Virus record (IMG/VR): IMGVR_UViG_3300017754_004939
Span: 710 to 64,709 of that record
Source: a virus
Lineage: Duplodnaviria; Caudoviricetes
Direction: 5' to 3' (one strand)
DNA: 64,000 nucleotides
Shown here in pieces: positions 1 to 64,000 of this stretch. The translations under genes were made by a program, and so were the position numbers. Position 1 is the stretch's first letter, and every line of letters begins with the position of its first letter. The notes below the pieces were generated by a model that was not told where the DNA came from, ran no database searches, and was given only the letters and a program-made list of their open reading frames with translations.

Positions 1-1
1 A

Positions 2-307
2 TCTTTTAACCCAGTTACAAGTTTAACAGTTACTCCAGCTTCTATTACCCCAGTTACCCAAGTTGTTCCATCAACTACTTCAGTGTTATTAAACCCTACA
101 GGTAACGGTCTTGTTGTACAGTCAATTGCTGTAACTAATCTTGCTTCACCTGTTGTAGAATCAGTAGCAGCAAATACAACTACTAAGACAATTGTAAATA
201 ATGTAGCTGTAACTAATACCCCATATAATATTATGTTGAGTACCAATCAAGGTAATGGCAATTCCATTAGAAGTTTAGGTATTAATATCGCTTTTAGATA
301 CGTCTAA
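2..307 (+). CDS. 3' end of a virion structural protein (partial, open to the window edge)
   Basis: The frame of ORF 83..307 is open back to position 2 (SFNPVTSLTVTPASITP...). Rich in Thr/Val/Asn; its stop overlaps the next ATG. Confidence 0.7.
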   Translation, partial: SFNPVTSLTVTPASITPVTQVVPSTTSVLLNPTGNGLVVQSIAVTNLASPVVESVAANTTTKTIVNNVAVTNTPYNIMLSTNQGNGNSIRSLGINIAFRYV

Positions 308-3300
308 TGAATGTTTTAAATTTATCAGCTCTAATACCAATGGAGGTTGAATACTCCTTGGATGGTAATGTCAATTTAACAAATAACATTACAAACTACT
401 TCTATGGTTTAAATCTTTACAGTACAGAGCTGTTTAATTTTGCTAGAGATCTCTCGATTAACTATTATAACACCTTTATCTTAACAGATAAACTAGATAA
501 ACCTGATTTTCTTACATTATCCGAACCAGTAACTGCAACTTACCCTAAAACAATTAGCACAACTATTCAAAATGTTGCTTTCTCTTCTTTTGGATTGGGT
601 TTTTGGGAAGATTATGCTGCTAATTATTCTTCTACAAGCACTTATCTTTCTTGTGGAGAGGGAATATTTTCAACAGGAAGTATTTGGAATTTAGGTTCTT
701 GGAATATGTATGATATTGAGTTTCTTAATGCTAATCAATGTTATATTTCCAAGCTAAGAAATAATAATTCAGTATTAACTCAGCTACAAGTTAAGGAATA
801 TCTAGGCCCAACCTTTACAGAGGATGTAAACTACCTAACATTCTCATCTACCCCATATATTTTTAACTACATTTATAACGAACAAAACAACACTATTGTA
901 TTTTATTTTAATTATGCTCCTACTGGTAGTAGTTCTAGCAGTTTATTTTTAATAACTCAAGAAGAAAATAGAGTTGTTCTAAAGTCTGTTGATGAATATG
1001 TGATTTCTAATCTCGGTCTTTATAATTTAAGCGCGGTTTTTTGTTTATCTTATAGAGATGCTAATACGAGGTTGGCGGAATTTACTACTAACTATAACGC
1101 ATATAAAAGAACATATTTTCCAACTGCTGAAACTTCTTTATGTGGTAGCTATGATGGGTTGAAGAACAACTATTTAGTGTCAAGCAACGTTGTATTTACT
1201 GATAATAAGTTCCTTGTTAACTTTCAACCTCTTAAAAATCAATTAGACTTAAATTATAATTTTACTGTAACCAATAGCTTCAGTGGTCAACCGTTTGACA
1301 ATAGAGATTATCAATCTATTGTATCTGGAACTGACCAAGAATTGGGTTTTCCTAACTTAACATTAACCTTTTATACCTATAATGCTCCTATTACGTTCAA
1401 GAAGGGAGCCTTAACCTATTTTCACTTCCCTGTTAGTGCTACGCCGTTTGATAAACTCAATGTAAACGATTCAACTTTGGTTGACTGTGGCTCTTTTGCA
1501 GGTCAAAACCCATTAGACGCTGATAAAGTCTTTAAAAAGCTATTACCAACTGTAGCTGGCAACAATATTGATAAGAATCAAACAGGTACTTACTTGTGTA
1601 CTTGGTTGTTTATATCAGCTTTTGACAGTAGACCTATTTGGATGGATCGTTATTACAACCCAAACTTTACTTCTCTACAAACAGCCTATACCCAAAACTT
1701 TAATTCAGACTTTGTAAACACTGTTACTACTCTTAGTGCCAAGAATTTTACATATTTTGATAAGGTTAGTGATTTAACCTTTGAACCTAATAGTACATAT
1801 AGCTATTATAGACTATCTGAGGCAGATATTACTCGTATTAATAACAATCTTTATGAGAATCAGATTAATTCTGATGTTATTAATGTTTATGATGCTAATT
1901 TAAATCTTCAACAGGCTGGAGCCACTTCTTTTGAGTATGGTTTCAATACTGGTTCCCTTGTTCAAAAAACTTCTGCTTCAGGAGATTATAGTATTTGTTT
2001 CAATATAAAGAGCAAAGACTTTAAAAAGAAGTTTGGTAATACCTTATTAAACAATTTTTATAATTTAAACGGGTTGAATATTACAAATTATGACAATTTA
2101 AACAATTTAATACTGTTTACCTCTGGTTCAGAGATTGTTGTAAGTAATACTAACTTTGATTCATTAAGAAATGTAAAGGTGCTTTTAGAAAAATCCATTT
2201 TTAAGACACCAGATGCCTTATTAAGCATTGATTTTAATAATAACGTTGAAGGCTTTTATGTTACTAGTATTAGTACTCTTTCAAGCAACGTCGGTATTAA
2301 TTTAAATATAGGTCCAAACACTTCAGACTTCTATCTTTCTAAGTTAGATAAGAACTTCACTACATTAAATACAATACTTTTAACTTCCTTCTCTGGAGGT
2401 ACCTATAATTTTGTTAGTTCTAACATAGATGATACTTACTACTACGCGCTTTTCAACACTTTTAATACTCAAGTAGCTGCAACTAATCAAAATTATTTCT
2501 TAATTAAGTACCCTTTGTCTGGAATGTTATTAAGCCAGCCTATTGATACTCCAGTTAACTTGCAGCTCCCTAGATATGGTTCAGTTAATGGTAATAGCAT
2601 TACAATTTCTGACTTTACTTTGTGCAGAAGTACCTATAATTTTATTCTCTCTGCTGGTTTACCAGTTTATTATTTGACTGATTATGCTAATAATAGCATT
2701 TGTTCTGATATAAACAATAGAGCCTGGTATATTTATAATGATATTTTATATCACTCTGTTACTGATTTAGGTAATTTAGATGGTTTTAATCTAACATATC
2801 TTAAAGATTCAAAAAACAATCAAACTATCACTAATGTAACAACTGATAACAGTGGTAACATTTACTTAATTTCTGATAACGGTACAGATAGTTACTTGTA
2901 TAAGCTTGATAATAATAGAAAACCTATTTACTTTCAGTCTCTTTCTTCAAGCTTTGGTACACCTACAACGAAATATTTGGATATTTTGTATGTAAACAAT
3001 AATGGGGTGATAGAACCGAGACCTTATGTTATATATGACCCGTACCAACCAAGTAGTTTATCAGCAAGAAGCTTTAAAGAGGTTAATGTTTTTGACGCTA
3101 ATGGTAATTTAATTTATATTAAGCCATTAGAATATGAAACTGATACATTTAACATAAGCAATCAGAACAGAAAAGGGTTTAGAAGAACTCTTTCTAATGT
3201 TGAGCAGGTTAATAATTTGTTTGAAGTAGATGGTAACCCCATTAAATTTAACTATTATGTGTCAGATGTAGCAGGGGATGTAGAGAAGATTACTTTACAG

Positions 3301-3843
3301 GCTAATTTAGAAACATTAGCTAACCAAGATTTATTCTTTACATATACTTTCGACTCTCTTACTGGTGGTTCTAAGCTCTATATTAATAGTATCTTGGTTG
3401 AAGAATCTGATACTACTAATATTAAGTATTCCAGGGCACCTATATCTGGCTCTATAGCCTTAAATTCTATTTCATTGACTGACCCGGCCTTAGAGTCTAC
3501 TCAATTCAAGTGTCAAAACCTTGAGATGTACGGTATAAAGGCCTTCAACAGAGTGTTATCTAGATACGATATTAGAAATCTGTTTATTAGATCAGCTAAA
3601 ATTACTGATATAAACTGGAATGTTCCAGCAGGTAAGAGAAACATAACTGAAACCATCCAGCAGAACTTTAAGTTTAGTTTACCTGGTTATAAGACCAACT
3701 TGTTTGATATTATTGTTTCAGGAGCTCAAGGATTAAACGATGTACAAAGAGAAGCAATTGCTGAAAAAATAAGAGAGTACATAAAGGGTAACATTCCGAT
3801 AAATACTATTATTAACGAGGTTAACATCAGAAGTAATGAATAA
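307..3843 (+). CDS. Large virion structural protein (1178 aa), possible C-terminal LamG/ConA-like domain
   Basis: Long Asn/Ser/Thr/Tyr-rich beta-type ORF. The C-terminal KLYINSILV...GIKAFNRVLSRYDIRNL pattern resembles LamG-like jellyrolls. Translationally coupled to both neighbours. Confidence 0.6.
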   Translation: MNVLNLSALIPMEVEYSLDGNVNLTNNITNYFYGLNLYSTELFNFARDLSINYYNTFILTDKLDKPDFLTLSEPVTATYPKTISTTIQNVAFSSFGLGFWEDYAANYSSTSTYLSCGEGIFSTGSIWNLGSWNMYDIEFLNANQCYISKLRNNNSVLTQLQVKEYLGPTFTEDVNYLTFSSTPYIFNYIYNEQNNTIVFYFNYAPTGSSSSSLFLITQEENRVVLKSVDEYVISNLGLYNLSAVFCLSYRDANTRLAEFTTNYNAYKRTYFPTAETSLCGSYDGLKNNYLVSSNVVFTDNKFLVNFQPLKNQLDLNYNFTVTNSFSGQPFDNRDYQSIVSGTDQELGFPNLTLTFYTYNAPITFKKGALTYFHFPVSATPFDKLNVNDSTLVDCGSFAGQNPLDADKVFKKLLPTVAGNNIDKNQTGTYLCTWLFISAFDSRPIWMDRYYNPNFTSLQTAYTQNFNSDFVNTVTTLSAKNFTYFDKVSDLTFEPNSTYSYYRLSEADITRINNNLYENQINSDVINVYDANLNLQQAGATSFEYGFNTGSLVQKTSASGDYSICFNIKSKDFKKKFGNTLLNNFYNLNGLNITNYDNLNNLILFTSGSEIVVSNTNFDSLRNVKVLLEKSIFKTPDALLSIDFNNNVEGFYVTSISTLSSNVGINLNIGPNTSDFYLSKLDKNFTTLNTILLTSFSGGTYNFVSSNIDDTYYYALFNTFNTQVAATNQNYFLIKYPLSGMLLSQPIDTPVNLQLPRYGSVNGNSITISDFTLCRSTYNFILSAGLPVYYLTDYANNSICSDINNRAWYIYNDILYHSVTDLGNLDGFNLTYLKDSKNNQTITNVTTDNSGNIYLISDNGTDSYLYKLDNNRKPIYFQSLSSSFGTPTTKYLDILYVNNNGVIEPRPYVIYDPYQPSSLSARSFKEVNVFDANGNLIYIKPLEYETDTFNISNQNRKGFRRTLSNVEQVNNLFEVDGNPIKFNYYVSDVAGDVEKITLQANLETLANQDLFFTYTFDSLTGGSKLYINSILVEESDTTNIKYSRAPISGSIALNSISLTDPALESTQFKCQNLEMYGIKAFNRVLSRYDIRNLFIRSAKITDINWNVPAGKRNITETIQQNFKFSLPGYKTNLFDIIVSGAQGLNDVQREAIAEKIREYIKGNIPINTIINEVNIRSNE

Positions 3844-6394
3844 TCTATATTCAGTTGTATCAAATTCATTAGGGTTCAACAGAGCAATTTCTATTGAACC
3901 AGAAAAATTCCCTGTATTGCTAGAGGATATTTTAATCAAACCTAATGATTTTCTAACAGAGAATAATTTTAACTTTTCTCTTTCCTGCTTATATCAAGAC
4001 TTTTTGTCTATTGTAAGTGATAGCTATGTTTATAGTCCCAATTTTCCGGTAACAAACCCGTTTTTTGATAATATTAATAACATTGTAGGCACTCTTTGTG
4101 GTACATTAGTTCCTTCTAACTATTCAACTGAAGGAACAGCTTCTATTAGATATTTTGTAAATGGTATTCCACACAGTAATGCAGCTTTTAACATAATTTA
4201 CAATACTCATGATTTCGTTATCAGTGGTAATTATTTGACTTTAGCAGTAGGTATTTTAAGCGCTACAACTTTATCTCCTATTCTTTCTTCTAATGTTTAT
4301 TATCCTGCTTTAGGAGTTTATAACTACCCTCTTTCAGCTATTTTTAATAATGGAGAGGTAACAAATAGTAGTGAATTTCCTAATCAAGGTTTTCAAGAAA
4401 GCGCCGTTGTTCCTAATTTTGGGGTTGTAACAAAGTTCTTAAATAAGAACTTAAATTTAAAGTATAACTCAATTTCAAAACTTAAGATAGCTAATGAAAG
4501 GTTGTATGTTTTAGATAATATTAGTAACAAGTTTTTAATTTACGACATTAGTGATGTAATAGTTAATAGAACAAATAAGACTACTTTTGAGGTACCGCTT
4601 GAAACATTAGGTTTCGCAACATCTTCAAGAACAAATATAAGAAAGATTAGCTCTTTTTGTGTTAATGAGAACTATGTTGTATTCTTTAACTATGTTAACA
4701 ATGCTCTTTCTATTTTCTCAACTAACTTAAACCAGTTATATGATTATTCTCAAGACAAAGTATCTGTTTCTGGGTTTAGAAATACAGAAGTATTTGCAGA
4801 TATAGAGTTTGATCCGTTCGGTAATTTGTATTTGTTAACACAAAGTGGCACTGTTTATGTTTATACAGTTTCAAATACTGCTTTAACAAGAGTAAAAACA
4901 TATAATATCCAACCACAAAACACAAACGTATTTTCTTCTTTATCCGCAATTCAAGTTACCTATCAGAAAGAGATATTTAAAAAGATATCATTCTCAAAAT
5001 CTGATACAAATGTATTTTATGTATCTACAGATACTAACATCTACAAGAGATTTGTAGATAGAAATGTAAACATTGGTCAGTTTAATAACTTTGTTAATAA
5101 CACAACATATTATTCAACTTTAAGCAATATTGCTGACCCATTTAATACGTTAATGGGCTGCTGTTTTGCTGAATATCCTGCTGAAAAGACATCTCTAGAC
5201 TTTTTAAAGTATCAAATTAATAGCACTAACAGTATTAGTTATAACGGTTACGAAATTTTTTCTGTATGCTTTACAGATAACTGTACATACGCCTCTCAAA
5301 ACGCTGGCTCTGGCTTTATTTTAAATGTTGGTTCATATGGTTCAATTGATTTTTTAACAGCTAATCTAACATATGGATTAAACCCGGTTTCTGCCTCTGG
5401 TATTACATTTGTTGTAGATAGGCCTAATTATATAAATTTAAATAATGACGATTTATCAGCTGTTCTTGTTTATTCCTTTGATGATATTAAGGTAAAGGCA
5501 GATGAATTCATTACGGACTTTTCAATAAACAAGTCTTTGCGCAAGCTGTTATATAATATTTTTAATTATCAGACTTATCAAGCCTTTAAACCTGTTGTAG
5601 ATATTGATATAAACAATAATGCAATTTATAAAAAGCTTGATTACATTGTTTCTTACAATAAAAATCAAAATATTACTAATTTTGATAATTTTATAGGTAT
5701 AAATGAAATTACAAGCACAATATTTTTAAATAGATGTTTTACTAAAGTTTACGAATTGCTTGCGACAATGCAAGCTAATTTTAACTCTAGAGTAATTAAT
5801 ATCTATCCTAGATATGCAGATTCAGTTTTGTTAAACCAAACAACACAAAAATATGCATCGTTTTATAATGATAGTGAGCCGTTTATTACCGGTGAATTTG
5901 ACACTGAAATTGAACCTTTAAATACTAATCTCTGTGTTGTTGAGAATGCTAGTACAATTGTAGTGTCTCCAACACCATCTCAGACTCCTTTAGTTTCTCC
6001 AATAGTTTTTGTTACACCTACACCTACCCCTGCTCCATCTCCCACAATGCCTCCAACTCCAACTCCGTCTGGGTATGCATTGGTTAATAAAACTATTCAA
6101 CACGTTGCAACAGTTTATTTGAATAACAACTACGAAATACCTGTTCCAATACCACCATACCCAAATTACGACATTAAACCTCTTTCAGCTATATATGATG
6201 GAGTAGGAATTGATACTATTGTTTCTGAATTTAGTGCCTACTTTGATCAGGTCAGTTTTTATGCTGCTTTAGCTAGTGCTAATGGAGATTATGGCAAATT
6301 GGTAGGTATGCAATTCGGGGATTATGTAATGCAAAGTTATACTCCTTCAAGCAATAGCGATTATGTAGTAGGCGGGCAAGGATGCACCTCGTAA
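3836..6394 (+). CDS. Virion structural protein (852 aa) with beta-rich body, short Thr/Pro linker and C-terminal domain
   Basis: Long ORF overlapping the upstream stop; SPTPSQTP...PTPTPS linker at about 5965-6070. Confidence 0.65.
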   Translation: MNNLYSVVSNSLGFNRAISIEPEKFPVLLEDILIKPNDFLTENNFNFSLSCLYQDFLSIVSDSYVYSPNFPVTNPFFDNINNIVGTLCGTLVPSNYSTEGTASIRYFVNGIPHSNAAFNIIYNTHDFVISGNYLTLAVGILSATTLSPILSSNVYYPALGVYNYPLSAIFNNGEVTNSSEFPNQGFQESAVVPNFGVVTKFLNKNLNLKYNSISKLKIANERLYVLDNISNKFLIYDISDVIVNRTNKTTFEVPLETLGFATSSRTNIRKISSFCVNENYVVFFNYVNNALSIFSTNLNQLYDYSQDKVSVSGFRNTEVFADIEFDPFGNLYLLTQSGTVYVYTVSNTALTRVKTYNIQPQNTNVFSSLSAIQVTYQKEIFKKISFSKSDTNVFYVSTDTNIYKRFVDRNVNIGQFNNFVNNTTYYSTLSNIADPFNTLMGCCFAEYPAEKTSLDFLKYQINSTNSISYNGYEIFSVCFTDNCTYASQNAGSGFILNVGSYGSIDFLTANLTYGLNPVSASGITFVVDRPNYINLNNDDLSAVLVYSFDDIKVKADEFITDFSINKSLRKLLYNIFNYQTYQAFKPVVDIDINNNAIYKKLDYIVSYNKNQNITNFDNFIGINEITSTIFLNRCFTKVYELLATMQANFNSRVINIYPRYADSVLLNQTTQKYASFYNDSEPFITGEFDTEIEPLNTNLCVVENASTIVVSPTPSQTPLVSPIVFVTPTPTPAPSPTMPPTPTPSGYALVNKTIQHVATVYLNNNYEIPVPIPPYPNYDIKPLSAIYDGVGIDTIVSEFSAYFDQVSFYAALASANGDYGKLVGMQFGDYVMQSYTPSSNSDYVVGGQGCTS

Positions 6395-6447
6395 TTGAAT
6401 TGCAACAGTACAGCTATATTTTTAGCCCACTTTAATAAATAATAATA

Positions 6448-9400
6448 ATGGAATACGATAAGCCAGCAAAAATTGTATGGGTAGCTAAGCTATCAGCCAC
6501 TGGGTTATATAATACTCCATTTTTAAAAATCGTTGACCCAACTACAGCACCTCAAAATATAGTCAATGAATATACGGATTTAGGGTTAGATAACTATACA
6601 ATAAATAATTATTTTGTTAATACAAATTTACTTTATAGTATTACAGATAATCAATTAAACACTAATAGAACAACATTTAATTGGACTTTCTGCGCATATA
6701 AAGGACCATCTCAGGCTGCTTCTGCAATGATAGCAGTTAATTATTTTAACAATTATACTGCTAACGATATGGGGTTGGTTATTAATTATAATAACCAATA
6801 TCTATCCCCACCATTTTATTTTGATCCTTATGAAACAAGTCCTAACCCTACCGCTTCTAAAACATTTATAGTTCCTGCTGGTGCTCAAAATTTTCCTATA
6901 CCGCTATGGGTGAGAGTAAATGATGGTTCTGCCATATCAACTTTTACATGTTTAGTTTGTACTAACCCTTCTATTATTTTAACTAATAATATTGCGAGAT
7001 ATTCCAATATATTTGTTACCCCGTCACCAACCCCAACAAATACAGTTACTCCAACTACTGGATTATCCCCAACTGCGACTCCTACTAATACACCTACCAA
7101 CACCGTAACCCCTACAAATACCCCAACCAATACTGTTACTCCAACAGTCACTCCAACCAACACTGTTACACCTACAAATACGGTTACTCCAACTGTTACT
7201 CCAACCAATACTGTAACAGTAACACCCACTATCACCCCAACTAACACAGTTACCCCAACTAACACAGTTACCCCAACTAACACAGTTACACCAACAAATA
7301 CTGTTACACCTACAAATACTGTTACACCTACAAATACTCCTACCAACACTGTAACAGTAACACCTACTATCACCCCAACTAACACAGTTACTCCTACCAA
7401 TACAGTTACTCCTACCAATACAGTTACTCCTACCAATACGGTTACTCCTACCAATACGGTTACTCCTACCAATACAGTTACACCAACTAATACGGTTACC
7501 CCTACAGTAACACCAACAAATACTGGTACTCCAAACAATACAGTTACTCCAACCAATACGGTTACCCCTACAAATACTGTTACTCCAACCATTACCCCTA
7601 CAAATACGGTTACTCCAACCAACACTGTTACTCCAACCAATACTGTTACACCTACAAATACGGTTACCCCAACCAATACAGTTACCCCTACAGTAACACC
7701 TACAAATACGGTTACTCCAACTAATACGGTTACCCCAACCAATACAGTAACACCTACAAATACGGTTACACCTACAAATACGGTTACACCTACAAATACG
7801 GTTACACCTACAAATACAGTAACACCTACAAATACGGTTACTCCAACCAATACGGTTACTCCAACTAATACGGTTACTCCAACCAACACTGTTACTCCAA
7901 CCAATACGGTTACACCTACAAATACAGTAACACCTACAAACACTGTTACTCCAACCAATACGGTTACACCTACAAATACAGTAACACCTACAAACACAGT
8001 AACACCTACAAACACAGTAACACCTACAAATACGGTTACTCCAACAATTACTCCTACACCACCACAACCACCGAGCAAGAGAGCGATATTTGGTTTCGGT
8101 AGTACAACTTTTGGTGGTTTTGGCTCTCCTACTTCTCTCTCCAATATAGTATCAGATACTGGTGTATTGGCTTCAGATGTAACTAATGTTGGTACGTCTG
8201 CAAGATTTTATTTAGCTGCTGCTAGCTTTGGTGATGGTTTAGCTATTTTTGGTTTCGGTTATAATAATGGTAATGCTGTTGGGGTGTATAACCCTGTAAA
8301 TAATAGCGGAGAAATTGGAATTGATGATACACGTGGTAGTTTTACTGCTAGATATCAGTTAGCGGCTGCAAGTTACGGTGGAGATAAAGCAATATTCGGG
8401 TTCGGTTCCACAACCTCAGGAGTAAGTTCTATTACAAATCTGGTAGATAATTTAGGTCAAATGGGTAATAATGTATCTACTGTTGGTACAGCTAGAAATA
8501 ATCTCGCAGCTGCAGGTTATGGTACAGATAAAGCTATATTCGGTTACGGTTTTTCAACAGCTATAACAAATATAACAAACCTTGTTTCCAATACTGGTGT
8601 AGTGGCTTCAGATACAACTGGTGTTGGTACAGCAAGACAAATATTAGCTGCAGCTAGTTATGGTACAGATAAAGCTATTTTTGGATATGGTTATACTTCA
8701 AGCTTTGTTTCATTAACAAATCTAGTTTCTAATACAGGTGTAGTAGCTACAGATACAGCAGGGGTTGGTACAGCTAGAGGTTATCTAGCAGCAGCTGGCT
8801 ATGGAACTGATAAAGCAATATTCGGGTTTGGTATAAACGGGTTTGGTGGTTCTACTTTGTCAATGACAAACCTAGTATCTAACACAGGTGTTGTTGCTAA
8901 TGATAATAGTACAGTTGGTACAGCTAGAATGGGTTTAGCAGCAGCAAGCTTCACTCAATATTTTGCACCTTCTCCAACACCAACACCAACTATAACACCT
9001 TCAATTACAGTCACGCCAACAATTACTCCTACCAATACAGTTACTCCAACCAATACAGTTACTCCAACCAATACTGTTACCCCAACAATTACTGTTACCC
9101 CAACAATTACAGTAACACCAACAATTACAGTTACCCCCACCAATACTCCACCCATTACAGTAACACCAACTACAACAATTACCCCAACAATAACAGTTAC
9201 ACCAACCAATACAGTTACACCGTCAATTACAGTAACACCAAGCAATACTGTAACACCAACACTAACTCCTACCAATACGGTTACACCAACAATAACAGTA
9301 ACACCAACAATTACACCAACAATTACACCAACACCAACCTTACCTGCTGCTGCAGATAGTAGCGCTATATTTGGTTTCGGTTTTAGCCCTGGGGTTGTGT

Positions 9401-12400
9401 CAATGACTAATATTGTTTCCACAACCGGAGATGTTGCTAGTGACACCACTGGGGTTGGTACAGCAAGATACGGTTTAGCTGCAGCGAGCTTTGGTGGGGA
9501 TCAAGCTATTTTTGGTTATGGTACAACTAACGGCTCAACTGGGGTTTCCCTTTCTAACTTAGTATCTAACCTTGGTGTTGTTGCTACGGATACTGCTGGT
9601 GTTGGTACTCAGAGATATAATCTCGCCGCTGTAGGGTATGGTTTAGATAAAGCAATATTTGGGTTTGGGTTTACTGGTTCTTCTCTTCTTTCTATTACTA
9701 ACTTAGTATCAAACACAGGTATAATCGCTAATGATGTTGCTGGAATAGGTACTGCAAGAGAAAGTTTAGCTGCAGCCAGCTACGGTTTCTATTACGGTAT
9801 ATTTGGTTTTGGGTGGAATTATTCAATTAATCTTTCTATGACCAATTTAGTATCAGACACAGGTGTGATCGCTACAGATACAACTGGTGTAGATAGTAGA
9901 AGAAGTTTAGCTGCTTCAGGTTATGGTAGAGATAAAGCTATTTTTGGTTATGGTTATATTTCAAGCGCCACATCAATTAATAATTTAGTGTCAAACACTG
10001 GTGTAGTTGCTTCTTATGCTGCTGCTGTCGGCTCGTCAAGATATCAGCTAGCAGCAGCAGGTTATAGTACAGATAAAGCAATATTTGGTTTCGGGTATAC
10101 AGGGTTTGGTTCAGTTAATGTTACAAATAAAGTATCTAATACTGGTGTTGTTGCTACAGATACAGCTGGTGTTGGTACTTCCAGATACTCATTAGCAGCT
10201 GCTAGCTTTGTAAATCCACCTATATTACCAACCCCAACAGTTACCCCAACAAGTACAGTAACAAGTACAGTAACACCAACAATTACCCCAACAAATACAG
10301 TAACACCTACAATCACTCCAACGATTACTCCTACTCCAGCACCAATACAAAATTATACTGCCATATTTGGTTTTGGTGTAGGTAATTCTGGTAGTGATTT
10401 ATCAATGACTAATCTCGTATCTGATGTTGGCATTGTTCAAAACGATGTAACAACTGTTGCTACTGCAAGAAGTGAGTTAGCAGCTGCGGGTTACGGTACA
10501 GATAAAGCCATATTTGCTTTTGGTTATATTAACTCTGTTGGAGTTTCAAATTTATCTAACTTGGTAACTAATGAGGGAGTTGTTGGAACCGATCAATCAA
10601 CAGTGGGTACTTCTAGAAGCCGTCTTGCAGCAGCTGGTTATGGTATTGATAAAGCTATTTTTGGTTATGGTGGAACCTATTTATCGATTACTAATTTAGT
10701 AACTAACACTGGTGTTGTTGGCAGTGATGTTACTGGTGTTGGTACTGCTAGATCAGACCTAGCAGCTGCTACTTTTGGTAGAGATAGAGCAATTTTCGGG
10801 TTTGGTTCAAATGGTTCTAAATTATCAATGACAAATTTAGTAACTAATACAGGTGTTGTTGGTAATGATGTATCAGGAGTCGGTACTGCCAGATCTGGTC
10901 TAGCAGCTGCTACTTATGATACTAATAAAGTTATATTTGGTTTTGGTAGTACTGGAACTTTTTCACCAGTATCAACAACCAATTTGGTTTCTAGTACAGG
11001 TGTTGTTGCCACAGATACATCTAATGTTCAAACAGCTAGATCTGGTCTAGCTGCAGCGAGTTATAGTTCAACAAACGCAGTATTTGGGTACGGGTTTACT
11101 TCAACAGGTGTAAATATAACTAATTTAATTAGTAGCTTAGGTGCAATTATTTCAGAATCCTCTGGTGTTGGCACTGCGAGATACAATTTAGCAGCTGCAA
11201 ACATTGTTTATATTGCTCCAACTCCAACAGTTACCCCTACAAACACAGTTACACCAACAGTTACACCAACAATTACAGTAACCCCAACCAATACCCCAAC
11301 CAATACTGCAACGCCAACTGTAACACCAACCAATACTGTAACACCAACAATTACCCCAGCAAACACACCACCAGCTCAATCAGATAAGAGTGCTATATTT
11401 GGTTATGGTTCTAACGGAAGTTTTGGAAATAACTTATCAATGACCAATTTAATTTCTAACACCGGGGTTGTATCTACTGACACAACTGGTGTAGGAACAG
11501 CTAGATTGGGTCTCGGTGCAGCTAGTTACGGTGGAGATAAAGCAATATTCGGTTATGGTCGTGTGAGTGGAATTGGTGGTACAAATCAAACTATTACCAA
11601 CCTTGTTTCAAATCTTGGTATAGTTTCTACTGACACAACTGGTGTAGGAACAGCTAGATTCTACTTAGCAGCAGCTACTTATGGTACAGATAAAGCAATA
11701 TTTGGTTACGGTCTAGATGATTCTTTTACTGCTGTATCAATGACTAATTTAGTATCTAACACAGGAGTCGTCGCTAGCGATACTACAGGGGTAGGTACTT
11801 CTAGAAGCGGGTTAACAGCAGCTAGTTATGGTTATGATAAGGCAATATTTGCATGTGGTGATAATGGATTTAAAACTAACAAAGTTTCAAATACAGGTGT
11901 AGTTGCATCAGATACCTCTGGTACTGCTCCAACAGCTCGTACAGCTCCTTTCGGTGCAGGTTATGGTTATGATACAGCTATTATTGCATTTGGTAACGAT
12001 GGTAGTTATTTAAATTCTATAACATTAATTAATAATCAAGGGAATGTAGCAACTAATACAAGTGGTGTTGGAACTGCTAGAGCTTATGGTGGTGCGGCAA
12101 GCTATAGTACAGATAAGGCAATATTTGGTTATGGTACTACAGGTACGGTTCAAAATATAACTAATTTGGTATCTAATACAGGTGTAGTTGCCTCAGATAC
12201 AACCGGAGTAGGTACTGCAAGATTAGGACTAGCTGGAGCAAGCTATGTCGCAGGTGTTGCTCCATCACCAACTCCAACCAATACAGTCACTCCAACAATT
12301 ACAGTCACTCCAACAATTACTCCAACTAATACAGTTACCCCAACAATTACTGTTACCCCAACAATTACTGTTACCCCAACAATTACTGTAACACCAACAG

Positions 12401-14580
12401 TAACACCATCCAATACAGTCACACCAACTAATACTGTTACTCCTAGCAACACTGTAACACCAACAATTACTGTAACACCAACTATCACTGTTACTACAAC
12501 TAGTACAGTAACACCAACAATTACTGTAACACCTACGGTTACCCCAACCCCAGGTCTCTCTCCTACTTCAACAACAACAATTACTCCAACAATAACTGTA
12601 TCACCAACAAATACTGTTACACCAACAATTACTCCTACCAATACTGTTACACCAACCATTACAGTAACACCTACAAACACAGTAACACCTACAATTACAC
12701 CAACAATTACAATTACACCAACAATTACTGTAAGCCCAACCAACACAGTTACACCAACAATTACACCAACCATCACTGTTACACCAACCATCACTGTTAC
12801 CCCAACCAACACAGTAACACCAACAATTACACCAACAATTACTTTAACACCAACAATTACAGTTACACCTACCAATACTGTTACACCTACAATCACGGTT
12901 ACCTCTACCAGCACCGTAACACCTACAATTACACCGACAATAACTGTAACACCAACTAATACTGTTACACCTACAATCACCCCAACAATTACCCCTACAC
13001 AAAGAAATACATATTGCTTCCAGTCACCGGATACTGAACCATACATTAATAATTTTACCGATAGTAAGAATTATATTATTAGTGCTATTGATTCTTCTAA
13101 TATCGCTTCAAGAGGAGCAACTGATATAGCTAAAATTCTTAAGTTTATTGTAAGCAGACTATATTTAGTTGGAAATATATTTAATAATTATAGTTGGGGA
13201 GCATATGGTACAACATCTGCAGCATATAACGTAGTTTTCACTAATTTTGGTCCAGAAGGTAGCAGTCAGAAATATTACTTTGAAATTCAGCCAAGTTATG
13301 TAACTCCAACTCAATATATTGCATATTGTTCATATTTGTTCTTCAATATGAATACTGGCACAATGTTAGTTGATATGTGTATACTTAATATTTTCAATTA
13401 TAATAACTATCCAGCTACACTCACACCTACAGTAACACCAACAATCACAGTAACAACAACAAATACACCAACACCAACTAACACAGTTACCCCAACTATT
13501 ACTGTGACAACAACTGTTACTGCAACCCCAACTAAAACTGTAACTCCAACAGTTACACCTACACCAAATAATACCCCAACTACCCCAACTGTAACTCCAA
13601 CCAATACGGCTACACCAACAGCTACAGTAACACCATCCGTGACTGTAACGCCAACAGTTACAGTTACCCCGACTGTAACTCCAACAGCCTCTCCTATTTT
13701 ATCAAATAGACAAGCTATTTTTGGTTACGGTCAAGGAGATAGCGGCATACTTTCAATTTCTAATACAATTACAAATCTCGGTACAGTTAATACAGATCAA
13801 TCTGGGGTTGGTACAGCAAGATATAGCTTAGCTGGTGCTAGTTACGGTGGAGATAAGGCTATATTTGGGTTCGGTGCAAACGATGTTAAGCTATCTATAA
13901 CAAACACTGTTACAAATCTTGGTATAGTTAATACAGATCAAGCAGGGGTTGGAACAGCAAGATATGGTTTAGCTGCTGCAAGCTACGGTGGAAATAAGGC
14001 AATATTCGGGTTTGGCTTTGATGGTAGTTATGTTTCAACAACTAATACTGTTACTAATCTCGGTATAGTTAATTCAGATACAACAGGAGTAGCAACCGCA
14101 AGAGCTTTTTTAGGTGCTGCAAGTTATGGTGGAGATAAAGCAATATTTGGTTTTGGTGCTACATACTCAACAGGTAATGTTTTCTATAATAAAACCTCAC
14201 TATTTTCTAATACTGGTGTGTTTGTTAGTGAAACTGACAATATTGCAACTGAAAGAGGTTTCCTCGCTGCAGCTGGTTACGGAACAGATAAAGCAATATT
14301 TGCTTATGGTTTTAATAATAGTGGTTACCTCTTACTTTCAAGCAAAGTAACTAATACAGGTACACTCGGTACAGACAATACTATTGTTGGTACTGCTAGA
14401 TACGCTTTAGCTGCTGCTACTTACGGTGGTGATAAGGCTATATTTGGTTTTGGTTTTACAAGCGACTATAGCGTTGTTAATACTACTACATTATTTGATA
14501 ATCAAGGAAATTATGTTAGTGAAAATTCTGGGGTTGGTACTACCAGATACGATCTTGCAGCAGCAAGCTTTGGTAGCTAA
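6448..14580 (+). CDS. Giant fibre/adhesin-like virion protein (2710 aa): five six-repeat (kelch-like propeller) domains joined by Thr/Pro mucin-like stalks
   Basis: Repeats of about 47 aa, AIFG[FY]G...[26 protein letters not shown], six per domain (counted in domains 1 and 5). PTNTVT and PTITVT linkers. TAAATA box 6 nt upstream. Confidence 0.85.
7015..8070 (+). repeat. 18-nt degenerate tandem repeat encoding PTNTVT (stalk 1)
   Basis: CCNACNAAYACNGTWACN units, with near-perfect runs such as ACACCTACAAATACGGTT at about 7750-7810. Confidence 0.9.
12262..13000 (+). repeat. Degenerate tandem repeat encoding [12 protein letters not shown] (stalk 5)
   Basis: Same unit class as stalk 1 but Ile-richer. 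Shorter stalks lie at about 8968-9350, 10225-10345, 11215-11375 and 13415-13695. Confidence 0.85.
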
Positions 14581-14620
14581 TGCATCTTGTTTTTTGTGAG
14601 GTTTTTCGTTAATAATATTG

Positions 14621-17035
14621 ATGAAAAAAGAATCACCTCTAATTAAGAAGTTGCTAGAAGATGCAAAGCTAGAGGCTAAAAAGAGAAAAAATAAATATGC
14701 TGGAACAGAGCATATTCTTTTGGCTCTGCTCAAATGCAATAGTACTATCTTAATTAACTTGTTTAAGAATCTCAAAGTAGATTACAACAACATAGTTTTC
14801 ATCATTGATAATGTTTTATTTTATAGTAACGTTGATAAACCACCTACCTTAGAAGATATTCAATTTACCCCCAAAGTAGAAAAGATATTTTCCCTCGCTG
14901 AACAAATTTGTAAAAAGCTAGGTCAAAAAGAATTGACTCCTGTTCATGTTTTTCTTGGATTGCTTTATGACGATCAAGGTAGTGCGATTAACATCTTAAA
15001 ATCAGAAGGAGTCTTTTATAAAAACGTCAAGGAGATTGTTTGTAAACAACTCGATGGGGAATTGCTACCTAATGAGCCTAAAAATACTGAGGCTATCCCT
15101 GTATTAACTGATGATGATATTGAAGATGAAGAGCCAAATAATATTCTTGAGGTGTTTGGAACTAATTTAAACGAATCTGAATTGCCTCTTAATGTAATTG
15201 GTGGAGATAATTATATCTCAAGAATGGTAGAGATTCTTTGCCGTAAAAATAAGAGCAATGTTATTTTGATTGGTGAACCTGGAGTAGGAAAGACAACTCA
15301 GGTACTTAACTTAGCGAGAAAGATTAGAGATAATGATGTCCCGGAGTTCTTGCAAAATAAGACAGTTTACAGTCTAGATCTCAACAAATTAATTTCAGGA
15401 ACAAAGTTTAGAGGGGATTTCGAAGAGCGTATTCAGGCTCTTATTCACGCATTATTAACAAAGAAGAATCTAATTGTTTATATCGATGAGATTCAGAATC
15501 TGACTAGTTTAGGTAAGTCTTCTGGTGTAGATTTAGGAAATACCTTGAAGACAGTACTAACAACTGATAATGTTAGAATAATTGGCTCAACCACCTTTAG
15601 TGATTATAAGAACTCTTTTGAACAAGACAAGGCTTTAGAGAGAAGATTTCAAAAAGTAATTTTCAAAGAGCCTAATACTAACGAGACTTTCAGTATTCTT
15701 AAAGGAGTAAAGAAGGATTATGAAAATTACTACAAGTGTACTATCAATGATACAATTTTAAAGCGTATTGTTCATTTGTCCGATAGATTTGTAACTAATA
15801 GAAAGTTTCCGGACAAGGCTATTGATATTCTAGATGAAGTTGGTTCATTTGTATACAATAAAAAGAACGTTGTACCTAAGAATATTGTAAAGTCTCAAAA
15901 CGTTGTATTAAAGACAATGCAGAAGAAAGAACAATTCTTGTTTAAGAACAACTTTGAGAAGGCTTTATTGTTTAAAGAGCAGGAAGAACAAGAAACTGCT
16001 GTATTGAACAAGCAACTTGATGAATGGAAAAAGAGTATTACTTCATTTGCATCTATTAAGCTCAATGATGTTGATGCAGTGGTTAGTAAGTTGACTAACA
16101 TCCCTATTAACAAGATCAAGGTTAATGATGAATATTTTAAAGAGCTTAGAACATTCTTAGAGAGCAATGTGTTTGGACAAGCTCAGGCTATCCAAAAGAT
16201 TGTAAAGATCATTAAGAAGTCTAAGTTGGATCTTCAGGATCCAAATAAACCTCTTGGATCTTTCTTACTAGCCGGGACTACTGGTGTTGGCAAGACATTA
16301 CTAGTGAGAAAGCTCCATGAATTTCTATACAACAATACACCAGAATCGTTTGTTGTGTTTGATATGTCAGAATTCTCTGAGGCTCACTCAATTTCAAAGC
16401 TAATTGGTGCTCCTCCAGGATATGTTGGATATCAAAAGGGTGGTATCTTAACTGAGAAGATTAAGAACTTTCCAAATAGTATCATTTTATTTGATGAAAT
16501 CGAGAAAGCACATCCAGAAGTATACACTGTTTTGCTACAAGTGCTAGATAGTGGTAGATTAACAGACTCTTCTGGTGAAGAAATAAACCTAAAGAACTGT
16601 TATTTCTTTGCTACAACTAATGTAGGTGCTAGTACTGAGAGATCAATGGGCTTTGGTGCTCAGAGCTTTACAGAAAACTTCTTTAGTTCAATTGAAAAGT
16701 ACTTTAGACCAGAGTTTCTCAATAGATTCGATGATATTATTGTATTCGATAAGGTTACAGATAACGACACTATTGAGAAGATTATTAGGAAAGAGTTAGA
16801 GATTATTATTGACAGAGTAAAGACTAAGACAGGTATACGTTCCATCTCCTTCTCTGAGACAATTATAAAGTTCGTTTCAGAGAAAAGCCAGACAGAAAAG
16901 TATGGAGCTCGTGAAATTAAGAGAATTGTTGAAAAATTAATCTTTAACCCAATGATTGACTTTATTTCTTCCAAAAAGAAGATTAAATCCATTAAGATTT
17001 CCGAAGAAAATAAAGAAGTTTCTTTTTCTGCTTGA
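14621..17035 (+). CDS. clpC: ClpC/ClpA-family AAA+ unfoldase (Hsp100)
   Basis: Clp N-domain; NBD1 GEPGVGKT and YIDEIQ; short UVR-like middle coiled coil; NBD2 GTTGVGKT, LFDEIEKAHP and FRPEFLNRFD; ClpP-docking-type MGF loop. ATG at 14621 preferred over TTG at 14618. Confidence 0.9.
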   Translation: MKKESPLIKKLLEDAKLEAKKRKNKYAGTEHILLALLKCNSTILINLFKNLKVDYNNIVFIIDNVLFYSNVDKPPTLEDIQFTPKVEKIFSLAEQICKKLGQKELTPVHVFLGLLYDDQGSAINILKSEGVFYKNVKEIVCKQLDGELLPNEPKNTEAIPVLTDDDIEDEEPNNILEVFGTNLNESELPLNVIGGDNYISRMVEILCRKNKSNVILIGEPGVGKTTQVLNLARKIRDNDVPEFLQNKTVYSLDLNKLISGTKFRGDFEERIQALIHALLTKKNLIVYIDEIQNLTSLGKSSGVDLGNTLKTVLTTDNVRIIGSTTFSDYKNSFEQDKALERRFQKVIFKEPNTNETFSILKGVKKDYENYYKCTINDTILKRIVHLSDRFVTNRKFPDKAIDILDEVGSFVYNKKNVVPKNIVKSQNVVLKTMQKKEQFLFKNNFEKALLFKEQEEQETAVLNKQLDEWKKSITSFASIKLNDVDAVVSKLTNIPINKIKVNDEYFKELRTFLESNVFGQAQAIQKIVKIIKKSKLDLQDPNKPLGSFLLAGTTGVGKTLLVRKLHEFLYNNTPESFVVFDMSEFSEAHSISKLIGAPPGYVGYQKGGILTEKIKNFPNSIILFDEIEKAHPEVYTVLLQVLDSGRLTDSSGEEINLKNCYFFATTNVGASTERSMGFGAQSFTENFFSSIEKYFRPEFLNRFDDIIVFDKVTDNDTIEKIIRKELEIIIDRVKTKTGIRSISFSETIIKFVSEKSQTEKYGAREIKRIVEKLIFNPMIDFISSKKKIKSIKISEENKEVSFSA

Positions 17036-17059
17036 TTCTACCCTTCATATCTCTATAAT
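17032..17059 (+). promoter_or_regulatory. Sigma70-type (early) promoter
   Basis: TTGATT-N16-TATAAT, ending 6 nt before ATG 17066. Confidence 0.65.
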
Positions 17060-17065
17060 CGGGGT

Positions 17066-17257
17066 ATGAAGAGTTACAAAGCCGTTATTCGCAACTTCCA
17101 TAATCACGATTGCCGCGACATCGAAGTCTCTGGCAAGAACGTTCAGCTCGCTCATAAGCTTGCCTTGAAGCAGGTGAAGTTTGAAGAGGATATCCTGGAG
17201 ATGTACAACGCTGACGGCAACCTTGCCTACCATCTGCAAAAAGGTTGGCGAGAATAA
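17066..17257 (+). CDS. Hypothetical protein (63 aa)
   Basis: Host-like codon usage (AAG, CGC, ATC) and an upstream sigma70-type promoter. Confidence 0.75.
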   Translation: MKSYKAVIRNFHNHDCRDIEVSGKNVQLAHKLALKQVKFEEDILEMYNADGNLAYHLQKGWRE

Positions 17258-17302
17258 ACTTTCCTGTTGCATATTTCTGATATCGAGACTATAAATATTG
17301 GT

Positions 17303-18247
17303 ATGACGAGCAATCTTATCTCTCTCGACTCAAAGCTTGGAACCGAAGTCACTGGTGTTACGAGCTTTGACGAACTGATTACCCGAGCGAAGCTTGACTT
17401 TAAGCTTAAGAAGGAGCCGCTTTTTGACGAAAACGGCAGGCAGATCAAGGATAAGTTTATTATTCGAAACACCAATACTGATTCTGTTCTCGGTATTGTT
17501 GGTAAACGTTACAACATTGTCGATGTCCCTACTATGATTGAGCCTTTTCACGAAAACATTGTGAAGAAGTTTGATCTAGAGTATGAGAATGCAGGCATTA
17601 TTGAAGATGGTCGCAAGTGTTGGGTTGCTGCTCGGTTTCGCAACCCAATGGCTCTCAAGTATCGCCCTCAAGATAAGATTAACAATCGAATCTTCTGTTT
17701 GATTACTAACGATGGTACCTTTCGCAACTCCTATTTGAGTATGGCTCATCGTATTTTCTGTAACAATCAATTGAAGCTGATGGTTAAAGCTGCTTCTAAT
17801 GCTGGGTTTGGAGTTATGCACACCAAGAACCATCAACGTAAGATTGATACCAACATGATTCTTATTGATAGCTTCTTGGATATTGGTAAGAACTTTATTA
17901 GTAAGGCAGATGCTCTCAATGATAAGCTTATGAGCGCTCAGGAGGCTAAGGACTTTCTTGATAAGCTTATGCCTAAGAATAGCAAGAAGCCTAATTCAAA
18001 GCAGGCTTTGCGCGCAGTACATCGTAAGTCTCATATTATTGAGTTGTTCCATAACGGAAAGGGTAATATCGGTCGTACTCGCTGGGATATGTTCAATGCA
18101 GTCACTGAGTTTATTGACCATCATAATAACCCTAACAAATTTATTAAGCATGGTAAGATTGCCATGGAAAAGCGATTTGTAGCTAATACAATCTTTGGGC
18201 AAGGAGTACAAATTAAGCAAAAAGCTCTGGATTTGTTGCTCAATTGA
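17303..18247 (+). CDS. DUF932 (TIGR03299-like) phage/plasmid protein
   Basis: IRNTNTDSVLGIVGKRY, HRIFCNNQL and TRWDMFNAVTEFIDH are typical of the family. Start reassigned to ATG 17303, 5 nt after TATAAATA (17290-17297). Confidence 0.8.
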   Translation: MTSNLISLDSKLGTEVTGVTSFDELITRAKLDFKLKKEPLFDENGRQIKDKFIIRNTNTDSVLGIVGKRYNIVDVPTMIEPFHENIVKKFDLEYENAGIIEDGRKCWVAARFRNPMALKYRPQDKINNRIFCLITNDGTFRNSYLSMAHRIFCNNQLKLMVKAASNAGFGVMHTKNHQRKIDTNMILIDSFLDIGKNFISKADALNDKLMSAQEAKDFLDKLMPKNSKKPNSKQALRAVHRKSHIIELFHNGKGNIGRTRWDMFNAVTEFIDHHNNPNKFIKHGKIAMEKRFVANTIFGQGVQIKQKALDLLLN

Positions 18248-18261
18248 TTAAATAATAACAC

Positions 18262-18336
18262 GGGAGGTTAGCTCAGCGGCAGAGCAGATCCTTTACACGG
18301 ATAAGGCCAGAGGTTCAAATCCTCTACTTCCCACCA
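18262..18336 (+). tRNA. trnV: tRNA-Val(TAC)
   Basis: GGGAGGT/ACTTCCC acceptor stem, TT-TAC-AC loop, GGTTCAAATCC T-arm, encoded CCA. Confidence 0.92.
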
Positions 18337-18342
18337 TTTTAT

Positions 18343-18419
18343 CGGAGTGTAGCTCAACTTGGTAGAGCACTTGCTTTGGGAGCAAGTTGTTGCAGGTTCA
18401 AATCCTGTCACTCCGACCA
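18343..18419 (+). tRNA. trnP: tRNA-Pro(TGG)
   Basis: CGGAGTG/CACTCCG acceptor stem, CTTGC-TTTGGGA-GCAAG anticodon arm, encoded CCA. Confidence 0.95.
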
Positions 18420-18423
18420 TTTC

Positions 18424-19470
18424 TTAAATAGCCATAATCTTCATGGCTGTACTGTAACCAGAACCAGTAGACCAATCGTAGTTAAATCTCCAGTTTTTCT
18501 TCTTTTCAAGTAATTGGCTTACAGGTATATTAGAATTAACTAAATCAATCTTAATATCAGTATTTTCACAATCAAAAGCTAACAAATAATCAAATTGCTT
18601 GTTAAGCTGATAGCACTTTAATTGTATAAAACCTACTAATCTCAACAAATCATCTGCTTGAGTTAGAGTTCTATTATCAATATACTTGGTTCTAATGCTT
18701 CTTACAATAGAAGACTTCTTGTTTTCAATGTAAGAATCTAGTTCACCACTAATTAGTTCTTCTTTACCTGGATCATCAATGTCATAACCAGCCAAGACTG
18801 ATACTAAATCCTTAATATCTTCCAATTCTCCTTCAGCAGCCTTGCGACCTAGGGCTTCTTTGCTGGCTCCTTCTGTTCTTTCTGTCTCTAATCTAGCTCC
18901 AGGAATAGATTTAATCTCGAAAGTCTTGCCATTTAGTTCCATATCACCTATTGCTGCGCTAGTTCCACCAGCAAATATCTCGAAAAAGATTTCACCGGGA
19001 CCAACAGCCTTACCTTTCTTAGGTTCTGTCTTTTGTTTCACTAGGCGAGTAAGTTCTGGGATGTGAGAAGATACGTTTCCTTTGTAACAGGTAGTAAGAA
19101 TCTCGACTAAAGAGCCACTATCACTGCTTTCTCCATAGAGATTCAAGATTTTAGCAAACTCATCTTGATTCTCCTTCTTAAAATTCATACCAGTCTCTTT
19201 AATAAAGACAGCAAAAGCATTGGCAATATCAGATCCTGGCTGAACTCCTGCATTCTTTAACGATTCTTTAAACAAGGCAGAGTCAACTTCTTCTCCAGAC
19301 ACGTCATTCGCTCTTAGAGCTCTCTTAAGAACATTGTTGTAGTAGACTTTATCCAGTGTAGCAATGTGTTCCACTGAATCTTGGTCTGGTTCTTGCTTAA
19401 AGATCTTCACCTCATCCTGTTCCCTGAGGATTTTGCTGGCATAGACGTCTTTGAGCCTGGATATGATCAT
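18424..19470 (-). CDS. Hypothetical protein with PD-(D/E)xK-like nuclease motif
   Basis: GPGE...AIGDMELNGKTFEIKS (E...D...ExK). Start reassigned to 19470, 5 nt after TAAATA on the minus strand. Confidence 0.6.
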   Translation of the reverse strand: MIISRLKDVYASKILREQDEVKIFKQEPDQDSVEHIATLDKVYYNNVLKRALRANDVSGEEVDSALFKESLKNAGVQPGSDIANAFAVFIKETGMNFKKENQDEFAKILNLYGESSDSGSLVEILTTCYKGNVSSHIPELTRLVKQKTEPKKGKAVGPGEIFFEIFAGGTSAAIGDMELNGKTFEIKSIPGARLETERTEGASKEALGRKAAEGELEDIKDLVSVLAGYDIDDPGKEELISGELDSYIENKKSSIVRSIRTKYIDNRTLTQADDLLRLVGFIQLKCYQLNKQFDYLLAFDCENTDIKIDLVNSNIPVSQLLEKKKNWRFNYDWSTGSGYSTAMKIMAI

Positions 19471-19504
19471 AGAATTATTTATGCCCCTACCTAAATAAAA
19501 ACAG

Positions 19505-19532
19505 TTGCTTTTTCTTGGCAACGCTTTATAAT
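19505..19532 (+). promoter_or_regulatory. Sigma70-type (early) promoter
   Basis: TTGCTT-N16-TATAAT, 9 nt before ATG 19542. Confidence 0.6.
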
Positions 19533-19541
19533 AACGACGAT

Positions 19542-20249
19542 ATGAAAAATATGTTTAAGTCCCTGTTGGCGATCGCATCTTTGGTCATCGCCCTTTCTAT
19601 CACTGCCGCTGACACCTCCTCTGTTGGGGTTACTGCAGGATACAATAATAACTATGTTGTGAACGGTGTTGTTCGCAACAATGCTTCAGCCTTGATTGCT
19701 GTTGATGCCAGCAAGTCTCTTAAGTATGCTGATATCTACGTCAAGGGTACGTTGCTCCCTAATAACGAGCTCGATCAGTCCCATTGGACGCTTGGAGCTG
19801 GGAAGACTTTTGGTCTCTTCTCTGATTTCGCCTTGCGTACTGAGGCTGATGTTACTCGACACCAGAGCGGAGTCGCTGGCGTTCCTAACTCTACTGAGGT
19901 TGGAGCCAAGCTCGCCTTGAGTAACCCGTATGTTACTCCTTATGTTCGTGGATCTTATGATTATGATCTCGATCAGACTGGTGTGAGTGCTGGTTTCTAT
20001 CGCGTTCAGCCTTTGCTCTATGGATTCACTGTTACTCCTCTTGCTGAGTATGGTAAGTTCACTGATTACGAGGCTTTCTTGGCTAAGGTTACTGTTGCTC
20101 GTCCTTTTGCTCTCTCCTTCGGAACTCTTACTCCGTTTGCTGATGTGAGCTGGATTGATAATAACTTCAGTGTTAGCAAGTATAACTTTGCTACCAAGGA
20201 GCTCAATGGGGCTGTGGTTGTTTCCGCTGGTTTGAATCTGCGTTTTTAA
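19542..20249 (+). CDS. Outer-membrane beta-barrel protein (porin-like)
   Basis: Signal peptide MKNMFKSLLAIASLVIALSITA-A, amphipathic beta-strands and a C-terminal SAGLNLRF beta-signal ending in Phe. Confidence 0.75.
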   Translation: MKNMFKSLLAIASLVIALSITAADTSSVGVTAGYNNNYVVNGVVRNNASALIAVDASKSLKYADIYVKGTLLPNNELDQSHWTLGAGKTFGLFSDFALRTEADVTRHQSGVAGVPNSTEVGAKLALSNPYVTPYVRGSYDYDLDQTGVSAGFYRVQPLLYGFTVTPLAEYGKFTDYEAFLAKVTVARPFALSFGTLTPFADVSWIDNNFSVSKYNFATKELNGAVVVSAGLNLRF

Positions 20250-20270
20250 TCAGAGTTAGTTAGTAGGTAG

Positions 20271-20300
20271 CCCCTGAGATTAATTTCTCAGGGGTTTTTT
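20271..20300 (+). terminator. Rho-independent terminator
   Basis: CCCCTGAGA-loop-TCTCAGGGG followed by TTTTTT. Confidence 0.85.
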
Positions 20301-20338
20301 GTTGCTTTTATACCTAAGGTAGTAAATAATAACAGAGC

Positions 20339-20412
20339 GCGGGTATGATGTAGTGGTAGCCTGCAACCTTGCCAAGGTCGATGTGCCGGTTCGATTCCGG
20401 CTACCCGCTCCA
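20339..20412 (+). tRNA. trnG: tRNA-Gly(GCC)
   Basis: GCGGGTA/TACCCGC acceptor stem, TT-GCC-AA loop, U73 plus CCA; weak D-stem. Confidence 0.88.
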
Positions 20413-20434
20413 CTTTCTAGTATAAATAATATTA

Positions 20435-21178
20435 ATGAACTTTTTTAATCATTATCTTATTCAAGAGAGTAAAGAGAGAGAACAGCTAGATAAAACAATA
20501 GACTACTTGTCTAAGAAAGAAAAAGTTCTTCTTCTCACCACTTCCAATCGCTGGACAGGCCACACAGACGATATTCCCAAATCAACCCAGCTAGCTATGT
20601 TTGTACAGGAACAGCTTGGCAAACAAAAGGCTACTTTAATTGAAGTACCTAAGCTAAAAATCTACCCTTGCGAGGGTAATGTAAGTAGCAGCCCAGATAA
20701 AGGTGGGAATCACTGTGGCACTAAAGACGCTGCATTAAAAGATAAAGAAAAGAACCCTACCGGTTATCATAGATGCTGGGCTAGTATCAATAACAAAGAT
20801 GATGAACTTTGGAAGATCAGTAAACCATTATTTGAAAGTGAAGCAGTTCAGATATTTGGTTCTGTAAGATGGGGTCAGGCTAATGGATACTATCAGAAGT
20901 TAATTGAAAGATTAACCTGGATAGAGAACAGAGCTTCTACACTAGGTGAAAAGAGTGTTGTCTCAGATATTGATGCTGGACTGATATTAGTTGGGCAGAA
21001 CTGGAACGGAAAAGATGTATTAGATACTCAAAAGCAGGTGTTAAAATTTTTTGGGTTTAAGACTCCATCCGAGATGTTCTGGAATTGGCAATATACACAA
21101 AATGCTACTCTAGAAACAAAAGAGTCGTATAAGAAGGCTTATACGACTTTTGAGAAGCAGTTTATATTAGAAGATTAA
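20435..21178 (+). CDS. Flavodoxin-fold NAD(P)H-dependent FMN reductase / iron-sulfur-flavoprotein-like protein
   Basis: VLLLTTSNR, LKIYPCEGNVS, Cys motifs and IFGSVRWG...YQKLIERL. TATAAATA 6 nt upstream. Confidence 0.75.
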   Translation: MNFFNHYLIQESKEREQLDKTIDYLSKKEKVLLLTTSNRWTGHTDDIPKSTQLAMFVQEQLGKQKATLIEVPKLKIYPCEGNVSSSPDKGGNHCGTKDAALKDKEKNPTGYHRCWASINNKDDELWKISKPLFESEAVQIFGSVRWGQANGYYQKLIERLTWIENRASTLGEKSVVSDIDAGLILVGQNWNGKDVLDTQKQVLKFFGFKTPSEMFWNWQYTQNATLETKESYKKAYTTFEKQFILED

Positions 21179-21541
21179 TTACTGTAAGGTCAATAGATAC
21201 TTGAGCTTGTTTAATTCACCGAGCATCTCGTCTCTAATGTTCATAAGATCTGAATCAGCGTTCTTATCTGGTATTTCTAAATTTACTAGATACTCCACTG
21301 CATTGTCTACAAAACCATCTACTGGTAATTGATCTGTATTAAATAGATCAACTGTAGTAGAACCACCTTTAGCTTCAATTCTACCATACTTACCCATGTA
21401 GACTTCAATGTATTGATCAATCAAACCGTTGAGAGCATCATAGGCGCCACCAAGAGCCTGGTGTTGAGCATAGCTAGTTGTCTGCCAATGATAGACTTTG
21501 AGTTGGTTGAGTATCGTAAGAAGATTTTTAATGTATTTCAT
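21179..21541 (-). CDS. Ferritin/Dps-like protein (DUF5856-like)
   Basis: YHWQTTSYAQHQALGGAYD...IDQYIEVYMG...NIRDEMLGELNKLKYLL. Start reassigned to 21541 (TAAATA-N5-ATG). Confidence 0.75.
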   Translation of the reverse strand: MKYIKNLLTILNQLKVYHWQTTSYAQHQALGGAYDALNGLIDQYIEVYMGKYGRIEAKGGSTTVDLFNTDQLPVDGFVDNAVEYLVNLEIPDKNADSDLMNIRDEMLGELNKLKYLLTLQ

Positions 21542-21545
21542 AAAG

Positions 21546-22004
21546 TTATTTATTAAACAAGACTCTAAAAGCGCATTGAAAGTTCTTACTAGAATAATGT
21601 CTAGCATCTACTTCCCAAACGTTCCAGTAGTATTTATCTGTTTTATTATCAACATCATGAGCAGTATAATCAAGTTCCTTTTCTTTAACTCTTAATAGCT
21701 TATCTTGTATCCAATGACGAAATTCATGTAATAAATCTCGTAAGAATATTCTTCTTCTTGATTTCTTATCATATTTCTTTCTAAATGGAGCAACCCCAAT
21801 GTCTAAGGTATTGCTTCCGAAGTAATAACCGCTGTCAAGATAGCGAGTATCTATTTTTATGTTTATGGCTCTTTTAATATCTTTGCCAGGAAACTCTTTT
21901 TCTAATAGCTTATTGAATACAGCCTGTAATTTAGATCTTTTTATGCCAAACCTTAAGAACCAATCGGCAGTTTTCTTACCGTATCGTACTTGGATCTTAA
22001 TCAT
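21546..22004 (-). CDS. Putative zinc metallopeptidase-like protein (HExxH)
   Basis: LLHEFRHWIQ...WEVDAR. Upstream TTGTAA-N17-TAATAT on the minus strand. Confidence 0.6.
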   Translation of the reverse strand: MIKIQVRYGKKTADWFLRFGIKRSKLQAVFNKLLEKEFPGKDIKRAINIKIDTRYLDSGYYFGSNTLDIGVAPFRKKYDKKSRRRIFLRDLLHEFRHWIQDKLLRVKEKELDYTAHDVDNKTDKYYWNVWEVDARHYSSKNFQCAFRVLFNK

Positions 22005-22097
22005 GCCAATATTAATTCAGATTTTTTATTTTTACAAGTTGCATCATTTAGAATAGAAAACTAAGTAAAAATGTACGTTGGTTCGTACATACACATT

Positions 22098-22349
22098 ATG
22101 AAAACTTCACAAACAAACACAGTTAGTAACTCAAACAAGAACGCCTACGAAATCAGACTAGATGTTCTTAACATGGCCAAAGATTTGGAAATGCATAACA
22201 TTTATCTCAGGCAAGAGGAGATTAGAACTAACCACGAAAAGTCTACTGAATTTCTTGAATATCCTGAATCAGTCATGGCAACCGATAAGCTTTTTGACAA
22301 GATTTTAGGTACCGCAAATAAACTTTATTCTTTCATCGAACGAAAGTAG
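22098..22349 (+). CDS. Hypothetical protein
   Basis: ORF with NAYEIRLDVLNMAKD...ANKLYSFIE pattern; start uncertain (22071 or 22098). Confidence 0.65.
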   Translation: MKTSQTNTVSNSNKNAYEIRLDVLNMAKDLEMHNIYLRQEEIRTNHEKSTEFLEYPESVMATDKLFDKILGTANKLYSFIERK

Positions 22350-22386
22350 ATTTCACAGAAGAATAAATATATACTACACTTAGCAC

Positions 22387-22418
22387 AGAGAAGTAGAGGG
22401 GAAGCCTTCTACTTTTCT
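22387..22418 (+). promoter_or_regulatory. 14-bp stem-loop between a TAAATA box and the RNR start
   Basis: AGAGAAGTAGAGGG-GAAG-CCTTCTACTTTTCT pairs fully, with two G-U pairs. Confidence 0.65.
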
Positions 22419-22431
22419 TCATCTAAACTAT

Positions 22432-24555
22432 ATGGCAACTACAACTGAAAATAAACCTGTAAACGGGCTTGAAGAGATCGCTCGTTTTGTTTTTACTACC
22501 AAATACGCTCGTTATAACGAGAAGAATAAGAGACGCGAAACTTGGGATGAGACTATTGGTCGCGTCGAATCAATGCACCTACAAAAGTTCAAGCATTTGT
22601 CTGCTGAGGATAAGAAGCAGATTTCTGAGGCCTTTGACTTTGTTCGTGCCAAGAAGGTTGTCCCATCTATGCGCTCTATGCAATTTGGTGGCAAGGCTGT
22701 TTTCGCTCACAATGCACGTCTTTTTAACTGTGCGGTTCGTCACGTAGACTCAGTGAGAAGCTTTTCTGAGATCTTTTACCTACTTCTGTGTGGTTGTGGT
22801 GTTGGAATTGGTCTCTCCAAGACGTTCTTGGACCGTCTTCCTGACCTAGTTACTGCTGCAGATAAGACTGGAACGGTTGTTACTTATACTGTTCAGGATA
22901 CTATTGAGGGTTGGGCTGATTCTGTCGAGGTTCTGCTCAATTGTTATACACGTAACAATGCTTTGTCTGGCCGTAAGATCGTGTTTGACTACAGCAAGAT
23001 TCGCCCAGAGGGTGCAAAGATCAAGACTGGTGGTGGCAAGGCACCTGGTTATAGAGGTCTCAAGGCTGCTCACAAGAAGATCAAGGACTTCTTGGATCAC
23101 TTGATTGAGAAGCAAGAGCGTGCTCGTCTTCGCTCTGTCGATGCTTATGATATCTTGATGCATTGTTCCGATGCAGTATTGTCTGGTGGTATTCGTCGTT
23201 CTGCTACTTCTGTTATCTTCATGAAGGATGACGAAGACATGCTTAATGCTAAGACTAACTTTGCAATTACTAAGCATACTAAGTTCCATAAAGAAGATAA
23301 TGGTCAATATTCTGGTAAGGTTACTGTTAACAAGAAGGATTATGAGGTTACTGTTTCTGAGTGGGAATATCAGAATACTATTTGTAAGGATATGATGATT
23401 GGTTGGCATCATATTGAGCCTCAGCGCGCTCGTTCCAATAACAGTATTCTTCTTTTGCGTAATCAGACTACCTTGGAAGACTTCCGTAAGATCATTGAGC
23501 GTACCCGCCAGTATGGGGAACCTGGGTTCGTGTTTGCAGATCATCCTCAGCAGTTGTTGAATCCTTGCTTTGAGATCTCATTCATCCCTGTAACTGAAGA
23601 TGGTGTTTGTGGTGTTCAATTCTGTAACTTGACTTCTATTAATGGAGCCAAAGTTAAGACTAAGCAGGATTTCATTGAGGCCACTAAGGCTGCTTCTTTG
23701 ATTGGTACATTGCAGGCTGCATATACTGACTTTAAGTATCTCAGCAATGCTGCTAAGAAGCTTACTGATGATGAGGCCCTTCTGGGTGTTTCTATTACTG
23801 GTATGATGGATAACCCTAGTGTGTTGCTTGATGCAAACTGTCAGAACTTGGCTAGTGCCGCTGCCGTAGAGACCAATCGTGTTTGGGCTGAGAAGATTGG
23901 TATCAAGCAGGCTGCTCGTGTTACTTGTATCAAGCCTGAAGGAACCTCTAGCCTTGTGTTAGAGTCTGCTTCTGGTATTCACCCTCACCATTCTCGCAAG
24001 TACTTCCGTAGAGTTCAGATGAACAAGATTGATAACGTTTATCAGTTCTTCAAGATGTATAACGAACATATGTGTGAGCCTAGCGTTTGGTCAGCTAATA
24101 AGACTGACGATGTTGTTTGCTTCCCAATTGAGGTTTCACCTGAAGCTATTGTTAAGAGTGATTTGACAGCCAAGCAACACTTGGAGTATATCAAGTCTAC
24201 TCAGACAAACTGGGTGATCCCTGGTACTAATGATTATACCAAGCCTATTCATCACAACGTTAGCTGTACTGTTACCGTTAAGGAAGAAGAATGGGACTTT
24301 GTGACCAAGTACTTGTTTGATAATCGCCAGTTCTTCTGTGCTGTGTCCTTGTTGCCTGACTTTGGTGATAAGCTCTATGCTCAGGCACCTAACGAGTCAG
24401 TTTCTACTGAGGCTGATGTGCAGAAGTATAATGCAATTGTAAAGGATATGGTCAATGTTGACTATACCAAGCTCAAAGAAGAAGAGGATGAGACTGCTGT
24501 TCAGGCTACTGTTGCTTGTGCTGGCAATGCCTGTGAGTTCGTCTTTAACTCTTAA
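22432..24555 (+). CDS. nrdJ: Class II (adenosylcobalamin-dependent) ribonucleotide reductase, monomeric RTPR-type
   Basis: PSMRSMQFGG, FNCA, GCGVG, GGIRRSA, NPCFEI, QFCNL, CIKPEGTSS and C-terminal VACAGNACE; no ATP cone. Confidence 0.92.
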   Translation: MATTTENKPVNGLEEIARFVFTTKYARYNEKNKRRETWDETIGRVESMHLQKFKHLSAEDKKQISEAFDFVRAKKVVPSMRSMQFGGKAVFAHNARLFNCAVRHVDSVRSFSEIFYLLLCGCGVGIGLSKTFLDRLPDLVTAADKTGTVVTYTVQDTIEGWADSVEVLLNCYTRNNALSGRKIVFDYSKIRPEGAKIKTGGGKAPGYRGLKAAHKKIKDFLDHLIEKQERARLRSVDAYDILMHCSDAVLSGGIRRSATSVIFMKDDEDMLNAKTNFAITKHTKFHKEDNGQYSGKVTVNKKDYEVTVSEWEYQNTICKDMMIGWHHIEPQRARSNNSILLLRNQTTLEDFRKIIERTRQYGEPGFVFADHPQQLLNPCFEISFIPVTEDGVCGVQFCNLTSINGAKVKTKQDFIEATKAASLIGTLQAAYTDFKYLSNAAKKLTDDEALLGVSITGMMDNPSVLLDANCQNLASAAAVETNRVWAEKIGIKQAARVTCIKPEGTSSLVLESASGIHPHHSRKYFRRVQMNKIDNVYQFFKMYNEHMCEPSVWSANKTDDVVCFPIEVSPEAIVKSDLTAKQHLEYIKSTQTNWVIPGTNDYTKPIHHNVSCTVTVKEEEWDFVTKYLFDNRQFFCAVSLLPDFGDKLYAQAPNESVSTEADVQKYNAIVKDMVNVDYTKLKEEEDETAVQATVACAGNACEFVFNS

Positions 24556-25061
24556 ACTAATTTAGTTGTAGTTAAGCCGCAAGAGGGTAACGAATAAAAG
24601 TTACCCTCATTTTTTTGTAGATATGTCTCGTAATCATTCATTAAAACAGGGTAATAGAATCTGAAGTCGTTATTATAGTTAGCACCAAAGAACTTGTAGT
24701 TATATTTGGTTTCGTAAAATACTATTTCACTTCTAGTCAATGCATCTTGGAACAAAGGAACTGGATTCTTAACAAGGTTTTCCTTTACATCTATAAACAG
24801 TATTTGCTGTGAGTGGGTTAGAGTATCATCTAAAAAGCTATCGTTTAGCCTTTCATGCAAGTGTATATTTGTCTTTAATCTCATCATTTTAACTGTTTTA
24901 TACACATCTTTGTCTTTAAAAACAAAGTTAAAACAATTGTTTATGCCTAATCTCTTGGCTCGGTAATAAAAAGGAACCACGTGTTCCATATCCATATTAT
25001 CTACCAGTGTAAAAACAAACATATCTAATAAGTAATTACCATTAAAAGTAGGTTTTTTCAA
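24552..25061 (-). CDS. Hypothetical protein
   Basis: 169-aa ORF fills the gap between nrdJ and the collagen gene; start (TTG) uncertain. Confidence 0.55.
   Translation of the reverse strand: MKKPTFNGNYLLDMFVFTLVDNMDMEHVVPFYYRAKRLGINNCFNFVFKDKDVYKTVKMMRLKTNIHLHERLNDSFLDDTLTHSQQILFIDVKENLVKNPVPLFQDALTRSEIVFYETKYNYKFFGANYNNDFRFYYPVLMNDYETYLQKNEGNFYSLPSCGLTTTKLV
24583..24616 (+). terminator. Rho-independent terminator after nrdJ
   Basis: GAGGGTAAC-loop-GTTACCCTC followed by ATTTTTTT; overlaps the 3' end of the convergent ORF. Confidence 0.75.
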
Positions 25062-25078
25062 TAAATATTTTCACTAAT

Positions 25079-28000
25079 ATGGCAGACGTACAAGTAATAC
25101 CAGGAGTAGCGGTAATATCTTTCTCAGGAGTGGCTACTAATACAGTATATCTTTCTTCAAGTGATGCGGGTGTTGCTATTCTAGAAGGGCCAAACGGGCC
25201 AATGTTTACTGCTGATGGTAATACTAACGAGATGACAATTGAAGCAACATTGTCAGCCGTAAACTTTATTATTAATACACCAGATATTGATGCTTCTGGT
25301 CTTGATACTTTAACTGACCCGCTATCTGTTTTAGCACTATCAGCTGGTAAATTTTATGCTACAACAGCTGGTAAAATAGGTGCTCCTGGAACTAGTGGTT
25401 TACCTGGAGCCTCTGGAACCTCTGGTATTTCAGGTATTCCTGGTATTAGCGGTGTACCAGGCATCTCAGGTGTTCCTGGTATTAGTGGTGTTCCTGGTAT
25501 CTCCGGCCCACCTGGTATTAGCGGTGTTCCTGGAGCAAGCGGATTTCCAGGAGCAAGCGGCCTTCCAGGAGCTAGTGGTATACCTGGTATAAGCGGTATT
25601 CCTGGTATTAGTGGTATTCCCGGTATTAGCGGCATCCCTGGTATTTCTGGTGTTCCTGGTATAAGCGGAACTCCTGGAACACCTGGTTTAAGCGGTAAGC
25701 CAGGTGCTTCTGGTTTACCAGGCACTCCTGGTATTAGTGGTATTCCTGGCATTAGTGGTATTCCTGGCATTAGTGGTATTCCTGGCATCTCAGGCACCCC
25801 GGGTACACCTGGTTTGAGCGGAAAGCCTGGGTCAAGTGGGTTACCAGGAGCTAGCGGTCAACCTGGTATCAGCGGCGTTCCAGGTATTAGTGGTACTCCA
25901 GGAACTCCTGGTATTAGCGGCATTCCGGGTATCAGCGGTACTCCTGGTGTTTCTGGATTGAGTGGTAAACCAGGCGCAAGTGGGTTACCTGGGGCAAGTG
26001 GGTTACCTGGTAACCCCGGTATTAGTGGTACTCCTGGTATTAGTGGTACTCCCGGCATTTCTGGAACTCCTGGTATTAGTGGTATTCCAGGTATTAGTGG
26101 AACTCCTGGTTTGTCAGGAGCAAGCGGGTTACCTGGCGCAAGCGGGTTACCTGGCGCAAGCGGGTTACCTGGTACTCCTGGTGTTAGTGGCGTTCCGGGT
26201 ATTAGTGGTATTCCTGGTATTAGTGGCGTTCCCGGCATTAGCGGAACCCCAGGCATTAGCGGAACCCCAGGGTTGTCAGGAGCTAGCGGATTACCTGGAG
26301 CTAGCGGATTACCTGGTGTAAGCGGTGTTCCTGGTATTAGTGGTGTACCAGGCATTAGCGGTATTCCTGGTATTAGCGGCGTTCCTGGCATTAGTGGCAC
26401 TCCAGGCATTAGTGGCACTCCTGGTGTTAGTGGCACTCCTGGTGTTAGTGGTACTCCGGGTGTTAGTGGCGTACCCGGTATATCCGGTATTCCTGGTATT
26501 AGTGGTCAGCCTGGCATTAGTGGTGTGCCTGGCATTAGTGGTGTGCCTGGCATTAGTGGTGCTCCAGGTGCTAGCGGTTTACCAGGTGCTAGCGGTTTAC
26601 CAGGTGCTAGCGGTTTACCTGGTATTAGTGGTGTACCTGGCATTTCAGGTACACCAGGTATAAGCGGAACTCCGGGAATTAGCGGTGTTCCAGGAGCCTC
26701 TGGTTTACCTGGAGCTAGTGGTCTTCCAGGAGCTTCTGGGTTGCCTGGTATTAGTGGTCAGCCTGGCATTAGCGGTGTTCCTGGTATTTCTGGTCAACCT
26801 GGAGTGAGTGGTTTACCTGGAGTGAGTGGTTTACCTGGAGTGAGTGGTTTACCTGGAGTGAGTGGTATTCCAGGAGCCAGCGGTTTACCAGGAGCCAGCG
26901 GTTTACCAGGAGCCAGCGGTTTACCTGGTACTAGTGGCCTTCCAGGTGCAAGAGGTATAGCTGGTGGCGCTACTTACTATTTAAACAACTCAGTTACATC
27001 CTTGTCTGGCTGGAAAGAGTGGAGTACAACTCCAGTACTTTTAGCACAGACAGTTAATACCATTACTTTAAATTCTGGTCAAACAGGAGTTATTCAGTCG
27101 TTTATTACCCCTATAGACGACCCATATTTAACATTTATTACTCCCGGTATTTGGTCGTTTTATTTGCATTGTACAAGAGGGGGTGGTACTAATACTCAAT
27201 TTGATGTTTGGGCTGAAGTTTACCGATACAACACAAACCTTGGGACCCTTACCTTCCTCTTATCAACCGCTCCTGTAGCAATTATCTCAAATACCACCCC
27301 ACAGATGCAGATTTCAGATTCGTTCTTTAATGGTGCCTCTGCATTATTAAATGATCGATTGTACGTTGATATTAAGGCCGCAAATAACAGTGGTGGTACC
27401 CATACTGTAAGTTTGTACTCTGAAGGTTCGCTAAATTATTCCTTCAGTATTACTCCAATTGGCGCAACAGGTAACAGCGGTCTACCAGGCATTAGTGGTA
27501 CACCAGGCGTTAGCGGTGTTCCTGGTATTAGTGGTGTTCCAGGTATTAGTGGTGTTCCAGGCACCAGCGGTATACCGGGTGTTAGTGGCGGTCCTGGTGT
27601 AAGTGGTATCCCTGGTGTTAGCGGCGGTCCTGGTATTAGTGGTGGTCCTGGTATTAGTGGTGCTCCTGGTATTAGTGGTGCTTTAGGCGGTAGCGGTTTA
27701 CCTGGTACACCTGGAGCTCCCGGCTTTAGCGGTTTACCAGGCACAGTGGGTTTATCTGGCGCCCCTGGTACCCCAGGCATTAGTGGTATTCCGGGTACCC
27801 CTGGAACACCAGGTACTCCTGGGTTTAGTGGTTTACCAGGTACAGTAGGTTTATCTGGTGCTCCTGGTACCCCAGGTATTAGTGGTGTTCCAGGTACCCC
27901 TGGAACACCAGGTGCTCCTGGCTTTAGTGGTTTACCAGGTACAGTGGGTTTATCTGGCGCTCCGGGTACTCCAGGCATTAGCGGTGTACCAGGCACACCT

Positions 28001-31000
28001 GGAACCCCAGGTGCTCCTGGCTTTAGTGGTTTACCAGGCACTGTTGGAACACCAGGGGCTCCTGGTACTCCTGGTATTAGTGGTATCCCAGGCACCCCTG
28101 GTACACCAGGCGCTCCTGGCTTTAGTGGTTTACCAGGTACAGTGGGTTTATCTGGCGCCCCTGGTACTCCTGGTATTAGCGGTGTTCCAGGAACCCCAGG
28201 CGCTCCTGGCGCCCCTGGCTTTAGTGGTTTACCAGGCACAGTTGGAACACCAGGTGCTCCAGGCACTCCTGGTATTAGCGGTATCCCAGGTATAAGTGGA
28301 ACCCCAGGTACACCAGGTGCTCCTGGCTTTAGTGGTTTACCGGGCACAGTAGGTTTATCTGGCGCTCCTGGAACACCAGGCATTAGTGGTATCCCAGGTA
28401 TAAGTGGTATCCCAGGTACACCTGGAACATCTGGAACTCCTGGCTTTAGTGGTTTACCGGGTACTGTTGGGACTCCTGGCGCTCCTGGTACCCCAGGCAT
28501 TAGTGGTATCCCAGGCACCTCTGGTACACCTGGTACACCAGGCGCTCCTGGCTTTAGTGGTTTACCAGGCACAGTTGGAACACCAGGTGCTCCTGGTACT
28601 CCTGGAGTTCCTGGTATTAGTGGTATTCCGGGTACCCCTGGAACACCAGGTGCTCCTGGGTTTAGTGGTTTACCTGGTACTGTTGGTACTCCTGGTGCTC
28701 CTGGTGCTCCTGGTATTAGTGGTATCCCAGGCACTTCTGGTACCCCTGGTACCCCTGGTACCCCTGGCGCGCCCGGCTTTAGTGGTTTACCAGGCACAGT
28801 AGGATTATCTGGTGCTCCTGGTACCCCAGGTATTAGCGGTGTACCAGGCACTCCTGGTACATCTGGCACTCCTGGCTTTAGTGGTTTACCAGGTACAGTA
28901 GGTTTATCTGGTGCTCCTGGTACCCCAGGTATTAGCGGTGTACCAGGCACTCCTGGCTTACCAGGTACAGTAGGCACACCTGGTGCTCCAGGAACGCCTG
29001 GTATTAGTGGTAAACCTGGTACAGTTGGAACCCCAGGTTTGCCTGGTACAGTAGGTATTTCTGGTACTCCAGGTATCAGCGGTATGCCTGGTAAAGATGG
29101 TGGGCAATTAACTGCTAGTAATTATGTAGCTCAAGGTAAATTAGCTGCAGATCAAACTATTACAAGTGGTTCTGATAACACAATTCAGTTCATAGATGAT
29201 TTTGACCCACAAAATTGGTGGGATGCTAGTACATATAGATTCACACCAACTGTTGAAGGTTACTATACTATTGCAGTTGGAGCATGGTTTTCTGACCCTG
29301 GCTCAACATCCAGTCAAATGAACTTACAAGGCAGAAAAAATGGTAATACATTTGCTTTAACTCAAGAGCCAAACAACTCTTCTGGAACAGGTCAAGGGCT
29401 TGGTTTTACAAAAATAGTTTTTTTCAACGGCTCTACAGATTACGCTGACTTTACAGTATATCAAAGTTCTGGTGTTAGTAGAACTCTTCAGCAAGGTACC
29501 TCTGGTTCTGGTACATGGTTTTCTGCTTCCTTAATTGTAGGTGGTACCGCTTCTGGTTTACCTGGTTTAAGTGGTACTCCTGGTATTAGCGGCATTCCCG
29601 GCACACCAGGGGCTCCTGGTACTCCTGGTACTCCTGGTTTACCTGGTATTGGTATTTCTGGTAAACCTGGTGCAGTTGGAACACCAGGTTTACCAGGTAC
29701 AGTTGGAACTCCAGGGTTGCCAGGCACACCTGGATTACCCGGTACAATTGGTACTCCTGGTGCTCCTGGTCATTCTGGATTGCCAGGGTTGCCTGGTACA
29801 ATAGGTACTCCAGGTACAAGTGGTTTACCTGGTATAAGCGGAACTCCCGGAACTCCCGGAACACCAGGTACACCTGGCGTAATAGGTACACCAGGTGCGC
29901 CAGGCGCAGTTGGTACCCCTGGTGCGCCTGGACACTCCGGTCTTCCTGGTCTTCCTGGAACAGTTGGAACTCCAGGTACTCCTGGTACTCCTGGTACAAG
30001 TGGTTTACCTGGTATAAGCGGTACACCAGGAACTCCTGGAACTCCAGGCACACCAGGTATTTCAGGTAAGCCTGGTACTGTTGGTACTCCAGGATTACCA
30101 GGTACAGTAGGTACACCTGGATTACCAGGTCACTCCGGTTTACCAGGAGCAGTTGGTACACCTGGAACAGTAGGTTTATCTGGCGCCCCAGGTACCCCTG
30201 GTATTAGTGGTATACCTGGTACTCCAGGCGCTCCAGGTACGGTTGGTACACCTGGAACTCCAGGCACTCCGGGTCATTCAGGTCTTCCTGGCACACCTGG
30301 TACACCTGGTGCTGTTGGAACTCCAGGCGCTCCTGGTACTCCTGGTATTTCAGGAAAACCGGGTACTGTTGGTACTCCAGGATTACCTGGTACAGTAGGA
30401 ACTCCAGGACTACCAGGTCACTCAGGACTACCAGGTACTGTTGGTACTCCAGGCACTCCTGGGGCTGTAGGTACCCCTGGTGCTCCAGGTACTCCTGGTG
30501 CTGTAGGCACTCCTGGTACACCAGGCACTCCTGGTATATCCGGTAAACCTGGTACAGTTGGAACTCCAGGTTTACCTGGTACAGTTGGTACACCAGGTCT
30601 TCCAGGTCACTCTGGTTTACCTGGTACAGTTGGTACACCTGGAACTCCTGGTACTCCTGGTTTATCTGGAGCTCCTGGTACTCCTGGTGCTGTAGGAACA
30701 CCTGGTACTCCTGGTATATCCGGTAAACCAGGCACTGTTGGAACTCCAGGACTACCAGGTACTGTCGGTACTCCTGGTCTGCCAGGACATTCTGGTTTAC
30801 CTGGTACAGTTGGTACACCTGGTACTCCAGGTACACCTGGTAGTCCAGGACTACCAGGACATTCAGGCCTTCCTGGTACTCCTGGTACAGTTGGTACACC
30901 TGGAACCCCCGGTACACCTGGCGCTGTTGGTACTCCTGGCACTCCTGGTATTTCTGGTAAACCTGGTACAGCGGGGTTATCTGGGGCTCCTGGTACACCT

Positions 31001-32467
31001 GGTACTGTTGGAACTCCTGGTACACCCGGGCTGCCAGGTCATTCGGGTCTCCCTGGTACTGTTGGTACTCCTGGCACAGTAGGTACACCAGGTACACCAG
31101 GTTTATCTGGTGCGCCAGGTACACCAGGAGCTGTTGGTACTCCTGGTACCCCTGGTATTTCAGGTAAACCAGGCACCACTGGCACACCAGGGTTACCAGG
31201 TACAGTAGGTACACCTGGTTTACCAGGGGCAATTGGTACTCCTGGTACTGTTGGTACTCCTGGTACTCCTGGTATTTCAGGTAAACCTGGTACTGTTGGT
31301 ACTCCCGGAACACCTGGTGCTCCAGGTTTATCTGGTGCTCCAGGTACACCCGGCACTGTTGGTACTCCTGGTACACCAGGTACTCCTGGTATATCTGGTA
31401 AACCTGGTTCTGTTGGTACACCAGGTTTACCAGGCACGGTAGGCACTCCAGGTGCGATAGGTACTCCTGGTACTCCAGGCTTACCAGGTCATTCAGGTCT
31501 CCCTGGTACTGTTGGTACACCTGGCGCTGTTGGTACCCCTGGTACACCAGGTGCTGTAGGAACTCCGGGCGCGCCAGGTACCCCCGGAACACCAGGTACT
31601 CCTGGTACTCCTGGTATTTCTGGTAAACCAGGTACAGTTGGTACACCTGGCGCTGTTGGTACACCAGGTACACCTGGTACACCAGGTGCTGTAGGAACTC
31701 CGGGCGCGCCAGGTACTCCTGGTACACCAGGTACTCCTGGTACACCAGGTATTTCTGGTAAACCAGGTACAGTTGGTACTCCTGGTTTACCTGGTACAGT
31801 TGGTACTCCAGGCTTGCCTGGTACAGTTGGCACTCCTGGTACTCCTGGTACTCCTGGTATTTCAGGTAAACCTGGTACTGTTGGTACTCCTGGTTTACCA
31901 GGTACAGTTGGTTTGTCTGGAGCTCCTGGTACTCCTGGTATTTCAGGTAGACCAGGTACTGCTGGTACTCCTGGATTGCCTGGTACTCCTGGGTTGCCTG
32001 GTACTCCAGGTTTATCTGGTGCTCCTGGTGCTGCAGCAACATTAACAAACAACGTTAACGACTATGTTTGTACCATGACTGGTTCTGGTATTAACGGTGA
32101 AGCTAACCTAACCTTTGATGGAACAGTATTACAAACATTTAACTATAAAGGTAAGCAAACAACTGTTACAGCAGCTTCTTCTACAACAGTAAATACTCAA
32201 TATCAATTTACTGAAATAACTTTCAGCGCTACTATTTCAACATTAACCTTTAGTAATATAGCAGCTTCTGGAAATTCTGTATCTTGGTATGTTGTAACTG
32301 CTGGTAATGGTACAGCATATACAATAACATGGCCTGCTGCTGTAAAATGGCCTTCTGGTATTGCTCCAACAATTACTACAACAAATGCAAAGCGGGATTT
32401 TTATGCATTTGTAACTTATGATGGAGGTACAAATATTTACGCTAGCATAGTTGCTCAAAACTTCTAA
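25079..32467 (+). CDS. Collagen-like tail/capsid fibre protein (2462 aa) with two inserted globular domains (second one C1q/TNF-like) and a C-terminal fibre-tip domain
   Basis: Three Gly-X-Y tracts. Insert 2, DNTIQFIDDFDPQNWWDASTYRFTPTVEGYY, resembles C1q-like jellyrolls. C-terminal TITWPAAVKWPSGIAPT...DFYAFVTYDGGT is a common phage fibre-end motif. Confidence 0.9.
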   Translation: MADVQVIPGVAVISFSGVATNTVYLSSSDAGVAILEGPNGPMFTADGNTNEMTIEATLSAVNFIINTPDIDASGLDTLTDPLSVLALSAGKFYATTAGKIGAPGTSGLPGASGTSGISGIPGISGVPGISGVPGISGVPGISGPPGISGVPGASGFPGASGLPGASGIPGISGIPGISGIPGISGIPGISGVPGISGTPGTPGLSGKPGASGLPGTPGISGIPGISGIPGISGIPGISGTPGTPGLSGKPGSSGLPGASGQPGISGVPGISGTPGTPGISGIPGISGTPGVSGLSGKPGASGLPGASGLPGNPGISGTPGISGTPGISGTPGISGIPGISGTPGLSGASGLPGASGLPGASGLPGTPGVSGVPGISGIPGISGVPGISGTPGISGTPGLSGASGLPGASGLPGVSGVPGISGVPGISGIPGISGVPGISGTPGISGTPGVSGTPGVSGTPGVSGVPGISGIPGISGQPGISGVPGISGVPGISGAPGASGLPGASGLPGASGLPGISGVPGISGTPGISGTPGISGVPGASGLPGASGLPGASGLPGISGQPGISGVPGISGQPGVSGLPGVSGLPGVSGLPGVSGIPGASGLPGASGLPGASGLPGTSGLPGARGIAGGATYYLNNSVTSLSGWKEWSTTPVLLAQTVNTITLNSGQTGVIQSFITPIDDPYLTFITPGIWSFYLHCTRGGGTNTQFDVWAEVYRYNTNLGTLTFLLSTAPVAIISNTTPQMQISDSFFNGASALLNDRLYVDIKAANNSGGTHTVSLYSEGSLNYSFSITPIGATGNSGLPGISGTPGVSGVPGISGVPGISGVPGTSGIPGVSGGPGVSGIPGVSGGPGISGGPGISGAPGISGALGGSGLPGTPGAPGFSGLPGTVGLSGAPGTPGISGIPGTPGTPGTPGFSGLPGTVGLSGAPGTPGISGVPGTPGTPGAPGFSGLPGTVGLSGAPGTPGISGVPGTPGTPGAPGFSGLPGTVGTPGAPGTPGISGIPGTPGTPGAPGFSGLPGTVGLSGAPGTPGISGVPGTPGAPGAPGFSGLPGTVGTPGAPGTPGISGIPGISGTPGTPGAPGFSGLPGTVGLSGAPGTPGISGIPGISGIPGTPGTSGTPGFSGLPGTVGTPGAPGTPGISGIPGTSGTPGTPGAPGFSGLPGTVGTPGAPGTPGVPGISGIPGTPGTPGAPGFSGLPGTVGTPGAPGAPGISGIPGTSGTPGTPGTPGAPGFSGLPGTVGLSGAPGTPGISGVPGTPGTSGTPGFSGLPGTVGLSGAPGTPGISGVPGTPGLPGTVGTPGAPGTPGISGKPGTVGTPGLPGTVGISGTPGISGMPGKDGGQLTASNYVAQGKLAADQTITSGSDNTIQFIDDFDPQNWWDASTYRFTPTVEGYYTIAVGAWFSDPGSTSSQMNLQGRKNGNTFALTQEPNNSSGTGQGLGFTKIVFFNGSTDYADFTVYQSSGVSRTLQQGTSGSGTWFSASLIVGGTASGLPGLSGTPGISGIPGTPGAPGTPGTPGLPGIGISGKPGAVGTPGLPGTVGTPGLPGTPGLPGTIGTPGAPGHSGLPGLPGTIGTPGTSGLPGISGTPGTPGTPGTPGVIGTPGAPGAVGTPGAPGHSGLPGLPGTVGTPGTPGTPGTSGLPGISGTPGTPGTPGTPGISGKPGTVGTPGLPGTVGTPGLPGHSGLPGAVGTPGTVGLSGAPGTPGISGIPGTPGAPGTVGTPGTPGTPGHSGLPGTPGTPGAVGTPGAPGTPGISGKPGTVGTPGLPGTVGTPGLPGHSGLPGTVGTPGTPGAVGTPGAPGTPGAVGTPGTPGTPGISGKPGTVGTPGLPGTVGTPGLPGHSGLPGTVGTPGTPGTPGLSGAPGTPGAVGTPGTPGISGKPGTVGTPGLPGTVGTPGLPGHSGLPGTVGTPGTPGTPGSPGLPGHSGLPGTPGTVGTPGTPGTPGAVGTPGTPGISGKPGTAGLSGAPGTPGTVGTPGTPGLPGHSGLPGTVGTPGTVGTPGTPGLSGAPGTPGAVGTPGTPGISGKPGTTGTPGLPGTVGTPGLPGAIGTPGTVGTPGTPGISGKPGTVGTPGTPGAPGLSGAPGTPGTVGTPGTPGTPGISGKPGSVGTPGLPGTVGTPGAIGTPGTPGLPGHSGLPGTVGTPGAVGTPGTPGAVGTPGAPGTPGTPGTPGTPGISGKPGTVGTPGAVGTPGTPGTPGAVGTPGAPGTPGTPGTPGTPGISGKPGTVGTPGLPGTVGTPGLPGTVGTPGTPGTPGISGKPGTVGTPGLPGTVGLSGAPGTPGISGRPGTAGTPGLPGTPGLPGTPGLSGAPGAAATLTNNVNDYVCTMTGSGINGEANLTFDGTVLQTFNYKGKQTTVTAASSTTVNTQYQFTEITFSATISTLTFSNIAASGNSVSWYVVTAGNGTAYTITWPAAVKWPSGIAPTITTTNAKRDFYAFVTYDGGTNIYASIVAQNF
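25370..26962 (+). repeat. Collagen tract A (177 triplets; GIS/GAS alternating with GXP)
   Basis: 1593 nt = 177 x 9; Gly seen every third residue. Confidence 0.9.
27461..29098 (+). repeat. Collagen tract B (182 triplets; higher-order GAPGFSGLPGTVG.. unit)
   Basis: 1638 nt = 182 x 9; recurring units of about 30-36 aa. Confidence 0.9.
29555..32035 (+). repeat. Collagen tract C (about 275 triplets plus one GI interruption; GHS/GKP/GTV/GTP)
   Basis: 2481 nt = 275 x 9 + 6, consistent with the single G-I-G break seen near 29645. Confidence 0.88.
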
Positions 32468-32475
32468 TTAATATT

Positions 32476-33453
32476 ATGATAGCATTTAAACCTGGAAGAC
32501 AGGCTCAATTTGATCTGTGGGGTACTAGAAGTAACATGGGCCAAGGATTTTCAATTTTTGGCTTTGGAGATGCTACTGGAGGATACTCAAATACTCCGTA
32601 TAGCAGAAAATATACTTTTTCTAACAGTACTGAGTCTTCTAATACCGATTTTACCACTGGTAAAAAAATTGTTCAAGGAACAGCATTTTGGAGTAGTCTT
32701 TCCAGTAAAGTTTACTTAATTTCGGGTTATACTGGAAGCGGTCTTGACACAAATGTAAACACTCAGGCCTTTTCTACAAACACCCAAAGTACAATTTCTA
32801 ATTCTTGGATGGGGGTAGTTAGAAGAGGTACCGCGGCTCCAGGTCAATTTTTTGGTATTAGATTTGATACGTCTTCAGGTTCATGCGCAATTATGGGTGG
32901 TTATAGTGATAATACAGGTCTTTATTACGCAAGAATTGACTATTTACAAACCTATAACGAAACCGGAGGCTATGCAGGAGATAATACTTTTTCATCTCAC
33001 GTAGGCATAAGTTTTGCAAGTTATGAAAATTATTATTATGCTGGTGGTTACGAATCAATAACCACAATGTCTAAGCGGAATAATACTACAGGTAGTATAT
33101 CTACTTTAGCAGCAACAGATACAGCTGGTTATTATGGGTATGGTACAGGTAACTGGGGATATGGTTATAGGTTTGGTGGTGCTTACTTTCAAAATTATAG
33201 TAATACTATGAGATTTAATTATTACAATGAAACTAGACAAACTGGAGCATCTCTTCCTAGTACCCAACCACAGATTTCACCTGGTACTACTGGAGTCACT
33301 AATGTTTATGCGTATCTTTGGACTGGTTATCAAGGGTCTATCTTAAATAGATTTTTAAATCTTTATTCATGGTCTACAGACACTATTACAAGCGCAAGCT
33401 ATACAACAGGAGATCCCAACAACGGGTGGATTTACGGAACAGGTGGCGCATAA
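32476..33453 (+). CDS. Kelch-like beta-propeller, probable receptor-binding/tip protein
   Basis: Gly/Tyr/Ser-rich, with recurring xxGGY blades; directly follows the collagen gene. Confidence 0.6.
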   Translation: MIAFKPGRQAQFDLWGTRSNMGQGFSIFGFGDATGGYSNTPYSRKYTFSNSTESSNTDFTTGKKIVQGTAFWSSLSSKVYLISGYTGSGLDTNVNTQAFSTNTQSTISNSWMGVVRRGTAAPGQFFGIRFDTSSGSCAIMGGYSDNTGLYYARIDYLQTYNETGGYAGDNTFSSHVGISFASYENYYYAGGYESITTMSKRNNTTGSISTLAATDTAGYYGYGTGNWGYGYRFGGAYFQNYSNTMRFNYYNETRQTGASLPSTQPQISPGTTGVTNVYAYLWTGYQGSILNRFLNLYSWSTDTITSASYTTGDPNNGWIYGTGGA

Positions 33454-33463
33454 ATAGCGCTAT

Positions 33464-34120
33464 ATGGATAAATTGATGGAGCTAACAAATGAGTTTTCTG
33501 AGAAGTTTGATTTAACTGACATTGATTTTTCAGTTCACTATACAGGTAGAACATTTTTTCAGCTAGAGCGTTTTGTAATGGGAGAGCATGATTTACCTGA
33601 GCGTAAATTTCTTCAATTAATGATGGAGCTCAAAACAATAAGAGATGGTTTTGTGCACGATAGTTTAGAAGTTGAAAAACTAAAGATTCAAATTAAAAGA
33701 CTATTAGATACTGGGGATGAGATTGATAAGATAGAGGCCATGAAAAAGCAATACAATTTGAGTTTTTATGAGGCGGGCATGGTTTGTAGACAAGAAGAAG
33801 TAAAGCATATTGCTAAACTTTTAAAACAATTACCTAAAATTTATACTAAACAAGAAATTGAAGCAGCAGAAGAGAGATATTGGGAAAAGAGACTTGTTAG
33901 ACAGGCAGCAGAGGAATTGGTTGGTACTATGACAGGTATTAATCCAGGTAACATGCGTTCTAATATTCAAGCTAAAACCTCGATTAGTAACTTGTTATTA
34001 GAATTACAAAATCAAAGCATAAATAATATTAAGGAGTCTGCTATGTTGCCGAGTAATGTAACAGAGAAAGAGCCTGAAAATTATTACAATCAAGTAGTGT
34101 TTTCAAACCCAGTTTTTTAA
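33464..34120 (+). CDS. Helical fibre-associated protein (possible chaperone)
   Basis: Coiled-coil-like; FQLERFV and EERYWEKRLVRQA motifs, which I recall recurring beside phage kelch-like fibre genes. Confidence 0.55.
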   Translation: MDKLMELTNEFSEKFDLTDIDFSVHYTGRTFFQLERFVMGEHDLPERKFLQLMMELKTIRDGFVHDSLEVEKLKIQIKRLLDTGDEIDKIEAMKKQYNLSFYEAGMVCRQEEVKHIAKLLKQLPKIYTKQEIEAAEERYWEKRLVRQAAEELVGTMTGINPGNMRSNIQAKTSISNLLLELQNQSINNIKESAMLPSNVTEKEPENYYNQVVFSNPVF

Positions 34121-34121
34121 T

Positions 34122-34679
34122 ATGAGCTTTTACTGTTTGGTTATTGATAACAAAATTGTTTCTGAACCAATGCCCTTGCCGGCATGTTATAAAAACATCT
34201 CTAATTTTTATTGTTTATCTGACCAAGAGGTAGTAGATTTAACTTGGTCAGGTAACCCTGGAGAAGGATTTTGGCCCGCTACAGTAAACCCGCCTTGTGA
34301 TTACACTATTTCTCAAAAACTAAAAAGAAATATTGACTTAAATTTAGTTGATAAGAGAGTAACAGTTACCTTTACAGCTGTAGATTTAACCACACAAGAG
34401 TATACTAATAGAATTAATTTTATAGAAAATCAAATAAGATCAATTAGAGATAACTATTTGAGATTAACTGATTTTACTCAACTTCCAGATGCCCCTATTT
34501 CAAGTGCTGCTAAGACTGATTATGTAAATTTCAGACAACAGCTGAGAGATATTTTAAATAATGTAGTTGACCCTACTACTATAACCTGGCCAACTATACC
34601 AACATCTGCTCCTAATATAGAGATACCTGCTTTCCCTCCTGTACCAGATTATAAGAATGGCCTTATACCTCCTGTGTAA
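34122..34679 (+). CDS. Tail fibre assembly chaperone-like protein
   Basis: IRSIRDNYLRLTDFTQLPD...FRQQLRDI...ITWPTIP matches the phage tail assembly chaperone pattern. Confidence 0.7.
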   Translation: MSFYCLVIDNKIVSEPMPLPACYKNISNFYCLSDQEVVDLTWSGNPGEGFWPATVNPPCDYTISQKLKRNIDLNLVDKRVTVTFTAVDLTTQEYTNRINFIENQIRSIRDNYLRLTDFTQLPDAPISSAAKTDYVNFRQQLRDILNNVVDPTTITWPTIPTSAPNIEIPAFPPVPDYKNGLIPPV

Positions 34680-34690
34680 TACATAATTGC

Positions 34691-35473
34691 ATGGTAGTAT
34701 TACACCCTGACATTGGCAAGACGATTAACCCAATTGTTAATCCGAATCTTAATATTCAAGAATTAGGAAAGACTTTTATTTCGACTGGTAGAATTGAGAT
34801 AGATAATTTCTTAGATACACCAACAGCGGATCATATGCATTATTTCTATAATGAATTGTATCCTTCTGAATGGTGGCATGCCTCAAGTGTTCCTGCCTTA
34901 TACAAAAACGGTGGCAATAGTGATGAAATTTACGACGAATATAATCAATGTGATAAGTTTCAAAATACTACTCAAAACCAAAGCACTATCAAAGTAGTAT
35001 ATGAGTTCGCTCACAAAGCAAATGCAGAAGGTAGATTTGCTTATTTCTTCTGGAGATCTTTTAACGACCACCCTGTTGATTGTGTATGCCAGGAATGTCA
35101 ATTAACAAGATACTTTAGTACTCCGCAGTTTGTTAATTTTCTCAATAATATTACTGGTAATTCTTTAAATTTAACAAATCCCTTTACTATCTTTACAAGC
35201 AAGTATTCTCAGGGATGTTTCCTTAATACTCACTCTGATGATATGAATGGTAAACTAGCCTTTGTTTATCATCTTACTAAAGATTGGAGACCGGATTATG
35301 GTGGTTTGTTTACTGCTCAGGATAAGGACAGAAATGTATTAAAAACCATTGTACCTGCCTTTAACAAGTTTGTTTGCTTCAGAGTTGGTGATTATATAAC
35401 ACCTCACAGTGTTACTCAGGTATCTCACAACGTAACTAAGCATAGAATATCGTTAACTGGTTGGTATAAGTGA
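34691..35473 (+). CDS. 2OG-Fe(II) oxygenase, prolyl-4-hydroxylase-like (2OG-FeII_Oxy_3 / PHD-type)
   Basis: HxD (NTHSDD), LAFVYHL..DW...YGG, P.FN.FV.F, distal His (PHSV) and RISLTGWY. Confidence 0.85.
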   Translation: MVVLHPDIGKTINPIVNPNLNIQELGKTFISTGRIEIDNFLDTPTADHMHYFYNELYPSEWWHASSVPALYKNGGNSDEIYDEYNQCDKFQNTTQNQSTIKVVYEFAHKANAEGRFAYFFWRSFNDHPVDCVCQECQLTRYFSTPQFVNFLNNITGNSLNLTNPFTIFTSKYSQGCFLNTHSDDMNGKLAFVYHLTKDWRPDYGGLFTAQDKDRNVLKTIVPAFNKFVCFRVGDYITPHSVTQVSHNVTKHRISLTGWYK

Positions 35474-35493
35474 GACTATTAAAACAAAATAAA

Positions 35494-35540
35494 ACCCGTT
35501 GTTTCCCTGTTATAGTAACTGAGAACAACGGGTCTTTTGT
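35494..35540. terminator. Bidirectional terminator between convergent genes
   Basis: ACCCGTTGTT / AACAACGGGT inverted repeat, A-rich 5' flank and CTTTTGT 3' flank. Confidence 0.75.
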
Positions 35541-35553
35541 GTTAAGATAGCTA

Positions 35554-35865
35554 TTAATGTCTAAAATAGTGATAGTGATGATATGTCACTGGAAATTGCA
35601 CAGTAATTGGTGTTGGGTAACCAATTCCAATTGGAGTTGGATATACAATTGGAGTTGGATATACAACTGGAGCTGGAGCATAAATCACAGGTCTAGGAAT
35701 ACATACAGGTGAAGTATATACGACTGGAGCTGGAGCATAAACGACTGGAGCTGGAGTATAAACAGGACCTCCAATGTTTACACTTACTCCAACTCCCCAA
35801 CCTGCTAGAGCTGAAGAGGCTAAGAACAAACCAACAACAACCGACATTAACTTTTTCATAGTCAT
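35554..35865 (-). CDS. Secreted Pro/Val/Tyr-rich small protein (PXPV-repeat-like)
   Basis: Signal peptide ending ALA, then GVSVNIGGPVY and (PAPVVY)n, with a His-rich end. Confidence 0.75.
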   Translation of the reverse strand: MTMKKLMSVVVGLFLASSALAGWGVGVSVNIGGPVYTPAPVVYAPAPVVYTSPVCIPRPVIYAPAPVVYPTPIVYPTPIGIGYPTPITVQFPVTYHHYHYFRH

Positions 35866-35874
35866 AAGTATTTA

Positions 35875-36513
35875 TTAGTGTTTAATAAAGATCTTCCAAT
35901 CTTCGTGTTTGATGCTTACATAATGAGTACCTGGAGCTGGAGCCTTTGGAACTCTCAAAAGCTTATATCCAGCCTCTTCGGGCATTTTATTACCAATCTT
36001 TTGATTGAGAGGTAGATCGCAAAGAACCATGTTTTCCCAGGTATCTTTACCACCACGACTCTTTGGAATAACGTGATGAATACTGCCACTATGCTTATCA
36101 AGTTTCTTACCAGTAAGTTGGCAGGTATAATTATCTCTCTTCCAGATAGCAGTCTTAGACACTCTCTCAAGACGTTTAGGCATAGAACTATAGTTCTTAG
36201 CTATTAGCACAGTAGGAATACGCATGATCCTATTGTTAGCGCATTTGATAAAAGGAGTATATTTATAGACTGGTTGAAAAAACCATTCGTTCCTGGTTAC
36301 AGTCTTAATGGTATAATTTGAATAGTCATAACCAATGACATCTCCAGATTTAGGGTCAGTTTGTTCCTTATAATCAATGCAGATAGCCTCCCAGCTGTTA
36401 GAGTCTTCCTGGCTAAGAAACTGAGTCATGGTATCCTTGACAGTTTTAGTCTCTCCGGTGAACTCCCAGTTGCGGTTCAGAACAATAGTGTAGACTTCGC
36501 TTTCTACTGACAT
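35875..36513 (-). CDS. HNH endonuclease (McrA-like)
   Basis: IWKRDNYTCQLTG...SIHHVIPKSRGGKDTWENMV. Upstream TTGCCT-N17-TAACAT, 6 nt before the ATG. Confidence 0.85.
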   Translation of the reverse strand: MSVESEVYTIVLNRNWEFTGETKTVKDTMTQFLSQEDSNSWEAICIDYKEQTDPKSGDVIGYDYSNYTIKTVTRNEWFFQPVYKYTPFIKCANNRIMRIPTVLIAKNYSSMPKRLERVSKTAIWKRDNYTCQLTGKKLDKHSGSIHHVIPKSRGGKDTWENMVLCDLPLNQKIGNKMPEEAGYKLLRVPKAPAPGTHYVSIKHEDWKIFIKH

Positions 36514-36548
36514 GCCAATATGTTATCGGCTTTCTTGAGACTAGGCAA

Positions 36549-37253
36549 CTATTTTCCAGGATTTGTTTTCGGCTGATTAAAGAATTTAGATCCTTTTATC
36601 TTTTTTATGGAATCTTCAACTCTAGTCTTAACACCTGGCTCAGAACCTTGAATGCGGCTTCTTATTAAATTAGTAGCCTGCTCTTTTTCTCCAGCTAAAA
36701 GTAATTTAGTAACATCGTACTTTAAATCCCCTCTATAAACTAAATCAAATAAAGCTTGTTGAGTATTATAATCGTATTTAAAAAAGTCTGGGTATAATCT
36801 CTTTAATGTATCTAGACGGGTCTTAACGTCGTAATTTAATAGCTTTTCTGCCTGAGGCTCAGTTAACTCAGCTGGTTTTTGTTTATTAAAAATTTGATCA
36901 AAATCAAATTCAGGTATAACTTTTTTGAAAATAGCTTTTGACTGGTTTACATTCTTTAAGCTATGACCCCAGCCAATTGTTGGGTCTTTAGGAGCTCTGT
37001 GCAACTTTTTAACTAAATTAAAATTAGTGCTACCTTCTCTCTTTTTAAGATCATGTTTAATTTTGTACATGAACTCTTCTTCAGAAGAAGGCTTTACAGC
37101 TTTCTGAACAATAGCTGGTTGTTCCTTTTGAGGTATCTCTTTAGCAGCACCAGGAGCAGCAATCAACCCAGCAGCAAGAAGACTCTTCCAGTCTAGTTTT
37201 TCTTCTACACTGTGAGCCTTTAATAAATGGTTTGAAAGCAATGTGAAGCTCAT
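36549..37253 (-). CDS. Phage lysozyme (GH24-like) with N-terminal extension
   Basis: LKKREG...KDPTIGWGHSL, LTEPQAEKLLNYD and QQALFDLVY. Confidence 0.75.
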   Translation of the reverse strand: MSFTLLSNHLLKAHSVEEKLDWKSLLAAGLIAAPGAAKEIPQKEQPAIVQKAVKPSSEEEFMYKIKHDLKKREGSTNFNLVKKLHRAPKDPTIGWGHSLKNVNQSKAIFKKVIPEFDFDQIFNKQKPAELTEPQAEKLLNYDVKTRLDTLKRLYPDFFKYDYNTQQALFDLVYRGDLKYDVTKLLLAGEKEQATNLIRSRIQGSEPGVKTRVEDSIKKIKGSKFFNQPKTNPGK

Positions 37254-37615
37254 TGACCTGTCATTTGAGGGTTAATAGTAGCAGATGTAAATGTTGGCTT
37301 CTTAGGAGCTGGAGGTAATCCTTGAGCCTGTCTTAGTTGATCACTCAAATCATTAACCATTCCCTCAAGATCTTTAATCTTTTTGAAAGAGTTTTGAACA
37401 TATGCATTTGTTTGCTTGTTCATTGCATCCTGCTGATTAGCCTGAGGAGTGTTTGGTGTAGCTGTTTTTTGAGTAGATGTAGATGCAGAAGAAGTAGATG
37501 GGTTGTTAATACTTTGCTGCCCAACAGGTGCCTGCAAACTCATCTTTGGAATAGTAGGAATGGTTAACCCTGGAGCCTGTTCCATTATACTGTTGTATAA
37601 TTCATCGAACGTCAT
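37250..37615 (-). CDS. Hypothetical low-complexity late protein
   Basis: TAAATA-N5-ATG; N-terminus MTFDELYNSIME; ATGA overlap with the lysozyme gene. Confidence 0.7.
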   Translation of the reverse strand: MTFDELYNSIMEQAPGLTIPTIPKMSLQAPVGQQSINNPSTSSASTSTQKTATPNTPQANQQDAMNKQTNAYVQNSFKKIKDLEGMVNDLSDQLRQAQGLPPAPKKPTFTSATINPQMTGQ

Positions 37616-37616
37616 A

Positions 37617-39323
37617 TTAATATTTATGAAAGCTATTAATAATTTTATCTACTTCACCTCTTACAGATTCAACTGATATACTCTTCATGCAAGCAGCTCT
37701 AAATGGATTCAAATGATCTTTAATCCATTTTAAGCTTTCAAAATCTTCCTTTACTTTACCAACTATATATGTTGTTGAGTCCCAAAAAGCGTGGTCGTTA
37801 TGAGCTGGAGTAACTACAATTCCTTTTTTACCCATTAAACCACATAGGTGCTGAAAGAATGTATCAACCCCCATAAAAAATCTGCTGTATATAATTAATG
37901 CTACTAATTCTCCAAATGTTCTATTAAAGAAGTACTCATTTACATTTTCGACTTTAAAATCTTCTTTTACTCCAACCTGAATAACATAATAGTTTTTACT
38001 CTGCAAATACGAGACAATCTGTTCCCATCTTTTAAAATCCCAGGTTTTATTACTGAGCATCAAACCATTACTAGGGCCTTCTCTATTACTAGCAGAAGGA
38101 GCAATAAGCACAATTTCTTTATTAAAAAACTCTTTCTTTATCTTTACTATATCATCTATATTATAAAAATATTTCCACCTTCTATTATTGTATAAATCTT
38201 CTTCTCCGTTCATTGAGAAATAGGCGCTCTCTAATGTTTTGCTGCGATTCTCACTACCATGTTCATAAACATTAAAACCTAACCCATTTAACTCCCACAT
38301 ATCATGTCTTAAAGGAATATCACCAGATAAATCATAAAGGAATGGGTAGGCTGTAGAAACCTTTAAGTTTGTTTTAGTTTTAAGAGATTCAAGTAGATTA
38401 AATGCACAAACATTGTCTCCTAAAGCCTCGTGAATATTAACCCATCTAACATTACCATTTATGAGGCCTTTTTCTTTCTTAGTCTCAAAGCGCTGCTTAT
38501 CTTCCTCACAAATAAGAGGTTCAGAAATATTATCACCCATTCTCTTAGCAAAATCATATATTGCCCATTCTAGTGTTTGGTATCTAAAATCTATACCACC
38601 AATCTGTCTAGCCTTTTTAATATCTTCAATGTACAAATAGCTAGAGGTATATTTGTTATCAAATGAAAACTCTTTAATAGAGAACTTATCATTTATAAGA
38701 AGAACCTTTTTATTTCTGCAAACATTTATTAACCTGTTCCAATTATAGGCATTTTCGTTATTTTCAAATCCTGTCTCTTTGTGTTTTGTAAAAATGCAGT
38801 TAATTGTAAATTTAGGTATATTATTAGTGAAGTTCTTATCTAACCACAATTCATTTTCACCATATACATGCAAAGGAATAAAATAGTCGTTATTAATATT
38901 ACTATTTCCAATTTCGTTTAAGGCTCTCTGTATTTCATTTCTATTTTCACTATAAGCTCCTAAAAATAAACTATCAGTTTTCTTTTCTTTTCTGAAAACA
39001 AAGTAATTATATTCCTCATCACTTTCGAAGCTTACTAAGTTAGAGTTAGCATTATGTAATAAATCAATATGATAAAACACTTCATTATAACACTCTTCAT
39101 GTGTTATTTTTTGTCTAACAATTAAAACACCTAAAGGTAATAGCCCTTTAGCTAAAGAGTGTAATTCGCTTTCTTGATGTGATAGTTTATCAAGATCTAA
39201 TATTATGAAATTATATTTTGGACAAACAGGAACCTTATAGGAGCCTACACTAGGGTACTTTGTAAAATTTACACTAGTTAAGTTTAAGCCTTTGCCTGTC
39301 AAATGCTTGTTCAGCGAGAACAT
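37617..39323 (-). CDS. GT9-like glycosyltransferase fused to a degenerate methyltransferase-like N-terminus
   Basis: IVLIAPSAS...KTWDFKRWEQIV...VIQVG...FMGVDTFFQHL. N-terminal LNKHLTGKGLNL parallels the methyltransferase at 59137. Confidence 0.75.
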   Translation of the reverse strand: MFSLNKHLTGKGLNLTSVNFTKYPSVGSYKVPVCPKYNFIILDLDKLSHQESELHSLAKGLLPLGVLIVRQKITHEECYNEVFYHIDLLHNANSNLVSFESDEEYNYFVFRKEKKTDSLFLGAYSENRNEIQRALNEIGNSNINNDYFIPLHVYGENELWLDKNFTNNIPKFTINCIFTKHKETGFENNENAYNWNRLINVCRNKKVLLINDKFSIKEFSFDNKYTSSYLYIEDIKKARQIGGIDFRYQTLEWAIYDFAKRMGDNISEPLICEEDKQRFETKKEKGLINGNVRWVNIHEALGDNVCAFNLLESLKTKTNLKVSTAYPFLYDLSGDIPLRHDMWELNGLGFNVYEHGSENRSKTLESAYFSMNGEEDLYNNRRWKYFYNIDDIVKIKKEFFNKEIVLIAPSASNREGPSNGLMLSNKTWDFKRWEQIVSYLQSKNYYVIQVGVKEDFKVENVNEYFFNRTFGELVALIIYSRFFMGVDTFFQHLCGLMGKKGIVVTPAHNDHAFWDSTTYIVGKVKEDFESLKWIKDHLNPFRAACMKSISVESVRGEVDKIINSFHKY

Positions 39324-39324
39324 T

Positions 39325-39918
39325 TTAATATTTCTTTAAAACGACTTCGATACAAGCTTCTACACCATCAGCAAAATTATACGTTTGGTCTACTCCTTTA
39401 CCGTAAAGAGAATAATCGTAATTAGAATCAATTAATTCAATTTTACGGCAGGTGACATTGTTAAGTTTTTGAATAATATCCAGCAAATTATAATGTCTTC
39501 CAGACCAAGACAATTGCTTATAAATGCTGAATGTCTTCTTATGAGAGTTGTTAAAGATAGAAGGGTAGTTACCCTGCTCATAGAGATCTTCATCTGGTAC
39601 AATAAAGACGAGATGTCCTTTTGATGCAACAAAGTTTAGCCAATGGTTAATAACACTTATAGGTTCATCTTCATATGTTACTAAATTAGTAGCATATACA
39701 AAATCGTATTGTTTGGCTCCAATTTGCTCGTTTAGGGTATCTGTTTCAACTTTAGAATCTGCCGAGTTAGCAAAAGAGATATTAGTACAAAGTGGGTAGT
39801 GCTGCTTCTTAAGTGGGTCGTTTCCAGGAGAAATATGTAACCCCTCTCCTTTAAAAACGTTAGTAAACAATCTATTATTGCTTCTTCTTAAAAAAGCTGC
39901 CTTAGTATTTTCGTACAT
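39325..39918 (-). CDS. Class I SAM methyltransferase-like protein (degenerate motif I)
   Basis: YDFVYATN, GHLVFIVPDEDLYEQG; paralog of 59137..60036. Confidence 0.7.
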   Translation of the reverse strand: MYENTKAAFLRRSNNRLFTNVFKGEGLHISPGNDPLKKQHYPLCTNISFANSADSKVETDTLNEQIGAKQYDFVYATNLVTYEDEPISVINHWLNFVASKGHLVFIVPDEDLYEQGNYPSIFNNSHKKTFSIYKQLSWSGRHYNLLDIIQKLNNVTCRKIELIDSNYDYSLYGKGVDQTYNFADGVEACIEVVLKKY

Positions 39919-39968
39919 ATCTTTTATAGATATTATTGACTTAGCAGAAATCCAGACTAAATACCTTT

Positions 39969-40124
39969 ATGAATAAGAAAGACATCAATTCAATTGGAGA
40001 TGCATACGGTAAGGTCCCTAAGGCTCCTTATGTGAAGGTACAGGAAGATAAAGAAAAGCTCGCAAGAATGGCTCAGAAGAAAGAGAACATTCCTAACCAG
40101 CCAAAGCACACTAAGAAAGGTTAA
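39969..40124 (+). CDS. Small basic late protein (51 aa; absent from the ORF track)
   Basis: MNKKDINSIGDAYGKVPKAPYVKVQEDKEKLARMAQKKENIPNQPKHTKKG*, preceded by TAAATA-N5-ATG. Confidence 0.65.
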   Translation: MNKKDINSIGDAYGKVPKAPYVKVQEDKEKLARMAQKKENIPNQPKHTKKG

Positions 40125-40363
40125 CTTAAACCTTTAAACTTAGAAATAATATAGGTTGTTAAAGCCGAGATTACCGCTACTGCTCCCATGAGTAAGTAGC
40201 GGAAATTTTCTAAGGCACCCAGACGCTCACTATGTGAGTCAATTTTAGCATTAATCTCACTGACTTGTTTTTCTATATTATCAAGTTTGTTATTCATACC
40301 ACCTAATACAGCATTTATATCATTAGGATTGTAAGTAACATGTCCAGATTCTGAGCTTGCCAT
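40121..40363 (-). CDS. XhlA/hemolysin-like holin-type membrane protein
   Basis: N-terminal coiled coil (LDNIEKQV...RLGALE), one C-terminal TM segment and a basic tail. Confidence 0.6.
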   Translation of the reverse strand: MASSESGHVTYNPNDINAVLGGMNNKLDNIEKQVSEINAKIDSHSERLGALENFRYLLMGAVAVISALTTYIISKFKGLS

Positions 40364-40391
40364 ATTGAATATTTATTTTTTCTGTTGTATT

Positions 40392-40706
40392 TTATCTTCT
40401 TTTTTTGGTCTTTATTTTTTTGTTTCCATCAATTTTTTCTAAAAACTTTTCACTTACAATTTCAACCAATTTTAAGCCTAAAAAACCAGCAATAAACGCT
40501 ACACCATTTTGATGCTTAACATTTGTTACATTAAGAGTATCAACTAAAACAGGGGTTAAAAAATTAGCTGATGATAACCCACCAACAAGAGATAAAAAAA
40601 TAGATTTTACATCAGAGTTGTTGTTTCTAGAAGCCATTAATATAGCTCCAAACAAACCACTAACTAAAAACCCAATCTCAATTCCTACTTTATGAAGAGT
40701 TTCCAT
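40392..40706 (-). CDS. Holin-like membrane protein (three hydrophobic segments)
   Basis: GFLVSGLFGAIL / FLSLVGGLSSANFLTP / GVAFIAGFLGL, with a highly basic C-terminus. Confidence 0.65.
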   Translation of the reverse strand: METLHKVGIEIGFLVSGLFGAILMASRNNNSDVKSIFLSLVGGLSSANFLTPVLVDTLNVTNVKHQNGVAFIAGFLGLKLVEIVSEKFLEKIDGNKKIKTKKRR

Positions 40707-40709
40707 ATA

Positions 40710-41327
40710 TTATTTCTTTCTCTTTTTGGTTGTATTCTTTTTAATTGGAGACTCTTGATGCTTAATAATATAAACTAGGAAAATAATAATTAAACATAAT
40801 GAATAAAGATAAATATTTAATAGTTTTGTTTCATCCTTAATTATTTTTTCTGAACTATTATTAATTAGATCTCTAAATTTTTCTTTGCTTAGATATATTC
40901 TCTTTTTATAATCTAGATATTTTTCACTAAAGAACGCCTTGCTATCCATCTCTTTAAAAGCAGGTACTTCTACTTCTTTTGCTAATTCATTGCTAATATC
41001 TAAGCCAACACGAAATTCTTTTAATTCATCTTGAGTAAGTATTTTAGAAATAAAGATCTCGTTATTAAAATAATTTTCTCTTTCTTTTAGATGAACATTA
41101 AATTGCTCTAAGAATTTTTTATCACCTGTAGCTGTATATGCAGAACCAAGATATGTTAAATGATCTGTAGATCTTCTAAGAAAAAGAGTAATATCTCTAC
41201 CGAATCTAAACCTTGTAAAACCTTTTTCTATGTCTTTTAGGCTAGATATAGAAAGCATTGTTATAATGGCTACAGGAAGAGTAACCACTAACAAATATTT
41301 TTTAATATTTGTGAAAATAGCGTTCAT
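40710..41327 (-). CDS. Two-TM membrane protein with a chemoreceptor/histidine-kinase-like periplasmic sensor domain and no output domain
   Basis: TM1 (about aa 11-28), about 140-aa helical region with STDHLT..AYTATGD...LTQDE...SNELA.EVE...F..KYLDYKKRI, TM2 (about aa 171-189), short basic tail. Confidence 0.6.
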   Translation of the reverse strand: MNAIFTNIKKYLLVVTLPVAIITMLSISSLKDIEKGFTRFRFGRDITLFLRRSTDHLTYLGSAYTATGDKKFLEQFNVHLKERENYFNNEIFISKILTQDELKEFRVGLDISNELAKEVEVPAFKEMDSKAFFSEKYLDYKKRIYLSKEKFRDLINNSSEKIIKDETKLLNIYLYSLCLIIIFLVYIIKHQESPIKKNTTKKRKK

Positions 41328-41328
41328 T

Positions 41329-42300
41329 TTACTTTATCCATTTTTGCTCTCTTAAGATATTGTCGATAAGATTTTTCTCATCACTATCCATTTCTTTATC
41401 AAATCTCTTTAGTATTTCTGCTAAAGGATATACTCTATCTGGAGATTCTTTTTGCTTTTCCTTGAGTTCTTGAATAACATCGACTATCTTAACAAGAGGG
41501 GATTTAAATTCGTTAACAGTATCCTTTGAGGCATAATTTGCCATTTCAAATGCCTTTGGTGTTAAGGCCTTTACAAGAGATAGTAAAACTGATCCAAGCA
41601 TATTAAAGATTGAAAATGCAGCACCAGCAGCTGGATGTACAGTTGCTAACAAGCGTAACACAACGAATATTATTACAAAAATTACAATTATAGTTAATGC
41701 GCTAATAAAGAATTTCTTTAAGCCCCAAAATACTGCATTTAATCCAAACATACCGCTCATGGAATCTAATACAGCCTTATTTTGATCAGCCTCTTTGGCT
41801 ACCTCTTTAGCCTTGTCTGTCATCTGCCACAATTCATCATCATACTTGTCTTTTAAATCAGATTTTTCTTTTTGAAGTTTGTTAATTACTTCATCTCTCT
41901 GAGATAGTAATTCTTCACCCTTTTTACGTTCTTCTGCTACTTGAGAGTTTAATAAATCTACTGTTGCTTTGATACGTTTAATTTCGTCTATATGCGGAGA
42001 ACCAACAATAGAAATAACTCTTTCATTGAGAGCTTTTGCTGTATCTACTTGAACTGGTGCATTTGTTATTTTATTAAGAGAGTGTTGAATACCGATTGAT
42101 AAAGAAGATGTTTGAATTCTTTTACCTTTATCAACCTTTTCAATTTCAACCATTGTATTATCAACTTTTCTCTCTTGTTTTGCTACTGCATCTTGAGAGG
42201 CTGTTACCTGTTTTGCTGGTACAATTTTTGAAGATAAACAGCCACTTAACATTAAGATAAAGGCTATTGATAAGAAAATCTTCTTAATTGTTTTGGACAT
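41329..42300 (-). CDS. Lipoprotein with periplasmic coiled coil and C-terminal TM (unimolecular-spanin-like)
   Basis: Lipobox LSG-C21, coiled coil at about aa 105-180, TM ISALTIIVIFVIIFVVL. TAAATA-N5-ATG. Confidence 0.65.
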   Translation of the reverse strand: MSKTIKKIFLSIAFILMLSGCLSSKIVPAKQVTASQDAVAKQERKVDNTMVEIEKVDKGKRIQTSSLSIGIQHSLNKITNAPVQVDTAKALNERVISIVGSPHIDEIKRIKATVDLLNSQVAEERKKGEELLSQRDEVINKLQKEKSDLKDKYDDELWQMTDKAKEVAKEADQNKAVLDSMSGMFGLNAVFWGLKKFFISALTIIVIFVIIFVVLRLLATVHPAAGAAFSIFNMLGSVLLSLVKALTPKAFEMANYASKDTVNEFKSPLVKIVDVIQELKEKQKESPDRVYPLAEILKRFDKEMDSDEKNLIDNILREQKWIK

Positions 42301-42324
42301 ATTATTATTTATTAAAAGTTCCTG

Positions 42325-42353
42325 TTGATTATTTGGAATCGGTTCATTATAAT
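42325..42353 (+). promoter_or_regulatory. Sigma70-type promoter
   Basis: TTGATT-N17-TATAAT, 7 nt before GTG 42361. Confidence 0.7.
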
Positions 42354-42360
42354 TTTCTTA

Positions 42361-43071
42361 GTGAAGATTACGCCAAAGTTTTATTACGAACCATACAAAC
42401 GAAAGACCGTTAACGGTTCTCGTCATTATATCTGTAAGGAATATATTTTACCATCTGTAACTACTATTTTGTCTAAAACAAAGGATATGACAGCTCTTGA
42501 CGAATGGGCTAAGCGTATTGGAAAGGATAATGCGGAAAATATTAAGAATCAGGCTGCTGCTCGTGGATCGAAAATGCATAAGCACATTGAAGATTTTATT
42601 ACTGAAGGTAAAGAAGTTGTGGAAGATGCTAATGAAATCCACACCAGTATGGCTTTGCTTGTAATCGAAAAAATAAAACCCCATCTAAAAGAGATTTGGG
42701 GTTCTGAAATTAATTTGTACTATCCGGGTAGTTATGCTGGCACTACCGATATTGCTGGAATTTGGGATAACAAAGAAGCAATAGTTGATTTTAAGCAAAC
42801 AAATAAACCTAAAAAGGAGGAATGGATTGACGATTATAAACTACAATTAGTAAGTTACGCAGAGGCTCACAACAAGCTATTTGGTACAGAAATTCAAACC
42901 GGTGTAATAGTAATGTGCAGTCAATTCCTAGACTACCAAGAATTCTACATATCTGAAACTGTATATTCATATTATAAAAAGCTTTGGTGGGAACGGGTTG
43001 AGGAGTATTACAACTTAAAAACTTTCCAAGACGCTCAAAATAGTTGCATCAAAAGAACCATTTTGGACTGA
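42361..43071 (+). CDS. PD-(D/E)xK exonuclease (T4-like phage exonuclease type)
   Basis: LPSVTTILS, RGSKMHKHIE and YAGTTD...IVDFKQ. Start reassigned to GTG 42361. Confidence 0.85.
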   Translation: MKITPKFYYEPYKRKTVNGSRHYICKEYILPSVTTILSKTKDMTALDEWAKRIGKDNAENIKNQAAARGSKMHKHIEDFITEGKEVVEDANEIHTSMALLVIEKIKPHLKEIWGSEINLYYPGSYAGTTDIAGIWDNKEAIVDFKQTNKPKKEEWIDDYKLQLVSYAEAHNKLFGTEIQTGVIVMCSQFLDYQEFYISETVYSYYKKLWWERVEEYYNLKTFQDAQNSCIKRTILD

Positions 43072-43206
43072 TTCAGCATTAATTGCTAATGCTGCGAGAT
43101 ACTTGCGTTTAGCTTCCTTCGAACCACCAGTACAACCAACTTTCTTACCTGAATCTTTTTTGTAAACGCAATTCTTTTTACCTACCTTTTTAGTTTTGTA
43201 TGGCAT
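43015..43206 (-). CDS. Small basic hypothetical protein
   Basis: 63-aa ORF directly downstream of 43211..43582; overlaps the 3' end of the exonuclease gene. Confidence 0.6.
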   Translation of the reverse strand: MPYKTKKVGKKNCVYKKDSGKKVGCTGGSKEAKRKYLAALAINAESVQNGSFDATILSVLESF

Positions 43207-43210
43207 AAAC

Positions 43211-43582
43211 TTAGAATTTAGTCATCATAGTTCCCATTCTTGGTCTTACAACAGCGATTACTGGTGTTGGTGGAGCCATCTCTCCTGTTTGTTCATGCTT
43301 TCCGGCTTCGTATTCTAAGTAATGTGTAATGGTAGAAATGTAATCTTCTGCAAGAGTTATTTTAGATTGTACCCATGGCTCGAGTTCATCAAAATTAGCT
43401 ACTAAACTCTTTAATCTCTCTGTGTTTGTTGACAAGCTATGTAGCTGAGAATTAATCATATTTTCAGCCTCTGCCTGATAATCATCATTTTGAGTTACTG
43501 GTCCGGGAGGCATTTGAGTTGGTCCAGTAGAAATACCTGTCATACCAACACCACATTCTTTAACAAGCTTATCGAAGTCCAT
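43211..43582 (-). CDS. Hypothetical late protein (LEPWVQSKITLAEDY motif)
   Basis: Motif I recall from uncharacterised large-phage proteins; TAAATA-N5-ATG; N-terminus MDFDKLVKE. Confidence 0.7.
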   Translation of the reverse strand: MDFDKLVKECGVGMTGISTGPTQMPPGPVTQNDDYQAEAENMINSQLHSLSTNTERLKSLVANFDELEPWVQSKITLAEDYISTITHYLEYEAGKHEQTGEMAPPTPVIAVVRPRMGTMMTKF

Positions 43583-43622
43583 GACATTATTTATTGCAAT
43601 GAGAATAAATATTTACATCTCA

Positions 43623-43636
43623 TAAATAATCATATG
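43623..43636 (+). promoter_or_regulatory. T4-late-like promoter TAAATA-N5-ATG (representative of at least 11 exact copies)
   Basis: Same spacing before starts 17303, 39969, 43634, 47802, 48019 and 48493 (+), and 19470, 21541, 37615, 42300 and 43582 (-). Confidence 0.8.
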
Positions 43637-45022
43637 ATCAAGTTTGATAACTTTTACTGTTTAATAGAAGGTGGTAATCTAAGTATAGATAACAAGTATT
43701 TTGCTGATGAAATTAAGTTACAGTACTTGGATCAGAAAAGCGCCACTAAATTCGTTAATGATTTTGAGAATCTCCTAAGAGATATTAACAAAATCTATAA
43801 ATCTGTATATAACGAACCTCTATGGTCTCAACTAGAAACCTTGTTAAAAACCAATAAAATCTATGCTGGTTCTGCAAAGATCTTCTTTGAATATGTAAAA
43901 CAAGGTAAGTTTGATTTATTTCGCGAGTATAAGAAAACAGTAGGTGATATCGATGTTCAATTCGGTGAAGATTGTGCTAGTAAGTTAAGAGATCTTTTTT
44001 ACGGGGATAAAGAGACCAATTTAAGCAATGAGACTGCTCCAAAGAAAATTGGTGAATTTACATTCGTTGGTGAAGGTGGTACTGGTGCTATTCAAATGAA
44101 TACCTTGTTTGCATACAATTTTGGTATTGATATGAGAACAGGTGTTAAGAAAGAAAATGCTGATACTTACATTCAGATTGATTTTGAACCTGTAACATTC
44201 GAAAAGGGATTACCAACAAGATTCAGTCAGTTCGCTCATAGCGCAGACTTTAACGATATTCAAAACTCTGTAAAGGGTGTTTTCCATAAGTTCTTGTTGC
44301 AGAGCCTATTAGATGTATCAAACGAAATCATTGCTGACATTAAACTTTACACAACAAAGGGTAAAGCAACTACAAGAAAAGGAACCAAACTCACAGTTTA
44401 CTCATTTTCAGTCGATAAAGGTTTTAGAGAAAGATACGTTCCTGCCTTGACTAAGCCTGAGGGAAATGTTATACTTGAGAACAATCAAGGCAAGCAGGTC
44501 TATTTTGATGTTAAATCTGAAGAAAGAAATGCTCTCAAGAACGCTGGTTTTGTAACAATTGATCAGAAATCTGAATTGTTTAAAGACTTAATTGGTGTGT
44601 CCGCATTAGATAATCACATTCAAATACCTATTGACATAGACTCTCTTAATTACAATCAAGACTTGGATGTTCTTTTTAGATTAATTTTTGGTATTGAACC
44701 AGATGAATCTAGTAAAGAAGGATTTAATTCTTATACTGGTCTTCTTAACTTAATGTCTAAAAACAAAAAAGACTTGGATAATAAAAATAAAGACTTTCCA
44801 ATGAGAGTTTACAAAAATTTCGTTGAAAAGATTTACGGTCCAGGAGCACAATTGCTCTACAAGAGAGATGTAAAGAACCCAAAACCTCAAATCATGGTAA
44901 AGGACTTTGAAACTAAACAGTCCCCAGTTAATCTTTTTCAGCAATACTTCCCTGAAGTAACAAATGCCTTTTCAAAAGAGCAGTTTGATAATTTAATCAA
45001 TACTTACTATACTTCTCATTAA
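43634..45022 (+). CDS. Nucleotidyltransferase (DNA polymerase beta superfamily)
   Basis: YAGSA (GS), VGDIDVQ (DxD) and QIDFE (third Asp). Start reassigned to 43634 (TAAATA-N5-ATG). Confidence 0.7.
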   Translation: MIKFDNFYCLIEGGNLSIDNKYFADEIKLQYLDQKSATKFVNDFENLLRDINKIYKSVYNEPLWSQLETLLKTNKIYAGSAKIFFEYVKQGKFDLFREYKKTVGDIDVQFGEDCASKLRDLFYGDKETNLSNETAPKKIGEFTFVGEGGTGAIQMNTLFAYNFGIDMRTGVKKENADTYIQIDFEPVTFEKGLPTRFSQFAHSADFNDIQNSVKGVFHKFLLQSLLDVSNEIIADIKLYTTKGKATTRKGTKLTVYSFSVDKGFRERYVPALTKPEGNVILENNQGKQVYFDVKSEERNALKNAGFVTIDQKSELFKDLIGVSALDNHIQIPIDIDSLNYNQDLDVLFRLIFGIEPDESSKEGFNSYTGLLNLMSKNKKDLDNKNKDFPMRVYKNFVEKIYGPGAQLLYKRDVKNPKPQIMVKDFETKQSPVNLFQQYFPEVTNAFSKEQFDNLINTYYTSH

Positions 45023-45023
45023 C

Positions 45024-46022
45024 ATGAAACCGTTTTCAAAATTTATTAAAGAGACAATTGCTTCTACTACTAGAAAGAGTATTCCTCATCTTGGTGGAGA
45101 TACTTCTAATATTGTTGACGAGCATGTGTTTCTTGACTTGCTTAATTTTATTGAGCAAAACTATAATAGCGTTATTACTCCTCAGAAAATTAATATTACT
45201 GAGAAGTTCGACGGTTTCGGTATTAGATTCGGTCTCGATCAAGACAAGAAGTTCTTTATTGAGTCTTCTAGATCTGGGCCAGTATTCGATGCTGGTACTT
45301 TCCGTAGCTTTGCTATAAAGAAATTCGGTTCATCAAATCCAATTGCTGAAGGTTATGAAGATATCTTCCTTACTCTACAGCAAAATGCTAAGCTCCAGGC
45401 TGTCCTAAGAAAGTACTGGGAACCTTCTGGTATTAAAGTTGTAGCAGAAGCTCTTTACTTGCCTAATAAGAAAGAAGAAGTGAAAGAGGGGGATGATGAT
45501 TATGTTGTATTCGTTGCTACTAGATACAAAAAGGCTAAGCTTGGTTCTTGGGCTACTTTTATTCTCTTTAATGCAACAGACGGTAATAACAAAGAGCTAG
45601 AAGAAAACAAGAAGCAATCATTGTTTGAAGATCTCAAGTCTATTTCTACTCCTGATATCAAGTTTGAGACACCTGATATTCAAGAAGTATCTGACATTGA
45701 TGTCTCTAAAGAGATTGCTCAAGTCAAGAAGTTTATTGGAGATATCGAAAACCAATACAAGGTTAAAATCAATGATATTCTCGGTAACAAGTCTAGAAAG
45801 AAATCTGACATGGAAATCAAGAATGCAGTTAAGTCAAAAATTATTGAGTTTCAAAAAGTTCTTGCAAATAAAATTGCACGACATATAATTAAAGGTAAGC
45901 TTGGTGATATTGAAGGTGTGGTGTTTAAGCTTGCAAACGGTTTAATGTTTAAAGTGGTATCAGACGCCTTTAAGGAAGCTAAGAAACAAAGCAACCTTAA
46001 TTATGGAATTAAACAACAATAG
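45024..46022 (+). CDS. RNA-ligase-like adenylation-domain protein
   Basis: Motif I ITEKFDG, motif III-like VAEALY, motif IV IEGVVF and motif V-like MFKV; no OB domain. Confidence 0.7.
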   Translation: MKPFSKFIKETIASTTRKSIPHLGGDTSNIVDEHVFLDLLNFIEQNYNSVITPQKINITEKFDGFGIRFGLDQDKKFFIESSRSGPVFDAGTFRSFAIKKFGSSNPIAEGYEDIFLTLQQNAKLQAVLRKYWEPSGIKVVAEALYLPNKKEEVKEGDDDYVVFVATRYKKAKLGSWATFILFNATDGNNKELEENKKQSLFEDLKSISTPDIKFETPDIQEVSDIDVSKEIAQVKKFIGDIENQYKVKINDILGNKSRKKSDMEIKNAVKSKIIEFQKVLANKIARHIIKGKLGDIEGVVFKLANGLMFKVVSDAFKEAKKQSNLNYGIKQQ

Positions 46023-46569
46023 ACTATTTGTAATCTCTGACACACATTTCTGTCACGCTAACATTATAAAATATTGCAGTCGACCTTTTGAGAATGCTGA
46101 TCTCATGAACAGGGTCTTAATGGATAACTGGAACAGCGTCGTCAACAAAGATGACGTTGTTCTCCATTTGGGTGATATTACTGCCGGGGTTGGTAAACTA
46201 AAAGATCAACGAACACAAGAAATTATTAGCCAATTAAACGGCAAGAAAATCTTTGTACGAGGCAATCACGATAATGGAATTCGGTGTGTTGGAATGCTTG
46301 ACACTTTTTCTTTCTACTGGTACGGAGTAAAAATTCACTGTGAACATATCCCCAACACAAAGTTTCAAGATTTAGGGGATTTCCACTTGCACGGACACAT
46401 ACATCAGAATATAATCAATCTGAAGAACAGCTTCAACTGTTCAGTCGAAAACATTAATTACACTCCAATTAGACTTTCAGAAATTATAGAAAAGCATTAT
46501 GACAGTAAAGCTAACTCCAGAGGAAGTGACACAGTGCGAGACCTTTGCGAAGCAGGTTGCAGAAGCTAA
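46003..46569 (+). CDS. Calcineurin-like metallophosphoesterase
   Basis: SDTHF.H, HLGD, RGNHD and HGHIH. Confidence 0.88.
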   Translation: MELNNNRLFVISDTHFCHANIIKYCSRPFENADLMNRVLMDNWNSVVNKDDVVLHLGDITAGVGKLKDQRTQEIISQLNGKKIFVRGNHDNGIRCVGMLDTFSFYWYGVKIHCEHIPNTKFQDLGDFHLHGHIHQNIINLKNSFNCSVENINYTPIRLSEIIEKHYDSKANSRGSDTVRDLCEAGCRS

Positions 46570-46966
46570 GAATGGTACCTACGGGCCTACTTTTCTCAAA
46601 CACTTTACTCTTGGCATTAAAGGTGAGCTAGCCTATGCCAAGATTTTTAATCTCCAAACCAACTTTGCTATCTATGAAGGTAAGAAAGGGGATGGAGGAA
46701 CTGATTTCGATGGGGTTAATGTTAAGACTGTTTCTAAAGGTCTCTCTTCTACTAACGATCCTTGGCTCAAAGTTTCTGTTAAGCAACACAATCGTTATCG
46801 TGGCAAGGTGAAGAAGTATGCTCTTGTTATTGAAACCGGAGATAATGAGTTTGAATATCAAGGCAGTATCGACTATTATGATTTTGAAAAGCTTAAACGC
46901 ACCATTGAATTTGGTGATGGACAAGCTTATTATGTTAAAGTAAAGGACTTGACTACCAATGTTTGA
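46499..46966 (+). CDS. Hypothetical protein, PD-(D/E)xK-like
   Basis: GIKGELAY...GDGGTDFDGVNVKT. Confidence 0.55.
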   Translation: MTVKLTPEEVTQCETFAKQVAEAKNGTYGPTFLKHFTLGIKGELAYAKIFNLQTNFAIYEGKKGDGGTDFDGVNVKTVSKGLSSTNDPWLKVSVKQHNRYRGKVKKYALVIETGDNEFEYQGSIDYYDFEKLKRTIEFGDGQAYYVKVKDLTTNV

Positions 46967-47153
46967 TATGAACATAAACGAATTTGAAAGAACCAAACCT
47001 GTTGTAACGATGCAGAAGATTAATAATCTTCTCGAACGCATTGAAGAGGAACGAGTTAAGACTGAAATCTTGTATAAAGATAGAACTCGCAGTCTTGATG
47101 AGATTAAAAATTTGTTACAAGATGTAAAGGAAAGTTTTAAGAAAGGCGAATAA
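46959..47153 (+). CDS. Small coiled-coil hypothetical protein
   Basis: Tightly packed within the same-strand run. Confidence 0.6.
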   Translation: MFDMNINEFERTKPVVTMQKINNLLERIEEERVKTEILYKDRTRSLDEIKNLLQDVKESFKKGE

Positions 47154-47395
47154 TGAAAGAATACGCAACTATAATTACCCGTAAACACCCAACACTCAAT
47201 TTTGGTCAAACAGTAGACATCATTGCGTTTAACGAACTCTCTGATGAGGTGGTTATTAAACCGCATGGAGACAAAAAGACTTATAATATGCATTTCAAAG
47301 AAGTCTGGCCTAGTTATATGACTAAGAGATGCGAATATGAGCAACTGAACAAAGATCTTGAAAAGCTTGGAGAGTTCGATTATATTAAAAAGTAA
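47153..47395 (+). CDS. Hypothetical protein
   Basis: TAATG overlap with the upstream stop. Confidence 0.6.
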   Translation: MKEYATIITRKHPTLNFGQTVDIIAFNELSDEVVIKPHGDKKTYNMHFKEVWPSYMTKRCEYEQLNKDLEKLGEFDYIKK

Positions 47396-47396
47396 T

Positions 47397-47576
47397 ATGA
47401 CAAACTATACCAGTGTAAATGTTCAGCAGGTTCAGCGAATTCTTGAAAAGTATGGAACTACTTTTGAGCGATCTGTTGACCTTAATGCCTTTGTAAAAGA
47501 GATTCAGGCTTGTTGCGTGAATATTACAACTAATAAGGCTGACTCATTGGAAGTTTCTTTCTCTAATGCTAACTAA
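47397..47576 (+). CDS. Hypothetical protein
   Basis: ATG 47397 follows the upstream stop by 1 nt. Confidence 0.55.
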   Translation: MTNYTSVNVQQVQRILEKYGTTFERSVDLNAFVKEIQACCVNITTNKADSLEVSFSNAN

Positions 47577-47579
47577 TGT

Positions 47580-47777
47580 ATGCCTACATTGGATCATGCA
47601 TTTGATTTGACAGAGAAACTAAGCGAAGAAAAGATCGAATATCTCGTTATCTGTATTCAAAAATCTAAGGATACAGATAACGCTACTTATTTTCTCAATG
47701 TAAATGATAACACTGTTCCTACCTTAATGAAAGTTATTAAGGATGTATTGAGAGACCTTGAGAAGCGATTGGATTAA
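47580..47777 (+). CDS. Hypothetical protein
   Basis: Tightly packed ORF. Confidence 0.6.
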   Translation: MPTLDHAFDLTEKLSEEKIEYLVICIQKSKDTDNATYFLNVNDNTVPTLMKVIKDVLRDLEKRLD

Positions 47778-47801
47778 GCTATTCTCATTGTAAATAATTT
47801 T

Positions 47802-48014
47802 ATGAAAACTACATATGGTTTAAGAGAACAGTTGGCCAAGGCCTCAAGCATTTCTGAGATTGATTCTCTCTTGCAGAAGTGTGAAATCTATAAGGAGGCT
47901 AATATTGAGACAAAGCGTCGCTGGATCAATACAGCTCGTAAGCGTGCTGGTGAGCTAGAGGCTACAGATAAAGTTGCTGAGAAGCCCAAAAAGGCTAAGA
48001 AAAGCAATAAATAA
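47802..48014 (+). CDS. Small basic late protein
   Basis: TAAATA-N5-ATG. Confidence 0.65.
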   Translation: MKTTYGLREQLAKASSISEIDSLLQKCEIYKEANIETKRRWINTARKRAGELEATDKVAEKPKKAKKSNK

Positions 48015-48018
48015 TTAC

Positions 48019-48426
48019 ATGGATAGCAACATTAATAACAGCATCTTTGAAGCTTATTTAAAGTCAAAAACTCCTATTGTTGAAAATAAGCAAGAATCTC
48101 AACAAGTAATAGAAGAAAAGAGTAAAGCAAAGCCAGATTTCCTAGACATTGATGGTGATGGTAATAAGAAAGAGTCTATGAAAAAGGCTGCTCATGATAA
48201 AAAAGGTCACAAGGACGGAAAAAAGAAAGGTATGAGCTCAAAGCAAGCTAAGTTTTTCGGTAAGAAGAAAAAGAAAGCTGTAAAAGAAAATGTAAATCTA
48301 ACAAGAGAACAAAGCGTATTAAAAGAAAACTTCAGAGCAATCCTACAAAAGAATGGTTTAACTGATTTAGTAACTCCAAAGATTCTAAAGTCAATGTTTG
48401 ATGCTTACGCATTAGGTAAAAAGTAA
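48019..48426 (+). CDS. Lys-rich late protein with PDFLDIDGDGNKKE motif
   Basis: TAAATA-N5-ATG at 48019; DxDxDG loop. Confidence 0.7.
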   Translation: MDSNINNSIFEAYLKSKTPIVENKQESQQVIEEKSKAKPDFLDIDGDGNKKESMKKAAHDKKGHKDGKKKGMSSKQAKFFGKKKKKAVKENVNLTREQSVLKENFRAILQKNGLTDLVTPKILKSMFDAYALGKK

Positions 48427-48441
48427 ATTATTAAGAAATTG

Positions 48442-48470
48442 AACCCGCTAAGAAATTAGCGGGTTTTTTT
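48442..48470 (+). terminator. Rho-independent terminator
   Basis: AACCCGCTAA-GAAA-TTAGCGGGTT followed by a T-run. Confidence 0.85.
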
Positions 48471-48492
48471 GTGTTCTAAAATAAATAACTAT

Positions 48493-51400
48493 ATGTATTC
48501 TAAACTCATAAGCCCGTTTAAAGGTTTCGATTATTTAATTGGCTTATTAACAGAAAATCTCGACCAAAAAATAGCTAAGCTTCTTCAGAACCAAAACATT
48601 AAGAGCTTTGTTGATAAACAGAAAGTGGGTGATGCAGATAATACCCCCGATACCCAGTATTTAAAAAGAGTAGCTAACATGTTTGATCCTACTCCAGATA
48701 AGAAGTTTTTGGAGTATGTATTAAAGAACTGGATAAGCGGTAATATTAATGGTTTTGAAGATGCTACTGTAGTAAGAGAGGCTCTAAAGAAATACATTTC
48801 ATTCACAGCTCGTAATACCCCTGGTTTAGAAAAAGATATTAACAAATACGCTGATATAGGTGATTTGTATAAAACTCTCTCTGCTCTTCAACCAGCTAAA
48901 AAAGAAGATGTTTATAAAGAGAGAATTCAGAACTTTTTAAAAGCAGCTACCGAAGACAATCAAAAGGTAACTAAAATATACGATTTGCCTGATGGTTATC
49001 ATTTGTATAGAGTAGATGCTCCTCCTGAATCTGAAGAAACAGGTCTATTCAGCAAATCAGAATTTTGTCAAGGTTATTGGTGTATTAAAAGACCTTCAAT
49101 GAGTCATTATTACCCGTTGTTCTTTTTAGAAAAGAATGGCTTTATTGAAATAGCTGTTGTACCTAATGCTACTGAAATAAAAAACCCGTACAACCAAACT
49201 CAATATACTAAAGAACAGTTTGAAGCTATTAACTTTCTTTTTGATAACTGGAAAGATATTAATAAAAAGTCTGGAAATAAATTCTTTGATCCTAACACAA
49301 TAAGAGGTGGAGATTTCAGTTATTTCAATTTCTATAAAAAATTAAAACAGAATAATCTTGATTTCACCTCTGAGCAAGTAGGTATCGAAATCGAAGAAAA
49401 TAAGGAAAAGTATAACCAGCCAGGCAAAATGTATATGCCTGAATCTTTAGCTAAGATCGAAGAGTTTGTAAAACAAAACCCCCAGAGTTACACTACTAGC
49501 AAATACTATGACACTAAAGTTGAGATAACTATGGATGCGTTAAAAGCTTCTTATAATAATCTACCATTAAATGACAAATTAAAATATCACTGGTTTTATT
49601 TTAATACATTGCTTAGTTGCGCCCCATCTGCTAATCATATTTCTGAATATTTTGATATATTAAAACCATTTTTACCACCTAGTGCTTCTACATCTTTAAA
49701 AGCACTTACAGAGTTATACAGACAGCACAAAGATAGTATTTTAAAAGTTACTAATGGAGCCACTCCAAAAAATGTAAGCAGACCAGAAGACTTATATTAT
49801 TCTTATGCCTATACTTACATATTCTTAATACTTTGTAACGCGTTTTATTTCAGTACAGGGGTAAAAGATAAAAACTTTGTTTTTGATTATCAAACTCCAG
49901 AAGAGTATGAAAATGAGATAAAAAAACTAAAACCTTTAACCCATTCTTATTATTCTCCAGATGCTTTAAAACTATTCTTTGGTAAAACTGCAGTTGATTA
50001 CTTGAAGGAAAATATAGGCAAGTACAGCTCTATATTAGGAAATTTAGCTGAAGATATAGGTAGAGGTAAGGATGCTCTGTCTTTAGCTTTTAATAATCTT
50101 GACATATACACAGAGAGTATTGGTTATACAGGTGATAGAGCAGAAGATCAACTAAAAACTATTGACTTAAAAGAACCTAATAAAGATCTAATAAATTCAC
50201 AAAGCAAAGAATTTAAATCTGTATACAATATACCAGAATTTTCTATATTTTTGGGAGATATTTTATTAAGTCAGCAATTAAGTTTTGCTGGTAACTCAGG
50301 TGTTGAACAAAACATTAAACAAACTATGGAAGTCTCAGGCTATACAGATAACTATAAAGCTGCTTTAGATTCCATACAGGCTTATAAAAACATTATTACC
50401 GATGATAAAGATTATAAGTATCCCAAGTTGTTTAAACCAATGAGCAAAGGTGGTATAAAAGATCTTTTAACTGCCTATCAAGAACAAAACCCAATAGATG
50501 TAAACAATTTCTTAGCTATTAGCTATCTTGTAAATATACCTAATGTTGAAAGATTTAGTAGTATTAGTAAGAGCTTTGCAAACACTAAGGAAGGTTTAAA
50601 AACAACATTTGAAAAAGAAGTAACAGGAGATATTCTACCTAATATTGGTAATTTAGTTTATGATAAACTCTATAAAGACTTAGATCAAATTGATAAAAAC
50701 GAAAAAGCAAAATTTACCTGGGCTAGTGTATTTGCCGATAAACTGTATGGTAATATATCAGGTCAAATTAAAAAGTTTTATGACCCAACTGACCCTTCTA
50801 GCCTAGTCATCGGAAATATTTCAAACGGCTTATTTGATTCTGAAGACTATTTTAAGGCGAGAGGTAAAAATATTCCGTTCTCAACATTAGAAGATGAAGA
50901 CTATAGTAGAAAAGAAATAATGGATAGTTTTAAAGATAATGTCAACATAACCCTCTATTGCTCTTCTTTAAATTCTCTAAAGAAGTTAGAAGAGAAGTAT
51001 GGAGAGAAGTTCTACCCAAAAAATAAATCTGCATTTTCAAGAGCAATTTATTTTATGGCTGTATTGCATTCTGCAAGCTACATAGGTAACTTGGATTCTA
51101 CATATTGTGTTAAACATTTGGTAGAGGCCATGTTAAACTTAAGCCCTGAAGAAATAAAATTGCTAGATGGGATGAATTCCTTTGCAATTAGATTCGGGAC
51201 AAACAAGCATGTAAGAGCTGTTTTAAAGAATAACCAAGAAGTACAAAAAGCTATTTACAACCACTTTACGCCTTACTCTCAAGTCAATTCGTTAAAGAAC
51301 TTTTATATTGGAACATCCAACCCAATAAAGGCTCCAGAGAATATTGAAAAAGCTCTCAAATTATTAAAGAATAAAAAATATAGTGAGGCTTTTGGTGGTA

Positions 51401-51885
51401 ATGTTAAAAACGAGTATAAAGTAACATATACAGAACTAGACCCTAATAAGCAAAACTACATTGTAAAAATTGGAAAATATACCCTTGGTAAAGATTTTAC
51501 GGAAGGTCTCTCTGTAGACCAGCCTTATAATCAAGTTGGGGATCAAGTTCTTTCTAGTATAACCTATAAAAATACTCAAGATTTAGTATCTCTTATATAC
51601 GGTTTAGAGTGGGATAAAATTTATATTTTTATAAACCCTGCTGCGTATACGAATAGTAGAAGTTTTATTATTACTGGTAAGTTTTTTAATGCTCAAACAA
51701 AAGAAATGGAACCAATTGTTTATTATAGAAAAGAAACAAGCCCAGGAGCTGGCCAATCATTACTATATCTCTTAAAGTCAAAAATGACTGTATCTGATAC
51801 TATTTATAGCATGCGTAATAAAAAGACAAATATAAATGGTGTTGAAATTAAACACCAAACTGACGTCTTTACTCTTAAGGCATAG
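48493..51885 (+). CDS. Large hypothetical protein (about 1130 aa), candidate internal head protein
   Basis: TAAATA-N5-ATG; GLLTE near the N-terminus; DPTPDKKF..KDINKY..YWCI region. Confidence 0.75.
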   Translation: MYSKLISPFKGFDYLIGLLTENLDQKIAKLLQNQNIKSFVDKQKVGDADNTPDTQYLKRVANMFDPTPDKKFLEYVLKNWISGNINGFEDATVVREALKKYISFTARNTPGLEKDINKYADIGDLYKTLSALQPAKKEDVYKERIQNFLKAATEDNQKVTKIYDLPDGYHLYRVDAPPESEETGLFSKSEFCQGYWCIKRPSMSHYYPLFFLEKNGFIEIAVVPNATEIKNPYNQTQYTKEQFEAINFLFDNWKDINKKSGNKFFDPNTIRGGDFSYFNFYKKLKQNNLDFTSEQVGIEIEENKEKYNQPGKMYMPESLAKIEEFVKQNPQSYTTSKYYDTKVEITMDALKASYNNLPLNDKLKYHWFYFNTLLSCAPSANHISEYFDILKPFLPPSASTSLKALTELYRQHKDSILKVTNGATPKNVSRPEDLYYSYAYTYIFLILCNAFYFSTGVKDKNFVFDYQTPEEYENEIKKLKPLTHSYYSPDALKLFFGKTAVDYLKENIGKYSSILGNLAEDIGRGKDALSLAFNNLDIYTESIGYTGDRAEDQLKTIDLKEPNKDLINSQSKEFKSVYNIPEFSIFLGDILLSQQLSFAGNSGVEQNIKQTMEVSGYTDNYKAALDSIQAYKNIITDDKDYKYPKLFKPMSKGGIKDLLTAYQEQNPIDVNNFLAISYLVNIPNVERFSSISKSFANTKEGLKTTFEKEVTGDILPNIGNLVYDKLYKDLDQIDKNEKAKFTWASVFADKLYGNISGQIKKFYDPTDPSSLVIGNISNGLFDSEDYFKARGKNIPFSTLEDEDYSRKEIMDSFKDNVNITLYCSSLNSLKKLEEKYGEKFYPKNKSAFSRAIYFMAVLHSASYIGNLDSTYCVKHLVEAMLNLSPEEIKLLDGMNSFAIRFGTNKHVRAVLKNNQEVQKAIYNHFTPYSQVNSLKNFYIGTSNPIKAPENIEKALKLLKNKKYSEAFGGNVKNEYKVTYTELDPNKQNYIVKIGKYTLGKDFTEGLSVDQPYNQVGDQVLSSITYKNTQDLVSLIYGLEWDKIYIFINPAAYTNSRSFIITGKFFNAQTKEMEPIVYYRKETSPGAGQSLLYLLKSKMTVSDTIYSMRNKKTNINGVEIKHQTDVFTLKA

Positions 51886-51900
51886 TTGATAAATTATTGA

Positions 51901-53286
51901 GTGAGAAAGCTCGTTAATGTATTAATTCCAATGGCTGGAGCTGGAAGTAGATTCCACCAGGTTGGTTATTCTGTTCCAAAACCACTTATCAAAGTCTTTG
52001 AAAAGACAATGATAAGAACCTCTATTGATACGTTGAAGCTCAAAGGTATAGATTGCAAATATACCTTTGTTGCTCGTCGCTATAAAGAGCAAGAACACAA
52101 TGAAGCCATTCAAAAAGAGCTTCTTAACATAGACCCAGAAGCCACTGTAGTTTACGTAGATGAGCTAACTGAAGGGTCTGCTTGTACTTGTTTGCTAGCA
52201 AGAGACAGGATGAATCCTGATTTACCTTTATTCATATTCAATTGCGATCAGGTCTTTAATTTCTCACAAAAAACAATTGATGCTATCAGCAATATTATTA
52301 ACTCCAAATACGATGGAGCTGTAATTACCTGGAAAGACACTAACCCTAAGAATAGCTTCTGTGAAGTAGATACTCTTGGGTTCTGCTACAACTTTACTGA
52401 GAAACAACCAGTTTCAGATAATGCCTTAATTGGTTTTCATTATTGGAAGAGAACATCTGATTTTATTGATTCAGCAGAAGAAATGATTCAGAAGAAACAG
52501 AAGTTCAATAACGAATATTATATTGCTCCAACATATAACTTCTTAATCGATAAGAGTATGATGATTGCTAATATTCCGATTGAGAAAGACGAATGTTATT
52601 TGATTGGTACCCCTGAAGATTTAAACTACTATCTTAACAAGCCAAAGGTATCAGCAATCTTATTTGATTTAGATGGAGTTCTCGCTGATACAGAGGAACT
52701 ACATACAAGAGCTCTTAAACAAGCTATTACTGAATTTGGTTATTGTAGGGAATTTGTAGATTATGTTCCTGCTAATGTTACAACGGGAGAGAAGATAGAA
52801 ATTTTAGCTGCTAAATTCTGTAAGAGCAAGCCTATTTTAGAACATAAAAATGAAATTGTTGAGCGTAAAAGAGAAATATACGATGAGTTGTTAACAAATC
52901 ATACTTTTTCAAATGAAGATGAAATTGTAAACATATTCAAACACTTAGAACAGGAAAAGATTAACTACTATGTTATTACTAATTCAAGTAGATTTAGTAG
53001 TTACAAACTCTTGTTTAAGATGGGTTTATATTATTTGTTAGAGCACAAGATAATTTGTGCTGATAACTGTAATAAGCATAAGCCATACGCTGAGCCATAT
53101 GTAAGAGCAATTGTTAAATTTGGTTTAGATATGAATACAACTATTGCTATTGAAGATAGTGATGAGGGATATAGTAGCGCTACTTCTGCTGGTTTGTGTT
53201 GCAGGAAAATAAAAAACGCTAAGCAATGCACAGTTAGTTTCATCAAAGATGTAATAAACAATAGTAGATTCGTTAGTAATTTCTAA
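51901..53286 (+). CDS. Sugar-phosphate nucleotidyltransferase-like (GT-A) domain fused to a HAD phosphatase
   Basis: IPMAGAGSRF...PKPLI, TEGSACT, FNCDQ; then FDLDGVLADT, HKPYAEPY and IEDSDEG. GTG start 5 nt after TAAATT. Confidence 0.85.
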   Translation: MRKLVNVLIPMAGAGSRFHQVGYSVPKPLIKVFEKTMIRTSIDTLKLKGIDCKYTFVARRYKEQEHNEAIQKELLNIDPEATVVYVDELTEGSACTCLLARDRMNPDLPLFIFNCDQVFNFSQKTIDAISNIINSKYDGAVITWKDTNPKNSFCEVDTLGFCYNFTEKQPVSDNALIGFHYWKRTSDFIDSAEEMIQKKQKFNNEYYIAPTYNFLIDKSMMIANIPIEKDECYLIGTPEDLNYYLNKPKVSAILFDLDGVLADTEELHTRALKQAITEFGYCREFVDYVPANVTTGEKIEILAAKFCKSKPILEHKNEIVERKREIYDELLTNHTFSNEDEIVNIFKHLEQEKINYYVITNSSRFSSYKLLFKMGLYYLLEHKIICADNCNKHKPYAEPYVRAIVKFGLDMNTTIAIEDSDEGYSSATSAGLCCRKIKNAKQCTVSFIKDVINNSRFVSNF

Positions 53287-53297
53287 TAACTACTCAC

Positions 53298-53618
53298 ATG
53301 GAAGTGAGTCACATTTCAAACTTTAAAGGTGGTTGGTTTATAGGAGACTTTGAGCCATCGCTTTTAAAAAATGCTGGTTTTGAAGCTAGTGTAAAGGTTC
53401 ACAAGAAAAACGAAACCTGGCCAGTTCACTATCACAAGGTAGCAACTGAATACAATGTTATTGTATTAGGTAGAATGACCATACAAAACCAGGAACTACA
53501 AACTGGAGATGTATTTGTTCTTAAGCCTTTTGAGATTGCTGATCCAATCTTCCACGAAGATACAATAATTGTTTGTATTAAACATCCAGGAGCTAACAAC
53601 GACAAATTCGAAATATGA
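53298..53618 (+). CDS. Cupin-fold protein of capsule-type loci
   Basis: FKGGWFIGDFEPS and HYHKVATEYN. Confidence 0.75.
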   Translation: MEVSHISNFKGGWFIGDFEPSLLKNAGFEASVKVHKKNETWPVHYHKVATEYNVIVLGRMTIQNQELQTGDVFVLKPFEIADPIFHEDTIIVCIKHPGANNDKFEI

Positions 53619-54142
53619 GTTATACACTTTATGCCCATAGAGGCAATCTTTTTGGACCTAAACCAGAGCTGGAGAATACTCCTGATTATATAGATCAGGC
53701 TATTAAGTTCGGTTTCAAGGTAGAAGTAGATGTTTGGCTAAACCTGGACGGTAATTTGTATCTTGGTCATGATAAACCAGATACTCTTGTTTCTTTTGAG
53801 TACTTGTTTGTTAGACATGATAGCTTGTTAATTCATGCTAAGAATATTGAGGCCTTAATTTATCTTTCTTCAAGAACAAGACTCAATGTATTCTACCATA
53901 CAGACGAGCATGCTGTATTATCATCTAATGGCAATATAATTTTCCATCCAAACCATTACCCTGATGCTGTTGTTCCAATTGATTCTATTTTTAGTATGCC
54001 AGAGCTTAGCGAAAAGAAGCTTTACCCATATAAGAATCTAATTACAGATTATGCTGGTACCTTAAACACGTTTTATCAATCAAGATCAATAGATGATAGA
54101 GAGCTGCTTCCGGAAATACTAAGATACTTCCCAAACGAATAA
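53615..54142 (+). CDS. GDPD/PLC-like phosphodiesterase of capsule-type loci
   Basis: AHRGN...ENTP...VEVDVW...YLGHD...IHAKN. Confidence 0.8.
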   Translation: MSYTLYAHRGNLFGPKPELENTPDYIDQAIKFGFKVEVDVWLNLDGNLYLGHDKPDTLVSFEYLFVRHDSLLIHAKNIEALIYLSSRTRLNVFYHTDEHAVLSSNGNIIFHPNHYPDAVVPIDSIFSMPELSEKKLYPYKNLITDYAGTLNTFYQSRSIDDRELLPEILRYFPNE

Positions 54143-54153
54143 ATAACAAAAAA

Positions 54154-54531
54154 ATGATTATTTATATTCCAGTATCAGTGGCTGAGCTTTTTGACAAGAT
54201 AACTATATTAGAAATTAAACTAGCTGAAATTACGGATCTTGAGCGCCTTCAACACGTAAAAAAGGAACTAGCGATCTTACTTAAGATAGTTGAGGATCAT
54301 GGGCAGTTGAGCTTTTTGGGGACTGAGATGTATACTGAATTAAAAACAGTAAATAAGGTATTATGGGACGTATGTATTTTGCGCCGTAAATTCGAAACAG
54401 CTGGGCAGTTTGATACAGATTTTATCGTTCAGTCTCGTAACGAATATAAAACTAACGATCGTCGCGCGGCTATTAAAGCTAAGATAAATTTACATTTCGA
54501 AAGCGATATTGTAGAGGTAAAGAGCTACTAA
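54154..54531 (+). CDS. DUF6165-like protein
   Basis: IPVSVAELFDKITILEIK...LKTVNKVLWD...NDRRAAIK..IN...S..EVKSY. Confidence 0.75.
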   Translation: MIIYIPVSVAELFDKITILEIKLAEITDLERLQHVKKELAILLKIVEDHGQLSFLGTEMYTELKTVNKVLWDVCILRRKFETAGQFDTDFIVQSRNEYKTNDRRAAIKAKINLHFESDIVEVKSY

Positions 54532-54535
54532 CAAT

Positions 54536-55147
54536 ATGAGGGTAATTAAAAAGAATTTTATAAAGTGGGGAAAGATGGCTATCCTCGCTGAAGCACATGG
54601 TTTGCAAATGCTTGCGGAAAGCTTGGAAACTTCGTTTAATAACGCGGTTAATTGTCTTGTAGGTTGCAAGGGTAGAATTGTTGTTGCTGGTATGGGAAAG
54701 TCTGGTCTCATAGGTAAAAAAATTGCATCCACACTAGCCTCTACTGGTAACCTTGCGCTGTTTGTACATCCAGCTGAAGCAAGTCACGGAGATCTTGGTA
54801 TGATAGACAAAAGGGATGTAGTAATTATTATCTCTAAATCAGGAGAATCTCCTGAACTCAGAGATATTCTAATATACTGTCAACATTTTGGAGTTCCAAT
54901 AATAGCAATAACTATGAACCCTGAAAGCAGTCTAGGCAAGGCAGCGGATCATTTATTATTGTTACCTAGAATATCGGAAGCTTGTCCATTAGGTCTTGCC
55001 CCTACTACTTCTACAACGATGACACTTGCGCTAGGAGATGCATTAGCTATAGCATGTATTAGAGCACGTAACTTTCAACCTGAGCAATTTCACAAGTTTC
55101 ACCCCGGTGGTAAACTAAACCATATACCTCAAAAAGGATTTGAATGA
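54536..55147 (+). CDS. kdsD: Arabinose-5-phosphate isomerase, SIS domain only (KpsF/GutQ/KdsD-like, no CBS)
   Basis: GMGKSGLIG, HPAEASHGDLGM, SKSGES, EACPLGLAPTTST and HPGG. Confidence 0.88.
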   Translation: MRVIKKNFIKWGKMAILAEAHGLQMLAESLETSFNNAVNCLVGCKGRIVVAGMGKSGLIGKKIASTLASTGNLALFVHPAEASHGDLGMIDKRDVVIIISKSGESPELRDILIYCQHFGVPIIAITMNPESSLGKAADHLLLLPRISEACPLGLAPTTSTTMTLALGDALAIACIRARNFQPEQFHKFHPGGKLNHIPQKGFE

Positions 55148-56673
55148 ACTCCCCACAACTTCATGTTATTGTTCAAGCTGGAGGTAGAGGAAGTCGACTC
55201 CGACATCACACTTGGAATAAACCTAAATGTTTGTTATCAGTACGCGGCAAACCAATACTTTTTTACCTTTTCGATCAGTTCCCTCAAGCAAAATTTATAA
55301 TTATCAGCGATTACCTTTATGAACAACTAGGTAAATACCTTCAGGTAAATCCGCCACGAGTCCCGTATGAATTACTAAGAGTAACTGAAAAAGGCACTTC
55401 TTCAGGGATTGCTACAGCGCTAAAGTGTGTCCCAGCTGATGCTCCTCTTGTACTCACATGGAGTGATTTAATCATTAACAATTTACCAACCTGGCCGCAT
55501 ACTGATCTACCAGTTATTTGTACTACTGATAGCTTCACTTGTCGTTGGACAATAGCCACTGAAGGGCATTTGCAAGAAATACCTGGTTCTAAACAAGGCA
55601 TACCCGGTCTATTCTATTTTTCAAAAGCATCATCTTTTCCAACACCTCCCAACAAAGGTGAGTTTGTTGAATGGTTCGCAGCTAACATACCTAAATACGA
55701 ACTTTTGAACTGCCCGGAATTAGAGGAGTTGGGGGATTTTTCAACTATCGAAGAAAGCAATGAACGTACTGGTTTTTGCCGATTCTTCAACAAGATTGAA
55801 ATTGGTATGAACCAAGTGGTTAAGACTGTGGTAGTTCCAGAGTACGAGTTTCTACACGCAAGGGAAAAGGATTGGTATAAGGAAGCTAACAAACTAGGTT
55901 TTAGAAGGATTCCTAAAGTTTATTCCGAAGAACCTTTAGTCCTTGAGCGTATCAACGGCCATCACGCCTACCAGATGCTTAATCTTACTGCACGCGAACA
56001 ACGGGCAGTAATGGCTGATTATCTGGACTCTCTGATCTCTCTGCACGATCTAGGAGAAGCTCAAGCTGACCCTAAGGAGGTAGAGGAAGTTTATTTCACA
56101 AAGACTATCAACCGAGTGCAAAGCGTAGCTGGCATCATTCCGGGTTATGATGAGGATTATATGACCATTAACGGGAAGAAGTGTAGAAATATATTTGCGC
56201 AGAAACATCAAGGAATTCTGCAAAGCTTGCTCCCAGATTTACACCCGCAATGTTTTGTTCCTGTTCATGGTGATGCAACCTTCTCTAACACTATTATAGA
56301 TGATAAGCTACGTGTGTGGTTCATAGATCCGCGCGGATACTTCGCAAAGCCTGGAATTATGGGAGATGCTTGGTATGATTTTGCAAAGGTTTATTATTCA
56401 GCGGTTGGAGGTTATGATGCTTTTAACAGGCGTAAATTTAAATTATACATCGACAATGAAACAGTTGAAGTATTAATGGAAGAACCTCTTTTTGCTAAAA
56501 CGGCACGACCCATCTTCGCGGATTACTTTGGAAAAGATATGGCTCGTATTGAAGTTCTGCATGGTCTAATTTGGCTAGCGCTGTCTGGCTACGCTAAAGA
56601 CGACTGCGATTCAGTCATTGGATCTTTTTATCTAGGGCTGTATTGGCTAGAAACAGGTATTAACCGATTATGA
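55144..56673 (+). CDS. NTP-transferase fused to an aminoglycoside/choline-kinase-like domain (capsule-type)
   Basis: QAGGRGSRL...NKPKCL; C-terminal HGDATFSN, FIDPRG and YDFAKV. Confidence 0.8.
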   Translation: MNSPQLHVIVQAGGRGSRLRHHTWNKPKCLLSVRGKPILFYLFDQFPQAKFIIISDYLYEQLGKYLQVNPPRVPYELLRVTEKGTSSGIATALKCVPADAPLVLTWSDLIINNLPTWPHTDLPVICTTDSFTCRWTIATEGHLQEIPGSKQGIPGLFYFSKASSFPTPPNKGEFVEWFAANIPKYELLNCPELEELGDFSTIEESNERTGFCRFFNKIEIGMNQVVKTVVVPEYEFLHAREKDWYKEANKLGFRRIPKVYSEEPLVLERINGHHAYQMLNLTAREQRAVMADYLDSLISLHDLGEAQADPKEVEEVYFTKTINRVQSVAGIIPGYDEDYMTINGKKCRNIFAQKHQGILQSLLPDLHPQCFVPVHGDATFSNTIIDDKLRVWFIDPRGYFAKPGIMGDAWYDFAKVYYSAVGGYDAFNRRKFKLYIDNETVEVLMEEPLFAKTARPIFADYFGKDMARIEVLHGLIWLALSGYAKDDCDSVIGSFYLGLYWLETGINRL

Positions 56674-57290
56674 CTGATTACGCTAATCTAGATTACCCAA
56701 ATAATTTACCTTTGAAGCTTGAGCTTATTAGACTGATAGATTTGCTCAATGCTAACAAGATTCATTATTGGGTAGACTTTGCTTCATTAGCAAAAATAAC
56801 ATCTAGCCCGAATGACAAGTATCTTTATTATTTAACAGGTTTTGATTTATGTGTATTTGAAGATTCTTATAAGAGAGTAAATGAATTATTAAACGCTAAT
56901 TATTTTAGAGTTTGGAATTCTTCTGATGTTGTAACTAGTATAGCTAATCCAGATCTTCCAATATTAAGAACCTTTGAAGAGAAATTCTCTAATAAAGAAA
57001 TTGTTATTCAGAGCATGCTCAAGTGGATATTAATTTGGAATTTTAAAGATGAAAATCCTAATAAAGTATCTTTGAGAATTGACAAAGACTTTTCTTACGA
57101 TAAGAGTATTTTTCTTGATGTAAGAGAAGTAGAGTATTGTGGTATCAAGATGAATATACCTAGAAATGTAGAGTTGTTAAATTCTATAAGACATCCAAAT
57201 AGAGAAGAGTTAGTTTGGAGCCACTCTCCACGCAAGAGAGAGAATTGTGAAAAGAGCTTTGGTTTCTGTAATCTAGGTGACTACAAATGA
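56670..57290 (+). CDS. LicD-like protein (degenerate)
   Basis: LNANKIHYWVDFASL...FDLCV...EYCGIKMNIPRN follows the LicD layout but lacks the DxD motif. Confidence 0.5.
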   Translation: MTDYANLDYPNNLPLKLELIRLIDLLNANKIHYWVDFASLAKITSSPNDKYLYYLTGFDLCVFEDSYKRVNELLNANYFRVWNSSDVVTSIANPDLPILRTFEEKFSNKEIVIQSMLKWILIWNFKDENPNKVSLRIDKDFSYDKSIFLDVREVEYCGIKMNIPRNVELLNSIRHPNREELVWSHSPRKRENCEKSFGFCNLGDYK

Positions 57291-58063
57291 AAATAGCTGT
57301 ATTACTAACTGGAATGCCTAGATACCTTGATAGAAACAAGGTGTTAATGAAAGACTTTTTTAAAGGTCATGAGGTTGATTATTTCTGTCATGCCTGGTTT
57401 GATAAGAATAAAAAAATAGAAGAAAAAAGCTGGCATAAAACTACAATCACAATTGACCCTAATACAGAAGAAAAAATCTTAGATGTTTTTAAACCTAAAA
57501 ATTATCTTATTGAGCCCCAACGTCAATTTGATTTACCTAGAAACTATAACTTTAATACTAGCTGGCCTCAACCGTTTTTTATTGTTTACTCTCATTTTTA
57601 CTCAGTAAAGACAGCTAATTTGCTTAGATTAGCTTATGAAAAAGAAACTGGAGTAAAGTACGATGTTGTATTTAAAACTAGGTATGATTTGTTTATTGGA
57701 AACAAAATACGTTGGGAACAGTATGATTTAAACAAGTTATACCTTCACGATAACTGTAACTGCTGGGTTGAGCTATACGATAATGCCTCATTCAATGACA
57801 TGGTAGCATTTTCGAAACCAGAGAACATGGATGTGTATTGTAACGTTTTTGATAACATTGATAAGATGTATATGGAAAACAACATGAGGTTCTCCTGTGA
57901 GAACTTTTTAGCACATCAATTGATTTCAAACAATGTAGATGTAGTTCCTATTTGCTTTACAAGAGCTTTCTTATTAAGAGAAGATAATACATACGATTTG
58001 TCTATTGGTATTAGATATCAGATGAACGAGTTAGAAAACTTAATTAACCATAACGATGATTAA
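57287..58063 (+). CDS. Putative glycosyltransferase (viral GT-A-like)
   Basis: MKIAVLLTGMPR, DYFCHAW, YDVVFKTRYD and NDMVAF. Confidence 0.7.
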   Translation: MKIAVLLTGMPRYLDRNKVLMKDFFKGHEVDYFCHAWFDKNKKIEEKSWHKTTITIDPNTEEKILDVFKPKNYLIEPQRQFDLPRNYNFNTSWPQPFFIVYSHFYSVKTANLLRLAYEKETGVKYDVVFKTRYDLFIGNKIRWEQYDLNKLYLHDNCNCWVELYDNASFNDMVAFSKPENMDVYCNVFDNIDKMYMENNMRFSCENFLAHQLISNNVDVVPICFTRAFLLREDNTYDLSIGIRYQMNELENLINHNDD

Positions 58064-58748
58064 AGATGTAACATTAGTAGCTGTTTCAAGTATTAAATTA
58101 GAGCCAACTTTGTTCGCTTTAATTTACTCTAATCGTTACTTGTATTTTGAGAGAGTTCTATTTTTAACTCATGTAAAGAAGAAATATTTCTATCATGTTC
58201 CTGATTATGTAGACATCGTAGAAATACCAGAATTAAAAGATAAGGATGATTATTCAAGATTTATGTTATATGACTTAAAAAACCATATCAACACAGAGCA
58301 TTGTTTAACAGTTCAGTATGATGGTTTCGTATTGCATCCAGATAAATGGAATGAAGATTGGAAGCAATATGATTTTATTGGCTCTCCATGGCCACCTTTT
58401 TATAGGAACAGAGAGAACTTAAATGAATTAGTCAGAGTTGGAAACGGTGGCTTCTCGCTTAGATCTAACAAATTCATAAACATGTATACAAAATTGAATT
58501 TACCCTTGTATAATGACTCTCTAGTGGGTATAGCCGAAGACCATCAGCAATGTTGCATGTATCATGACACATATGTAAATAATGGCATAAAATTTGCACC
58601 AGTGGATGTTGCAAAGTATTTCGCACATGAAAATCATGCCTTGACGCCAGAGACAACCAGAGACATAAGACCTTTTGGATTTCACTTGTGTAGAGGATAT
58701 ATAGCTATAGATGAATATGAAAGATTCCCGTACCCAACTTTTAACTGA
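58056..58748 (+). CDS. DUF5672-like glycosyltransferase-related protein
   Basis: TEHCLTVQYDGF, YDFIGSPW, VGNGGFSLRS, AED and FAHE...FGFH. Confidence 0.8.
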   Translation: MIKDVTLVAVSSIKLEPTLFALIYSNRYLYFERVLFLTHVKKKYFYHVPDYVDIVEIPELKDKDDYSRFMLYDLKNHINTEHCLTVQYDGFVLHPDKWNEDWKQYDFIGSPWPPFYRNRENLNELVRVGNGGFSLRSNKFINMYTKLNLPLYNDSLVGIAEDHQQCCMYHDTYVNNGIKFAPVDVAKYFAHENHALTPETTRDIRPFGFHLCRGYIAIDEYERFPYPTFN

Positions 58749-58902
58749 AGAAATTAAAGCAGCTACTCATTTGCTTGAGAAGAGCTGGAATTCTGCCTAT
58801 AGAGAAGCTTATTTGCATGGAAAGATTTATGCCTATAAGAAATTGCTTGAACTCGAAGAAAAAAAGAGCTATAATCTAGAGCATGGCTCTGCTGGACAAT
58901 AA
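58711..58902 (+). CDS. Small hypothetical protein
   Basis: Fills the gap but overlaps both neighbours. Confidence 0.4.
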   Translation: MNMKDSRTQLLTEEIKAATHLLEKSWNSAYREAYLHGKIYAYKKLLELEEKKSYNLEHGSAGQ

Positions 58903-59137
58903 CGAGATGTTTGAAGACGAAGATGAGAACTTCGGTGAGAATTACAAGTGCTCTCTTACTATTCATGGTATTCAGGTAAAGGTAGAAGAAAGTACAGTCG
59001 TAATCTATAACAGTGATAAAGAAAAGACTGGTCCTGACTTCAAACAACAGGCTGATAGAATTATCGAATACTTGATTTGTGAAGGTTACGTCAATAAGAA
59101 GAAGTTCAAAGTAAAAATTATTTCCAGTTCAATGTAA
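58883..59137 (+). CDS. Hypothetical protein
   Basis: TTGAAC-N17-TATAAT, 7 nt before the ATG. Confidence 0.65.
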   Translation: MALLDNNEMFEDEDENFGENYKCSLTIHGIQVKVEESTVVIYNSDKEKTGPDFKQQADRIIEYLICEGYVNKKKFKVKIISSSM

Positions 59138-60036
59138 TGGCACAAGAAACATCAAAAGCTAATTTTCTGAGAAGAAGTAAAGAGTTTAACTATTTAAACA
59201 AATACTTCGTAGGAAATGGTATTGATGTTGGCTCCGGTTCAAATCCTCTTAATTATCAGCAGATAGCCTACAAAGATAGTAACTTCTTCAGCAATTATAG
59301 ATTCTTTTCTAAAAACTCGTTATTCCCTAAAATTAAGAGCGTTAAGATTTACTCAAGCGATTGGGACTATAATAATGATGCAGAGTCTATCTTGACAAAA
59401 GAAGGTATTAGAAAATACGACTTTTGTTATTCCTCTAATCTTCTTGAACATGTAGTAAATTTTCAAAGAGCTCTTTTAGATTTCTCTTTAATAACCAGAG
59501 CCAATGGTTATATTGTATCTAGTGTGCCTGATTTTTTCTTGTATGAAAAAGAGATTTGGCCACCTGTTAAAAACACTGATCATATCTCATGTTTTTCAGT
59601 CAATAGAGAAGTAAACATAGATACTCATTACAATCTTTCCAAGGTATTATCTTACCATACTAATTTACAGATTCTCAAACTAGAGCTGGCTGATTCTCTA
59701 TACGATTACTCTCTGCAAGATACAGAAGTAGATCAAACCAATACTGTGCCTCATGGAGCAGAGTGTTTCATTGAGTTTGTTTGTAAAGTATTGCCAGAAT
59801 CTAGTTACTCTGACTATGCTATTCTTTCTCCGTTAGAGCTATTAACTCTCAATGATTCTGATATTAATCAAGATGTATTAGTAGTTCAGAACACCTTATC
59901 AGAAACTGAGAAGCTAAGAATAGCTAATTTACCTCGTACAGATACCTTTATTCCGTTAGCAGATAGTATACAGAATACCTTTCCGGTATTTATTAACAAA
60001 AACTACATAGCTAAGTTTAAGAACTCTCTTAAATAG
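59137..60036 (+). CDS. Class I SAM-dependent methyltransferase
   Basis: GIDVGSG, YDFCYSSNLLEH and GYIVSSVPD. Confidence 0.82.
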   Translation: MAQETSKANFLRRSKEFNYLNKYFVGNGIDVGSGSNPLNYQQIAYKDSNFFSNYRFFSKNSLFPKIKSVKIYSSDWDYNNDAESILTKEGIRKYDFCYSSNLLEHVVNFQRALLDFSLITRANGYIVSSVPDFFLYEKEIWPPVKNTDHISCFSVNREVNIDTHYNLSKVLSYHTNLQILKLELADSLYDYSLQDTEVDQTNTVPHGAECFIEFVCKVLPESSYSDYAILSPLELLTLNDSDINQDVLVVQNTLSETEKLRIANLPRTDTFIPLADSIQNTFPVFINKNYIAKFKNSLK

Positions 60037-60041
60037 TATGT

Positions 60042-60386
60042 GTGGGTTATTTGTACATTATTACAAATCCTAGCTTTCCTAATTGGGTCAAAATTGGTAC
60101 AACTACTAATTTTAGAGCTAGGCTTCAGACTTATCAGACGTCTTCACCGTTCCGGGATTATAAAGTAGAATTTCTTCTAGAGCATCCAGATTATTTGGCC
60201 GCAGAAAAGCGAATACATCAAACAATGAGAATGTTCTGCCTCGACCAGAAAAAAGAATGGTTTCGAGTTGACTTCTCGGTAGCAAGAGCTAGAATAGAAG
60301 AAGATCTGAATGAGTTCATGCATCCAGAAGATGATCCGGTAAAACAGATCATAAAAAGAAGTTGCATAAATAAAAAGTCAGATTAA
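60042..60386 (+). CDS. T5orf172 / GIY-YIG-like endonuclease
   Basis: GYLYII.N...WVKIG.T...RLQTYQT...AEKRIH...KEWF. Confidence 0.82.
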   Translation: MGYLYIITNPSFPNWVKIGTTTNFRARLQTYQTSSPFRDYKVEFLLEHPDYLAAEKRIHQTMRMFCLDQKKEWFRVDFSVARARIEEDLNEFMHPEDDPVKQIIKRSCINKKSD

Positions 60387-60412
60387 TATAAATACTTACA
60401 GTTCTTTGATAT

Positions 60413-60793
60413 GGGCCTGTACTGGTTTCGATTTAACAAACTAGTATAGCATTGCACGTAGATGTTGATCGGTTGGCATCTTAAAAAGCTGATCACAAGT
60501 TAAATGCTGAATATAGCTATGACTACGAAGCCTCTTCAAACTCTTTCGAGTATGATTATGCTTCTGAAGCCGCTGTAGCCTAAGGGCTGCACCAGACCTA
60601 CTGTAAACTTGTAAGGTAGAATCTGCAATTCAAGTATCTTAGTTACTATTGTAGTAAGTAGCTGGATTATTGCTACAGAAAATCTGAGTTAGGTTGTTGC
60701 TAAGTAACCTCAGATTATACAAAGCAAATAAGCGTGTAGAAGTGTTATAATATTGGGTTAAAGACGCAGGTTCAACTCCTGCCAGGTCCACCA
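60413..60793 (+). ncRNA. ssrA: tmRNA; tag ORF 60506-60583 = (A)AEYSYDYEASSNSFEYDYASEAAVA*
   Basis: 5' GGGCCTG pairs with 3' CAGGTCC-A-CCA (G3-U70); T-arm GCAGG-TTCAACT-CCTGC; helix 2 (TTTAAC/GTTAAA, TATAGCAT/GTGTTATA, TGCACGT/GCGTGTA); TAAAT-GCT resume context. Confidence 0.93.
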
Positions 60794-60798
60794 ATTTC

Positions 60799-60886
60799 GG
60801 AAGGGTGGCAGAGTGGTTTAATGCAGTGGTCTTGAAAACCGCAGTGGGTAAAACCACCGGGGGTTCGAATCCCTCTCCTTCCTCCA
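60799..60886 (+). tRNA. trnS: tRNA-Ser(TGA)
   Basis: GGAAGGG/TCCTTCC acceptor stem, CT-TGA-AA loop, long variable arm, CCA; U73. Confidence 0.9.
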
Positions 60887-60887
60887 T

Positions 60888-60979
60888 GGAAAAGACGTGA
60901 ATGTCGGTTTTTCACAGCAGTTTGCTAAACTGCCGAGGTGTAATAGCCTCCGTGAGTTCAACTCTCACCTTTTCCGCCA
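60888..60979 (+). tRNA. trnS: tRNA-Ser(GCT)
   Basis: GGAAAAG/CTTTTCC acceptor stem, GCAGT-TTGCTAA-ACTGC anticodon arm, long variable arm, G73-CCA; atypical D-arm. Confidence 0.82.
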
Positions 60980-60980
60980 T

Positions 60981-61054
60981 TGTCCGATGGTGTAACGGTA
61001 GCACAAGAGACTTTGACTCTCTTTGTATAGGTTCAAATCCTGTTCGGACAACCA
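60981..61054 (+). tRNA. trnQ: tRNA-Gln(TTG)
   Basis: TGTCCGA/TCGGACA acceptor stem, AGAGA-CTTTGAC-TCTCT anticodon arm, CCA. Confidence 0.92.
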
Positions 61055-61062
61055 TTTTTTGT

Positions 61063-61137
61063 GGGCTGTTGGTGATAGTGGTAGCACGGGAGCTTTGCAA
61101 GCTTTAGGGAAGAGTTCGATTCTCTTACGGTCCACCA
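61063..61137 (+). tRNA. trnA: tRNA-Ala(TGC)
   Basis: G3-U70 pair, TT-TGC-AA loop, A73-CCA. Confidence 0.85.
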
Positions 61138-61150
61138 TAAATATAGCGAC

Positions 61151-61224
61151 GCGGGTATAGCTCAATGGTAGAGCTCCAGTCTTCCAAACTGGCTATGAGG
61201 GTTCGATTCCCTCTACCCGCTCCA
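61151..61224 (+). tRNA. trnG: tRNA-Gly(TCC)
   Basis: GCGGGTA/TACCCGC acceptor stem, CCAGT-CTTCCAA-ACTGG anticodon arm, U73-CCA. Confidence 0.95.
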
Positions 61225-61227
61225 TTT

Positions 61228-61809
61228 ATGAATGTCTGTCACGAACTTAAAACTATTCTTTGGTTACCACCTAGAACAGCAACAAGAGCAATAGCTCCTT
61301 TATTCTACAAATTTAATTTCATTCGCGCTGATTTCGGAAAACATATTCAAGACTACGATAAGTACACTCACGAGCTTTCTATTCCAGAAGGTTGTGAAGA
61401 CTACGATATTATTTGCACATTAAGAAACCCTTTTTCTTGGATGTTATCAATATGGCACTGGGATAATTTTTACCCTGGTTTTCCTGAAGCAGAGAGACTC
61501 ACATTTAGTCAATATATTGAAAAAGAACAATGGGAGTTATCAGGTATTAGCAAAAACATTCTAAACGCTAAAATTACATACCCTATACGGTATGAGTTCA
61601 TGAAGCAAGATTTAATGAGCATTCCTTGGTTTGATGTAGATGAAAAACTAATTAATTCTCTGCTCAATCAAAATAACTACAAATCAGAGAATTTAAAACG
61701 TAACCCTGAAAATAAAAATTTCTCAGACTACTTAGCTCATTACACTAAAAAAGAACTTGATGTTGTTAGGACCAAGTTCTCTGCTCTGTTTACTAAATTA
61801 GGATACTAG
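61228..61809 (+). CDS. Sulfotransferase-like protein (Sulfotransfer_2 type)
   Basis: LPPRTATRAI (5'-PSB-like), LRNPFSWMLS (3'-PB-like) and IRYE. ATG 61228 follows the tRNA. Confidence 0.65.
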   Translation: MNVCHELKTILWLPPRTATRAIAPLFYKFNFIRADFGKHIQDYDKYTHELSIPEGCEDYDIICTLRNPFSWMLSIWHWDNFYPGFPEAERLTFSQYIEKEQWELSGISKNILNAKITYPIRYEFMKQDLMSIPWFDVDEKLINSLLNQNNYKSENLKRNPENKNFSDYLAHYTKKELDVVRTKFSALFTKLGY

Positions 61810-62705
61810 TATTGTTTAAAGTTGCTTAAATCAAACTCATTAACCTTATAACCAGGAGTTAGGGAAGCAATTGTGCTGTTTATTTCGTTTATATAACTAG
61901 GGACGTTTGTAGCCAAACCTGCAGAAGGGCCAAATGTCATATACCACGAACCTATTAATACTACTTCGTTATTAATAATTGTAGAAACAATATTACCGCT
62001 ATCACCTCCAATTAAAGCCTCGAAGTATTGAGCTCTATTTTTATCTAAGGGAATATTTATTAATGTATTTGTTGAACCGTAAGTAGTATTAATTAGACCA
62101 TTTTCCCCAATTAACGCTTTTCTTTCTTGGTCAGAATATAAAATAGGGAAATTTCTTTCTTTTCCAAAATATTGAAGATAATTTGCAGGTAAAACATTAT
62201 AGACTTTTAATGAGGCGTCAACTTCTTTATCAAGTTCACCAATTAAAATATCAGTATTAGCAACTCGCTTTGTTTTCATGACATTATAAACAAGAGATAC
62301 ATCTTTATTGTTAATAAAGAAAATCATGAATGGTGAGGTTGAGTAAGGTACATGATTAGCAAGTAATACATGTTTCTTAGTGATAAGAGTTCCACCACCA
62401 ACACCACCAAGCGGGACAACAGCAGCAGCATAACCGGTTAGATCAAGACTTTTTGCCCAACAATTATTATTTCTAGGCCAATTATAAGGATTGGCATAAG
62501 GTGTTAGTATATTTTTATCTTTCTTTTCTTTAATTAAATTGTCAAAGTTAGAGAAAATATGAGTAAGCAAGTCAGGCTTCTCAATAGTTGGAGAAAAAAC
62601 ACCCGTTAAAGAAGGTACAGAAGTTGTATTTTGTTTCTTTGCTTCTACGATAATAGCATCAATTATTTTATTAAGTTGAGCTCTAAGATTTTCTAGTTCA
62701 TTCAT
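61806..62705 (-). CDS. Trypsin-like serine protease
   Basis: GGTLITKKHVLLANH (His), TDILIGEL (Asp) and GGDSG (Ser). Confidence 0.8.
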   Translation of the reverse strand: MNELENLRAQLNKIIDAIIVEAKKQNTTSVPSLTGVFSPTIEKPDLLTHIFSNFDNLIKEKKDKNILTPYANPYNWPRNNNCWAKSLDLTGYAAAVVPLGGVGGGTLITKKHVLLANHVPYSTSPFMIFFINNKDVSLVYNVMKTKRVANTDILIGELDKEVDASLKVYNVLPANYLQYFGKERNFPILYSDQERKALIGENGLINTTYGSTNTLINIPLDKNRAQYFEALIGGDSGNIVSTIINNEVVLIGSWYMTFGPSAGLATNVPSYINEINSTIASLTPGYKVNEFDLSNFKQY

Positions 62706-62706
62706 A

Positions 62707-62901
62707 TTAAAAATGCTTTCTTGTTTCAGGATTATTGATAAGCTCTTTTAACTCTTTCAGGGCATCTTCTGGAGAAAAAACCTTTAAACCTCTGCTATCT
62801 TTATTTTCTCTTTTCTCACCGTATTTGCTATTTAGTTCTGAAAATACAGATCTAGATAGTTCATCGTAATACGGATCTCTTATTTTTTCAACGCCAAACA
62901 T
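62707..62901 (-). CDS. Small hypothetical protein
   Basis: Directly upstream of the protease on the same strand. Confidence 0.55.
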   Translation of the reverse strand: MFGVEKIRDPYYDELSRSVFSELNSKYGEKRENKDSRGLKVFSPEDALKELKELINNPETRKHF

Positions 62902-62941
62902 ATGTCTTGAGAATTTATTGGGAGCCTATATAATATTATTT

Positions 62942-63148
62942 ATGGCACGCGTAAGCAAAGAAGATTATTACTCTAAAAAGACTCATAACAACGAAGAATC
63001 CTTTAAAAAACATGTTGAGTGGTTGACAGGAGGTAGAGATGGTGGGACATGTCACAGACCTGATATTGTTACTCGTGGTCCTTGTACCCCTTGCGAGTAT
63101 GTTAAGTATTGCTTGTGTCATAGCAAGACTTTAAATAAGAAGAAATGA
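62942..63148 (+). CDS. Small Cys-rich hypothetical protein
   Basis: TTGAGA-N16-TATAAT, 7 nt before ATG 62942; CHRP...CTPCEY..YCLC. Confidence 0.6.
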   Translation: MARVSKEDYYSKKTHNNEESFKKHVEWLTGGRDGGTCHRPDIVTRGPCTPCEYVKYCLCHSKTLNKKK

Positions 63149-64000
63149 AGATAGCTTTCCACAGCAATCAATTAGGGTTAAGAGGTACAGAAGTTAGTCT
63201 TTATAATTACGCATTATACAACGAAGAAGTATTAGGTAACGAGAGTGTAATTATAACATTTGAAGGCACTAATTTAGAAGCTAAAAAGAAGTTCTCAGAT
63301 AGGTTTGAAACCCTAGTTGAGCCGTGGACTAAATACGAAGAAGTCTTAAAGACTAAAAATATAGATTATCTCTACATGCAAAAGGCTGGTTGGAATGATG
63401 GTTACTTTCTTAATAACATTCCAACCTTAATTCATTGTGTTTTTAGAGGGTATCAACCTCATGGCTATAGAACAGCTTTTATTTCAGATTACTTAGCAGA
63501 AGTTCATAACTACGAACCTTCTCTATACTCAGTTCCATACATTGTTAATAACTTACCTAAAGCTAGTTTCTCTCTTAGGGACAAATTAAAGATACCTCAA
63601 AAACACATTGCTCTTGGTTACCATGGCGGCGCTGATCAATTTAGTATTGGTTATGCTAAGAAAGCTATAGAGCGAGTTCTATGGGTTAGAGACGACTTAC
63701 ATTTTATCTTCTTAAATATAACTCCTTGGATACAGCACCCTAATGTACATTTCTTACCTGGTACATTTAGCATGGATTACAAGGCTGCTTTTATAGAAGC
63801 TTGCGATGGTATGATTCATGCAAGAGAAGATGGAGAGACTTTTGGAATGTCAATAGCTGAATTTGCTATAAAAGATAAGCCAGTAATAACACAAGGCTTT
63901 GCTCCTGATTGGGCTCATATTCAAATGCTAGGAGATACAGGTATATATTATCACTCTGAAAAGCAATTGTATTGTATATTAAAAGACTTTGAAAGAGTCC
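63145..64000 (+). CDS. GT-B (GT4-like) glycosyltransferase, partial (runs off the window; absent from the ORF track)
   Basis: MKIAFHSNQLGLRGTEVSLYNYA...HAREDGETFGMSIAEF; TAAATA-N7-ATG. Confidence 0.85.
   Translation, partial: MKIAFHSNQLGLRGTEVSLYNYALYNEEVLGNESVIITFEGTNLEAKKKFSDRFETLVEPWTKYEEVLKTKNIDYLYMQKAGWNDGYFLNNIPTLIHCVFRGYQPHGYRTAFISDYLAEVHNYEPSLYSVPYIVNNLPKASFSLRDKLKIPQKHIALGYHGGADQFSIGYAKKAIERVLWVRDDLHFIFLNITPWIQHPNVHFLPGTFSMDYKAAFIEACDGMIHAREDGETFGMSIAEFAIKDKPVITQGFAPDWAHIQMLGDTGIYYHSEKQLYCILKDFERV

Follow-up and report, generated by a model that had tools for sequence, protein, structure and literature searches.

An uncultured freshwater phage carries, next to the gene of a predicted holin (g104), a gene for a membrane protein (g205) that is predicted to be an inner-membrane protein whose two termini face the cytoplasm and whose periplasmic part is a four-helix bundle of the chemoreceptor/histidine-kinase sensor type. 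A holin is the protein that times the bursting of the host. We found that the genes of g205 and g104 are kept together in genuine lysis cassettes, are co-transcribed and are in many cases translationally coupled; what is new here is that their adjacency is kept across three cassette layouts. We consider the chances about even that g205 is a holin-associated lysis regulator, antiholin-like in role, with g104 as the hole-forming holin. To our knowledge, T4, ICP1 and, recently, N4 are the only phages in which regulated lysis delay (lysis inhibition) is understood.

A compact late cassette encodes a predicted holin and lies near a candidate endolysin

Coordinates refer to the window, that is, the whole 64,000-nt stretch of DNA that was analysed. 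Four open reading frames, confirmed at the positions given in Table 1, are tightly packed on the (-) strand, with intergenic gaps of 1 nt (g323-g205), 3 nt (g205-g104) and 28 nt (g104-g80). A T4-late-promoter-like motif stands directly before g323, and g80 has a variant of its own. TAAATA-N5-ATG motifs occur 11 times in the window against 1.68 expected, a number reached in none of 100 shuffles. The gene positions, common strand, short gaps and promoter-like motif agree with a preliminary description of the sequence, in which the four genes had been drawn as one operon. PADLOC returned no match for any of g323, g205, g104 or g80.

Table 1. Features of the lysis cassette and of the downstream late unit
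Feature	Coordinates	Strand	Description	Basis
TAAATA-N5-ATG motif	42298..42311	(-)	T4-late-promoter-like; directly before g323	sequence read
g323	41329..42300	(-)	323 aa; lipoprotein signal (lipobox LSGC, Cys20), membrane segments	sequence, hydropathy
g205	40710..41327	(-)	205 aa; predicted bitopic N-in/C-in membrane protein, sensor-type periplasmic four-helix bundle, no output domain	AF2, VIA, Atlas neighbours
g205 TM1	41238..41294	(-)	residues 12-30; no invariant residue	hydropathy
g205 most conserved stretch	41127..41180	(-)	residues 50-67 (L-R-x-S-T-D-x-L-T-Y...A-Y-T-x-T)	12 invariant of 18 residues
g205 periplasmic bundle	40821..41237	(-)	residues 31-169 (139 aa); 30/32 invariant positions	AF2 + VIA
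g205 TM2	40764..40820	(-)	residues 170-188; conserved L-N-I-Y-x-Y at start	hydropathy, family alignment
g205 basic tail	40713..40763	(-)	cytoplasmic, 17 aa, 8 Lys/Arg	sequence, family alignment
g104	40392..40706	(-)	104 aa; predicted holin, three hydrophobic segments, basic C-terminal tail	PHROG 2359
g80	40121..40363	(-)	80 aa; coiled coil + C-terminal TM, tail-anchored	sequence; own TAAATA-N6-ATG
g121	37250..37615	(-)	small soluble protein, first of downstream late unit; overlaps g234 start	TAAATA-N5-ATG at 37613-37626
g234	36549..37253	(-)	T4-lysozyme-like (GH24) muramidase, candidate endolysin	Pfam, PDB profile, Foldseek

The neighbours of g205 had been taken to be lytic genes, and two lines of evidence uphold this. 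Firstly, g104, described earlier as a three-segment holin-like protein, does have three hydrophobic segments and matches PHROG 2359, annotated as 'holin', at an E-value of 8.2e-11; all 28 aligned members of its family match the same PHROG (best, 9e-14). Like holins as a class, it is a small membrane protein with a charged C-terminal tail that is encoded with an endolysin. Secondly, a T4-lysozyme-like gene, g234, lies on the same strand 3.1 kb downstream of the cassette. It matched Pfam Phage_lysozyme (PF00959) at an E-value of 7e-4 and 20.4 bits, just below the cut-off of 22.3, and two of its relatives carry PF00959 (P0277) and LysM (P0275). Its family profile found T4 lysozyme in the PDB (E-value, 5.4e-5), and the best 60 of the 548 PDB sequences that matched were T4 lysozyme/endolysin or T4-lysozyme fusion chains. 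Moreover, when an AF2 model of g234 was searched with Foldseek, T4 lysozyme made up almost all of the top matches (prob 1.00, TM by target 0.5-0.6), and the remainder look like T4-lysozyme fusion constructs. Within the family E73 never varies, and D90 and T92 hardly do; judging from shared E-G and T-I-G-x-G-H motifs, these residues probably correspond to E11, D20 and T26 of T4 lysozyme. The family match, the fold and the catalytic Glu place g234 among the T4-type lysozymes of GH24. We also noted that its N-terminal segment is hydrophobic, Ala/Gly-rich and conserved.

The two outer genes of the cassette are less readily assigned. The "spanin-like" label given to g323 stands as far as architecture goes (LSGC lipobox, coiled coil, TM segments), but g323 matches no spanin family, nor any Pfam or PHROG family above noise. 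Its periplasmic coiled-coil part of ~165 aa leads into hydrophobic segments at about 197-243, as a unimolecular spanin of the T1 gp11 type would have, but 80 residues follow these segments; it is possibly an analogue of a unimolecular spanin. Likewise, g80 has the coiled coil and C-terminal TM segment for which it had been called XhlA-like, but not the sequence of that family: there was no match to Pfam PF10779 (E-value up to 0.1), PHROG 1193 was reached at an E-value of 0.064 only, and its better match was PHROG 5225, of unknown function (1.5e-5). It is weakly conserved in relatives.

The pairing of holin and g205 is conserved across cassette layouts

Conserved linkage to holins in other phages had been suggested as a check on the preliminary description, and the relatives supplied it. 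A g104-type holin adjoins the g205 homologue in 53 of 53 informative related loci, which are metagenomic and in many cases near-identical and therefore reduce to four independent layouts. In clade A g205 precedes g104; in clades B and C g104 comes first and overlaps g205 by 4 nt; and one layout is convergent. The three main layouts pair with three types of endolysin: T4-lysozyme-like, M15 peptidase and GH19-like. In clade B the holin is separated from an M15 endolysin (PHROG 894, E-value 2e-37; Pfam Peptidase_M15_3, 5e-17) by no more than g205 and one small gene, and at most clade C loci a GH19-like endolysin is found one to four genes from the holin. By contrast, linkage of g323 to the pair is confined to clade A and locus L006.

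g205 is predicted to have the fold of a receptor sensor module

The topology of g205 is as first described, a two-TM protein (residues 12-30 and 170-188) with a periplasmic helical domain of about 140 residues (139 aa) and a short basic tail of 17 aa. An AlphaFold2 model (pLDDT 83.5) shows a four-helix bundle with helices at residues 2-67, 70-94, 99-126 and 135-191, in which helix 1 is continuous with TM1 and helix 4 with TM2; the bundle is compact and ~55 Å long. The top VIA match was the CHASE3 domain 3VA9 (Z 14.0, rmsd 2.4, 121 of 127 residues), a Z of ~14 being what unrelated four-helix sensor families score among themselves (McpN against 3VA9, Z 13.6; PMC6381276, whose Table 1 classes 3VA9 as CHASE3) and near VIA's stated noise ceiling for helical bundles. 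Sensor domains made up 12 of the 14 best matches (Z 10.7-14.0), 3VA9 being followed by MCP2201, LytS-N, McpN, Vc1313, Adeh_2942, PcaY, NarQ, Tar, QseE and Tsr. Consistent with this, the top Foldseek matches were sensor-plus-TM fragments of NarQ, at weak E-values (0.05 and above), and the Atlas's own model of g205 matched the N-terminal modules of HAMP-GGDEF and MCP proteins with TM scores of 0.8-0.9. Among Atlas feature neighbours, which serve as a lead only, CHASE3 clusters accounted for 13 of 30 with the whole protein (score 0.96, 174 shared features) and for 28 of the 30 named with residues 31-169 (0.93). An extracytoplasmic four-helix bundle between two TM helices, as modelled for g205, is a feature of CHASE3; since it is common to other sensor families, it does not single out CHASE3. 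Lastly, a fold search of BFVD yielded one member of the g205 family itself (A0A6J7WR66, from an uncultured phage) and no characterised viral protein.

In detail, g205 shares with receptor sensor modules (CHASE3 HK9 3VA9, PilJ/NarX/NarQ, Tar/Tsr, MCP2201) an antiparallel four-helix bundle of about 135 residues, the N-in/C-in arrangement, and the continuity of TM1 with helix 1 and of helix 4 with TM2. It differs from them in lacking HAMP, kinase, MCP or GGDEF output and detectable sequence homology, and in being encoded in a phage lysis cassette. No HAMP, kinase, MCP, cyclase or GGDEF transmitter is fused to g205, in which a Lys/Arg tail only follows TM2. The earlier proposal of a sensor without an output domain is supported as regards the predicted sensor-type fold, the membrane topology and the 17-aa tail. 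Resemblance to the ligand-binding regions of MCPs, histidine kinases and GGDEF proteins had also been proposed; it holds for fold and topology (AF2, VIA, Foldseek, Atlas) but not for sequence, as neither Pfam, the PDB nor Tar gave a match. Bundles without enzymatic output are found elsewhere, as the Atlas lists stand-alone bacterial 'CHASE3 domain-containing proteins' of 170-195 aa. Another case is GlnX of Corynebacterium glutamicum, an output-less four-helix-bundle transducer (PMC9769921). Like g205, GlnX has a receptor-type bundle between TM helices and no enzymatic output, and is proposed to signal through contiguous helices to a separate partner; unlike g205, it crosses the membrane with four TM helices, contains two bundles and targets a cytoplasmic kinase, whereas g205 has one bundle and its proposed partner is a membrane holin.

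Sequence searches recover a predominantly viral family of short proteins

Homologues of g205 fall into 631 metagenomic protein clusters from lake and other freshwater metagenomes (about 14 studies), and the family's Atlas clusters are ~90% viral. The sequencing-run search listed no RNA data set. A phmmer search of 1.84 billion representatives returned only 18 short relatives, all metagenomic and none longer than 211 aa, and hence none with an output domain. The Pfam CHASE3 model PF05227 (cut-off 28 bits) matched neither g205 nor 15 family members at E-values up to 10, nor any of the six frames of the whole virus record at the same threshold; it also found no CHASE3 sequence in seven megaplasmids, and two genome-contig scans were likewise empty. 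For g205 and its relatives there was no sensor-family match in Pfam, NCBIfam or PHROGs, and a PDB sequence search with g205 gave chance-level matches only (RNase P protein, L22). Similarly, tblastn against GenBank phages and plasmids found no relative, and the E. coli K-12 chromosome gave no match to the family profile at E-values up to 10. When a 33-sequence g205 profile was aligned by hhalign with residues 1-215 of E. coli Tar, the probability was 0.7% and the alignment was confined to a TM segment, a single-sequence template being a weak test.

The preliminary description had spoken of a "captured" sensor. This finds no support in the 18 short metagenomic relatives, the predominantly viral clusters or the silence of the CHASE3 model, and a recent capture from a bacterium was rejected on finding no bacterial sequence relative among the 1.84 billion representatives at HMMER sensitivity. 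As no sequence method links g205 to sensors, we speak of a sensor-like fold and not of proven family membership or capture.

A protein of this shape could also serve a purpose unrelated to lysis timing, travelling with the holin gene as a superinfection-exclusion protein or a decoy for host receptors. Genes for membrane-located immunity and exclusion proteins often lie among late membrane-protein genes, and a sensor-like bundle might sequester a host ligand or dimerise with host receptors. However, hitch-hiking does not explain an adjacency that survives three main layouts and an order swap with 4-nt overlaps; moreover, PADLOC gave no match, and phmmer and the K-12 profile search showed no sequence similarity to any host receptor with which g205 might pair. 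We consider such a purpose highly improbable.

Conservation is concentrated in the membrane-distal half of the bundle

The motif quoted in the preliminary description is present in g205 as S53-T-D55-H-L57-T58, Y64-T-A-T67-G68-D69 and K141-x-x-I144. Eight of its named residues (S53, D55, L57, T58, Y64, T67, K141 and I144) are the same in all of 32 distinct family members, whereas G68 and D69 are not; the T-G-D turn, which recalls CHASE3, was therefore rejected as diagnostic. Of all invariant positions, 30 of 32 are periplasmic and most lie in the membrane-distal half of the bundle, residues 50-67 lying within the distal half of helix 1. Many are polar (R51, S53, T54, D55, T58, Y59, Y64, T65, T67, H79, R83, S112, E120, Y137, Y140 and K141). 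From helix geometry, most invariant residues would lie ~30-55 Å from the membrane, where few holin residues are exposed, so that the conserved site probably binds something other than the holin. The invariant residues could instead serve folding or oligomerisation.

This pattern bears on two other roles for g205. In the first, g205 would itself be part of the holin, as a subunit or co-holin: a two-TM protein of class-II-like, N-in/C-in topology whose large periplasmic loop is structural, a counterpart of the extensive domain that T4 holin T has in the periplasm, and which forms the lesion together with g104 and senses no ligand. Two TM helices and a Lys/Arg-rich C-terminal tail are indeed holin-like, and within each clade the tails of both proteins are alike; translational coupling suggests a fixed stoichiometry, and pairs of cooperating holin-like proteins occur in other phages (PMC13056207, PMC9327680). 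A hole-former, however, would be expected to conserve its membrane part, and in g205 TM1 has no invariant residue whereas the bundle has 30 of 32. Its fold matches ligand-binding modules and not T4 holin T. Furthermore, PHROG 2359 was built from cultured phages, in which the holin thus has relatives, whereas neither PHROGs nor GenBank phages gave a match to the g205 family; this distribution speaks against a co-holin and points to an accessory nature of g205. We regard a co-holin as rather unlikely.

In the second, g205 would be a spanin analogue that breaches the outer membrane after wall degradation, together with an outer-membrane or periplasmic partner (g323 here, beta-rich proteins in other clades). 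None of the three layouts showed a recognisable two-gene spanin pair of the canonical kind; g323 combines a lipobox with a coiled coil and TM segments, and in clades B and C beta-rich proteins with a TM segment or signal peptide and aromatic C-terminal residues adjoin the pair. Against this, i-spanins have one N-terminal TM segment and a free C-terminus, whereas g205 is anchored at both ends, and its confidently predicted, compact bundle of ~55 Å would not reach across the periplasm. From clade to clade the putative partners change, whereas the distal surface of g205 is invariant, and no spanin family was matched. A spanin analogue is accordingly quite improbable.

Discussion

In T4, the periplasmic protein RI is small and either soluble or released, and the large periplasmic domain belongs to the holin. 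The present system is unlike T4 in that the small three-segment holin has almost no periplasmic part, and its partner g205 is anchored by two TM helices and bears a receptor-type bundle. Nevertheless, the proposed logic is alike: here, as in T4 and ICP1, the moment at which the holin triggers would depend on what happens in the periplasm, and T/RI and TeaA/ArrA each combine a holin with a separately encoded, membrane-tethered protein that has a periplasmic domain. The phage described here also uses T4-like late-promoter motifs. T4 RI acts via periplasmic domains (PMC8385771, PMC11413866), the TeaA/ArrA pair of vibriophage ICP1 is analogous to T4 holin T and antiholin RI, and antiholin genes usually adjoin holin genes (PMC7182436). 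We saw no sequence or fold similarity of g205 to RI, T, TeaA or ArrA, and no RI or T chain was among the PDB matches listed for g205, although a related chain could be missing from such lists.

If g205 is a lysis regulator of this kind, its TM helices and/or basic tail would contact the holin within the membrane. When a ligand or partner bound to the distal site in the periplasm, helix 4/TM2 would shift relative to helix 1/TM1, a movement modelled on Tar or NarQ and on GlnX, the output-less transducer that acts on a partner protein. This shift would alter the moment of holin triggering, and the T4-lysozyme-like enzyme would lyse the cell later or earlier depending on envelope state (nutrient, envelope-stress signal or superinfection). 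More tentatively, and as a possibility that we rate below the general one, g205 may be a ligand-gated antiholin of a widespread freshwater phage group, in which the conserved distal pocket reads a small periplasmic molecule or envelope signal that is passed via TM2 straight to the holin.

Such an antiholin would represent a novel type of system for inhibiting or triggering lysis, and would be the first chemoreceptor-like sensor known to be coupled to a membrane pore-former rather than to a kinase; our literature search found no paper joining 'CHASE3' and 'holin'. It would show a four-helix-bundle sensor acting on a membrane protein without enzymatic output, and the periplasmic domain, at 139 residues, is small and lends itself to ligand screening. 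Since the pairing is kept in three cassettes, lysis in this phage group may be linked to something that is sensed in the envelope of the cell, and a receptor-shaped holin partner would let phages read envelope chemistry or state directly. Lysis timing governs the burst size and spread of a phage, and the g205 family, being abundant, could shape phage-host dynamics in lakes.

A four-gene cassette and its putative late units

The four minus-strand ORFs of the preliminary description, encoding proteins of 323, 205, 104 and 80 aa (g323, g205, g104 and g80), were recovered at exactly the positions that it gave, separated by 1, 3 and 28 nt in that order. Since two lysines precede TM1 of g205 and its tail is basic, the positive-inside rule would make both termini cytoplasmic and the middle periplasmic. 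A TAAATA-N5-ATG motif (11 occurrences in the window versus 1.68 expected) lies immediately 5' of g323 and also 5' of g121, and g80 is preceded by its own variant. From this placement and the tight gene spacing, we read g323-g205-g104 as a single late unit and g121-g234 as another. The basic 51-aa ORF that converges on g80 keeps 100% identity in relatives with flanking genes at only 85-88%. Conversely, identity of the 568-aa gene falls to 74% in relatives in which the neighbouring genes reach 86-99%; Pfam matches to it and to the 197-aa gene were weak.

Positions of the features in the window and in related metagenomic loci (L-numbers)
Feature	Position (strand)	Description
g323	41329-42300 (-)	lipobox LSGC; long coiled-coil periplasmic part; hydrophobic segments ~197-243, then 80 residues
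g205	40710-41327 (-)	TM 12-30; helical middle, 139 residues; TM 170-188; 17-residue tail with 8 Lys/Arg
g104	40392-40706 (-)	predicted holin; three hydrophobic segments and basic tail
g80	40121-40363 (-)	coiled coil; TM at C-terminal end
51-aa ORF	39969-40124 (+)	very basic; TAAATA-N5-ATG motif; 4-nt overlap with g80 3' end
197-aa and 568-aa genes	37617-39918 (-)	methyltransferase-like and GT9 heptosyltransferase-like; between holin and lysozyme units in clade A
g121	37250-37615 (-)	overlaps g234 start
g234	36549-37253 (-)	candidate endolysin
g234 residues 22-38	37140-37190 (-)	nearly invariant, Ala/Gly-rich, hydrophobic: W-K-S-L-L-A-A-G-L-I-A-A-P-G-A-A-K
327-334-aa gene	L003:2241-3245	also in L002, L004, L005, L009, L010, L021, L023
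Related to 327-334-aa gene	L044:6630-7613; L033 from ~6563	after the g205-like gene (clade C)
Beta-rich proteins	L029:2950-3540; L036:5085-5654; L044:5333-5632	N-terminal TM or signal peptide; just upstream of holin (clades B/C)
Holin; g205-like	L044:5642-6001; L044:5998-6633	similar cytoplasmic tails

The window covers nearly the whole 64.7-kb IMG/VR record (estimated completeness 41%). The DNA is AT-rich (GC ~31-36% around the cassette) and encodes 8 tRNAs, a tmRNA, ribonucleotide reductase and a Clp-like ATPase. The 2.2-kb cassette stretch was found in metagenomes of lakes and other fresh waters (~14 studies), and contigs carrying related proteins reach 230-348 kb; GenBank phage records gave no match to the cassette DNA, g205 or g104.

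The neighbours of g205 are lytic

g104 matched PHROG 2359 'holin' (E 8e-11), as did 28 of 28 aligned relatives. JGI names two close homologues (P0142 and P0171) 'YeaQ/YmgE (transglycosylase-associated protein family)'; for g104, Pfam gave no confirmation of this naming at E up to 0.1. By its profile and model, g234, on the same strand 3.1 kb downstream of the cassette, is a T4-lysozyme-like muramidase. Its Pfam Phage_lysozyme score was slightly under the cut-off; one relative carries PF00959 and another LysM. The family profile found T4 lysozyme in the PDB (E 5.4e-5), the best 60 matches listed all being T4 lysozyme/endolysin or T4-lysozyme fusion chains. In the AF2 model, the catalytic part had pLDDT mostly >90, and a structure search with it returned T4 lysozyme nearly throughout, the remainder apparently being T4-lysozyme fusion constructs. 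Together with the endolysins beside the pair in distant relatives (see below), these matches bear out the lytic character first proposed for the neighbourhood. The labels 'XhlA-like' for g80 and 'spanin-like' for g323 agree with architecture, but no family model backs either.

The hydrophobic stretch preceding the catalytic domain of g234 was poorly modelled by AF2. The stretch may act as a signal-anchor-release or a signal sequence, in which case the holin would be a pinholin-type trigger.

The holin and g205 stay paired across cassette layouts

We gathered 56 related loci and mapped their neighbours by tblastn. A g104-type holin gene directly adjoins the g205-type gene in all 53 loci with the relevant flank present, many of them near-identical, so that the independent evidence is four layouts rather than 53 loci; in the other three, the contig ends on the expected holin side.

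Gene order in the three main cassette layouts and in locus L006
Layout	Gene order
Clade A (includes window; >=68% identity)	g323 - [optional 334-aa gene] - g205 - g104 - g80; T4-lysozyme-like gene further downstream
Clade B (40-44% identity)	128-aa gene - TM/beta-rich 190-aa gene - holin - g205-like - two-TM 69-79-aa gene - M15 peptidase endolysin
Clade C (39-47% identity)	GH19-like endolysin - two-TM 85-aa gene - signal-peptide beta-rich 99-aa gene - holin - g205-like - 327/334-aa low-complexity coiled-coil gene
L006 (alone)	g205 convergent with g323-holin unit

The clade B endolysin matched PHROG 894 (E 2e-37) and Peptidase_M15_3 (5e-17). The clade C enzyme, located on either side of the pair, matched PHROG 3000/33083, and an 'AHFLAQ..HESGGF' motif is recognisable in L033. 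The holin stop and g205 start overlap by 4 nt in clades B and C, which points to translational coupling. Because the pair is kept through a swap of order, a change of orientation and three endolysin replacements, gene context identifies it as a functional module of lysis.

The 327-334-aa protein is a recurrent neighbour within lysis cassettes; its gene, missing from the window, separates g323 from g205 in the closest relatives. Between a basic N-terminus and a C-terminal Ala/Glu/Arg/Gln coiled coil, which ends in ..NWF or ..FRF, the protein has a long acidic low-complexity middle rich in Ala/Gly/Val/Ser; it matched nothing in Pfam, PHROG or PADLOC. At least one upstream beta-rich protein has an aromatic C-terminal residue (..YTIKTW), resembling outer-membrane beta-barrel proteins. 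In the family alignments (A3 and A4), the holin and g205-like tails resemble one another clade by clade: clade C carries K-K-P-I-K-K repeats, clade B K-K-x-P-K-K and clade A short runs of K/R. A canonical spanin pair was seen in none of the layouts.

g205 is modelled as a sensor-like four-helix bundle

AF2 (15-sequence alignment, pLDDT 83.5) modelled helices at residues 2-67, 70-94, 99-126 and 135-191. These form an antiparallel four-helix bundle, helices 1 and 4 being continuous with TM1 and TM2. When this model was searched against 48,161 PDB representatives, independently of Foldseek, sensor domains took 12 of the top 14 places. The best match was 3VA9, the CHASE3 domain of R. palustris HK9 (Z 14.0, rmsd 2.4, 121/127 residues), followed among sensors by MCP2201, LytS-N, McpN, Vc1313, Adeh_2942, PcaY, NarQ, Tar, QseE and Tsr. 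Since helical bundles commonly give Z below ~13, and the PilJ-type McpN domain matches 3VA9 at Z 13.6 (PMC6381276), the model supports the fold class well and not a particular family. Foldseek ranked NarQ sensor-plus-TM fragments best, with weak E-values (>=0.05). In the ESM Atlas, a model and representation separate from AF2, CHASE3 clusters were the nearest named neighbours (13/30 for the whole protein, score 0.96; 28/30 for residues 31-169), and structural neighbours at TM 0.8-0.9 were N-terminal modules of HAMP-GGDEF and MCP proteins. Stand-alone CHASE3 proteins of 170-195 aa exist there in bacteria.

By sequence, g205 matched neither Pfam CHASE3, even at E 10, nor any PDB sequence, and hhalign of its family with Tar gave a probability of 0.7%. 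Of the proposed orphan sensor domain, the sensor-like fold and missing output domain stand but the sequence likeness does not. As no sequence method detects a relationship, we describe g205 as looking and apparently working like a four-helix-bundle sensor module, and keep it out of CHASE3. Its capture is unsupported: a phmmer search covering 1.84 billion representatives yielded 18 proteins, all of 211 aa or less, and the Atlas clusters of the family are ~90% viral.

Conservation concentrates on a membrane-distal surface

Across 32 distinct sequences from three clades, 30 of the 32 invariant positions lie in the periplasmic bundle; TM1 has none and the periplasmic entry of TM2 two, L170 and Y175. 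Twelve fall within residues 50-67 (L-R-x-S-T-D-x-L-T-Y...A-Y-T-x-T), with others on helix 2 (F72, F76, H79, R83), helix 3 (G108, S112, L115, A116, E120, A123, F124), at A131 and on helix 4 (Y137, Y140, K141, I144). Nearly all would sit in the distal half, ~30-55 A above the membrane, a distance calculated by counting residues (1.5 A each) along the modelled helix directions rather than from coordinates. Because only the first few residues of the holin and a single ~12-residue loop face the periplasm, this conserved polar surface is unlikely to be where the holin binds. A periplasmic ligand or a host component common to the three clades is a likelier partner; g323 and the beta-rich proteins, being clade-specific, are poor candidates.

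g205 as a possible regulator of the holin

What sequences and models establish is a coupled, conserved holin/g205 pair in lysis cassettes, a TM-flanked receptor-type bundle without an output domain, and a distal conserved surface. We give roughly even chances to g205 being a regulator of lysis that acts on the holin. The two would associate in the membrane via TM2, TM1 and perhaps the basic tails, which resemble each other; when the distal site is occupied, helix 4/TM2 would move, and this movement would change the triggering time of the holin. T4 RI/T (PMC8385771, PMC11413866) and ICP1 ArrA/TeaA (PMC7182436) are precedents for such regulatory logic, and GlnX for four-helix-bundle signalling to a partner protein without an output domain (PMC9769921). 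A structural co-holin is unlikely, though likelier than a spanin-like envelope component, which we judge improbable; an exclusion or decoy protein seems slightly more improbable still. The holin family has cultured-phage relatives (PHROG 2359), whereas PHROGs and GenBank phages yielded none for g205, and g205 therefore fits better as an accessory to a pre-existing holin than as an obligatory pore subunit.

Our literature search found no paper combining CHASE3 with a holin, and the lysis-regulation papers that it found concern proteins unrelated to g205. Holins with a neighbouring regulator that faces the periplasm are already known in kind; new here are the three-cassette/three-endolysin comparison, the sign of translational coupling, the map of conserved positions, the confirmed T4-lysozyme-like enzyme and the negative family tests. 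There is a real chance that the holin/g205 pair represents a new signalling arrangement.
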